DNA from: a virus
Taxonomy: Duplodnaviria; Caudoviricetes
Length of the DNA: 36,966 bases
IMG/VR virus record: IMGVR_UViG_3300037586_003684
Span: 1-36,966 of that record
Direction: 5' to 3' (one strand)
The position numbers and the translations under genes were made by a program. Shown piece by piece: positions 1 through 36,966 of this stretch. A model generated the notes under the pieces. The model was not told the DNA's origin. It was given only the letters and a program-made list of their open reading frames with translations, and searched no databases. The stretch's first letter is position 1; each line of letters begins with the position of its first letter.

Positions 1-2
1 TG

Positions 3-572
3 GGCTGTCACCTCCTCATGACCTTTCACGAGAGAGCACCGGGACACAACGCCGATGGTGCATTCTGCCCCGGCGGTCCCGACGTACCCAGCCGCAACCA
101 GGTAGAGATGTTGCCGTCGTGGTGCGACATGAGCCTCCGCACGCTGATCGACCCGACGTACCCAGATCCGTGGTTCCAGGCGATCTATTCGTGCAACCCC
201 TCTGATCCCGACTGGATCACAGGTGACCGCACAGGTGTCTGTTCGAGCAGGACCCCTGCGAACATCCGAGAAATCCTGCGCGCGAGTCAGTCCGGCTACG
301 AGCTCTCTCGCCTCGCCGGACTCGAGTGGCAAGAGGATGTTGCCAACCGAGTTGCCAACGGGCTACAGGATGGTGAGGATCTTCGCGGGCTGCTTCAGCA
401 AATCGCAGCCGGACACTCGGGCGACCCGCGCCACCTGCGGTGGGCCTGTCAGGACGGCATTGCTCGCGGAGTCCTCTCTCGACGCCTCAACCGAGGCTTG
501 TTCGATTTCACTCTCGAGGAGTCATCCTCAAAACCCGGCGGCAATCTGCCACCACCCCCACCAACCCCCTAA
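3..572 (+). CDS. AAA_24/Sak4-like phage ATPase, C-terminal part (5'-truncated by window edge)
   Basis: Frame is open from the window edge (GCHLLMTFHER... resembles the hhhTxHE strand of AAA_24 proteins) and lies immediately upstream of an SSB-like gene, the usual Sak4-SSB pairing. Walker A is not in the window. Confidence 0.5.
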   Translation, partial: GCHLLMTFHERAPGHNADGAFCPGGPDVPSRNQVEMLPSWCDMSLRTLIDPTYPDPWFQAIYSCNPSDPDWITGDRTGVCSSRTPANIREILRASQSGYELSRLAGLEWQEDVANRVANGLQDGEDLRGLLQQIAAGHSGDPRHLRWACQDGIARGVLSRRLNRGLFDFTLEESSSKPGGNLPPPPPTP

Positions 573-586
573 GGGACTAAACCATC

Positions 587-1234
587 ATGGCAACTTTCCA
601 AATCCCCGGTGAAATCATCACCTCTGTCACCGCTCTCGGTGGCGGTGCGCCCCCGTCCGGCTACTACGCCGCAAAGATCGAGAAGATCGAACCTCACCCG
701 TCGCGCGCCACGGCTCGTCGGATGACCCTGTCGTTCCAGGGCTTCTCCTGCACTGACTGGCTGAACACCCCCTACGATGTCGAAGGGAAGGCTATCGCCG
801 GTCTCAACGAGAAGCAGGTTCGCGGCATGGTTGCTGCGATCAAGAGTGTCTTCCTGTCCGCTGGGTACACCAACGAACAGATGTCTCAGGGAATCAGCGA
901 CGACTGGCTGATCGACAAGAGCGTCTGGCTCGAGTGGCATGCCGCCAAGGATTTGGGGGCCACCTACGGAAAGATCGACCGATACCTCACACAGGTTTCC
1001 TTCGACACTTTCCAGGCCGACGGATCCAAGCCGGCAGTTGCAGGAGCTGACGCTGTCAGTTCAAGCAGTGCCTCTGCAGCCGTTCCACCTGCGGTCGCTG
1101 CTGCAACACCGGCTCCGGCAGCTACTGTGGCTCCGGCTCCTGTTCCTGCACCTTCCAATGGTGCCTCTCAGACGACGATTGGTGGGGCTGTTCTGCCTCC
1201 TCCGCCCGTCGGCGCGCAGGGCCTGACCCAGTAG
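587..1234 (+). CDS. Probable single-stranded DNA-binding protein (DUF669-like) with Ala/Pro-rich tail
   Basis: N-terminal PPSGYYAAKIEKIE matches the DUF669-type P-x-G-x-Y start; lies between the ATPase and the DNA polymerase; low-complexity C-terminal tail. Confidence 0.55.
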   Translation: MATFQIPGEIITSVTALGGGAPPSGYYAAKIEKIEPHPSRATARRMTLSFQGFSCTDWLNTPYDVEGKAIAGLNEKQVRGMVAAIKSVFLSAGYTNEQMSQGISDDWLIDKSVWLEWHAAKDLGATYGKIDRYLTQVSFDTFQADGSKPAVAGADAVSSSSASAAVPPAVAAATPAPAATVAPAPVPAPSNGASQTTIGGAVLPPPPVGAQGLTQ

Positions 1235-1240
1235 TTGTCA

Positions 1241-1278
1241 GGGGGTGGCCTCGACACCGGCACGTCGAGGTCATCCCC
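1241..1278 (+). terminator. 15-bp hairpin after ssb (terminator/attenuator or RNA-stability hairpin)
   Basis: GGGGGTGGCCTCGAC (1241-1255) pairs with GTCGAGGTCATCCCC (1264-1278), with 2 G-U pairs; followed by ACCCTTTCTCC (weak U tract). Confidence 0.6.
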
Positions 1279-1297
1279 ACCCTTTCTCCGGTGCAGT

Positions 1298-4003
1298 TTG
1301 ACTTTCAATCCCCAAGAACACGGCGCAAAGTGCGAGGTGTGTCCGCTCGGACCTCGTGGCTGCTTCAACGATGAGGACTGGCGCCCTGTCGGTCCAGAGA
1401 TTCATGAAGGTGCCACAGTTCTCGCTGTCGGAGAGAGTCCGTCGCACGAGGACACCCACCACCAGCGTCCTTTCATGGGTCGAGGCGCATCAGAGTGGGC
1501 GACAGCGCTGGCTGTGATCTGCAAGAGTCGGCCCGACATCGACCTCACCAACGTCATTGCGTGCAAGCCTCCTGGTCAGGCCAGTGGTGCCTGGACACGG
1601 ATGACGCGGAAGCTCGACCGACTGAACAAGTCTCGACAGAGCAAGGGGCAACAGCCTCACCCTCACCCGATGACCTGTTGCCTGCCGCACTTGCACAGTC
1701 TGGCTGCCAAGTACGAGAACATCATCACGCTTGGTCGTATCGCGACACTCGCCCTGACTGGGCAGAACAAGAGCATCTTCTCTGTTCGCGGCGGCCCTAT
1801 CTACGTCGATGAAGACTGGCAGACTTCCGGGGAGGGCCGGCGCGTCTTTCCCACCGTGCACCCGGACTACATTACTCGAGCGCCGTCCTGGCGCAGTGTC
1901 CTGCACGCAGACCTGGGTAAGGCGTTTCGCTGGTTCACCGGAGCACTCAAGTGGACAGACCCAGACATTCTCTGGCGTCCATCGCCCGATGATCTACGCA
2001 CCTTTCTTGCGCAGCCTGCACCCTACTGGGCATACGATGTGGAGACTGATGGAGTCGAGCCATTGGAGTGCGGGCTGCGCACCATCGCCATTGCCATCCC
2101 TGACCTGGATAGCAAGGGCCGAGTCGTCAAGGGTGGCCGGTCTGTTGCCCAGAACAGTTATGCCGTGGGCATCACGCTCCAGTCTGTGCGAGGCGCTCGG
2201 TGGCTCTGCCCCGAAGACGAAGCCGAGATCAAGGACATCCTGTGCAAGGCGTTCACCGACGGGCGCACCTGGGTGGGGCACAACGCGGGTAGCTTCGACC
2301 GGATGGTCATCGAGAACCACCTCGGTGTCACCCCCGCGCCTCTCGTCGATACCCTCTTCTCCACGCGGTTCCGTGCGCCAGACCTACCGAAGGGGCTGAA
2401 GACAATCGGATCCATCCTGACAGACGTGGAGCGGTGGGAATCCACAGAGAAAGGCGCAAGCATCTCGACAGGCACCACCGATGACGACGAGCTCCTCCGA
2501 TACAACTGCATCGACACCGTAGTCAACGCGCGCATCCTGCCCCCGCTCATCGAAGCGACAGACTTCAACGGTGCCTTCAGACAGCTGCCCGCGTGGGCGC
2601 GGCCTGCAAGCTGGCCCGACAAGCCCTGGAACCTACACCAGGTCGACCATGCCACCCAGGACATGTGCGTGCAGATGCACAAGGCAGGTGTCTGGATTGA
2701 CCAGACTCGTCGTCGTCAACTCGAGGACCACTACACGGTCTTGGTGGGTCAACGTCAGAAGTGGCTCATCGATGAAGCCCGGGGATGGACGCAGACGTTC
2801 AACAACCCGGGTAGCGGGGACCAGGTACGCAACCTGCTCTACGACATCTGGTCACTGGGCATCCCTCCACAAATCGATGCGCGTGAGTTCTACACCGAGA
2901 CGGGTCTCCCAGGAACGGGGGATGCAGTCATCCGAGCGCACCTCGCTGCAGACAATGTCACTGCGAATCAAGCGACGTGGCTCAAGCAGCTGCGTGTGTA
3001 TCGGCGGGAAAAGAACAAGATCCTGGGCACTGTGCTCATCCCCATGCGCAGACGAGATGCAGACCCCGTGAAGGGCATCGTGTTCGAGGACGGTCGTGTC
3101 CGCAGCAACTGGAACGCACACGTCACCAGTGTGGGCAGGCTCAGCTCCAGTGGTCCGAACCTACAAAACATCGGCAACCGCAAGGGTCAGGCTCCGCTCA
3201 AGAGCATCTTCTCCGCACCTCCTGGTCGAATGTTCATCGGGGCGGATCTGGACCAGGCCCACTTGAGAATCACCGCATGCTACTGGCGCATCCCGATGCT
3301 CCTCGAGTGCTTCGCCAGCGGACAGGACCCACACAACACGCTGGCGTGGAGCGTGTTCGGCGACAAGTTCAAGAGCGCAGACGGCTGGGGCCCAGACGGA
3401 TTCAGCCTTCACCGCAAGCCCCCGGGCGGCCAGGCCAAGTCCATGCGCGACATCATCAAGACGTTCAGGTACGCATCCATCTACTGGGCGTCTCCCGCAA
3501 CGGTCTGGCAGGTGCTCACTTCGACGGAGACGGATGAGGGCGATCTCCCCTACCTGGGATTCAGTCTGCGAGATGTTCGGTTCATCCACGATGCGTGGCT
3601 CGAGGCAGAGCCCGAATGGATGAAGGCATGGCAGTCAATGCTCAAGCTCTACCGCCAACAGGGATTCATGGACGAGCCTGTGTTCGGCAGACGGTCGGGC
3701 CCCCTGAGCGATGGCAAGAAGAACGAAGTGGTCAACTACCCGATATTGAGTGCCGAGTCTGCCGTCATGCGGATTGCCGAGCAGCGTCTGATCGAGCAGT
3801 TCCCCTATGGATTCGCAGGACCCGGCACGGGACTCATCCACCAGTGCCACGACAGCGTTGCCATCGAAGTGCCCGACGAGGGAGAGCATCAGCTCGAGCA
3901 GTGGCGCAAGCTCGTCGAGCAGTGCATGACCGTCGAGGTTCCCGGGTGGGTGGTCACCATGACTTCCGAGGCCGCAGTCGGTAAGACTCTGAAGGAGGTC
4001 TGA
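1298..4003 (+). CDS. polA: Family-A DNA polymerase with N-terminal family-4 uracil-DNA glycosylase-like domain and 3'-5' exonuclease (SPO1-type architecture)
   Basis: UDG motifs CEVCPL, VGESPS, PFMG, TNVIACKPP, FPTVHP. Exo motifs YDVET, GHNAGSFD, YNCID. Pol motifs GRLSSSGPNLQNI, DLDQAHLR, KTFRYASIY, HDS. Start placed at TTG 1298 because the upstream in-frame TTG (1235) runs through the hairpin. Confidence 0.92.
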   Translation: MTFNPQEHGAKCEVCPLGPRGCFNDEDWRPVGPEIHEGATVLAVGESPSHEDTHHQRPFMGRGASEWATALAVICKSRPDIDLTNVIACKPPGQASGAWTRMTRKLDRLNKSRQSKGQQPHPHPMTCCLPHLHSLAAKYENIITLGRIATLALTGQNKSIFSVRGGPIYVDEDWQTSGEGRRVFPTVHPDYITRAPSWRSVLHADLGKAFRWFTGALKWTDPDILWRPSPDDLRTFLAQPAPYWAYDVETDGVEPLECGLRTIAIAIPDLDSKGRVVKGGRSVAQNSYAVGITLQSVRGARWLCPEDEAEIKDILCKAFTDGRTWVGHNAGSFDRMVIENHLGVTPAPLVDTLFSTRFRAPDLPKGLKTIGSILTDVERWESTEKGASISTGTTDDDELLRYNCIDTVVNARILPPLIEATDFNGAFRQLPAWARPASWPDKPWNLHQVDHATQDMCVQMHKAGVWIDQTRRRQLEDHYTVLVGQRQKWLIDEARGWTQTFNNPGSGDQVRNLLYDIWSLGIPPQIDAREFYTETGLPGTGDAVIRAHLAADNVTANQATWLKQLRVYRREKNKILGTVLIPMRRRDADPVKGIVFEDGRVRSNWNAHVTSVGRLSSSGPNLQNIGNRKGQAPLKSIFSAPPGRMFIGADLDQAHLRITACYWRIPMLLECFASGQDPHNTLAWSVFGDKFKSADGWGPDGFSLHRKPPGGQAKSMRDIIKTFRYASIYWASPATVWQVLTSTETDEGDLPYLGFSLRDVRFIHDAWLEAEPEWMKAWQSMLKLYRQQGFMDEPVFGRRSGPLSDGKKNEVVNYPILSAESAVMRIAEQRLIEQFPYGFAGPGTGLIHQCHDSVAIEVPDEGEHQLEQWRKLVEQCMTVEVPGWVVTMTSEAAVGKTLKEV

Positions 4004-4425
4004 TGACAACCGCACGCTGGTTCCTGGCACACAGCAAGAGCTGTCCGGTCGAGCACATCGATACCTGGGCCAAGGCACTCACCCCAGCACTCACCTCACC
4101 GGGGTGGGATGCGCAGGTCACCTCGGCTCGAGACGACTATGAGCTCCGCGCGCGAGCAATGGGTGGGTGGCACCGCTGGTGCCAGGACGTGCCGAGGGGT
4201 GTGCGGTGGGATGGTACGCCACTCTTCCACGGCATCATCATTCCCGAAGGACCCATCGTCGGTCGAGCGACAGACAGTCTGATTCGTGGGTTCCTCGATG
4301 CGGGTAAACATGTCTTTGCGTGGGAGCCCAGCACAGGCAGATTCCACGCTGTCAGCGGATTAAAGGAGCTCGGGCTCGACAACTGGAAGCAGTGGTCGAA
4401 AATCGTGTTGACTTCTATATCTTGA
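4003..4425 (+). CDS. Hypothetical protein (140 aa)
   Basis: TGATG stop/start overlap with pol; GGAGG upstream. Confidence 0.75.
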   Translation: MTTARWFLAHSKSCPVEHIDTWAKALTPALTSPGWDAQVTSARDDYELRARAMGGWHRWCQDVPRGVRWDGTPLFHGIIIPEGPIVGRATDSLIRGFLDAGKHVFAWEPSTGRFHAVSGLKELGLDNWKQWSKIVLTSIS

Positions 4426-4436
4426 ATCGTTACCAT
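4408..4436 (+). promoter_or_regulatory. sigma70-type promoter
   Basis: TTGACT-17 nt-TACCAT, followed by CAGGAG RBS and ATG 4457. Confidence 0.75.
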
Positions 4437-4456
4437 CAGGGAATACAGGAGCAGTC

Positions 4457-6382
4457 ATGGCAAAGAAACAAATCCCCCTCCACGTTCAACAGATCAAGTC
4501 CAACCTCAAGAGCATCGACGGCGAGGCCTGGCATGTCGATCTCGGAGACAAGACACTCATCGTCGGGCCGAACGGCAGTCACAAGTCTGCCATCGCCCAG
4601 TCTCTCGAGCTGGCAGTCAGTGGTGCCGCAGACGACATCGTCGGACGCACTGCCGTGAAGTCAGGAGACACCCTGCTTTCGACAGCTCACGAGGATGCTC
4701 TCTGGATCCAGGCGAACCTCTCCAACGGGGAGATCTCCTCTTTCAAAGTACAGAGAGAGGACGAGAAAGTCAAGCGCCCGGCTCATGTCAGCAACAGCAC
4801 GGCTGTCCTTCCCCTGCGGGATGTGAAGGCCGCACTGGCGGGCTCGACGTCCACGGCCATGCGTGCCTTCTTCACGTGGGCCTGCGCCGACATCAGTGAG
4901 GATGCGTTCATCGTCGAGTCGTCTCCAGCCGTGAACATCACCTCGTCGCAGGATGTGCAGGAGGCTCTCGACGCCTACGAGATCTACTCGCGTCACCGCA
5001 AGGACAGCCCTGCTGACCGACTGCTCTCGCTGTACCAGTACACGGGTGAGCAGGTACGGAGTCGGTCAGGCAAGATCAAGGCGCTCGAGGCGAGAACCGT
5101 CGTCCTGCAGCATACGCTCTTCGATAGCTGTCCTTCCGACGAGGACATCGATGGAGCCAAGCAGCAACTGGTGCGCGCCGCGAGCGCGAACAGTGCGCCC
5201 ACCCAGGAGATCGAAGCCGCAGAGGATGCGGTCCGTCTGTGGACCGAGCGAGTCAGGAGTCTGGACGCATCTCTCGTCTCCGACTCCATGGCGAACTGCG
5301 CGAACTCCATTCTCACGACAGCGACATTCGAGCACCTGCAGAGTTGTCCTATCTGTGCCTCCCCGGTTGGATTGGAGCACCTGCGCGCATGTCAGAGCCA
5401 CTACAGCGGACAGGCGGACGCAGAGACCGAGGCCATCAGCGGAGACATCGAGACTGCCAACGAGAACCTCGTGGCATGGAAGACACACCTGGAGAAGCTG
5501 CGTAGCCAGTCTGCCGTCGATAGCAGCTCGGTCATTCGTGCTGCCAACGAGTTGACCGACATGGTCGCCAATCGGAAGCAGTGGGATGAGTTCTCCCAGT
5601 GCCGTGAAGACGTCAACGCACTTGAGGTAGAAGTCGACAGCTTCGGTCGAGCGAAGAAGGGCGTCGAGGTCATCATCAAAGACGTCCTCGCACAGCACAC
5701 GATGTCATTCGTGGAGTCGGTGAACCGGTTCCTGCCCAAGGGGTACGTCTTCGACATGACCGTGCACCCGAAGCTGTCGGTGGGTCTGGTTCGTAACGGT
5801 GCTCTGCACACTGCCCTGAGCGGTGCCGAGTGGGTGACTGTGACGGCTGCCATCGCCATGGTCGCATCCTCTTCGATGGATGCCGAGCTTCGGGTCATCG
5901 TGCTCGAGGACCGTGCGCTCGACCCCGACACACTGCGCGGCCTGCTCAAGACGTTCAGTGCGTTCAATGGTCAGGTCGTCATCACCAGCGTGACCAAGCC
6001 GAAGGGTCGCCCCTTCAAGGCCTGGAAGGTCATCGACCTGTACAAGGCTCCGCTGTGCGATGCTCCAATAATCAGCGCTGCTCCCGAACCTGACGCTGCC
6101 CCAGAGCCCGAAGCAGAGCCCGAAGCAGAGCTCCCCCCTGCGCCACCGACGGAGCCCGTGGTGGTCAAGCGGCGCAAGCGGTCAGCCATCAAGGCACCCT
6201 CCTCGAGGAAGATCCTCAAGGGCTTGGGCTACACCGACGCTGACCTGGACGTCATGACGCCAGATACTGCGGTGAGCATCATCAAGGAGGGGCTGCTCGC
6301 CAAGGACGTGGACACGCACTCGGACGGCACGGTCACCGTGATCCTACGCCCGAACGTACACCAGCTTCCTCGCCTCCAGTGA
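4457..6382 (+). CDS. Rad50/SbcC-like (SMC-family) ATPase
   Basis: Walker A GPNGSHKS, coiled coils around a CPIC zinc hook, signature LSGAE, Walker B VIVLED; extra Pro/Glu-rich linker and C-terminal domain. Confidence 0.85.
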   Translation: MAKKQIPLHVQQIKSNLKSIDGEAWHVDLGDKTLIVGPNGSHKSAIAQSLELAVSGAADDIVGRTAVKSGDTLLSTAHEDALWIQANLSNGEISSFKVQREDEKVKRPAHVSNSTAVLPLRDVKAALAGSTSTAMRAFFTWACADISEDAFIVESSPAVNITSSQDVQEALDAYEIYSRHRKDSPADRLLSLYQYTGEQVRSRSGKIKALEARTVVLQHTLFDSCPSDEDIDGAKQQLVRAASANSAPTQEIEAAEDAVRLWTERVRSLDASLVSDSMANCANSILTTATFEHLQSCPICASPVGLEHLRACQSHYSGQADAETEAISGDIETANENLVAWKTHLEKLRSQSAVDSSSVIRAANELTDMVANRKQWDEFSQCREDVNALEVEVDSFGRAKKGVEVIIKDVLAQHTMSFVESVNRFLPKGYVFDMTVHPKLSVGLVRNGALHTALSGAEWVTVTAAIAMVASSSMDAELRVIVLEDRALDPDTLRGLLKTFSAFNGQVVITSVTKPKGRPFKAWKVIDLYKAPLCDAPIISAAPEPDAAPEPEAEPEAELPPAPPTEPVVVKRRKRSAIKAPSSRKILKGLGYTDADLDVMTPDTAVSIIKEGLLAKDVDTHSDGTVTVILRPNVHQLPRLQ

Positions 6383-6603
6383 TTTGCCCGCAATGCAGCG
6401 AGAAGACGATAGTGTCCAACACGAGGACTCGACAGAGTATCGAGTCGCGGAAACACAGAATCATTCGAGAGGCGTACAGATTGATGCGCGGGTACGACAA
6501 CTGGGTCGTCAGGCGAAGGCGGTGCTCACAGTGCGACTGGTCGGGAGTGACCATCGAGCTGTTGACCAACGATTTCAGACGAGGATGGTTTCGCCGTGAC
6601 TGA
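6379..6603 (+). CDS. NrdR-like N-terminal zinc-ribbon protein
   Basis: MICPQC...VVRRRRCSQC...TIE is the NrdR zinc-ribbon pattern without the ATP-cone; GTGA overlap with the upstream stop. Confidence 0.75.
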   Translation: MICPQCSEKTIVSNTRTRQSIESRKHRIIREAYRLMRGYDNWVVRRRRCSQCDWSGVTIELLTNDFRRGWFRRD

Positions 6604-6694
6604 CTGGGACGTACTTCACAGCAGCATGTTCAGGCCTTCGCCCACCAACCCCATCAAGCTGGTGCGCCTGACCACAATCTCAGAAAAATGAACC

Positions 6695-6731
6695 GACTCG
6701 TGTCCGCGTTGGCAACTTCGGATCGTTCTTA
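6695..6731 (+). promoter_or_regulatory. Bipartite conserved upstream motif, copy 1 (putative phage- or alternative-sigma promoter)
   Basis: GACTCGTGTCCGC-N10-TCGGATCGTTCTTA; near-identical copy at 12088-12124 on the minus strand; both sit just upstream of a gene in the same orientation. Confidence 0.6.
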
Positions 6732-6773
6732 CACACAGAGAGATACGTTCAACCCCATCCCTTTGGAGACATT

Positions 6774-7250
6774 GTGGAAACCTCAACCATCATCAACAAC
6801 TACCCCCTGTCCCCCGAAGCCATCGAGGCCCTCGTCGCTGACGCAAGGCACTCGAATCAAGCAGTTCACGAGAGCTTTCTCGTGCACTACGCACAGCAGG
6901 AGACCCCCAGCGAGATCAACAATCATGTCCTCGCCCACTTCCAGAGCGACAAGCGCAAGCGCGAGCAGCAGCGAGACCTCGATGAGATCCGCCACTACCT
7001 CTCGATACCACCTACTCAGCGCCTGAGTCTCATGGTCGAGAGTTGGGCCGAGTTCTTGACGGACCATGGGGATGACGAAGACGCTTCGCTCATCAAGTTC
7101 CTCGAAGACATCGCATTGCTACTCTACGCCGATGACGGGGAAACAGCGCTACTCCTGGCGTACCATGGCGCTGAGTTGCTGGACGGGAACCTCCCCGACG
7201 ACCTGGACATCGAGCACAGCCGCTTCTGGTCCGACGTGGAGAAGTCATGA
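6774..7250 (+). CDS. Hypothetical protein (158 aa, acidic)
   Basis: GGAG RBS before GTG; codon usage like neighbouring genes. Confidence 0.7.
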   Translation: METSTIINNYPLSPEAIEALVADARHSNQAVHESFLVHYAQQETPSEINNHVLAHFQSDKRKREQQRDLDEIRHYLSIPPTQRLSLMVESWAEFLTDHGDDEDASLIKFLEDIALLLYADDGETALLLAYHGAELLDGNLPDDLDIEHSRFWSDVEKS

Positions 7251-7537
7251 CACCAGCCACTCCCATCTTCTTCTGGTTCCTGTGCAACCGACCCGGCGCT
7301 GTCTGGGTAGGTACGCAGGAGACCTGGGACTGGTGGCTCAGCGAGGAGGGCGGGGCATGCGAGCAGCCGCACCTGCTTCATGAAGGTGTCCTGTGTAACT
7401 TCGCAGGCAGAGCCGTCGAGTGGCACCAGTGGTGGCCTCGAGACGAGGAGGGCTCGTGGCCTGTAGCGCACACCTGTCGAGACCTTGCACAGGTTCTCGG
7501 GTGCCCTACTCCGAGCGTTTCCGGTCGAGCTCCTTGA
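7247..7537 (+). CDS. Hypothetical protein (96 aa, Trp-rich)
   Basis: ATGA overlap with the upstream gene; GGAG upstream. Confidence 0.55.
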   Translation: MTPATPIFFWFLCNRPGAVWVGTQETWDWWLSEEGGACEQPHLLHEGVLCNFAGRAVEWHQWWPRDEEGSWPVAHTCRDLAQVLGCPTPSVSGRAP

Positions 7538-7627
7538 GCCCCTCGTCCAGTTTACACGCTTCGCTGGAAGAGATACAGTTGACATGGGTACTGCCCACTC
7601 ACACTGACACCTCCAAAGGAGGCTGAT

Positions 7628-8314
7628 ATGCCCGTCTCTCTTCCCCGCTTGCAGCAGTCACAGGTTGCTGCTGCCGTCAACCGCTCACGAGCCCAGGCCA
7701 TCAAGGTCACCACGGCTGAAGCCATCACCGCGAACGACATCATCGTCGCCACCAGCTGTAGCGCTACTGGTCTCATGACTGTCAGCAAGGCCGACGCGGA
7801 TTCCCTGACACTGTGTCGCGGACCCTTCTTCATCGCAGACTACACCGCTGCGTCTGGTGTCACCACCGACCTGGCGATTCCCTGGAAGGTCATCACTGGA
7901 GTCGACACCAGCGCTGCTTCTCAGGTCGGAGATCCTGTCTGGCTCAGCACCACTGCAGGCGCCTATGTCGTTTCAGTTATCCCAGCAGCTACAGCAACGA
8001 GTAATGATTTTGCGCTCGCGGTCAAGATTGGGCGCGTGCTCGTTGTTGGTGGTACTGGTGTTGGTGTGGTCATGCTCGAGCCGGGTATGGCTAACGGCGC
8101 CCCACTCGTCGGTCGCGTGACTCTGGACACCAGTGGGTCAACGACAGTTGATGGGTTTACCGCGGAGCTTGACGGCTCCCCCGTAGTCGTCAACTCAGGT
8201 AACGCCGGGAGTATCGACGCCAGCGACTGTAACGCAGCAATCGCCAGTGGAACGCTGACAATCAGAAGCACCACCGGCATCACTACCGTAGCCACCTACA
8301 TGATTCACTCGTAG
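7628..8314 (+). CDS. Putative virion decoration/cement-like protein (DUF2190-like beta fold)
   Basis: AAGGAGG RBS; Thr/Ala/Gly/Val-rich; VDTS..VGDPVWLS..G and VKIGRV segments resemble capsid decoration proteins. Confidence 0.55.
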   Translation: MPVSLPRLQQSQVAAAVNRSRAQAIKVTTAEAITANDIIVATSCSATGLMTVSKADADSLTLCRGPFFIADYTAASGVTTDLAIPWKVITGVDTSAASQVGDPVWLSTTAGAYVVSVIPAATATSNDFALAVKIGRVLVVGGTGVGVVMLEPGMANGAPLVGRVTLDTSGSTTVDGFTAELDGSPVVVNSGNAGSIDASDCNAAIASGTLTIRSTTGITTVATYMIHS

Positions 8315-8506
8315 GCATCTCGCACCTCGGCGTCCGCCAGCAAATCCACCAGGACGCCGGGGTGTCTGCGCCGAGGCACTCACGCCTATGTGAAATCGAC
8401 TCGCGTGCAGTGGTAATGAGAGCCCGAACAGGATAGACTTCAGAGGCTGCGGCATCACTGTCTCAGCCCCGGTAGTTTGACTAATCCCACCCCCGGAGGT
8501 GTTGCT

Positions 8507-10549
8507 ATGCCTGACTCGGCAGTCGGCTCGAGGACCAGCCTCGATCTGCTGCAGGGAGTTCGCTCGCGTCTACAACAAGCGTCACGTGGTGACATCGCCG
8601 CCATCTGGTCGGACCTCCAAGAAGTCGAGGTGCTCGAACAGCTCTCGGCGGAGTGGGGGGATGCACTACGCGCAGAGTTCACGGTCATCGAGTCGATACC
8701 CGGTTGCGCCCAGCGGACCCGTACCCTGGTACGTTCCGTCGAACGTCTCGTCGAAGAGAACCGTAGTCGCCAGATTCGGGCGCAGATGGCTCAGCTCGAG
8801 CAGCAGATCTCTGTGGTCACGTCGCTCTCGGCAGAGCTCGATGTGCCGCCCGCAGTTGTCCCTGCTCCATGCCTCGCCCAGCTTCACGTCCCCTCTGGTT
8901 ACCGGGTCAACGCTCGTGGTGTGTTCCGCGTGCGCCCCACCGAAGAGGGAGAGATCAGCGAGACCGTCATCGCACCTGCCCCCATCTTCCTGTCCAGGCG
9001 CTCACACGATGTGTTGACGGGTGAGTCCAAGCGTGAGGTGGTATGGCATGGTGCCAGTGGTTGGTGCTCTCGAGTGGTCGACCGTCGCACCATCATGGAC
9101 GCGCGCAAGATCATCGAGCTGACCGACTTCGATGCGCCCATCAACTCCAACGTCACCTCTGCCGTGGTCGCCTACCTGGCGGACTTCGAGGCAGAGAACG
9201 CCCACAGGCTTCCTGCCACCCTGTCGTCCTCGCGCATGGGCTGGCTACCTGACGGCTCGTTCCTGTTGCACGACAGGCACTACACCCAGGACGAGAGCGT
9301 CGGCTATGCCCTGACGCCTCCACCTGGTCACGAGAAGGCAGCGAGTGGTTGGTGTGCGTCCGGTGAGTGGGAGAAGTGGCAGGAAGCTGTCGAGCTCGTG
9401 AAGGACTATCCCTACATGATGGTCTCCATCTACGCGAGCTGTGCGGCTCCGCTGCTCGAGGTGCTGGGGGTGCAGGGCTTCGTCCTCGACTTCTCTGGTG
9501 AGACCAGTGGCGGTAAGACCACCGCACTCAGGCTCGCAGCCAGTGTGTGGGGCAAGGCAGCAGACACCTACCCGACTGCAATCTACGGCTGGGATGCGAC
9601 CAAGGTATGGATCGAGCGAACCGCTGGGTTCCTGCACAACCTGCCACTCATCCTCGACGAGACCAAGCGGGCCAAGCATCCAAGCGTCGTGCGCGATGTC
9701 ATCTATGACTTCGTCCAGGGACAGGGTCGAGGCCGTGGCTCGGTCGATGGAACCCGACAGACCCATAGCTGGCGCAGCATCCTCATCTCCAGCGGTGAGG
9801 GCGCAGCCACCAGCTTCAGCCAGGACGCAGGAACGCGCGCTCGAGTCATCAGCCTGCGCGGCAAGCCGCTGGGCAACGATGCCGTCGTCGGCGGACAGAT
9901 CAGTGAGGACGTGCAGACCATCCTCGCTCGGCACCATGGACACCTCGGTCGGATGGTGGTCGAGTACCTGGTGAGCAACCAGCAGAACTACGAGACGTTC
10001 ATCGAGGTGTTCCGCAAGACCAGGGACCACTACGCCAAGTCGGCAGGCAATGCTGTGGCGCGTCGACAGTCCTCGCACATGGCCGTGCTCGAGGTGGCCG
10101 CCAGCATCGCACACTCGCTGGGGTTGCCTCGTCCAGACGTCGACCCGTTCATGTGTCTGATCGAGTCAGCAGAGAGGGCAGGTCGAGATGCCGACCGTCC
10201 GCTCGCTGCCATGCAGGACGTGGTCTCATGGTGCGCAGTCAACCAGACGAAGTTCTGGGGACGTCACAACAAGCGGTCTGACAACACCACTGTCGCTCCG
10301 CACAACGGTTGGGCTGGTGCGTGGCCTGGCTCGACGAACTGGAGTGAGGTCGGCCTGACCAGCACAGAGCTCCGACGCATCCTACGAACCCACGAGTACG
10401 ACTTCTCCGAGATCGTGGACCGCTGGGTCGAGCGCAAGTGGCTCAGGGTAGGCGGGAGCAGGACGACCAGGCCGCTTCGTATCGATGGGATGCAGGTGCG
10501 CTGCTACTGTCTGCGACGAGACGTGGTCGAGATGCTCATAGAAGACTGA
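8507..10549 (+). CDS. DUF927-domain, Cch/MCM-like replicative helicase
   Basis: SSRMGW...F, Walker A SGETSGGKTT, Walker B LPLILDE, GQGRGRG, W..ILISSGE, GTRARV: typical DUF927/Cch pattern. GGAGG at 8495-8499 supports ATG 8507. Confidence 0.85.
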   Translation: MPDSAVGSRTSLDLLQGVRSRLQQASRGDIAAIWSDLQEVEVLEQLSAEWGDALRAEFTVIESIPGCAQRTRTLVRSVERLVEENRSRQIRAQMAQLEQQISVVTSLSAELDVPPAVVPAPCLAQLHVPSGYRVNARGVFRVRPTEEGEISETVIAPAPIFLSRRSHDVLTGESKREVVWHGASGWCSRVVDRRTIMDARKIIELTDFDAPINSNVTSAVVAYLADFEAENAHRLPATLSSSRMGWLPDGSFLLHDRHYTQDESVGYALTPPPGHEKAASGWCASGEWEKWQEAVELVKDYPYMMVSIYASCAAPLLEVLGVQGFVLDFSGETSGGKTTALRLAASVWGKAADTYPTAIYGWDATKVWIERTAGFLHNLPLILDETKRAKHPSVVRDVIYDFVQGQGRGRGSVDGTRQTHSWRSILISSGEGAATSFSQDAGTRARVISLRGKPLGNDAVVGGQISEDVQTILARHHGHLGRMVVEYLVSNQQNYETFIEVFRKTRDHYAKSAGNAVARRQSSHMAVLEVAASIAHSLGLPRPDVDPFMCLIESAERAGRDADRPLAAMQDVVSWCAVNQTKFWGRHNKRSDNTTVAPHNGWAGAWPGSTNWSEVGLTSTELRRILRTHEYDFSEIVDRWVERKWLRVGGSRTTRPLRIDGMQVRCYCLRRDVVEMLIED

Positions 10550-10551
10550 CG

Positions 10552-10821
10552 CTACGCCTCGAGACCGAGCATCAACGAGGCCGTGCGCCACTTCGACTCC
10601 AGCGAATCATCGGTAGCTATCAGTGCATCGAGGTCATCGTCGGTCAGGTCGTCAACCGTAGTCCAGGCAAGGTCGACCTCCGACTGCTGCAGGAGCAACT
10701 CGGTCACCGCCGCACCGTAGATGATGCCTGCACACAACGTCTCTGCGAAGTAGTCTGCGTCTGCGAATGGTCCAACAGTGTTCACGGTGGGTCTCCAGGT
10801 TGCGAGGTAGGGTCGCTTCAC
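10552..10821 (-). CDS. Hypothetical protein (89 aa)
   Basis: Last gene of a leftward cluster, converging on the helicase stop. Confidence 0.55.
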   Translation of the reverse strand: MKRPYLATWRPTVNTVGPFADADYFAETLCAGIIYGAAVTELLLQQSEVDLAWTTVDDLTDDDLDALIATDDSLESKWRTASLMLGLEA

Positions 10822-10877
10822 ACAGCTTCCCTGACGATGCCTCGCCTCACCGATCCAGTTGTTGTGCAGATCATGGA

Positions 10878-10979
10878 CAGGCGCGGAACACAGAGCTGAT
10901 GAAATCCTGCACGACGTGTCGTACTCGAGGAGAGCAGACTTGCGGCTGGATGCCGCGGTTGGAGATCAGCTCGCGCCTG
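10878..10979 (-). ncRNA. Putative structured intergenic RNA (three-way junction)
   Basis: Nested stems CAGGCGCG/CGCGCCTG and AGCTGAT/ATCAGCT enclose GCGGC/GCCGC and TCCT..GTACGAC/GTCGTGC..AGGA arms; a G-U pair forms only on the minus strand; no plausible ORF start covers it. Confidence 0.45.
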
Positions 10980-10984
10980 AGGGA

Positions 10985-11113
10985 TTAGAAGATTGCAACA
11001 TAATAGATGTAGAGGACGAACAGTTGAAAGGTGACCACGAGTACTCTCGTCACCATATCGGTAACAGGGTCATCGATGAAGTTCATGTCGTTGTTCGGGT
11101 CTCGAATCTTCAT
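10985..11113 (-). CDS. Small membrane protein (42 aa, MKIRDPNND...VLVVTFQLFVLYIYYVAIF)
   Basis: GAGGAG RBS, TAATG overlap with the upstream stop, hydrophobic C-terminus; below the ORF-track cutoff. Confidence 0.55.
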   Translation of the reverse strand: MKIRDPNNDMNFIDDPVTDMVTRVLVVTFQLFVLYIYYVAIF

Positions 11114-11244
11114 TACTTACTCCTCGTGAATCGGCGCCAGTCGTGGGTACCACAGGCGCACTTGGTTGTGGGTTGTCTCGAGTCGGGAGCCAGAGCCCCG
11201 CACCCATTGCACACGTAGATGATCATCACTGCCTCAGGGTTCAT
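11113..11244 (-). CDS. Small Zn-finger-like protein (43 aa, CNGC...CAC)
   Basis: GAGG RBS; ATGA-type coupling; Cys motifs. Confidence 0.5.
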   Translation of the reverse strand: MNPEAVMIIYVCNGCGALAPDSRQPTTKCACGTHDWRRFTRSK

Positions 11245-11311
11245 CGTAAGCCTCGTTCGTTCAGCCACTCGTGGCTGTGGCAACGCCTGCACACATGGAT
11301 GGTCATCCACA

Positions 11312-11524
11312 TCACGCGCCTCCTGCTTCGTGGCAGTCGCGGCACTGCACCTCGTCCTCTGTCCACGATGGGTCGCCCCACTCGTCGATGTCCACAGCGT
11401 CGAAGTCGAGGCCGCACTCTCCGCACCATAGGGTGAGCTCACCGAAGAGGTAGTGCCTCTGCTGAGCGGGAGTCATGCTCGCCGTGACCCTCTGGACCTC
11501 GTAGTACTCGTCGGAGTGTCTCAT
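11312..11524 (-). CDS. Small CxxC...CxxC protein (70 aa)
   Basis: CGEC and CRDC pairs; ATGA overlap with the upstream gene. Confidence 0.65.
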   Translation of the reverse strand: MRHSDEYYEVQRVTASMTPAQQRHYLFGELTLWCGECGLDFDAVDIDEWGDPSWTEDEVQCRDCHEAGGA

Positions 11525-11775
11525 CCTTCACATCCCTCGAGGCGCGCGACCAGGAGGTGAGTCGGCAGCAGCCATGAGAGGTGCTCGATGTTCCAGCCTG
11601 CCTCCCACATTTCGTCGCAGTGGTTGTCGAGGAGGTGGTCCAGCGCCTCGGCGATGCGACCATCCACCATGTCCGCGAACATGAACGTAATCACAGTGCG
11701 TGGGATCAACCGCCCAGGGGAGGCGCTGTGCTCCTCGATGATTGCAGTCCACTGGACAACCGGAAGGCGCTTCAT
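11521..11775 (-). CDS. Hypothetical protein (84 aa)
   Basis: GAGGAGG RBS; ATGA overlaps at both ends. Confidence 0.7.
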   Translation of the reverse strand: MKRLPVVQWTAIIEEHSASPGRLIPRTVITFMFADMVDGRIAEALDHLLDNHCDEMWEAGWNIEHLSWLLPTHLLVARLEGCEG

Positions 11776-12071
11776 GATGCCTCCTCGAGTTCATCCCTGG
11801 ACTCGATGTTGATGTCGGAACTACACGTACCGACGATTGCGTGGGTTTCATTCCATGACCAGACCTCTGCTGTGTTGCGCGGGTCGGCTCCTCCGAACGT
11901 CGGGAGGTTGTCCCACGGCCCCACGCTCGGGTGGTCAGCCCTCATCAGGTCGAACAGTTCTCGCAGCGAGCTGACGAGGGGACTCACGCCATCGCACACG
12001 ACCGTGGTGTTCTCGCGACCGTCTCTGACGACCACATCCCCTATGTTGATTTCATTCCAGTGCCTGATCAT
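11772..12071 (-). CDS. Hypothetical protein (99 aa, MIRHWNE...)
   Basis: AGGAGG RBS before ATG 12071; follows bipartite motif copy 2. Confidence 0.7.
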   Translation of the reverse strand: MIRHWNEINIGDVVVRDGRENTTVVCDGVSPLVSSLRELFDLMRADHPSVGPWDNLPTFGGADPRNTAEVWSWNETHAIVGTCSSDINIESRDELEEAS

Positions 12072-12087
12072 GCTGTCCTCCTGTAGA

Positions 12088-12124
12088 TAAGAACGATTCG
12101 AGTGTGAGAAAGCGGACACGAGTC
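12088..12124 (-). promoter_or_regulatory. Bipartite conserved upstream motif, copy 2
   Basis: Minus strand GACTCGTGTCCGC-N10-TCGAATCGTTCTTA; 26 of 27 box positions identical to 6695-6731. Confidence 0.6.
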
Positions 12125-12135
12125 CGTGAGAAAGT

Positions 12136-12642
12136 TCAAGTGGGGCGGATGGGCATGATGATAGCGAGGGTGCCACCGTCACCGCGTACCAGCAGTGGGC
12201 CCGAGGGCTTGCTGCCCTGCATCAGCGTGTTGCTCCCCGTGAACCTCCGTGCCACCTCGAGGTAGACAGGGTTCAGTTGCCAGCCCGTCGACAGGTGAAG
12301 GTGTTCACCCTCGCGCCCGACCACAGAGACCTCGCTCAGAGGCTCTTGCGGCATGACCTGCTCGATAGTGGGGCCGCCGCTGACGTCGTGCTCCTCCTCA
12401 CCCACGTCGATGGGTCCGAACAGCATCCGACCATCGGAGGCGTAGACGTCGCCGCTGTCGCTCTTGACGACGAGGGCTTGGTCCAGGCTCACGGGTCCGA
12501 ACTTGGCGCGTTTGGGCCCGAAGACCGCGAAGTCCGTAGAGTATGCGTGGTACTCTCGTGCGGCAACGATGCCTTCGGTGAGAGCAGTCAGGTTCTTGTG
12601 GAGCGCCGAAGCAGCGCGCTTGATCTTGGGGTCGGTAGTCAT
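12136..12642 (-). CDS. Protein with beta-sliding-clamp-like C-terminal segment (168 aa)
   Basis: LNPVYL...P.GPLLV...AIIMPIR resembles the C-terminus of DnaN-like clamp domains (FNxxYL...hhMPhR); GGAG RBS. Confidence 0.45.
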   Translation of the reverse strand: MTTDPKIKRAASALHKNLTALTEGIVAAREYHAYSTDFAVFGPKRAKFGPVSLDQALVVKSDSGDVYASDGRMLFGPIDVGEEEHDVSGGPTIEQVMPQEPLSEVSVVGREGEHLHLSTGWQLNPVYLEVARRFTGSNTLMQGSKPSGPLLVRGDGGTLAIIMPIRPT

Positions 12643-12643
12643 G

Positions 12644-12769
12644 TCAGTCTCCGGGGGTCTGGAAGTTGCCTTGTGGGTCAGGGATGTAGCAGTCGGAACA
12701 CAGGTACTCGCTGTCGCACGTCTCGCACTCAGTGGCAGGTCCAGCGTGTCGATAGGTGAGGGTGGTCAT
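12644..12769 (-). CDS. Cys-rich microprotein (41 aa, CETC...CSDC)
   Basis: First ORF after promoter 12808-12836; AAGGGGAG RBS; below the ORF-track cutoff. Confidence 0.6.
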   Translation of the reverse strand: MTTLTYRHAGPATECETCDSEYLCSDCYIPDPQGNFQTPGD

Positions 12770-12807
12770 GTCGGCTCCCCTTGTGTGTCTGTCTGGGTGG
12801 TGTAGAG

Positions 12808-12836
12808 TTTATACCGTGTTGGAAATCAGGTGGCAA
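12808..12836 (-). promoter_or_regulatory. sigma70-type leftward promoter
   Basis: TTGCCA-17-TATAAA with an AT-rich upstream tract; spacer carries the CCAACACGG box. Confidence 0.7.
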
Positions 12837-12941
12837 GTAAAAAATGAGGGGTCAAAAGTGATACGCGTTGACGTGTCAAATAATAAGCGGACAAAATCTG
12901 TCCGACTTGGCCCAAAGTCCAGGGCAAACCTGACTTATGAC

Positions 12942-13344
12942 GTGGTACACCTGGCGGTATCATGGTGTACCAGTCGAAAAGCCAAGGAAGAACCTGGGTT
13001 ATCACCCGTTGAACCTACCCTGCGTGTGACCCGAAGTGGTACCGCCCCGATCTAGGTAGAACCTGGGTTATCGGGCGGTGGTACACCTGGTACACCATTT
13101 TTACAGTACATAGACGTATATGAGAGAACTGCTTGCGGTTGGGGGTCTACTAATTTCATCCGTGTTGGTATCGTATCTGTTTGTACTCACTCCAAGCCTA
13201 CTACAACCGTGAGCGCTGACCCTATGACCTGTTCTCAGAGGTGTACCAAGTGTACCAAGTGTACCAGTGATTTAATTGCTTCCTGATCCCAGTGCTTTAG
13301 AGTGTGACCGCAGACGGAATGTCGGGTCACAGGTGGTACCAGTG
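12942..13344. repeat. Iteron-like repeat cluster, putative replication origin
   Basis: TGGTACAC/GTGTACCA units in both orientations (12942, 12964, two in tandem at 13078-13096, three at 9-bp period 13241/13250/13259, variant at 13332) around an AT-richer core; 15-bp direct repeat AGAACCTGGGTTATC at 12989 and 13058; non-coding. Confidence 0.6.
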
Positions 13345-13350
13345 TTTTCG

Positions 13351-13359
13351 TGTTAATAT
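13351..13359 (+). promoter_or_regulatory. Extended -10 promoter giving a leaderless terS mRNA
   Basis: TG-t-TAATAT, then 6 nt, then ATG 13366; no SD. Confidence 0.5.
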
Positions 13360-13365
13360 ATCGAC

Positions 13366-13905
13366 ATGTCAGACGAAATAATCGACATGACGGACGAGGT
13401 GTCACCGCTGTCCCAGCCGCTTGAGCTGGTTCCGAGTACGACCGTGGAGCCGACGGAGCCAGAAGTGGTCGGTATGATCATCGAAGAGGCGCAGTTTGCG
13501 AGCGAGATCGAACGTCAGGCTGCTGCGATCCGTCTCCTCGAGGCAGGATATACGATCCGTGTGGTTGCCAGGAAATTAAGTATGCGGCCTTCAACGCTCT
13601 GGAGGTGGGCCCAGAGCGAGGATGCACGCGATGCGATGGAGAAAGGGCGTCAATTACGCGCACAAAAGATCGGCCAGGAGCTTGAACACGCAGCCGAGTG
13701 CGCAATTACGACATTAATTGACGTGTCTGCAGACGATGCAGTTAATCCGAGGGACCGAGTGCGCGCCTCGGAGGCGATATTAGACCGGTGCGGCATGGCA
13801 AATGTCGCAAATAACGACATTAACACTGTCGCTGTCGCTGTTGACATCGACTTTGACGAGCGATTGGCCAGGATAGTGGCCGGATCGCGCCCGCAGGAGA
13901 AATAA
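13366..13905 (+). CDS. terS: Probable terminase small subunit (HTH)
   Basis: N-terminal HTH (AIRLLEAGYTIRVVARKLSMRPSTLWRW), then A..TL..V, RVRASEAILDRCG and a C-terminal V.VDI strand typical of phage TerS. Confidence 0.65.
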   Translation: MSDEIIDMTDEVSPLSQPLELVPSTTVEPTEPEVVGMIIEEAQFASEIERQAAAIRLLEAGYTIRVVARKLSMRPSTLWRWAQSEDARDAMEKGRQLRAQKIGQELEHAAECAITTLIDVSADDAVNPRDRVRASEAILDRCGMANVANNDINTVAVAVDIDFDERLARIVAGSRPQEK

Positions 13906-14183
13906 TGCACGGATCCTGTCCCCCCGGCGCACACGATGCGCTAATTAATGCGCGCATGGACGCCGGACACCCGGATTTCACCGGTCCGACCCTCATTATC
14001 GCGAAGAAACAGGCGATGGAGGGGCCAGAGGCCGAGTCTGCGCCCCAGGAAGCCGGTAAAAGCGCCGATCAGCTCCGGCAGATGGCCTCAGACCTCCTCG
14101 AGACTGCCGCAGAGCAGTCAGCACGCGCTGACGAGCTCAATGCGCTGGCTGATTCGCTTGATCAGCCCCAGCACGCCGAGTAG
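13905..14183 (+). CDS. Hypothetical protein (92 aa, coiled C-terminus)
   Basis: TAATG overlap; CAGGAG RBS. Confidence 0.65.
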   Translation: MHGSCPPGAHDALINARMDAGHPDFTGPTLIIAKKQAMEGPEAESAPQEAGKSADQLRQMASDLLETAAEQSARADELNALADSLDQPQHAE

Positions 14184-14186
14184 TAC

Positions 14187-14275
14187 AGAGAAAACGGCGC
14201 CCCGCCGACTCGCACAAGGGGTAAAGGCGAACCTGCGGGGCGCACGAGTAGTTTGACTGGTCCAATCCCCGGACC
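14187..14275 (-). ncRNA. Small antisense regulatory RNA (~88 nt, two hairpins) complementary to multiple phage translation-initiation regions
   Basis: Own promoter (14282-14310). 5' hairpin GGUCC-GGGGAUU-GGACC begins at the predicted +1. Second hairpin GCGCCCCGC.GGUUCGC-CUUUACCCCUUGU-GCGAGUC.GCGGGGCGC (G-U pairs only on the minus strand) is followed by UUUUCUCU. Loops match many start regions (see findings). Confidence 0.8.
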
Positions 14276-14281
14276 ACCACC

Positions 14282-14310
14282 AATCTACTCTGGCGTTATC
14301 ATGCTGTCAA
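14282..14310 (-). promoter_or_regulatory. Near-consensus sigma70 promoter of the sRNA
   Basis: TTGACA (14310-14305)-17-TAGATT (14287-14282); the -35 lies in the last codons of the upstream CDS. Confidence 0.85.
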
Positions 14311-14703
14311 GCGTACCAACGTCCCGTCGAGCACACCCCGGAGTACCGCCCGGACTTCGTCCATGTCTACCCGGAAGACCAGGTCGTCCGACTCGGCCTG
14401 GAGGCGCTCGGCTGTCTCGAGTGCGCTGGTTAGCGCCCGGCGCTCCGACTGGTCCGCCGCACCGTAGTGCTCCCGGCGATCCCGGCTCACCCGGAGCGCA
14501 TCGTGCGCGTCGTAGACGTCCGCCCGGTCCGTGTACCGGCGGTACTCGTACCTGTCGAGCTGGGTGTAGATGAGGTCATCCGTGTCGGTGATGATCTCGT
14601 TGACCCTGTTGTCGTCGTCGTACTGGTGCTCGTGGCGCACCATCTCTTCGGCCTGACTGACGAGCCAGCTAAGGGTATCGAGTGGGACGGTTACTTCTCG
14701 CAT
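14299..14703 (-). CDS. Hypothetical early protein (134 aa, acidic)
   Basis: CAAGGGGAG RBS before ATG 14703. Confidence 0.75.
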   Translation of the reverse strand: MREVTVPLDTLSWLVSQAEEMVRHEHQYDDDNRVNEIITDTDDLIYTQLDRYEYRRYTDRADVYDAHDALRVSRDRREHYGAADQSERRALTSALETAERLQAESDDLVFRVDMDEVRAVLRGVLDGTLVRLTA

Positions 14704-14761
14704 GCTTGCTCCCCTTGATTGAGCGTACGAACCCGACTTCACGCCGGGGCGCTCTGATTTA

Positions 14762-14790
14762 ATGTTAATGAGTCTTGAGGCCGGAGTCAA
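14762..14790 (-). promoter_or_regulatory. sigma70-type leftward promoter
   Basis: TTGACT-17-TAACAT. Confidence 0.75.
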
Positions 14791-15016
14791 GCCAACTGGC
14801 GGGGTAATCCGCCGGCTCTGCATAGCGCCACCGGAGTACCGTGAGCCCGGCAGCGTTTGACAGCCACCCGGGCACGTCCTGGTCGTTGAGATCTGCGGGA
14901 ACCGAGCGCCATTCTTCCCGTGTTGGCGCTGACCACTTACCGGTCATGACGTATCGGGAGTACGGGCTCATGGCTACCCGGCTCAGGTTAAATGTGACAA
15001 TTACGTCTCTCATCAC
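14765..15016 (-). CDS. Hypothetical early protein (83 aa)
   Basis: GTGA overlap with the upstream gene; purine-rich RBS. Confidence 0.55.
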   Translation of the reverse strand: MMRDVIVTFNLSRVAMSPYSRYVMTGKWSAPTREEWRSVPADLNDQDVPGWLSNAAGLTVLRWRYAEPADYPASWLDSGLKTH

Positions 15017-15537
15017 TCTTCCCCGAACTCGGCGTGGTACTCGGCGTAGGCGTCCAGCACGTCCTGCCGCACCGCATCCACGTCATCGTGGCTCTCGTAC
15101 GTGCGCTCGCTGCTGGCTTCCCAGTCGCTGCCGTCCCAGGCGATGCAGCCCGCCCCCACGCTGCGGATGCGGGTCGTCAGGGGCAGGGCATCGAGCGCCT
15201 CCCTGGAGGGGTCGTGGTAGTAGAGCCGCCGTCCGTCCGCGAGGACGAGCCAGACGTGCTCCAGGCTGTACTTGTCGATGGCGCGTAGCGCACCGCTCAG
15301 AGGCGCGATGCCGATGTGATCGAGGAAGCTCTTGATCGTGTTCACGGGGCAGGGCATGTGGCCCTCCTTGTAGCAGTTGGGGTTGCCGTACTCCCCGCAC
15401 TCGGGGCACTCGGGGCAGGTGCAGGCGCTGTCTGGGTCGGGGTGGTCGGGCCACCCCCGGCAGACCGCGCACTCGGGGTCATCGTCGTAGGGGGTGCCGC
15501 TGCACCCCGCCGGATAGGACCATCCGAAGTTACTCAT
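15013..15537 (-). CDS. Cys-rich early protein (174 aa)
   Basis: MSNFGWSYPAGC...CAVC...CTCPECPECGEYG.PNCY; GGGGAG RBS; ATGA overlap. Confidence 0.75.
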   Translation of the reverse strand: MSNFGWSYPAGCSGTPYDDDPECAVCRGWPDHPDPDSACTCPECPECGEYGNPNCYKEGHMPCPVNTIKSFLDHIGIAPLSGALRAIDKYSLEHVWLVLADGRRLYYHDPSREALDALPLTTRIRSVGAGCIAWDGSDWEASSERTYESHDDVDAVRQDVLDAYAEYHAEFGEE

Positions 15538-15785
15538 ACCCACTCCCCATCGGTTTCCTTGTTGGTGTGTGTTGCGCTGTCTGCGATCCACTCGGTGTCG
15601 TCCAGAGCTGCGCTGGAACCGGCGCAGTCGTCGTGGTCGATGATGAATTCATCGGAGTCTGACCAGTCTTGTCCGTTATTCATCCAATCCAGTGCGCGTT
15701 CCTTCGCCTCATCCTCCGACGATGCCACGACGGTGACCTCATTTACTGCGGTACGTGTGCGGGTTATTGTGACCACGAATTCCAT
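15534..15785 (-). CDS. Acidic early protein (83 aa)
   Basis: CAAGGGGAG RBS; V.V.ASSEDEA.E.A motif common in small phage proteins. Confidence 0.75.
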   Translation of the reverse strand: MEFVVTITRTRTAVNEVTVVASSEDEAKERALDWMNNGQDWSDSDEFIIDHDDCAGSSAALDDTEWIADSATHTNKETDGEWV

Positions 15786-15808
15786 GGCGGCTCCCCTTGT
15801 TGGTGTAT

Positions 15809-15982
15809 TCAATCTATACCGTGTTGGTTGTTCGTGCAAGTTTTATTCGCTTGGCTACCGGTCCGGCGGGCCTCCGGTCCGGTCCGGCTGGCCTGCCGGC
15901 GCGCACAGCTCACCGGCCTGCCGGCCTCGAGCGTGAGCTCCGGGCGCACTTCGGCGCAGACCTGGATGTTGTGCGGGTTCAT
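15809..15982 (-). CDS. Possible 57-aa ORF (MNPHNIQVC...)
   Basis: GGAG RBS before ATG 15982, but it runs through a CCGG-repeat stretch and the next promoter. Confidence 0.3.
   Translation of the reverse strand: MNPHNIQVCAEVRPELTLEAGRPVSCARRQASRTGPEARRTGSQANKTCTNNQHGID
15811..15839 (-). promoter_or_regulatory. sigma70-type leftward promoter
   Basis: TTGCAC-17-TAGATT; spacer carries CCAACACGGTA. Confidence 0.75.
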
Positions 15983-16036
15983 GGGTGCGTCTCCGGTGTG
16001 CGAGGTAGCGGGCCCTGGACCCGCTACCCCGTGGGT

Positions 16037-16906
16037 CTATGCTGCGTTGCTCCTGCGGAGCGCCGAGCCGAGTGCGCCATGCATGGCGAGACGGTAGCCA
16101 GCACGCCTTGAACCGCGCGACGTTCCATCGCATCCACCACAGTCTACACAGGGTAGACCAATGGCATCGGCGAGACACTCGCGCAAGCCCAGCGCCGTGA
16201 ACGCACTATCATCCGCCTCGGACTCGGACGCTGCGAAGGGTCGCCAGCCCGCCGACTTGGCACGTAGGGCATCCGCGGGCCGTCCGACGCTCGCCATGAA
16301 CAAGGTAGCCCACTCGATGGGCAGGCTACGCCACTCGGCTGTATATCCGAGGTGTCGCTTTGCCTCGGACGCGAGACCTTGCCAGACCGACAGGGGTACC
16401 GCGGACGGGTCGCCCTCCATACCGAACCGCATAATTGCGTCGCGGAAGAACCCCGTGGGCAGGTGCGAGGGGTCAATCTGCCAGCCCGACCCTATCGGCA
16501 TAGGTGTACCGTGGGCTTCGAGGTAGCGGATAGCGGCTTCCCATGCCGCCTGTAGCCTGCTCTTATTCACGTAGCAGGTTCCCGCACCCCCGCGGGGCTT
16601 CGACTTGTGGCCGCATGCGTCGGGGCACACAGCCCCGTCTAGTCCGCGTACCCACGCCTCCATGGGGCTACGCGCCTGTGCCATGATAGCGAGCTGTATC
16701 GCGTCGCCCGTCTTGCCGTTGTCCGATGGCTCCCGTACGCGGGTCGCTACGACCATAACGGCTTCGCCATTCAAGCGAGACGGGCCAGCCCACACCACGA
16801 CGCTCGTGGGTATGTCCGCTATCCTAGTGATCCCTAGCAGGGATTTAAGGTGTTTCTTGTAGAGCTTGCGCCACTGGTTCGGCGCGCGCTTTCTTCTGTC
16901 AATCAT
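16037..16906 (-). CDS. Conserved Cys-rich phage protein (gp88/DUF7227-like, probable Fe-S/Zn binder)
   Basis: GPS.L.G...VVAT, SDNGKTGD.IQ, VC...C.H...CYV, RFG..GDP.AVP, H.GYT..W, MASV, GWR.F, CxxCxxC: a pattern I recognise from a widespread phage family. Confidence 0.6.
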   Translation of the reverse strand: MIDRRKRAPNQWRKLYKKHLKSLLGITRIADIPTSVVVWAGPSRLNGEAVMVVATRVREPSDNGKTGDAIQLAIMAQARSPMEAWVRGLDGAVCPDACGHKSKPRGGAGTCYVNKSRLQAAWEAAIRYLEAHGTPMPIGSGWQIDPSHLPTGFFRDAIMRFGMEGDPSAVPLSVWQGLASEAKRHLGYTAEWRSLPIEWATLFMASVGRPADALRAKSAGWRPFAASESEADDSAFTALGLRECLADAIGLPCVDCGGCDGTSRGSRRAGYRLAMHGALGSALRRSNAA

Positions 16907-16935
16907 GGTTACCCCTTGTTTGAATGTCTACAGGT

Positions 16936-16964
16936 AGATTATTCCGTGGTGGTATGAATGTCCA
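16936..16964 (-). promoter_or_regulatory. sigma70-type leftward promoter
   Basis: TGGACA-17-TAATCT; spacer carries CCACCACGG. Confidence 0.65.
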
Positions 16965-17148
16965 CACAATTCGTCAAGTTAATTTGGGCGCTGCAATGGG
17001 CGGAGCTGTGCAACGGGCGCGCGGGTACCGCGCCTTGCCGGCCTTGCCGGCTATGATTTGACAGCTCTTGAGCTGGACCTGGAGATCCGCGCAGCTGTGC
17101 CCCGCCCCCTCTTGCGAGGGAGCTCCAGGGCTTCGAGATGCGTGCGGG

Positions 17149-17358
17149 CTATACGAGTCCGAGTGCGAGCAACCACGACGGGCAACCGCCGAACGTGGTA
17201 CCGTCCGGTTCAATGGGCGAACCGTCCAGTGCTTCGCACACACTATCGAACACCCACGCGCGTAGGGTTTCGAAGCTGGGTGTATCGTATCGGGTACCGC
17301 GCCATTCGATCCACGCGGGCAGACCGTCATCGTTGATAGGTCCCTGTGTTAGTTCCAT
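17149..17358 (-). CDS. Hypothetical early protein (69 aa; P..E.L..W..DSVCEA.DG..IEPDG....G.PSWL)
   Basis: CGGAG RBS in a repeated leader; motif pattern seen in small phage proteins. Confidence 0.7.
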   Translation of the reverse strand: MELTQGPINDDGLPAWIEWRGTRYDTPSFETLRAWVFDSVCEALDGSPIEPDGTTFGGCPSWLLALGLV

Positions 17359-17361
17359 GGT

Positions 17362-17556
17362 TCAGTCTCCGTTGGTGGTAGCGTTGTAGGTTGCGCGGAA
17401 TGCGTCGCACCGCGCCTTGTAATCTTCCCACGACTCACCGTCGTGGGGCGGCCCGGGCAATGCCGGGCAATCGTGTACGTTGAAGTCGAGTGCGGGCATG
17501 ATTGCCCCGCATCCCGTGCAGCGCACGGCTCCAGTACTGTCTCCGTTCCCATTCAT
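17362..17556 (-). CDS. Small Zn-finger-like early protein (64 aa)
   Basis: CTGC...HDC; same 20-nt leader as the next gene. Confidence 0.65.
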   Translation of the reverse strand: MNGNGDSTGAVRCTGCGAIMPALDFNVHDCPALPGPPHDGESWEDYKARCDAFRATYNATTNGD

Positions 17557-17559
17557 GGT

Positions 17560-17646
17560 TCAGTCTCCGTTGGGGTTGTTGGGGTAGAGGTAGGCGCCCC
17601 ATGCGAGCCAAAGCCCGCACAGAGCGTAGACACACAGCCACGTCAC
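17560..17646 (-). CDS. Membrane micropeptide (28 aa, MTWLCVYALCGLWLAWGAYLYPNNPNGD)
   Basis: GTGA overlap with the upstream stop; ends in the repeated leader. Confidence 0.45.
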   Translation of the reverse strand: MTWLCVYALCGLWLAWGAYLYPNNPNGD

Positions 17647-17783
17647 GAGGTCTGCCAGCAAGGCAGGCATACGGGCACTGCATCGTATACGAAGAACCCA
17701 TAGCCCGCGCGATAGGCAAGCCCGACCTTGTAGCGGTGTAGGTTTTCATAGCGCGGGCCATGGCAGTCGTAGCAGCGAGTCAC
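17643..17783 (-). CDS. Cys-rich microprotein (46 aa, CYDC...CLPC)
   Basis: GAGG RBS; GTGA overlap. Confidence 0.5.
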   Translation of the reverse strand: MTRCYDCHGPRYENLHRYKVGLAYRAGYGFFVYDAVPVCLPCWQTS

Positions 17784-18214
17784 GCGATACCTCGCTCACG
17801 GGCGTTCACGGTGGACACGTGGTCAGCGGTAAGGCGATGAACCTTGGTTGCGCCTGAACGCAACATTGTGCCGAGTGCTCCGCGTAGCGCGTCGAATAGG
17901 GCGCGGTCCGAACCCTTCGCATCCTCAACTTTTGAACGGTCGCCCGCTTCGATTTCTCTCTGGACCTTGTCACGGGTATCCGCGTTGACCTTGGACGCGA
18001 GTAGCAGCGCGATTGTCTGGTAGGGTAGGGGCTTACTGGCTTCCCTGTCTTCGCTCACGGTTACCGTGGCTGTGAGCCTGTGAGTGTAGGCGGTGCCGTT
18101 GACTACCACGGTTGACACGACGTCGACAGGTTCGGACCCGACGGCGGCATCCTTGCGCGTCTCCGCTGCGAGCTGGGCGTAATACTTGGACAAGGTCTTA
18201 TATGTTGCGTGCAT
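17780..18214 (-). CDS. Hypothetical early protein (144 aa)
   Basis: CCGGAGAAAAC-ATG leader identical to that of the gene at 18524. Confidence 0.75.
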   Translation of the reverse strand: MHATYKTLSKYYAQLAAETRKDAAVGSEPVDVVSTVVVNGTAYTHRLTATVTVSEDREASKPLPYQTIALLLASKVNADTRDKVQREIEAGDRSKVEDAKGSDRALFDALRGALGTMLRSGATKVHRLTADHVSTVNARERGIA

Positions 18215-18293
18215 GTTTTCTCCGGGGATTGGATGGTTGACACGGTAGCCGTATCGACAGGTGCACGGGCCGACCCGTGCAACCATCGGGCGG

Positions 18294-18524
18294 CTATCGG
18301 GGCTCTCCTGCGAACCGCACGGTATGCGTGTTCATATGGTGGTAGTTGTACAACGTGAACCCGGGCGGGTTCCCGTTCGGCCACAACTCACGGAACAGGG
18401 CACTGTCGGTAGGGTACGTGGCACAACGACTCGTTGCGTATTCGTGTAGCAGCACGAGGGCCGCGGAAACGGTGCGCTCTTCACGCGCCGTCTTTGCAAT
18501 GGTCATGAAGCGGGCAAAGTTCAT
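18294..18524 (-). CDS. Hypothetical early protein (76 aa), first gene of the leftward block
   Basis: GGAG RBS; directly downstream of promoter 18564-18593. Confidence 0.7.
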   Translation of the reverse strand: MNFARFMTIAKTAREERTVSAALVLLHEYATSRCATYPTDSALFRELWPNGNPPGFTLYNYHHMNTHTVRFAGEPR

Positions 18525-18563
18525 GTTTTCTCCGGGGATTGGATAGGCTTAATGCCTACACCC

Positions 18564-18593
18564 ATTATCTATTAGGTCATACCGTCCTGTCAA
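18564..18593 (-). promoter_or_regulatory. sigma70-type leftward promoter
   Basis: TTGACA-18-GATAAT with AT-rich upstream sequence. Confidence 0.65.
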
Positions 18594-19006
18594 GGGTAGC
18601 GGGTACGAATTCTAAAAGTAGTTTTTCACACACAAAGTAGTACAGCGCTGTACTTGTTCGCGTACGGAGTAGTGCGCGCGCACCTTGTTGTCGTGTTTTG
18701 CGAATACTCCCAGGAACACTGGCGCCGGCGCCGGCGCGCGGACTTCGAGCTGTCGACGGCCTATGCTGGCATCTCCCTAACAGCTTGTTCTAATCCGACC
18801 CTTCGCCCACGTGAGGGTCCGACCCGCCACAGTCCGGCGACCCGCCGGAGATAGAGGGTGCGGTACCACGGTCGCCCCGCGTGCGTTCGGTGCGGAGAGC
18901 CGGAGACCCCACCACCCCCCATCGCGCGATGCCGGGCCCCTCCGGAGAGCCCCCTCAAAATCCAAGACCATTTTTCAAAAACACAATACCATCGTGTTAA
19001 TCTTCG

Positions 19007-19035
19007 TTGCACGGCCTTAACTATCTTGGTATGCT
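19007..19035 (+). promoter_or_regulatory. sigma70-type rightward promoter
   Basis: TTGCAC-17-TATGCT with TG extension. Confidence 0.75.
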
Positions 19036-19083
19036 GTGTCTCGAAGCCGGAAAGCCGGCGCCAAGTCAAACGAAGGAGAAATC

Positions 19084-19836
19084 ATGGCATGCGGAATCTG
19101 TAGAAAGCCCGGACACAACCGACGAAGCTGCGCGGCTGTTGCAGCTGTTGCGGCTGCGGAGACCTGGCCGTTGCTCACGGAGCACTCTCTAAACAAGCCG
19201 AAGCCGGTCGAGGTCAGTCCAGCGTCGGTAGCCTCTCAGCTCACGGACCTGACGGGCCAGCGCTTCACCTGCGAGGGCGCGCTGATGAAGTTACTGAGTC
19301 GAGAAATCGTACTCACGCTCGAGGACGAAGTGATGAGGCGGCTCGACGCCCAGGTCGCGGTCGTGGCCCAGGGTGCAGCTGCCAGGGAGTTCGGCATCGA
19401 GGTGACCCGCGAGGTGACCGCTCGAGTCGCGCTGCTCAGGGGCCTGGACGTCATGGAAGCAGGCGCCGGGGTGTCGAATGGCAGACCTGACCAGGCGAAC
19501 CAACCCGCCCAACAGCTTCACGAAGAAAAAGCTGAAGAGGATGCAGTGGTTGATCGTAACACGGATGGGACCATCAGGACCCCTCCGGGCTGGGAACTGT
19601 GGAAGTCTGCCGTTCCGGAGGAGCAGATGTCTGTCGATGACTACTACTCCAGCAAGGGCTGGGGACGGTGGTGTGGTCAGGTGGGCAACGAGACCATCGT
19701 GTTCTACTGGACCAACAAGGAGTCCCTGCAGGGCGTGACTCCGTACACGGAGTCGGATGAGACGGGCAAGACCATTATCGTGCAGCCGACTCCATGGGGT
19801 GAGGGGCACATCGTTCCGGCGGGCTGGGCGAGTTGA
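19084..19836 (+). CDS. Protein with N-terminal CCHC zinc knuckle (250 aa)
   Basis: AAGGAG RBS; MACGICRKPGHNRRSC. Confidence 0.7.
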   Translation: MACGICRKPGHNRRSCAAVAAVAAAETWPLLTEHSLNKPKPVEVSPASVASQLTDLTGQRFTCEGALMKLLSREIVLTLEDEVMRRLDAQVAVVAQGAAAREFGIEVTREVTARVALLRGLDVMEAGAGVSNGRPDQANQPAQQLHEEKAEEDAVVDRNTDGTIRTPPGWELWKSAVPEEQMSVDDYYSSKGWGRWCGQVGNETIVFYWTNKESLQGVTPYTESDETGKTIIVQPTPWGEGHIVPAGWAS

Positions 19837-21188
19837 TGCGCTTTGTCGAGCTGTTTGCCGGAGCAGGAGGGATGTCACTCGGACTGCAGGCTGCGGGGCA
19901 CGAGCACCTGCTCGGCGTCGAGTGGGACAAGGACGCTCACACGACCTACGTGGGCGGAGGATTCGAGGGTGTTCGTGGAGACGTCAGGGACGTTGGGGTC
20001 GTTGACCGCATCGTCGCCGCGTGTGGAGGAGAGCCCCTGGACCTGTTGGCGGGCGGTCCTCCTTGTCAGGCGTTCTCGAATGCGGGGAAGCGGGGTGCGG
20101 CACACGACGACCGCAACGGCTGGCCGTGGTTCCTGAGTGTCCTGCTCAAGCTCAAGGGACAGGGACTCGGGCCCACCTGGTTCGTCTGTGAGAACGTCAA
20201 GGGGATGCTCTCGCATCGCAAGAAGGCACACGGAGGCAAGTACACGGGCGTGGTCGCGGATGACGTGATGGCGTGCCCACGATGCTACTGGGACGAGGTC
20301 TTGCTGCCTGCGTTCAGAGACGTCTTCGAGTGGGTCGACTGGTGGGTCCTGAACGCAGCGGACTACGGGGTTCCTCAGCGGAGGCACCGAGTATTCCTCG
20401 TGGGTGGGCCCAGACGCATCGAGCCGCCGATACAGACGCACAGCCAACAGGCCCTGGTTCACGACAAGTGGGTGAGCAGGTCGTACTGGGAGCGCCTTGG
20501 CATCAATGCAGTGGGTGCGCCCTCCAAGGAAGAACGGCGCGTCTTGAAAAAGATGAACGGTGTGACACCACAACACGCACCGTGGAACACCATTCGACAG
20601 GCCCTCGGCCTGGAGCAGGTCGTCGGTGGCGGGAGGAATCCTCAGAGCCCGGAGCTGGCAGAGAAGCGAAACTTCAGAGACCTCACAGACGAGCCTTCTG
20701 TCACCATGGCGGCTCAACAGGTGGGCAATCGCGGTCCCTGGTTCTCTGCCATTCGACACCAGAGTCCGTCTGCAGGAACGATTCAACATCCTGTCGATGC
20801 GCTCTGCCCCACGGTCGGGGGGAAGGGTGTGCTCTATGCAGAGGCGGAAAAACAGGAAGGCACGCACAACCCCCACTACCACGCGCATCGACTCGAGATG
20901 CTGGACAAGCCGAGCGTAGCTGTCTGCGCCACGGAGGTGAAGGGTGCGCGCCACCAGAAGTGGACCCCCGATAAGTCTCCGATGCGGGCCAGTGACCAGA
21001 TCTTTCGCGCAACGGGACGGAGGCGACTGACTGTCGAGGAGTGTGCACTCTTACAGGACTTTCCACAGGACTGGGAGTTCAACGGGACGAAGGCTTCACG
21101 TTACATGCAGGTAGGAAACGCAGTCCCGTCCAGGCTTGCCCGAGCGGTCGGTCTGGCTATCGCCAAAGGCGACGTTGATGGGAAGTAG
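19836..21188 (+). CDS. dcm: C5-cytosine DNA methyltransferase
   Basis: Motifs LFAGAGG, GGPPCQ, ENV, QRR.R, R.LT..E...LQDFP, VGNAV; no cognate endonuclease adjacent. Confidence 0.93.
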   Translation: MRFVELFAGAGGMSLGLQAAGHEHLLGVEWDKDAHTTYVGGGFEGVRGDVRDVGVVDRIVAACGGEPLDLLAGGPPCQAFSNAGKRGAAHDDRNGWPWFLSVLLKLKGQGLGPTWFVCENVKGMLSHRKKAHGGKYTGVVADDVMACPRCYWDEVLLPAFRDVFEWVDWWVLNAADYGVPQRRHRVFLVGGPRRIEPPIQTHSQQALVHDKWVSRSYWERLGINAVGAPSKEERRVLKKMNGVTPQHAPWNTIRQALGLEQVVGGGRNPQSPELAEKRNFRDLTDEPSVTMAAQQVGNRGPWFSAIRHQSPSAGTIQHPVDALCPTVGGKGVLYAEAEKQEGTHNPHYHAHRLEMLDKPSVAVCATEVKGARHQKWTPDKSPMRASDQIFRATGRRRLTVEECALLQDFPQDWEFNGTKASRYMQVGNAVPSRLARAVGLAIAKGDVDGK

Positions 21189-21381
21189 TCCCGCCGAAGA
21201 GGCGCTGTCACTCGTGCTGCCTGCCTTGTTCTCTGCGGAGGCTCACGTGGTCAGACAGCAGAGCCACGGGAAGCACGAACAGGACCGTATCGACGCGGAA
21301 GAGTGGGTCGAGAAGTTTGGGGGTCTCATGCACCAGTTGAGAGGTTACGGCTTTAACGGAGAAGAAGATGCCCAGAGATGA
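21178..21381 (+). CDS. Hypothetical protein (67 aa)
   Basis: Overlaps the MTase end; coding-like composition. Confidence 0.5.
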   Translation: MGSSPAEEALSLVLPALFSAEAHVVRQQSHGKHEQDRIDAEEWVEKFGGLMHQLRGYGFNGEEDAQR

Positions 21382-21598
21382 TTTCCAGAGACTCTGTCCG
21401 AACGGTCACCCCGCGAACGGAGCTCCTTGCGCCCACTACAAGTGTGAGAGGCGCGCGACTGTACCCGCTCCCGCACCACGGGAGACGAAACCCACTCCCC
21501 TCGAGCCGCACCCGCTCGACCTGCGCCTCGACAAGATCGAGGTCATCCACTGGGATGGCCCTCTACGAGATGGTCAGCCGCCCAGGGGCCACAAGTAG
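21368..21598 (+). CDS. Small Cys/His protein (76 aa)
   Basis: GGAG RBS; CPNGH...CAHYKC. Confidence 0.5.
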   Translation: MPRDDFQRLCPNGHPANGAPCAHYKCERRATVPAPAPRETKPTPLEPHPLDLRLDKIEVIHWDGPLRDGQPPRGHK

Positions 21599-22188
21599 CA
21601 CTCGGTCTCGGCGCATCCCTTGGCGGCTACACGCAGCAGACCCGCGACTCCGGCAGTCGTGAGGATGGACGAGTCGATGAACAGCGAGAGGTGCTCGACC
21701 TCACCGACGAGGTCGTCACTCTCATCGAGAGCGCGGAAGGCCATGTTGTCGAGGTGGAAGGTGAGAGTCTCACCCTCTGCCTTCAGACCCGTGACCTCGG
21801 TGACTCCGACCTTGAAGTTGCTGTCCTCGACGACTGCGTTGGGCGGATCGGCGACGAAGCTGTCGGAACCCTCTCCCCACATCGCGAGGAGCATCGGAAG
21901 TGTCAGGTCGAACGCCTGGCGCTCCGGGCGGTCTGTGAACGCGAGAGCCGTGTTGAGGTCGTCTGCGTTGAACGAGAGCTCGTGCCTCGTGTCGTTGACC
22001 TTCGTGACGGTGCCTGCCTCGATGGCGACGACGAACAGCAGCTTCGCTGGGGTGTCTGGGCTCTGGGCGCTGAGACGGTCGGCGAAAGCACGGACGGTCT
22101 CGGCCTTGGTGTTCGTCGCTTCCTCGGCATTACCCGAGCAGGAAATGAGAGCAGCGAGCGCTACACAGGAAAATAGTCTTTGAGTCAT
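21574..22188 (-). CDS. Predicted lipoprotein (204 aa)
   Basis: Signal peptide with lipobox-like LISC; conserved-looking FTDRP.R and DSF..DPPNA motifs; GAGGAGG RBS. Confidence 0.7.
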   Translation of the reverse strand: MTQRLFSCVALAALISCSGNAEEATNTKAETVRAFADRLSAQSPDTPAKLLFVVAIEAGTVTKVNDTRHELSFNADDLNTALAFTDRPERQAFDLTLPMLLAMWGEGSDSFVADPPNAVVEDSNFKVGVTEVTGLKAEGETLTFHLDNMAFRALDESDDLVGEVEHLSLFIDSSILTTAGVAGLLRVAAKGCAETECYLWPLGG

Positions 22189-22238
22189 GGTTCCTCCTCG
22201 ACAGGGGTAACCCGTTAAGGAATGACCATGGATGAAGA

Positions 22239-22622
22239 TCAGGCCTTCTTCCGCCCTCGAGTCGTCCTGGCGGTGCTCTTCTTCGTGGTGTTCGTCCTGG
22301 GCCTGGGCGTCGGGCTGGCCTTGATTTTCGCCTTCTCGGACTTGACGGCTGGTTTCGGACTCCTGGGCGCAGCGACGGGAGCGGCGACGGGAGCAGGGGC
22401 AGTGACGTCTCTGACCTGAGTGGCAGTTGTTCTCAGTGAGCGCAACATGTCCACCACAGCGGATACATCCTCGACGCCCCTCACCGTGAGGGTTCCGGCC
22501 TCCTGGCGACCGGTAGAAGTGGTCTCTACGCTGTAGTCGTCGAGACCGAGATTACGCATCGCCTGGTGCGCGAAGGCCTCGAGCGACTGCTCTCTGGTGA
22601 GCTGCATGGTGAAGTCGGACAT
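22239..22622 (-). CDS. Protein with Lys/Arg/Pro-rich histone-like tail (127 aa)
   Basis: AAGGAG RBS before ATG 22622, right after the scaffold stop. Confidence 0.7.
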   Translation of the reverse strand: MSDFTMQLTREQSLEAFAHQAMRNLGLDDYSVETTSTGRQEAGTLTVRGVEDVSAVVDMLRSLRTTATQVRDVTAPAPVAAPVAAPRSPKPAVKSEKAKIKASPTPRPRTNTTKKSTARTTRGRKKA

Positions 22623-22635
22623 GGTGTCTCCTTGA

Positions 22636-23562
22636 TTACGTGCCGAAGATGCCACCTTCGGCGTCCTGTGCGGAACGTCGGAGGGCACCGAGTAGGTCAT
22701 CGATTCCACGGCTCTCGCCAGTGGAGGTTCCGCTGCTCTGGCCCGTACCCATGTTCATCAGGTCGACGCTCTTGGGAACAGCCTCTGGCTCTGGCGGTGT
22801 CTCGACCACGGGAGCGGGGTAGCCTCCACGGATCATCTTGAGCGCCTGCTCTCTCGAGGCGCCTGCCTGCATCCCTGCGATGAGGAACCAGAAGGCCTCT
22901 TCGTTCGCGATGATGTCGGGAGCGCTCTCTTGGAGCCACGACTGGAACTCGTCGATGGCGGTCTCGGTCTCTTTCTCTTCGACGGCACGGGCTTCGTCGG
23001 CTCGCTTCGCTTCGGCAGATTCGAACGCCTTGAGCTGAGTCTGCAACTCTTCGTGCTTGCCTATCTGCTCCTCGTACTTGCTCTTCCAGTTCGAGTCTGC
23101 CTGGGCACCCATCTCGTCGTACTGCTTCTTCAGCGCATCGAGAGCACCCTTGTGGGCCTGCTTGATGTCGTCGATCTCGCGCTGCTTGTCTGCGAGGGGG
23201 TCGGCATCTCCGTAGAGCCACTGACGAACGCGCTCTTCCTGGGCGGACAACTCCTTCTCCCGCGTAACCAGGCTCTGTCGCCGGGCCGCGTTCTCCTGGG
23301 AGGTCTTGGTGAAGCCGCGCTCGAAGTTCTTGTACTTGGACTCGATGCCCTTGAGTAGCGTCTCCCTGACGTCGTCTTTCAGACCCGAGAGCCACTCGGC
23401 ATTCTTCAGGTCGTTGACCTCACCGTTCCAGTCGAACGCTGGAGGCGGCTCTGCAGATTCGACTGGTTCAGCCGACTCAACGGGTTCTGCGCTCTCTACG
23501 GGGGCACTCTCTGCGGACTCCGGGGCTGAACCAGCCTCGGCTACTCCGTCTACTTCGCTCAT
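22636..23562 (-). CDS. Probable capsid scaffolding protein
   Basis: Acidic, coiled-coil, repetitive N-terminus (VESAEP x3); in the portal operon. Confidence 0.6.
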   Translation of the reverse strand: MSEVDGVAEAGSAPESAESAPVESAEPVESAEPVESAEPPPAFDWNGEVNDLKNAEWLSGLKDDVRETLLKGIESKYKNFERGFTKTSQENAARRQSLVTREKELSAQEERVRQWLYGDADPLADKQREIDDIKQAHKGALDALKKQYDEMGAQADSNWKSKYEEQIGKHEELQTQLKAFESAEAKRADEARAVEEKETETAIDEFQSWLQESAPDIIANEEAFWFLIAGMQAGASREQALKMIRGGYPAPVVETPPEPEAVPKSVDLMNMGTGQSSGTSTGESRGIDDLLGALRRSAQDAEGGIFGT

Positions 23563-23570
23563 GTCGTCTC

Positions 23571-24062
23571 CTACATGGGGGGCATTTCAGGGGGCATACC
23601 TGCCGGCGGTCCTGCGGGCGCGCCTTCGGCGGGCGCCATCTCCAGGGCCATGGCGGCGTCTTCGGAGCTGATGTCTTCGATGGAACCAGCGATCTTCTCC
23701 AGCTCCATGCGAAGCTGCATGTCGATGAGAAGTGCCTCGGCGAGCTCTTCGGGGGACATACCCTCGGTACGTCCCAGCTGCTGGGCAGCATCGTAGAGCG
23801 CACGGGCCTTGGCTTCGTCGATCTCGAGGCGCTCTGCGAGCACGGACACGTCCGGTCCGACAGGCTCGTCGCCTTCATCCTCGACGACTTCCTCCTCGAC
23901 AACCTCACCCTCGAGCGGAGCTTCGGCTTCAGCGCCCTCGGGCCCACCCTCGGGAGCACCTTCGGGCCCACCGATCTCGGCGAGGATACGGTCAACCTCG
24001 TCCATCAGGGGCTTCATGTCCTTTTCGGGGACGATTTCCTTGGGGGGCGCTTCTTCGGGCAT
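23571..24062 (-). CDS. Highly acidic Pro/Glu-rich protein (163 aa)
   Basis: GGAG RBS; operon continuity. Confidence 0.7.
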   Translation of the reverse strand: MPEEAPPKEIVPEKDMKPLMDEVDRILAEIGGPEGAPEGGPEGAEAEAPLEGEVVEEEVVEDEGDEPVGPDVSVLAERLEIDEAKARALYDAAQQLGRTEGMSPEELAEALLIDMQLRMELEKIAGSIEDISSEDAAMALEMAPAEGAPAGPPAGMPPEMPPM

Positions 24063-24064
24063 GA

Positions 24065-24286
24065 CTACTCCACCTGTTGGGTGAGTGCGTCCTCGTCTGC
24101 CAGTTCAAAAGCGACCGGAAGTCCGAGGCTGAGGAGGTTCTTGTTGGAAAGGTGTCTGCGTTCTCCGGTGGCACGGTCTTCGTATACCACCATATCACGA
24201 TAGGCCACTTCGCCCACCTTGCGTAGACTACGCGGATGACTATCTGCCAGGCTGTGGGCCTTGTCGAGGAGATCGGGGTTCATCAC
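24065..24286 (-). CDS. Hypothetical protein (73 aa)
   Basis: Overlap coupling with neighbours. Confidence 0.6.
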   Translation of the reverse strand: MMNPDLLDKAHSLADSHPRSLRKVGEVAYRDMVVYEDRATGERRHLSNKNLLSLGLPVAFELADEDALTQQVE

Positions 24287-24762
24287 TTGAGCGCCCCCAC
24301 CAGCTGTGCGGCGGACTTCTGCGTGATCGTGTGGCCCGGTTCCTCGGCGCGCAGTCGCTGCTTGGTGTCCGAGATCTCCTTCGCCATCTTGTCGTTGAGG
24401 TTCAGAGACTGCTTGCTCTGCCAGGACCGGTGACGAATCTCGTCTACACGAGAGCTCTTCTCGGCCCGCGTCTCGGTCTCGAGTTCGACCCGGTGGTTCG
24501 GAAAGCGCTCCTTGATGGTGGAGACCGCCCTGTCGTACTGCTCACGGGTCTCGCACTTGCCGAGGATACCCATGTCTACCGGGACGAATGTGCCGTAGCC
24601 ATCACCCTGGACCCCAGGGAACCGTCCATGCGCCCATGACACTATACGCATACCTCCGCACTCACAGGGGGGAGGCCCCTCTTCACGGTGGTAGAAAACG
24701 TCTGGGTCGATTGTACCACACTCAGTGCATTCCAGGCCGTTGGCGATGAAGCTCATGGTCAC
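24283..24762 (-). CDS. FmdB-like zinc-ribbon protein (159 aa)
   Basis: CTEC...PPCECGG near the N-terminus; typical location between portal and scaffold. Confidence 0.6.
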   Translation of the reverse strand: MTMSFIANGLECTECGTIDPDVFYHREEGPPPCECGGMRIVSWAHGRFPGVQGDGYGTFVPVDMGILGKCETREQYDRAVSTIKERFPNHRVELETETRAEKSSRVDEIRHRSWQSKQSLNLNDKMAKEISDTKQRLRAEEPGHTITQKSAAQLVGALK

Positions 24763-25607
24763 TCTCTCGGTGCGTCGGGGTGATCGGTGATGTTGTAGGT
24801 CTCAGCGGTTTCTGGCTTTTCAAAGAAGTGACGAGTCTTGTCTTCACCCTTGACCGTATGTAGGGTCCACCCAGAGCCGAACCAGTTTGCTTGCTCGGAG
24901 GACTCGATAGTTCCGTACTTCTCGGGTTGACCGACGCGCAAGTTCAAGTCTGCGGTGGACGCCTCGAAGATGTCTTCCTCGGGCACGTTTTTATAGATGT
25001 GTTTTTTCTGGTAGTTCGCGTAGTCATCGAGCCGTCCCTGAAGCCACGCGTCAGTTCCGTCGTCGTGATCAGGGTCATATATCATCACTCCTGACTTTCC
25101 TTGTATCCAAGAGGGGCCGGTCCAAGAGGGGCCGGACTTTATCAGCTCGAAATCGGCTTGCGTTCTGCGCTGGGCCATGCGTCGAATGTAGTCGTCCCAG
25201 GACTTGATCTCTCCTGGCTGCGACTGAGCCTGAGCCTGCGGGGGCCCCCCACGAATGGGGTAGCGTTGACCTTCGGGGGAAGTGAACTCTGCCTGGAGTT
25301 GAGGAACCCCCTGCTCATCGGGCTCACTTCCTATGTATGTGAGTTGATCCTCTGTGCCGGGAAACATGCTGCCTTGAGCAACCTTGACGGAACCATCCGG
25401 GGTCGAGAACTCTGCCCAGGGCAGGGACTTGTCGGTTTCGGTGAGACTATGCCGCTGAATCGCGACGTTCTTGAGCCGAGGAGGTAGCTCAGCTGTGGCG
25501 CCCCAGTCTATGCTCGTGGGCTTTTTGGAGGGTGCGAGCCTCGCTGCCTGTGCGTCTTGTCCGTCGATGCGCCACTGGTTGAGTAGAGCGGTAGCTTCGT
25601 CTGCCAT
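24759..25607 (-). CDS. Hypothetical protein (282 aa)
   Basis: Long ORF coupled to neighbours. Confidence 0.7.
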   Translation of the reverse strand: MADEATALLNQWRIDGQDAQAARLAPSKKPTSIDWGATAELPPRLKNVAIQRHSLTETDKSLPWAEFSTPDGSVKVAQGSMFPGTEDQLTYIGSEPDEQGVPQLQAEFTSPEGQRYPIRGGPPQAQAQSQPGEIKSWDDYIRRMAQRRTQADFELIKSGPSWTGPSWIQGKSGVMIYDPDHDDGTDAWLQGRLDDYANYQKKHIYKNVPEEDIFEASTADLNLRVGQPEKYGTIESSEQANWFGSGWTLHTVKGEDKTRHFFEKPETAETYNITDHPDAPRE

Positions 25608-25609
25608 GA

Positions 25610-28600
25610 CTATCCATACCTCGAGGAGTCATCCAGGGCTCCGGCGAGGGAGGCTTGAATGTCAGGATTCTTGGGGTCGAACATGCCCTTGTTGAGATAG
25701 CTCTTGATCTGGGTGGGCTCGAAAGCGATGTAGGAGTCCCCACCACCCTCAATGATATTGCGGTAGACGACACCGTCGTAGCCTTGAGCTTTTAGCGCTG
25801 CTTTGGCTTGTGCACCAAGTTCTGCGATGATGCGCTCACGTAAATCTGATTCTGTGTAATCTTCTGCGAGACTAAGAGCTTGGTTGTTTACATCTTCGCG
25901 GAACTCAATGTCAGTATCGTATTTTTTCCAGGCAGCGTCTATCGTCTCATCTGTGTAGTCAAACTGACGCCAAAAAGTATCTTCTATTAAAGCGTCATCG
26001 TTGATTTTTTGCCTTTTCGCTAACTGGAGTAACCCTTCCTCGGTCATTCTAGCCGGGTTTTTAATAGATAAGTAAACGGGGTAGACTCGTCCTGGGGCGT
26101 CTGTCTCTGATCGAAGTCGCTGCCACTTGAGACCACCGATTCCGGCAAATGTGTCTGCTACATGGGGGCTCGTCGCAAAGTGAGCCCCCATGTAGGCGTT
26201 TGGATCACCCGAGCCAGAAAGGATTGTCGCCTCGTCTACGTCTATCCAGGGAGGCCCCTCTACGGAGAACTCGCTGAAATCGACTTTTGCAGTTGTGCCA
26301 TGGTAGACGACCAACGGCTTTCCAGCATCGTCTACCACTGCCGACTCACCGAACCACTTCTGGAAGTAGGGAGAGTTTGTCCCCATCTCCTGCCACAGCC
26401 GCTTGGCCTCGGCAGCCTCGCCGAGCATCTGCTTGGCCGCAGTCTGGGCAGCCTGGTCGCCTTCCTGGGCAGCCTTGAAGGTCTCGGTGACCTTGGGCGC
26501 GATTGTGGTTGGGGGTGAGGGGAGGTCGCGCACCCCTTCGGCGGCTGATCGAGCGCTCACTTTCGGGCCGAGCTTTGTTCGGACTGCCGCTTTGTGCGCT
26601 CCGGCAGAGACACCCAGCTCGTGTGTCGCCTTCATCACCTCGGCAAGAGCGTTGCGGTCCTTCAAGCTTACGCCGAAGACATCGGCAACAGCTGCGAGGA
26701 GCTCGTTCCAGACTGTCGTGATTTTGCCGCCCGTGGTGGGGATCTCGATCTCCTTCAGTATCGCCTGGAACTCTGGATTGGAGAACGCTTCTGCGACGAA
26801 CTCCTCAGCGTCCGTGAATCCGTATTCGCCGAGAGCGTGGGGTGAACCCTTCCAGCGAGGATACTGCACGGGACCGACGCCGTACTTCTCGAGCGGCACC
26901 CCCTTAGGAGACATACGAGTCGAGGTTATCCGGGTACTTAGTATATCTTGTGTCTGCTTATAGATTTCTTCGATTCTGTCGGCAGCAGCGAGAGCGCGTC
27001 GACCTTCTGCGGTGCTCTTCAAAGAGCGCAAGATCTCGGGTATACCTGTTCGTCCATCATAGTTGGCTTCTCCTCGGTTCATTTTGGCGGCGTGGAGGAC
27101 CCGAGCGGTGCCCCCATGTAGCAGCTCATGGATAACTGTAGAGAAGCCCTTCAGGTGACGTGTTTGGTTTATGACGACGACGTCGTGATTAACGCTATAC
27201 CAAGAGGTGCCCCGTGCTAGTTTCCTCTTCTTCTCGTCCGCCAGGTGTGCCGCCACGCTACGAGGCAGGTCGTCGAGGGTGCCGAACACAGATTCACGAT
27301 ACTTGGCTGGCGCATCAACGACTCCTTCTACGTCGTTGACGACATGGACGGGTATATCGTCTACGCCGGGGAAGCCTTTGAGATACTTCGCGACGGCGAC
27401 TTCTGGGTCTCCGCGCCCATACATGCCTACATAGACCAGCTTTTGGGGTTGTTTGATTATTTCGTCGAGTAGGGTATTCGAGTCGGTCACCATGTAGCGG
27501 GGGCGGGGATCTTGGTCCCGGTACGGCGTGGGCGATTCATCTATATACTCCGTCTTCGTTTTGACTGTCTGGGTGATCCAATCATCGGCTTCGTGGTACG
27601 GCTCCCAACGCAGGGAAGCCTCCCACGGATCGCGGGGCTCGTACTTAGGATCGCGGAGCACATCGGGCGGTGAGGCACGAACCGCCGCCTCGGCTACGGG
27701 TGCGGCAGGCGCTGCTTCTGCGCTTCTTTTTAACTCACGGTATTCATTTTTAAGCATCGCTCGCTTGAATCCGTAAACTCCTCGACTCGGCGGAACTCCG
27801 GTCCGAGAACTGGGGAGAAGCGGCGTACCATCTACTGAGATACCTGTGCCGAATGTGACGAATCTGCTTCCGTCTTGCCTCTTGACCATAAGCTGTGTTG
27901 TTGGTTTGGCTCCTTTTGCGGGAGTCTTGTCGTATGGGGGAAATCGGTCTACTGGACCAAGGACTTGAACTTGTTCGTCGCCGAATGCTGCCTCGACTGG
28001 ATATTCGCGGGTGTGCATTTTATCGAGGGCCGCGTCTGCTTGTTGCTTGTATTCGGCTTTGGTCGCCTCATCGAGATCTTCCCAGTAAGTGACGCCCGGT
28101 TCGCGTGGTTTTGCTCTGGCTTCGAGGAACTCATCCCAAGAAGGTAGCTTCTTGGCTGCACGCGCGGCAGGCGCCACCTCGGCTGCTTCCCTCGCAGCTT
28201 TGACGATGGGCCCGACAGGCGGTCCGACAACTGCAGCCATGCCGAGACCTGACAGGGCAGCCATGGCTACGTCGCCTTCCTCGATGGCTTTGTTGAAGTA
28301 GTCTGCGTCGATGGCGTATCCGAGGGACGGGCTTGCGGCTCCCCCGAGTACTTCAGTCCACGCCTTTGCGCTGGGTCCGATCTCGAACTCTCCTTCGAGA
28401 CCATAGCGCTTGGGCCACTCCCCGGGCGGGCGTTCGTCGAGGGGCGTTGCCTCTACCGATTCACCTGTGGTGGCTCGTCGATAGTGCTCTGGGCTGGCGT
28501 AGACACCCTCGGGGCCGGGCGCGTCTGCGACGGAGGGCTCCTCGGAGATCTCCTTCTTGCGCGACTCCATGACGGCTCTCCAGGCGTCTCGCTGCTTCTG

Positions 28601-28972
28601 CGTCATGTCCGGGGGCTCTTTCACCGCACCGCTGGGGCCCGGCAGGTCCACTGCTGTCGGAGGCGTGACGCGCTGCACCAGATTGCCGTACTTGTCGTAG
28701 ACCTCACCCTCCTGGCGCGGCCTCTTGTAGCGCCGAAGGTCTGAACGTATCTGGTCGGCTTGTTCGCTGGTCAGCCCGGGGGCACTGTCCCACTCCGGCC
28801 TTTGAGCCAGAGTTTCGGCTGCGGCTTCGCGGCGAGCATCTGCGAACGCCTTCTCCTCTGTTTTCTTCGCAGGTACGAATGGCTTGACCTCTGCGTCTTC
28901 CTCTTTCGCCGCATCTTCGCGCAGCTTGCGAAGTCGCAGGTCGAGGTCAGGGGTCAGGCCATAGGTGCTCAC
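25610..28972 (-). CDS. Polyvalent protein: zincin-like metallopeptidase plus C-terminal ADP-ribosyltransferase (ART-PolyVal-like)
   Basis: HELLH (27130-27116) with downstream EEFVAEAFSNPEF; F.KWFG.S.VVD..GKPLVVYHGT (26305-26294), G.HF, VYPVYL.IKNP, GYDGV.Y.N, YIAFEPTQIKS..N.G.FDP. Confidence 0.8.
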   Translation of the reverse strand: MSTYGLTPDLDLRLRKLREDAAKEEDAEVKPFVPAKKTEEKAFADARREAAAETLAQRPEWDSAPGLTSEQADQIRSDLRRYKRPRQEGEVYDKYGNLVQRVTPPTAVDLPGPSGAVKEPPDMTQKQRDAWRAVMESRKKEISEEPSVADAPGPEGVYASPEHYRRATTGESVEATPLDERPPGEWPKRYGLEGEFEIGPSAKAWTEVLGGAASPSLGYAIDADYFNKAIEEGDVAMAALSGLGMAAVVGPPVGPIVKAAREAAEVAPAARAAKKLPSWDEFLEARAKPREPGVTYWEDLDEATKAEYKQQADAALDKMHTREYPVEAAFGDEQVQVLGPVDRFPPYDKTPAKGAKPTTQLMVKRQDGSRFVTFGTGISVDGTPLLPSSRTGVPPSRGVYGFKRAMLKNEYRELKRSAEAAPAAPVAEAAVRASPPDVLRDPKYEPRDPWEASLRWEPYHEADDWITQTVKTKTEYIDESPTPYRDQDPRPRYMVTDSNTLLDEIIKQPQKLVYVGMYGRGDPEVAVAKYLKGFPGVDDIPVHVVNDVEGVVDAPAKYRESVFGTLDDLPRSVAAHLADEKKRKLARGTSWYSVNHDVVVINQTRHLKGFSTVIHELLHGGTARVLHAAKMNRGEANYDGRTGIPEILRSLKSTAEGRRALAAADRIEEIYKQTQDILSTRITSTRMSPKGVPLEKYGVGPVQYPRWKGSPHALGEYGFTDAEEFVAEAFSNPEFQAILKEIEIPTTGGKITTVWNELLAAVADVFGVSLKDRNALAEVMKATHELGVSAGAHKAAVRTKLGPKVSARSAAEGVRDLPSPPTTIAPKVTETFKAAQEGDQAAQTAAKQMLGEAAEAKRLWQEMGTNSPYFQKWFGESAVVDDAGKPLVVYHGTTAKVDFSEFSVEGPPWIDVDEATILSGSGDPNAYMGAHFATSPHVADTFAGIGGLKWQRLRSETDAPGRVYPVYLSIKNPARMTEEGLLQLAKRQKINDDALIEDTFWRQFDYTDETIDAAWKKYDTDIEFREDVNNQALSLAEDYTESDLRERIIAELGAQAKAALKAQGYDGVVYRNIIEGGGDSYIAFEPTQIKSYLNKGMFDPKNPDIQASLAGALDDSSRYG

Positions 28973-29298
28973 TTGGCGCCTCTGTAGCGAGGAGTGATTT
29001 CTCCAGGCCTCACATCCATCGGGGAGACAGCTTCGCAGGGCTGATCCGTCTCGTACTCGCCCTCGGGCTGAAAGTGCCTGTCGTAGTCCTTCAGGTAGAA
29101 GCGTCGTCGGTTGAAGCTTCGAGAGGCCCCTCCGGCTTCTCGGTGGGAGAGCACCGTGTAACCCACGGTCACTCCAGGGAGACGGCTACGGGGAGGCTTT
29201 GTTTTCGTCGGAGCGAGCCATGAACTCTCACGCACGTACTCCATGTTCTCGATAGGCATGAGCCAGATCACTTCGGATTCTCTGGGGTTGACGTTCAT
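28969..29298 (-). CDS. DUF6009-like protein (109 aa)
   Basis: VIWL....EYVR...VGY..L...RRRFYL..YDR...P.G.Y...P.EAV.P...PG matches my recollection of DUF6009; GGAG RBS before ATG 29298. Confidence 0.55.
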   Translation of the reverse strand: MNVNPRESEVIWLMPIENMEYVRESSWLAPTKTKPPRSRLPGVTVGYTVLSHREAGGASRSFNRRRFYLKDYDRHFQPEGEYETDQPCEAVSPMDVRPGEITPRYRGAK

Positions 29299-29312
29299 TA
29301 CTGTCTCCGGGG

Positions 29313-29738
29313 TTAGGTGACTGTCCGGCCTGCCCAGCTGAAGCAGACTCGCATGGATGCACACTTGAAGTTCCAGGCCTGGCAGTAGCCGAGCTCTCCG
29401 CCCTCGATGGCTCGTTCGGGGTCACCCTCTCCACCGAGTCCGGTCTCGATGCACTGGAGCATCTGCGGAGTCTGGATGAAGAAGGTGCAGCCCTCGCAGC
29501 GCATCGACATCACGTTGTCGACGGTGTCGTTGAACTTCTGGGCATAGATCTCCCAGAACGGCAGGTTCTCACCTACGTCGTCGAGCTGTGGATTGACGGG
29601 ACCGTACTTGGCTTCGTCGATGGCTTTCTGACGATGCTTCATGTTCAGGACGATGTCCTGCGTCACCCGAGGGCACCTGTCCGTCTCACGGGCGTCCCGC
29701 TTCGCTCGGTCGATGATCTCGTGTGATGTTCTCGCCAC
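29313..29738 (-). CDS. Cys-rich conserved phage protein (141 aa)
   Basis: YGP.NP, CEGC.FF, M..CI..G, G.LGYC...FKCA..R.C..W. Confidence 0.65.
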   Translation of the reverse strand: MARTSHEIIDRAKRDARETDRCPRVTQDIVLNMKHRQKAIDEAKYGPVNPQLDDVGENLPFWEIYAQKFNDTVDNVMSMRCEGCTFFIQTPQMLQCIETGLGGEGDPERAIEGGELGYCQAWNFKCASMRVCFSWAGRTVT

Positions 29739-30404
29739 CTATCCCTCGTATTCTTTGATCATGGCTTGGATTTTCTCCCAGCCAGCTTTTTGGTCGAGAG
29801 GGGGAGCGAGCTCTGGCCTGAATACCATTGTGGTGCGCAGGATTTCGGGGTCGATTCCTCGGTCTACGGCTTGCGCGTAGTCGATGCTGCCGTCGAGGAA
29901 ATCAGCCAGGTCTTGCCCCTGCTTCTGCTCCGACAGGATCTTCTCGGCCATTTTCATGGCGTCCTTGGATCGGTCCCCTGCGCGGATGGCCTTGAACACT
30001 GCCTTGGCGCTATCACCGAAGACGGGGAGGAACCCGACTCCAGCCATCACCATTCCGAGAGTGTCGTTGCTGCGGATTGCCGTGGCGAGGTCCTTGACGT
30101 CGATGGCGACTCCCGCAGGTGTGGCTCCCGCAGCAATCTCGGTAGCAACCTTCGCAGGACCGAGTTCCACCGGTCCCGTGGTTCCATGTCTCGTCACTCG
30201 CGTCTTGAGAGGCTCGGCTGCCTGCGCTGCCTGGCTGCTTGCGACAGAGGCCTCCCAGCGCCCCTGCTGCTCTGGGGTCATCTCTGGACGCTTCAACGTT
30301 GAGCCGCCGAGACGTATCGCCTCTTCGTCCTGGGCCGACCGACGCATCTGGTTGATCTTGTTGTCGGCTTCGTTCTTCAGGTTCAGGTATTCATCGGTGG
30401 GCAT
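29739..30404 (-). CDS. Protein with pre-toxin (PT-TG-like) hydrophobic segment (221 aa)
   Basis: GATPAG.AID..D...A....D..G...AGVGFLPVFGD.AK resembles PT-TG; GAGG RBS. Confidence 0.55.
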   Translation of the reverse strand: MPTDEYLNLKNEADNKINQMRRSAQDEEAIRLGGSTLKRPEMTPEQQGRWEASVASSQAAQAAEPLKTRVTRHGTTGPVELGPAKVATEIAAGATPAGVAIDVKDLATAIRSNDTLGMVMAGVGFLPVFGDSAKAVFKAIRAGDRSKDAMKMAEKILSEQKQGQDLADFLDGSIDYAQAVDRGIDPEILRTTMVFRPELAPPLDQKAGWEKIQAMIKEYEG

Positions 30405-30412
30405 GGTGTCCT

Positions 30413-32146
30413 CTATTTGGCGGGTGCGCCTTCACGGATGGGTGCCCCTCCGCCTGCGGCGAGAGCTTCTTCGGGTGATTCTTCTCCACCACCGCCTGCC
30501 AACATCGCCAGCAGTTCTGGCGGGATGCCTTCTGCACCACCTTCACCGTTTGCGGCGACAGCAGCACCACCGAGGGCTTGCTGCTGGGCTGCTTCGGCCT
30601 GGGCAGCGGCAGTGGCTGCGACGTCTTCTTCGGGCAGTAGGATGTTGGCAGGTAGTCCGAGTCCGGTGATGAGTTCTTCGGTGAACCGTCTCACATCGAC
30701 GTTCGGATTCTGCATCAGGAAGGGCAGCAGGTTTATCATGGTCTCGGCGAGAACACTGGGGTTTTGGCGGATGGGGTTGTAGCTGACCATGGAGAAGCTG
30801 ACGTCCACGTCGTGGATGTCGGGCAGGTTGACGGTCGCCCAGCGACGGTTGCCCGCGACCCGGACCATCTTCTCTTCCTTCATGTACTTGCGGCACAGGT
30901 AGAAGGCCTTCTCACCCACGCTCTCGAGCGCAGCGTTGACATGACCCTCGCGGGTCGCCAACCTGGTCCGCATCTGGGCATCGATGATTGCCATCTCGGT
31001 AGCCGTCCTGGCACCTGTGACCTGACCTCGTGCAGCCTCGGCCAGGGCGCTGATGAAGGCGGCATCGTCTTCCTGTCGAGCCGTGAACTCCTTGACGCCC
31101 ACAGGGGTCTGGGGCTGAGGCATCTCGTAGAACAGGGTCGCCAATGTGCGCAGGGCTTCGCTGTTCTCGGGGCTGATTCCGATGAAGCTACCGCTGGATG
31201 CCTCGACGGCCTTGTTGAGGTCCTCTTCGCTGATGCGCCCAGAGTCGTAGAGGATCCTCGGAATCATCAGGTAGACGATCTGCTTCATGTGTGTGAGCAG
31301 GTCGTTCACGGTCTCCTGTTGACTGAGGACGAGCTGGACCTCGCTCAATCCCAGACAGTCCACGCCCGACTGGTTCAGTGAGAACATGGAGTAGGGGATG
31401 TAGTCGATCTCGTCCTCGAGCACGATGGTGTCGGCCTGTTGGACGTAGTGCTGCACGATGTTGTGCTCGCGGTCGTAGTACTCCCAGACGGTGACCCACT
31501 GGAACGCATCACGGACGGAGTTGGCGTTCTTCTGGTTGCTGCCGCCCAGCATCCACGAGGGATAGCGGTCGGGCTGGATGTCTCCCATCCGGTCGATCTT
31601 GTACATGCCTGACTCGACCCGCTTCTCGAACTCCGACCAGGGAAGCACGGTGGCCTCGAGCCAGTAACGAATGTCGTCCACGTCCCGGACGGTCAGGTCG
31701 AAGAAGATGGCGGACGGGTCGACGACCTTGATCAGGGGCCGGTCGAGGGTCTGGCTCCAGCCTGTCTTGAAGATGCCTCGCTTGCACAGCACCGCATCGA
31801 TGAGCGCCGTGGCGGCACGGCTCCGCATCCGGTTGGTATCGAAGATGTACTCCAGTAGACCGTTGACTGCGGGGAGCGCCTGCTGGCTACGCGGGTTGCG
31901 CGGGGTCGCCGCGACCTGGGGGTTCGGCCCGAGCAGTGCACTGATGGCTGTGTCCGCGATGGCGTAGATGAGGTTCTTGCTGCAGAGCATGCTTCGCAGC
32001 TGGCTCGTGTCGACGAGTGCGCCCTCCGAGGCCTGGTTCCAGAACTCGCCACGGTAGTAGCGACGAGCCTTGTCGAAGGACTGCTTCTCGTATTGGTCGT
32101 AGTACCGGCGATGGCGGTCGATGAGGCTCGATAGTTTCGGAGTCAA
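30413..32146 (-). CDS. Portal protein
   Basis: 577 aa downstream of terL; KNLI, G.FK.GW, V.P..IF.D, V.VWEYYD, ARG......TATE motifs; low-complexity C-tail. Confidence 0.85.
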   Translation of the reverse strand: MTPKLSSLIDRHRRYYDQYEKQSFDKARRYYRGEFWNQASEGALVDTSQLRSMLCSKNLIYAIADTAISALLGPNPQVAATPRNPRSQQALPAVNGLLEYIFDTNRMRSRAATALIDAVLCKRGIFKTGWSQTLDRPLIKVVDPSAIFFDLTVRDVDDIRYWLEATVLPWSEFEKRVESGMYKIDRMGDIQPDRYPSWMLGGSNQKNANSVRDAFQWVTVWEYYDREHNIVQHYVQQADTIVLEDEIDYIPYSMFSLNQSGVDCLGLSEVQLVLSQQETVNDLLTHMKQIVYLMIPRILYDSGRISEEDLNKAVEASSGSFIGISPENSEALRTLATLFYEMPQPQTPVGVKEFTARQEDDAAFISALAEAARGQVTGARTATEMAIIDAQMRTRLATREGHVNAALESVGEKAFYLCRKYMKEEKMVRVAGNRRWATVNLPDIHDVDVSFSMVSYNPIRQNPSVLAETMINLLPFLMQNPNVDVRRFTEELITGLGLPANILLPEEDVAATAAAQAEAAQQQALGGAAVAANGEGGAEGIPPELLAMLAGGGGEESPEEALAAGGGAPIREGAPAK

Positions 32147-32149
32147 GGT

Positions 32150-32518
32150 CTACTCCTCGCGAGGCGCTTTCGCGCCACGAATGTGAGCAATCTTCGGAGC
32201 TGTCCCCATCGCGGAAGCCCGCAGCCCTTTAACATCGACCCCAGCCGCGACGTCACGAGGCGGGAGGCCCCATATGTGGGCTACAACATCGTCAAGTAGT
32301 GTCGCTGCGGGAAGCCCGTAGCGCTCTGCCAAGCCTTTTTCGTTGGCGAGACGCCGCACATGGTCCATGTAGGCTTGAACCTTATCTGGGTTCCAATCAG
32401 GCGGCGGAACTTCAGGAAGCTTCTCTGCAGACGCAGGCGAAGGCGCTTGCGTTCTAGCCTCGGTTTTCATGTTGTGGATGATCTCGTCAGGTGACTGCGT
32501 GTATTTGGGGGACATCAC
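32150..32518 (-). CDS. Hypothetical protein inserted between terL and portal (122 aa)
   Basis: Fills the gap exactly; codon usage differs from flanking genes. Confidence 0.55.
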   Translation of the reverse strand: MMSPKYTQSPDEIIHNMKTEARTQAPSPASAEKLPEVPPPDWNPDKVQAYMDHVRRLANEKGLAERYGLPAATLLDDVVAHIWGLPPRDVAAGVDVKGLRASAMGTAPKIAHIRGAKAPREE

Positions 32519-34173
32519 TACATCCAGTTGCGGGGAGGGGGCTTGAAGGGGTTCTTGCGCTGATTGCGGTTGTGGCGATTGTACCGGTCGAGGTCCGCGA
32601 TTGTAAGCTGACCGGGATGCCGCTCATTAACCTCTTCTAGGTTATCTGGCGTGAAGTGGCGACGGGACAGGATGTCGGCAGCCATGACAGCGGTTCTTGC
32701 GCGGTCGAAGTGGTGGGTCTCGCCGTCGAGGCCCTTCACTCTCTTCTTGCGCGAACCATCGTAGTTCAGCAGCTGGTGGAGCAGTCCCCTGGACCGGAGC
32801 TCGATGTCTTCCTGTCGGAGCATCCGAACCAGGCGAGCCTCGGCTTCCTGAATCCGCTTGTCGGTGGCGTACCAACCAGGATGGTTGCGGTTGGTCCACA
32901 GCAGCTTCTTGCAGCCGCCGTCCTTGAGCAGGGCGATACAGGCCGTGGCGTTGGACTCCACGGCGAGCAGGGCACCGTTGTACCGGGCCTGGACCTGCAG
33001 GAGTCGTCGGGAGAACCGGTCCGGTGGTTCTCTGTCCTCCCAGAACGCAACCTCTCTCCGCGTGATGGCGTTCCAGACAGTCAACGCACTCTTGTCGCCG
33101 TCTCCACCGAACCCCGCAGGGTCTGCAGTGATGACGTACTTGTCCCTGGGCTCGGGGGCGTCGATCTCTCTGCAGCCGGACAGGGCTACTGGAGGATCAT
33201 TGACCGCACGTGCCAGGAGAGGCTTCAGTATCTCTATAGGCATAACCGGTGCGAAGGCGCCGAGCCAGCCATCATAGGGGTCTGAGGGGTACTTACTCGA
33301 GAAGAGTCTGGAGTCCCCTGCGAACTCGGTCTCGAGGGCGAGTCGGCGGAACGCCAGGTTGTCGAGAACCATGCCCGGGTGCCTCGACATGTATGTCTTT
33401 TCTTCTTCGGTGGGGACGAAACCGGCAGGGCTGACTCGACAGCTGGGGTCGTGCCACCACTCGAGGAACAGAGAACTGAAGCGACCTCGCCCCTCGAGAG
33501 AAGACTGCCACATCTGCTCATGGTGACTGCCAGATCGTCCCGGCGTGGACTCCAAGATGACGCGGGCGTTGGGCCGTTTGTTCAATGTCGGGAAGATGTT
33601 GATCGCGGCTTTACGCTGCCACTGAGCTTCACCGAACTCGGTGATGACGAGGCGGTCGATGGAACGACCGATGGCAGGACTGCGTCCACCTGCAGTCAGG
33701 ATCTTGATGGCGCCTCCGTGACAGAAGTGAATCTGGGTCGCACCAGCCTTGCGCCCATGAGCCAGTGGCATCTTCACGTCTTCGGGGAGTCGGTGGTAGG
33801 CAAACAGGATGCGCTCGAAGATGTCTTCAGCGGTGTCCTGGCGCTCTGCAATGAGTAGGCCCTTGATGCCGTTGAGGTACATACAGTCACGCAGCAGGAG
33901 CATGACACTGACGGTTGTGATCTTGGCCTGCCTGAACTTGTTGACCATGACCCAACGGTGGCTGCCGATAGAGTTGAGGAACTGCATCTGCGTGTTTGTC
34001 GGGTTCATGTAGCCCATGGACTCATCTTCTCGGATGATCTGACACATGCTCACGAAAGCAGACGGCGTGGAGAACATGGCTTGTATCTTGCCCATGTGCA
34101 GGCCGGGCGCTTCAGCGAAGTCGGCACCACCAGACACACTGGTGCCTGTCACAGGCTGAATCAAGCTGCTCAT
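32518..34173 (-). CDS. terL: Terminase large subunit
   Basis: Q motif, K.RQ..ITT Walker A, GRS, LVITE Walker B, ILESTP coupling motif; RNase H-like ADPA, D.SA, AVESN, H.DR. Confidence 0.9.
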   Translation of the reverse strand: MSSLIQPVTGTSVSGGADFAEAPGLHMGKIQAMFSTPSAFVSMCQIIREDESMGYMNPTNTQMQFLNSIGSHRWVMVNKFRQAKITTVSVMLLLRDCMYLNGIKGLLIAERQDTAEDIFERILFAYHRLPEDVKMPLAHGRKAGATQIHFCHGGAIKILTAGGRSPAIGRSIDRLVITEFGEAQWQRKAAINIFPTLNKRPNARVILESTPGRSGSHHEQMWQSSLEGRGRFSSLFLEWWHDPSCRVSPAGFVPTEEEKTYMSRHPGMVLDNLAFRRLALETEFAGDSRLFSSKYPSDPYDGWLGAFAPVMPIEILKPLLARAVNDPPVALSGCREIDAPEPRDKYVITADPAGFGGDGDKSALTVWNAITRREVAFWEDREPPDRFSRRLLQVQARYNGALLAVESNATACIALLKDGGCKKLLWTNRNHPGWYATDKRIQEAEARLVRMLRQEDIELRSRGLLHQLLNYDGSRKKRVKGLDGETHHFDRARTAVMAADILSRRHFTPDNLEEVNERHPGQLTIADLDRYNRHNRNQRKNPFKPPPRNWM

Positions 34174-34179
34174 GATGAG

Positions 34180-34208
34180 ATGGTATCATGGAGTTAAGGA
34201 GGAAGCAC
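34180..34208 (-). promoter_or_regulatory. Leftward promoter giving a leaderless terL mRNA
   Basis: GTGCTT-17-TACCAT with TG extension, 6 nt, then ATG 34173; no SD. Confidence 0.55.
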
Positions 34209-34211
34209 TGT

Positions 34212-34240
34212 GTGCGTAGTCTTTCCCTCTTGGGTATAAA
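34212..34240 (+). promoter_or_regulatory. Rightward promoter, divergent from terL
   Basis: GTGCGT-17-TATAAA before CAGGAG RBS. Confidence 0.5.
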
Positions 34241-34267
34241 GAGGTACAGTTTCTTGCAGGAGCCATC

Positions 34268-34486
34268 ATGGCAGAGAAGTGGATCAAGGGCGCAATCAAG
34301 GAGCCGGGTGCTCTGCGTAAGTCCCTGGGCGTCAAGGAAGGCGAAACCATTCCCAAGGATCAGTTGGCCGAGAAGAAGGCTGAACTCGAGGAGAAGGCTG
34401 AGGGAGACAAGACACTGACTCCTACGCAGCGCAAGCTACTTCGACAGATCAACCTGGCGCAGACTCTGGCCGGAATGAAGAAATGA
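34268..34486 (+). CDS. Small basic conserved phage protein (72 aa)
   Basis: WIKGAIK.PGALRKSLGV..GE.IP...R...LA.TL..M pattern common near phage structural genes. Confidence 0.8.
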   Translation: MAEKWIKGAIKEPGALRKSLGVKEGETIPKDQLAEKKAELEEKAEGDKTLTPTQRKLLRQINLAQTLAGMKK

Positions 34487-34812
34487 CATCTCCAGCAGAC
34501 TTGTCGGCACAGCAGGTTCAGGAAGAGAACCAGGCACTGACGGATGAACAGCGCAACATGGTGAAGATGGCGCTGGCCGAGGAGGCGCAGCTCGCTGCAC
34601 AGGCGCAGCTGCCTCAAGTGTCCGCTACGGAAGAGACGTTGACAGGTGCGGGCAAGACGCTTTCGTCGGCGGCAAAGGGTGCGCAGATCGGTGCCGCGCT
34701 CGGTACAATCGTCCCTGGAGTGGGTAATGTCATCGGGGGTGCGATTGGGGCCGGTGCGGGTCTCATTGGTGGAGCGGCTGTTCGGGCCGCGCAGAAGAAA
34801 CGCGGGTATTAA
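34483..34812 (+). CDS. Glycine-zipper protein (109 aa), possible ejection/pilot protein
   Basis: GA.IGAALG.IVPGVG..IGGAIGAGAGLIGG. Confidence 0.65.
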   Translation: MTSPADLSAQQVQEENQALTDEQRNMVKMALAEEAQLAAQAQLPQVSATEETLTGAGKTLSSAAKGAQIGAALGTIVPGVGNVIGGAIGAGAGLIGGAAVRAAQKKRGY

Positions 34813-34997
34813 TTCCCAGAGGGTCAAAAAATAGACGCTCACCCTTGCGCCGATAAATCCGCCGTGTAAAGATAAATACGCACCCAATGGCGCGGGTAGC
34901 TCGAGAGAGTCCGTTGATAGACGCCACGGGCAGGCAACCACGCATTTCCTGACCCTTTCTCAGGCTGAGCACTTCTTGGTGCTCGCCCGGAGTAATA

Positions 34998-36047
34998 ATG
35001 TCTATCACGACTGAAGTTCTCAACACTACGTTTGCGGACCTGAGGGGGCCCCTGGTCAACTCGTTCGTTCGCAGCAATGAGCTCTTCGACGCATTGATGT
35101 CCAAGGCCCGTATGCCCATGGAAGGCGGCTCATATATCGAGCGGACTTTCTCGGGTGGTGCTCCTGCACGCGGTGTCGGCATCTACGTCGGCGACGAACT
35201 CCTCAACATGACGCGACGTCAGCAGATCAAGAAGTATCAGGTCGAGCCACATCGCCTGGTGGTTGCTGTCAACATCCCCAAGAAGGAGTTGATGTTCAAC
35301 AGCGGCAAGCTGGCTATCGTGCGCCTCATCGAGGAGTACCCAAAGACTACAATGGACGCCGCTCAGGCCGACATCAACGCCTACATCCTGACAGGTTCCA
35401 GTCGCGGTCTGGTCTTCCAGACTGCCGAGCTCCGAGGCCTCCTGACCCTCAACGGTCAGATTTCCTCGGGTATCGGTACTGGGGTCACCAACGGACTTCT
35501 GGACTTCTCGACTCCAGCTACGCAGACGGACACCGTCCAGAACGTGGCCAAGTCCAGCAGCTACTTCCACTTCAACAACTACGGTGCGATCACGGCCTTT
35601 GCCACTGACGGCATGGCTACGCTCCGGAAGACGTACCGCAAGTGCGCGCACTACGCGGGTGGAATCGGCAAGGGTCCTGACCTGTGCATCATGGATGACG
35701 ACACCTACACCAACTTCGAGGAGAGCCGTCTCAACCTCGTGCGGGTCAAGGTCGTCGAGGACAAGACCGAGAAGTCCAACATGCTTGGTCTCGATCTCGG
35801 TGTCGCCAAGGTGTACAGTTCCATCGACCTCGACCGGAGTCTGTTCACGACTCCTGCCGACGTGGGTGTGACCTACATCCTGAACACCGACTTCATCGAG
35901 TTCCCGCTCCACGAGGCTCCCCAGATTGGAGAGTTCAAGGAGAGGGTCGGAGATCAGGACGTTGTGACCTCGATCTTTTCGATGCAGGGTAACCTTATCA
36001 GCACGAAGCTTCCTGCCCAGGGAGTGGTTGCTGGTGGCTCGGCTTAG
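34998..36047 (+). CDS. Major capsid protein (HK97 fold)
   Basis: 349 aa; GG..I, GL.GL-like GLLTL, PDL.IM....Y..F, TYILN, QGNL pattern; followed by decoration-like and adaptor-like genes. Confidence 0.82.
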   Translation: MSITTEVLNTTFADLRGPLVNSFVRSNELFDALMSKARMPMEGGSYIERTFSGGAPARGVGIYVGDELLNMTRRQQIKKYQVEPHRLVVAVNIPKKELMFNSGKLAIVRLIEEYPKTTMDAAQADINAYILTGSSRGLVFQTAELRGLLTLNGQISSGIGTGVTNGLLDFSTPATQTDTVQNVAKSSSYFHFNNYGAITAFATDGMATLRKTYRKCAHYAGGIGKGPDLCIMDDDTYTNFEESRLNLVRVKVVEDKTEKSNMLGLDLGVAKVYSSIDLDRSLFTTPADVGVTYILNTDFIEFPLHEAPQIGEFKERVGDQDVVTSIFSMQGNLISTKLPAQGVVAGGSA

Positions 36048-36056
36048 GAGGCCCTC

Positions 36057-36575
36057 ATGTCATACGGAAACCAGTTCAAGTCTGAACCACTCACTACGAC
36101 CTACACCACTGAGCAGTATCCTCTGGGTACGATCTTCGTTCAGCAGGCGGATGAAGTTGCTGCGGCGACTCACACTGACGGCACAACCTCGTTGGGCCTG
36201 AAGGGTGATCGCACGTGGATGTTCGTGCAGGCGGGTGTGGCCGTCAATATCTACGACGCCTGCGTCATCAACGCAATCGCAACGCCGCTCGTTGTGAAGC
36301 CTACGGATGCCGATGGCTCTGCCAACTATCTCTTCGTTGGCGTTGCGCAGGGTGCAATCGCGATCAACAGCTACGGGTGGATCGTCGTCCGAGGTGAGTG
36401 TGTTGTCAACGGAAATGCTAGCATCAATGCCGGGCAGCTGCTCGATACACATGGTGGATCAGCGGCTGGTCTGCTCGATGATGACACTACTGTGGCCCAG
36501 CTCGTCGGGCGCGCTCTCACGGCTACGGGTACTCCGGTTGCCGCGACTGTGGCTGCTCGGGTTCCCCTGCTGTAG
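36057..36575 (+). CDS. Capsid decoration/cement-like protein (172 aa)
   Basis: YPLGT, W.FVQA, VGVAQ.AI....YGWI...G; directly after the MCP; AGGAGG RBS. Confidence 0.65.
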   Translation: MSYGNQFKSEPLTTTYTTEQYPLGTIFVQQADEVAAATHTDGTTSLGLKGDRTWMFVQAGVAVNIYDACVINAIATPLVVKPTDADGSANYLFVGVAQGAIAINSYGWIVVRGECVVNGNASINAGQLLDTHGGSAAGLLDDDTTVAQLVGRALTATGTPVAATVAARVPLL

Positions 36576-36602
36576 ATAGCCTCGAAGCTACCTGCGTGCT
36601 AC

Positions 36603-36640
36603 ACTGGGCACCTGAGGGGGCAACCTTTCAGGTGCCCAGT
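36603..36640 (+). terminator. 17-bp hairpin with GCAA tetraloop after the capsid genes
   Basis: ACTGGGCACCTGAGGGG-GCAA-CCTTTCAGGTGCCCAGT (2 G-U), weak U tract. Confidence 0.7.
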
Positions 36641-36658
36641 CTCGTCTTGGAGGCGTGA

Positions 36659-36966
36659 ATGGATGTATCTCTCGGCGCGCTAAGAGACCGCCTCTTCAGT
36701 TTTCGTTCCTGGGACAGCTCTGGTTCGACGCTGAACAAGCGAGTTCGTGAGGCGTTGAACACTGCCCTGGACCGGTTGGCTGGTGATGTGCCAGAGGCCC
36801 TGGTCCCTGACGAGGAACACGTTGTTCTCTACGCGGATGCGCTGGGCACGGACACCGATATTGATGCGCGGCTGAACTCTACAGCTGACGCTCGCGTGCT
36901 CAAGTTCTCTGACTCGTCGTCTGCGGCTACCGCTATCTCGTCTTCATGGACACCCTCGGTCGATGG
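36659..36966 (+). CDS. Probable head-tail adaptor/structural protein (3'-truncated)
   Basis: GGAGG RBS; MDVSLGALRDRL...ALNTALDRLA helical start; open to the window end. Confidence 0.55.
   Translation, partial: MDVSLGALRDRLFSFRSWDSSGSTLNKRVREALNTALDRLAGDVPEALVPDEEHVVLYADALGTDTDIDARLNSTADARVLKFSDSSSAATAISSSWTPSVD

Follow-up and report, generated by a model that had tools for sequence, protein, structure and literature searches.

The uncultured phage studied here carries a putative small RNA (sRNA) gene that is a conserved element of its family, and the comparative support for RNA–mRNA pairing is strongest at the replicative helicase. We found a sequence unit with complementarity to mRNA starts, enrichment of the complementary sites at starts, covariation in a stem, and covariation between seeds and targets, clear for the helicase and less so for the polymerase, AAA_24 and SNF2. 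Judged from these comparisons, the sRNA very probably pairs with the helicase, polymerase and early-gene mRNAs. That it represses their translation, as a delayed negative feedback in non-integrating (probably lytic) growth, is the reading we favor with moderate confidence.

The window, by which we mean the whole stretch of DNA analyzed (36,966 nt), represents about half of a ~70-kb tailed phage genome. It encodes a UDG-PolA polymerase, an SbcC/Rad50-like ATPase, a DUF927/Cch-type primase-helicase, a terminase, a portal and a capsid protein. Gene starts were found with a simple purpose-written caller, and those of the window were curated by hand to give 51 starts. Cultured phages are remote (22–24% identity in the polymerase, 25% in the capsid), and many relatives are present in IMG/VR and metagenomes (polymerase identity 52–66%). 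BLASTN of the sRNA locus against GenBank phages gave 0 matches, and gene 16906 used as a query found no relatives. The polymerase carries an N-terminal uracil-DNA-glycosylase domain and a TTG start at 1298 that was set by homology (gene 1298–4003); the copy of one relative (G027:27983–30871) has one internal TGA. The window also encodes a C5 cytosine DNA methyltransferase (19833–21188, plus strand) and a 1120-aa protein with an ART-PolyVal ADP-ribosyltransferase domain (25610–28972, minus strand), much of whose gene differs in the near-identical strain G029. A long non-coding stretch with repeated GGTAC/GGTACAC motifs (12900–13330) adjoins the terminase-small-subunit (terS)-like gene and is a possible packaging site, genome end or origin.

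The sRNA gene lies on the minus strand. The initial annotation had proposed a TTGACA-17-TAGATT promoter and an intrinsic terminator, and both are present: the sigma70-type promoter (14282–14310; −35 at 14310–14305, −10 at 14287–14282) scores 10/12, and a program-made list places a terminator-like site at 14207–14195. A promoter of the same type occupies the syntenic site in relatives. From the fold, the complementarity and the homologues, we predict an RNA of ~89 nt, with approximate ends, within 14187–14277. It would consist of a 5′ hairpin (14259–14275) whose loop (14270–14264, GGGGAUU) is seed 1, a single-stranded linker (14244–14258, AGUCAAACUAC) that is seed 2 by its complementarity, and a terminator hairpin with a U-tail (14187–14243) whose loop (14226–14214) is seed 3. 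The two-hairpin fold has an energy of −42.3 kcal/mol (z −2.0; equaled by 6 of 200 shuffles). The sRNA is identical in the near-identical strain records L036 and L214, and Rfam gave 0 matches to it at E≤1. We rejected a coding role because there is no ATG and the length varies freely among homologues. The locus is thus laid out as a stand-alone non-coding gene with its own promoter and intrinsic terminator, as is the case for trans-encoded base-pairing sRNAs.

The terS-like HTH gene and a 92-aa gene (13366–14183, plus strand) converge on the sRNA gene and served as a synteny marker. Behind these two genes, on the opposite strand, relatives carry the same layout: first a promoter, then a 5′ hairpin and a linker, in some cases a further hairpin in the middle, and last a terminator hairpin whose loop is pyrimidine-rich. 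We recovered 47 distinct sRNA sequences of this layout, with lengths of 66–105 nt. The 93 distinct terS loci comprised 52 with the unit, 30 with no unit within 1.1 kb and 11 that were too short; 20 of the 30 unit-less loci form one clade (support 100 in a quick tree). Because the unit detector accepts only loci that have a terminator and either a promoter or a linker motif, the conservation of these parts is partly by construction. A looser genome-wide detector fired 0–7 times per record, and an exact-motif scan returned 58 loci, mostly chance coding matches that we left out of the counts. Among 26 aligned homologues, a set that excludes the window's sRNA, the terminator stem is 96.2% paired and shows two-sided changes in 8 of its 10 pairs. 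None of 500 shuffles reached this covariation, which also greatly exceeds that of slid controls.

Two covariance models built without the window's sRNA (R1 and R2, the latter with only 4 base pairs) missed it at E≤1 and at E≤5. Its family membership, as read from sequence, rests on synteny, layout and pairwise similarity: it resembles the sRNA of L225 (z 5.0) and seven others (8 of 46 homologues at 0/300 shuffles) and is not similar to those of G038 or G010. For G027, G032 and G035–G037, which have no syntenic unit, a helicase-first search gave no clear substitute. Other promoter–terminator units do occur in the clade that lacks the syntenic sRNA (G036 at 54215(−) and 48796(−), L172 at 20095(−), L176 at 19724(−)). 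In L278, a tRNA-like sequence follows a promoter ~1.2 kb downstream from terS (seen by eye only).

We scanned both strands of the window for pairing with a purpose-written, IntaRNA-like program that extends seeds, takes its stacking energies from ViennaRNA, simplifies the loop terms and accounts for local accessibility. The best four sites outside the sRNA gene itself were the helicase leader (−18.1 kcal/mol), the polymerase start (−13.3), and the leaders of genes 18214 (−12.6) and 18524 (−12.0). They were followed by positions +16 to +43 of late gene 23562 (−11.2) and the ribosome-binding site (RBS) of gene 16906 (−11.0). Although start windows make up 5.2% of both strands, they contain four of the five best sites, five of the best ten and seven of the best twenty. 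No shuffled sRNA (of 400) and no natural homologue (of 46) reached this enrichment. The complementarity to distant mRNA starts, short and imperfect as it is, thus exceeds chance. Individual motifs behave in the same way: outside the sRNA gene, AATCCCC is found five times, CAAGGGG seven times and the linker 9-mer complement three times, with five, four and two of these sites, respectively, in start windows in the pairing orientation and 0 in the opposite one. A fifth seed window (loop positions 54–60) gave 1 and 1 for the two orientations.

All the complements listed by the initial annotation at the helicase, the polymerase, 18233, 18543, gene 587, 4471–4477 and the loop-2 sites were found in place. 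The strongest covers the leader and Shine-Dalgarno (SD) sequence of the primase-helicase (ATG 8507) at 8471–8497 on the plus strand (22/26 paired over 8472–8497; 0/400 shuffles as good), a target that covaries and recurs family-wide. Next is the TTG start (1298) of the UDG-PolA polymerase (1295–1317, plus strand; 0/400), where the duplex at 1295–1313 consists of 9 bp, a 2-nt bulge and 10 bp including one G-U. On the minus strand, the RBSs of early genes 18524 (18531–18543; 0/400) and 18214 (18221–18233; 1/400) are each complementary at 13 of 13 positions, and both sites belong to one duplicated 22-nt leader. Loop 2 is complementary to the RBS of gene 16906 over 11 nt (16909–16919, minus strand; 8/400). 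Probable targets are the RBS of gene 15785 (loop 2, 8 nt; 15793–15800, minus strand; 13/400) and codons 5–7 of the SbcC/Rad50-like ATPase gene 4457 (4471–4477, plus strand; 15/400). The first codons of gene 587 are a possible target (593–609, plus strand; 1-nt bulge; 16/400). This gene is unannotated, and its earlier label "ssb" has no PHROG or Pfam match behind it.

The remaining sites are weak. The loop-2 sites at the RBSs of genes 14703 (7 nt; 14711–14717, minus strand; 33/400) and 12769 (9 nt; 12777–12785, minus strand; 59/400) lie individually within chance, and a doubtful late start at 29738 scores as well as 14703 (33/400). Gene 12642, once named as a target, does carry CCCCGGA, but its predicted pairing does not reach −6 and the same motif precedes gene 29298 among the late genes. 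Of the "about 11 targets" first claimed, 4–5 are strong, ~3 are moderate and the rest are weak. Eleven starts do score at or below −6.5, but as many are found with 70 of the 400 shuffles and with 6 of the 46 homologues. The promoters at 16964, 15839 and 12836 were read by eye and are absent from the program's promoter list. A second duplicated RBS module (17358–17375 and 17556–17573, minus strand) has no match to the sRNA. The near-identical strain G029 has the same sRNA and the same RBS motifs before different early genes (568, 6413, 7420, 8433).

We then scored 23 sRNAs against orthologous start regions and compared own-genome pairing with 20,000 permutations. The phages' own sRNA ranked on average 2.9 of 23 at their own helicase leader (n=22). 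None of the 20,000 permutations did as well in any of three sets: all 22 phages, 12 phages with one per seed type, and one 12-member clade. With one phage per seed type, the polymerase gave 27/20000, AAA_24 2, f7 474 and the Rad50-like gene 618; SNF2 gave 5137, gene 587 14885, terS 13577, f14 7233, f19 4742, f27 6249 and f12 7089. Twelve genes were tested, and the helicase, the polymerase and AAA_24 survive correction; the SNF2 RBS reached 29/20000 after a post hoc start correction. No own-genome advantage was detected in any set for terS, f14, f19 or f27, and the permutation test led us to reject these four, gene 587 and f12 as family-wide targets. The design removes kinship only partly; most control genes showed no own-genome advantage, and f12 gave 515 within the clade. 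Seed and target thus change together at the helicase, the polymerase and AAA_24, and post hoc at SNF2, but not at gene 587. This is the mirrored change that the initial annotation had predicted. The idea of a stand-alone RNA gene whose product acts in trans, through two seeds, on start regions is thereby supported.

Sister phages illustrate the specificity. G023 and G025 each prefer their own leader at the helicase (−10.7/−10.9 versus −7.5/−8.0) and at AAA_24 (−16.5/−16.2 versus −6.3/−7.4). Matching linker–target pairs are AGUCAAACUAC and GUAGUUUGACU in the window, UUGAAUAGUC and GACUAUUCAA in G023, AUUAAACAGUC and GACUGUUUAAU in G025, and CGAAACAUC and GAUGUUUCG in G009. Loop or linker matches to an RBS are CCCCUUGU and CAAGGGG in the window, GUUCAUCC and GGAUGAAC in G016, GUUCACUCC and GGAGUGAAC in G015, and GUCGUUUUCCU and AGGAGAACGAC in G025. 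The helicase start was among the top 3 of 124–147 windows in seven of eight complete genomes, G038 being the exception. When the search was run blind from the helicase leader (~74–104 intergenic loci), the sRNA ranked 1–4 in 8 of 13 genomes; of the remaining genomes, four placed it at 7, 22, 24 and 40 and one did not rank it. Enrichment across many targets is clear for the window and for G016, fair for G023, G038 and G015 (4–6/100 shuffles) and weak in G025, G010, G014 and G009 (18–34/100 shuffles); the signal is weak in one clade.

The missing half of the genome is covered by G031, which is 98.8% identical to the window over 4.9 kb and provided an out-of-sample comparison. The AAA_24 leader there holds a 12/12 linker complement (7/100 shuffles as good) and the SNF2 RBS a loop-2 site (18/100), both modest when taken alone. 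The best site outside the replication block scored −5.9 (15/100).

The enrichment and covariation tests largely refute the reading that the matches reflect chance and SD complementarity, that is, a C-rich operon terminator facing purine-rich duplicated RBS modules. Chance does suffice for the weak sites, the two 13/13 sites are a single duplicated leader, and a 7-mer test ranked the own sRNA high in only 4 of 12 relatives. But natural homologues of like build do not reach the top-rank enrichment, the duplexes at the helicase and the polymerase involve sequence other than the SD, and the seed–target covariation is specific to replication genes. We consider this reading scarcely credible.

Could the motifs instead be oriented, stoperator-like DNA sites, or mRNA sites bound by a protein regulator such as an XRE protein, the inverted copy at 14187–14310 being a decoy or by-product? 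Asymmetric stoperator sites are known (PMC9283540), many of the sites found here lie directly behind promoters, and the phage has an XRE-HTH gene (see below). Counts of G-U versus A-C oppositions in the duplexes do not discriminate (62:47, p 0.2; window helicase duplex 0:3; other replication genes 196:293; controls 249:204). We hold this possibility to be highly improbable: instead of one consensus there are three motif classes, and only the three exposed parts of a single RNA unite them. The locus also comes with a promoter of its own and a terminator stem that covaries, and some G014-type duplexes need several G-U pairs.

The window's sites cover the SD, the start or the first codons, which fits repression. 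The linker site of many relatives sits at −55 to −25, immediately 3′ of a strong leader hairpin that has a U-rich tract behind it. In helicase leaders such as those of G010 (62393–62513) and G015 (54349–54474), and more weakly in the window (8430–8470), we observed a separate sigma70-type promoter, then a strong hairpin whose U-rich tail borders the sRNA site on its 5′ side; this hairpin and tail are a possible attenuator or ribosome standby element. At the helicase leader, the sRNA might affect where transcription terminates or how the leader folds, by attenuation or activation, rather than ribosome access. P4 CI is described as acting via termination (PMC4825925), and PreS as acting on dnaN (PMC12197685). 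Against such a role, the SD lies within the duplex in the window and in G016, many relatives have a second seed over +2 to +11 or over the SD, and the other targets are RBSs without such a hairpin. We regard it as quite unlikely. Repression by pairing upstream of a start has a described precedent (PMC7534054).

We wondered which lifestyle the sRNA would serve. No tyrosine integrase, serine recombinase or ParA (PF00589, PF07508, PF13614) was detected in 21 records, 18 of them ≥90% complete, in a search that detected its positive controls. The hallmarks of a temperate phage, an integrase or plasmid partition, are thus found in 0 of 18 near-complete records, which leaves other maintenance routes possible. 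An XRE-family HTH gene is present in 17 of the 21 records (16 of the 18 near-complete ones). In G031, it lies at L090:8528–8833, divergent from the SNF2-helicase operon, and an identical protein is encoded on a 68,885-bp contig. The original proposal of a protein-free master repressor of lysogeny is not supported by these two results. The accompanying remark that there is no CI-like gene is true of the window but not of the phage, whose missing half carries the XRE-HTH gene; with this gene in 16 of 18 records, control need not be protein-free. Classical lysogeny is unlikely, and of the roles first suggested, early-gene shut-off is likelier than a lysogeny repressor.

The same pairing might serve a carrier state or superinfection immunity in the manner of P4 CI: the helicase would be kept low, the genome would persist unintegrated and the seeds would define immunity groups. 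The universal target is indeed the replicative helicase, and seeds differ quickly from one lineage to the next, with the targets altered to match. The sRNA dose would scale with copy number; in plasmid antisense control, the RNA dose scales with copy number. The missing integrase, recombinase and ParA genes and the widespread XRE-HTH gene speak against it, as does the lack of a close prophage among GTDB species (best matches 31–46% identity). A carrier or immunity role is, on this evidence, unlikely.

Our preferred reading, delayed negative feedback on translation, can be outlined as follows. The sRNA would be transcribed from a sigma70-type promoter, the same type that drives its early targets, and its end hairpins would stabilize it and let it accumulate. 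Its loops and linker would pair over the SD, the start, the first codons or a U-rich stretch 25–50 nt upstream, and this pairing would block translation initiation. Synthesis of the helicase, the polymerase and the early proteins would become a self-limiting pulse scaled to genome dose, because the sRNA dose would rise with genome copies. The divergent XRE-HTH protein may add transcriptional control. Because related phages show joint changes in the sRNA and in the helicase leader, the sRNA likely damps translation of its targets together.

How does such an RNA compare with known systems? P4 CI RNA (seqA/seqC) is described as pairing with two separate sites and thereby repressing the replication genes of the phage that encodes it (PMC4825925). 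The likeness is that of a phage RNA aimed at its own replication genes. However, P4 CI is processed from the leader that it controls and causes termination in lysogeny, whereas the sRNA has its own promoter and terminator, as predicted from sequence, its strongest targets are 4–13 kb away and its sites cover translation starts of several operons. It has no Rfam match at E≤1 and is not predicted to be processed from its own operon leader, which sets it apart from both P4 CI and P1 C4. The C4 antisense RNA of P1/P7 is described as limiting expression of a phage gene (PMC8198154, PMC12197685). C4, P22 sar and lambda OOP each have a single regulator locus as their target (ant, cII), within a lysis–lysogeny circuit; here, the predictions point to the helicase, the polymerase and early genes, and the phages show no integrase. 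Cis-encoded antisense RNAs (sar, OOP, plasmid copy control) lie opposite their target with a long perfect complement, an arrangement not found here.

With its own promoter, short imperfect seeds and a terminator, the sRNA resembles GcvB, SgrS and IstR as well as the phage RNAs PreS, VpdS and 24B_1. Trans-encoded sRNAs are described as binding at the RBS or at upstream enhancer or standby sites (PMC7534054). The PreS, VpdS and 24B_1 type, as described in PMC12197685, acts on host mRNAs, Hfq or one antirepressor, whereas the predicted targets here are the phage's own genes. The passages of that 2025 review considered here describe no phage sRNA with such a regulon. Nor did we find a description of one among the freely accessible publications that we searched.

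Cluster K mycobacteriophages carry start-associated sequences (SAS), an oriented motif at non-structural gene starts with a single inverted copy in four genomes, for which the published account left the binding factor open (PMC3203893). The SAS is one fixed 13-mer, with no RNA gene in the passages that describe it; here, seeds are lineage-specific, and three different motif classes take the place of the one conserved ~13-bp consensus of stoperators and SAS. In Mycobacteriophage Angelica (34.6 kb examined), we counted 17 SAS in one orientation and 1 inverted. The inverted copy (L321:33560–33680, plus strand; HM152764 about 58,560–58,680) covers the 10-nt loop of a strong hairpin. This hairpin lies behind a second one, with a z of −6.4, inside the hypothetical gp92 (read rightwards; one genome). 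We treat it as a candidate anti-SAS RNA, as a lead only.

Known phage regulatory RNAs, so far as the literature reviewed here describes them, target either host mRNAs or a single phage regulator. Here, a phage sRNA would govern a regulon made up of the phage's own early and replication genes, and its seeds would have co-evolved with the ribosome-binding regions in at least a dozen seed types. Early shut-off and the control of replication would thereby gain an RNA layer. Such a regulon would also explain repeated start motifs in phage genomes, offer a testable answer to what binds the Cluster K start-associated sequences and provide a natural set of orthogonal sRNA–leader pairs. More tentatively, and with considerable doubt on our part, the sRNA may be the main temporal or copy-number governor of this integrase-less phage family, silencing the helicase and the first genes of early and replication operons, with seeds and RBSs rewritten together in each lineage into RNA-coded exclusion groups. 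If the same logic explains Angelica's inverted SAS in its hairpin loop, phages would use this strategy generally, and a cultured model would be at hand in which to test it.
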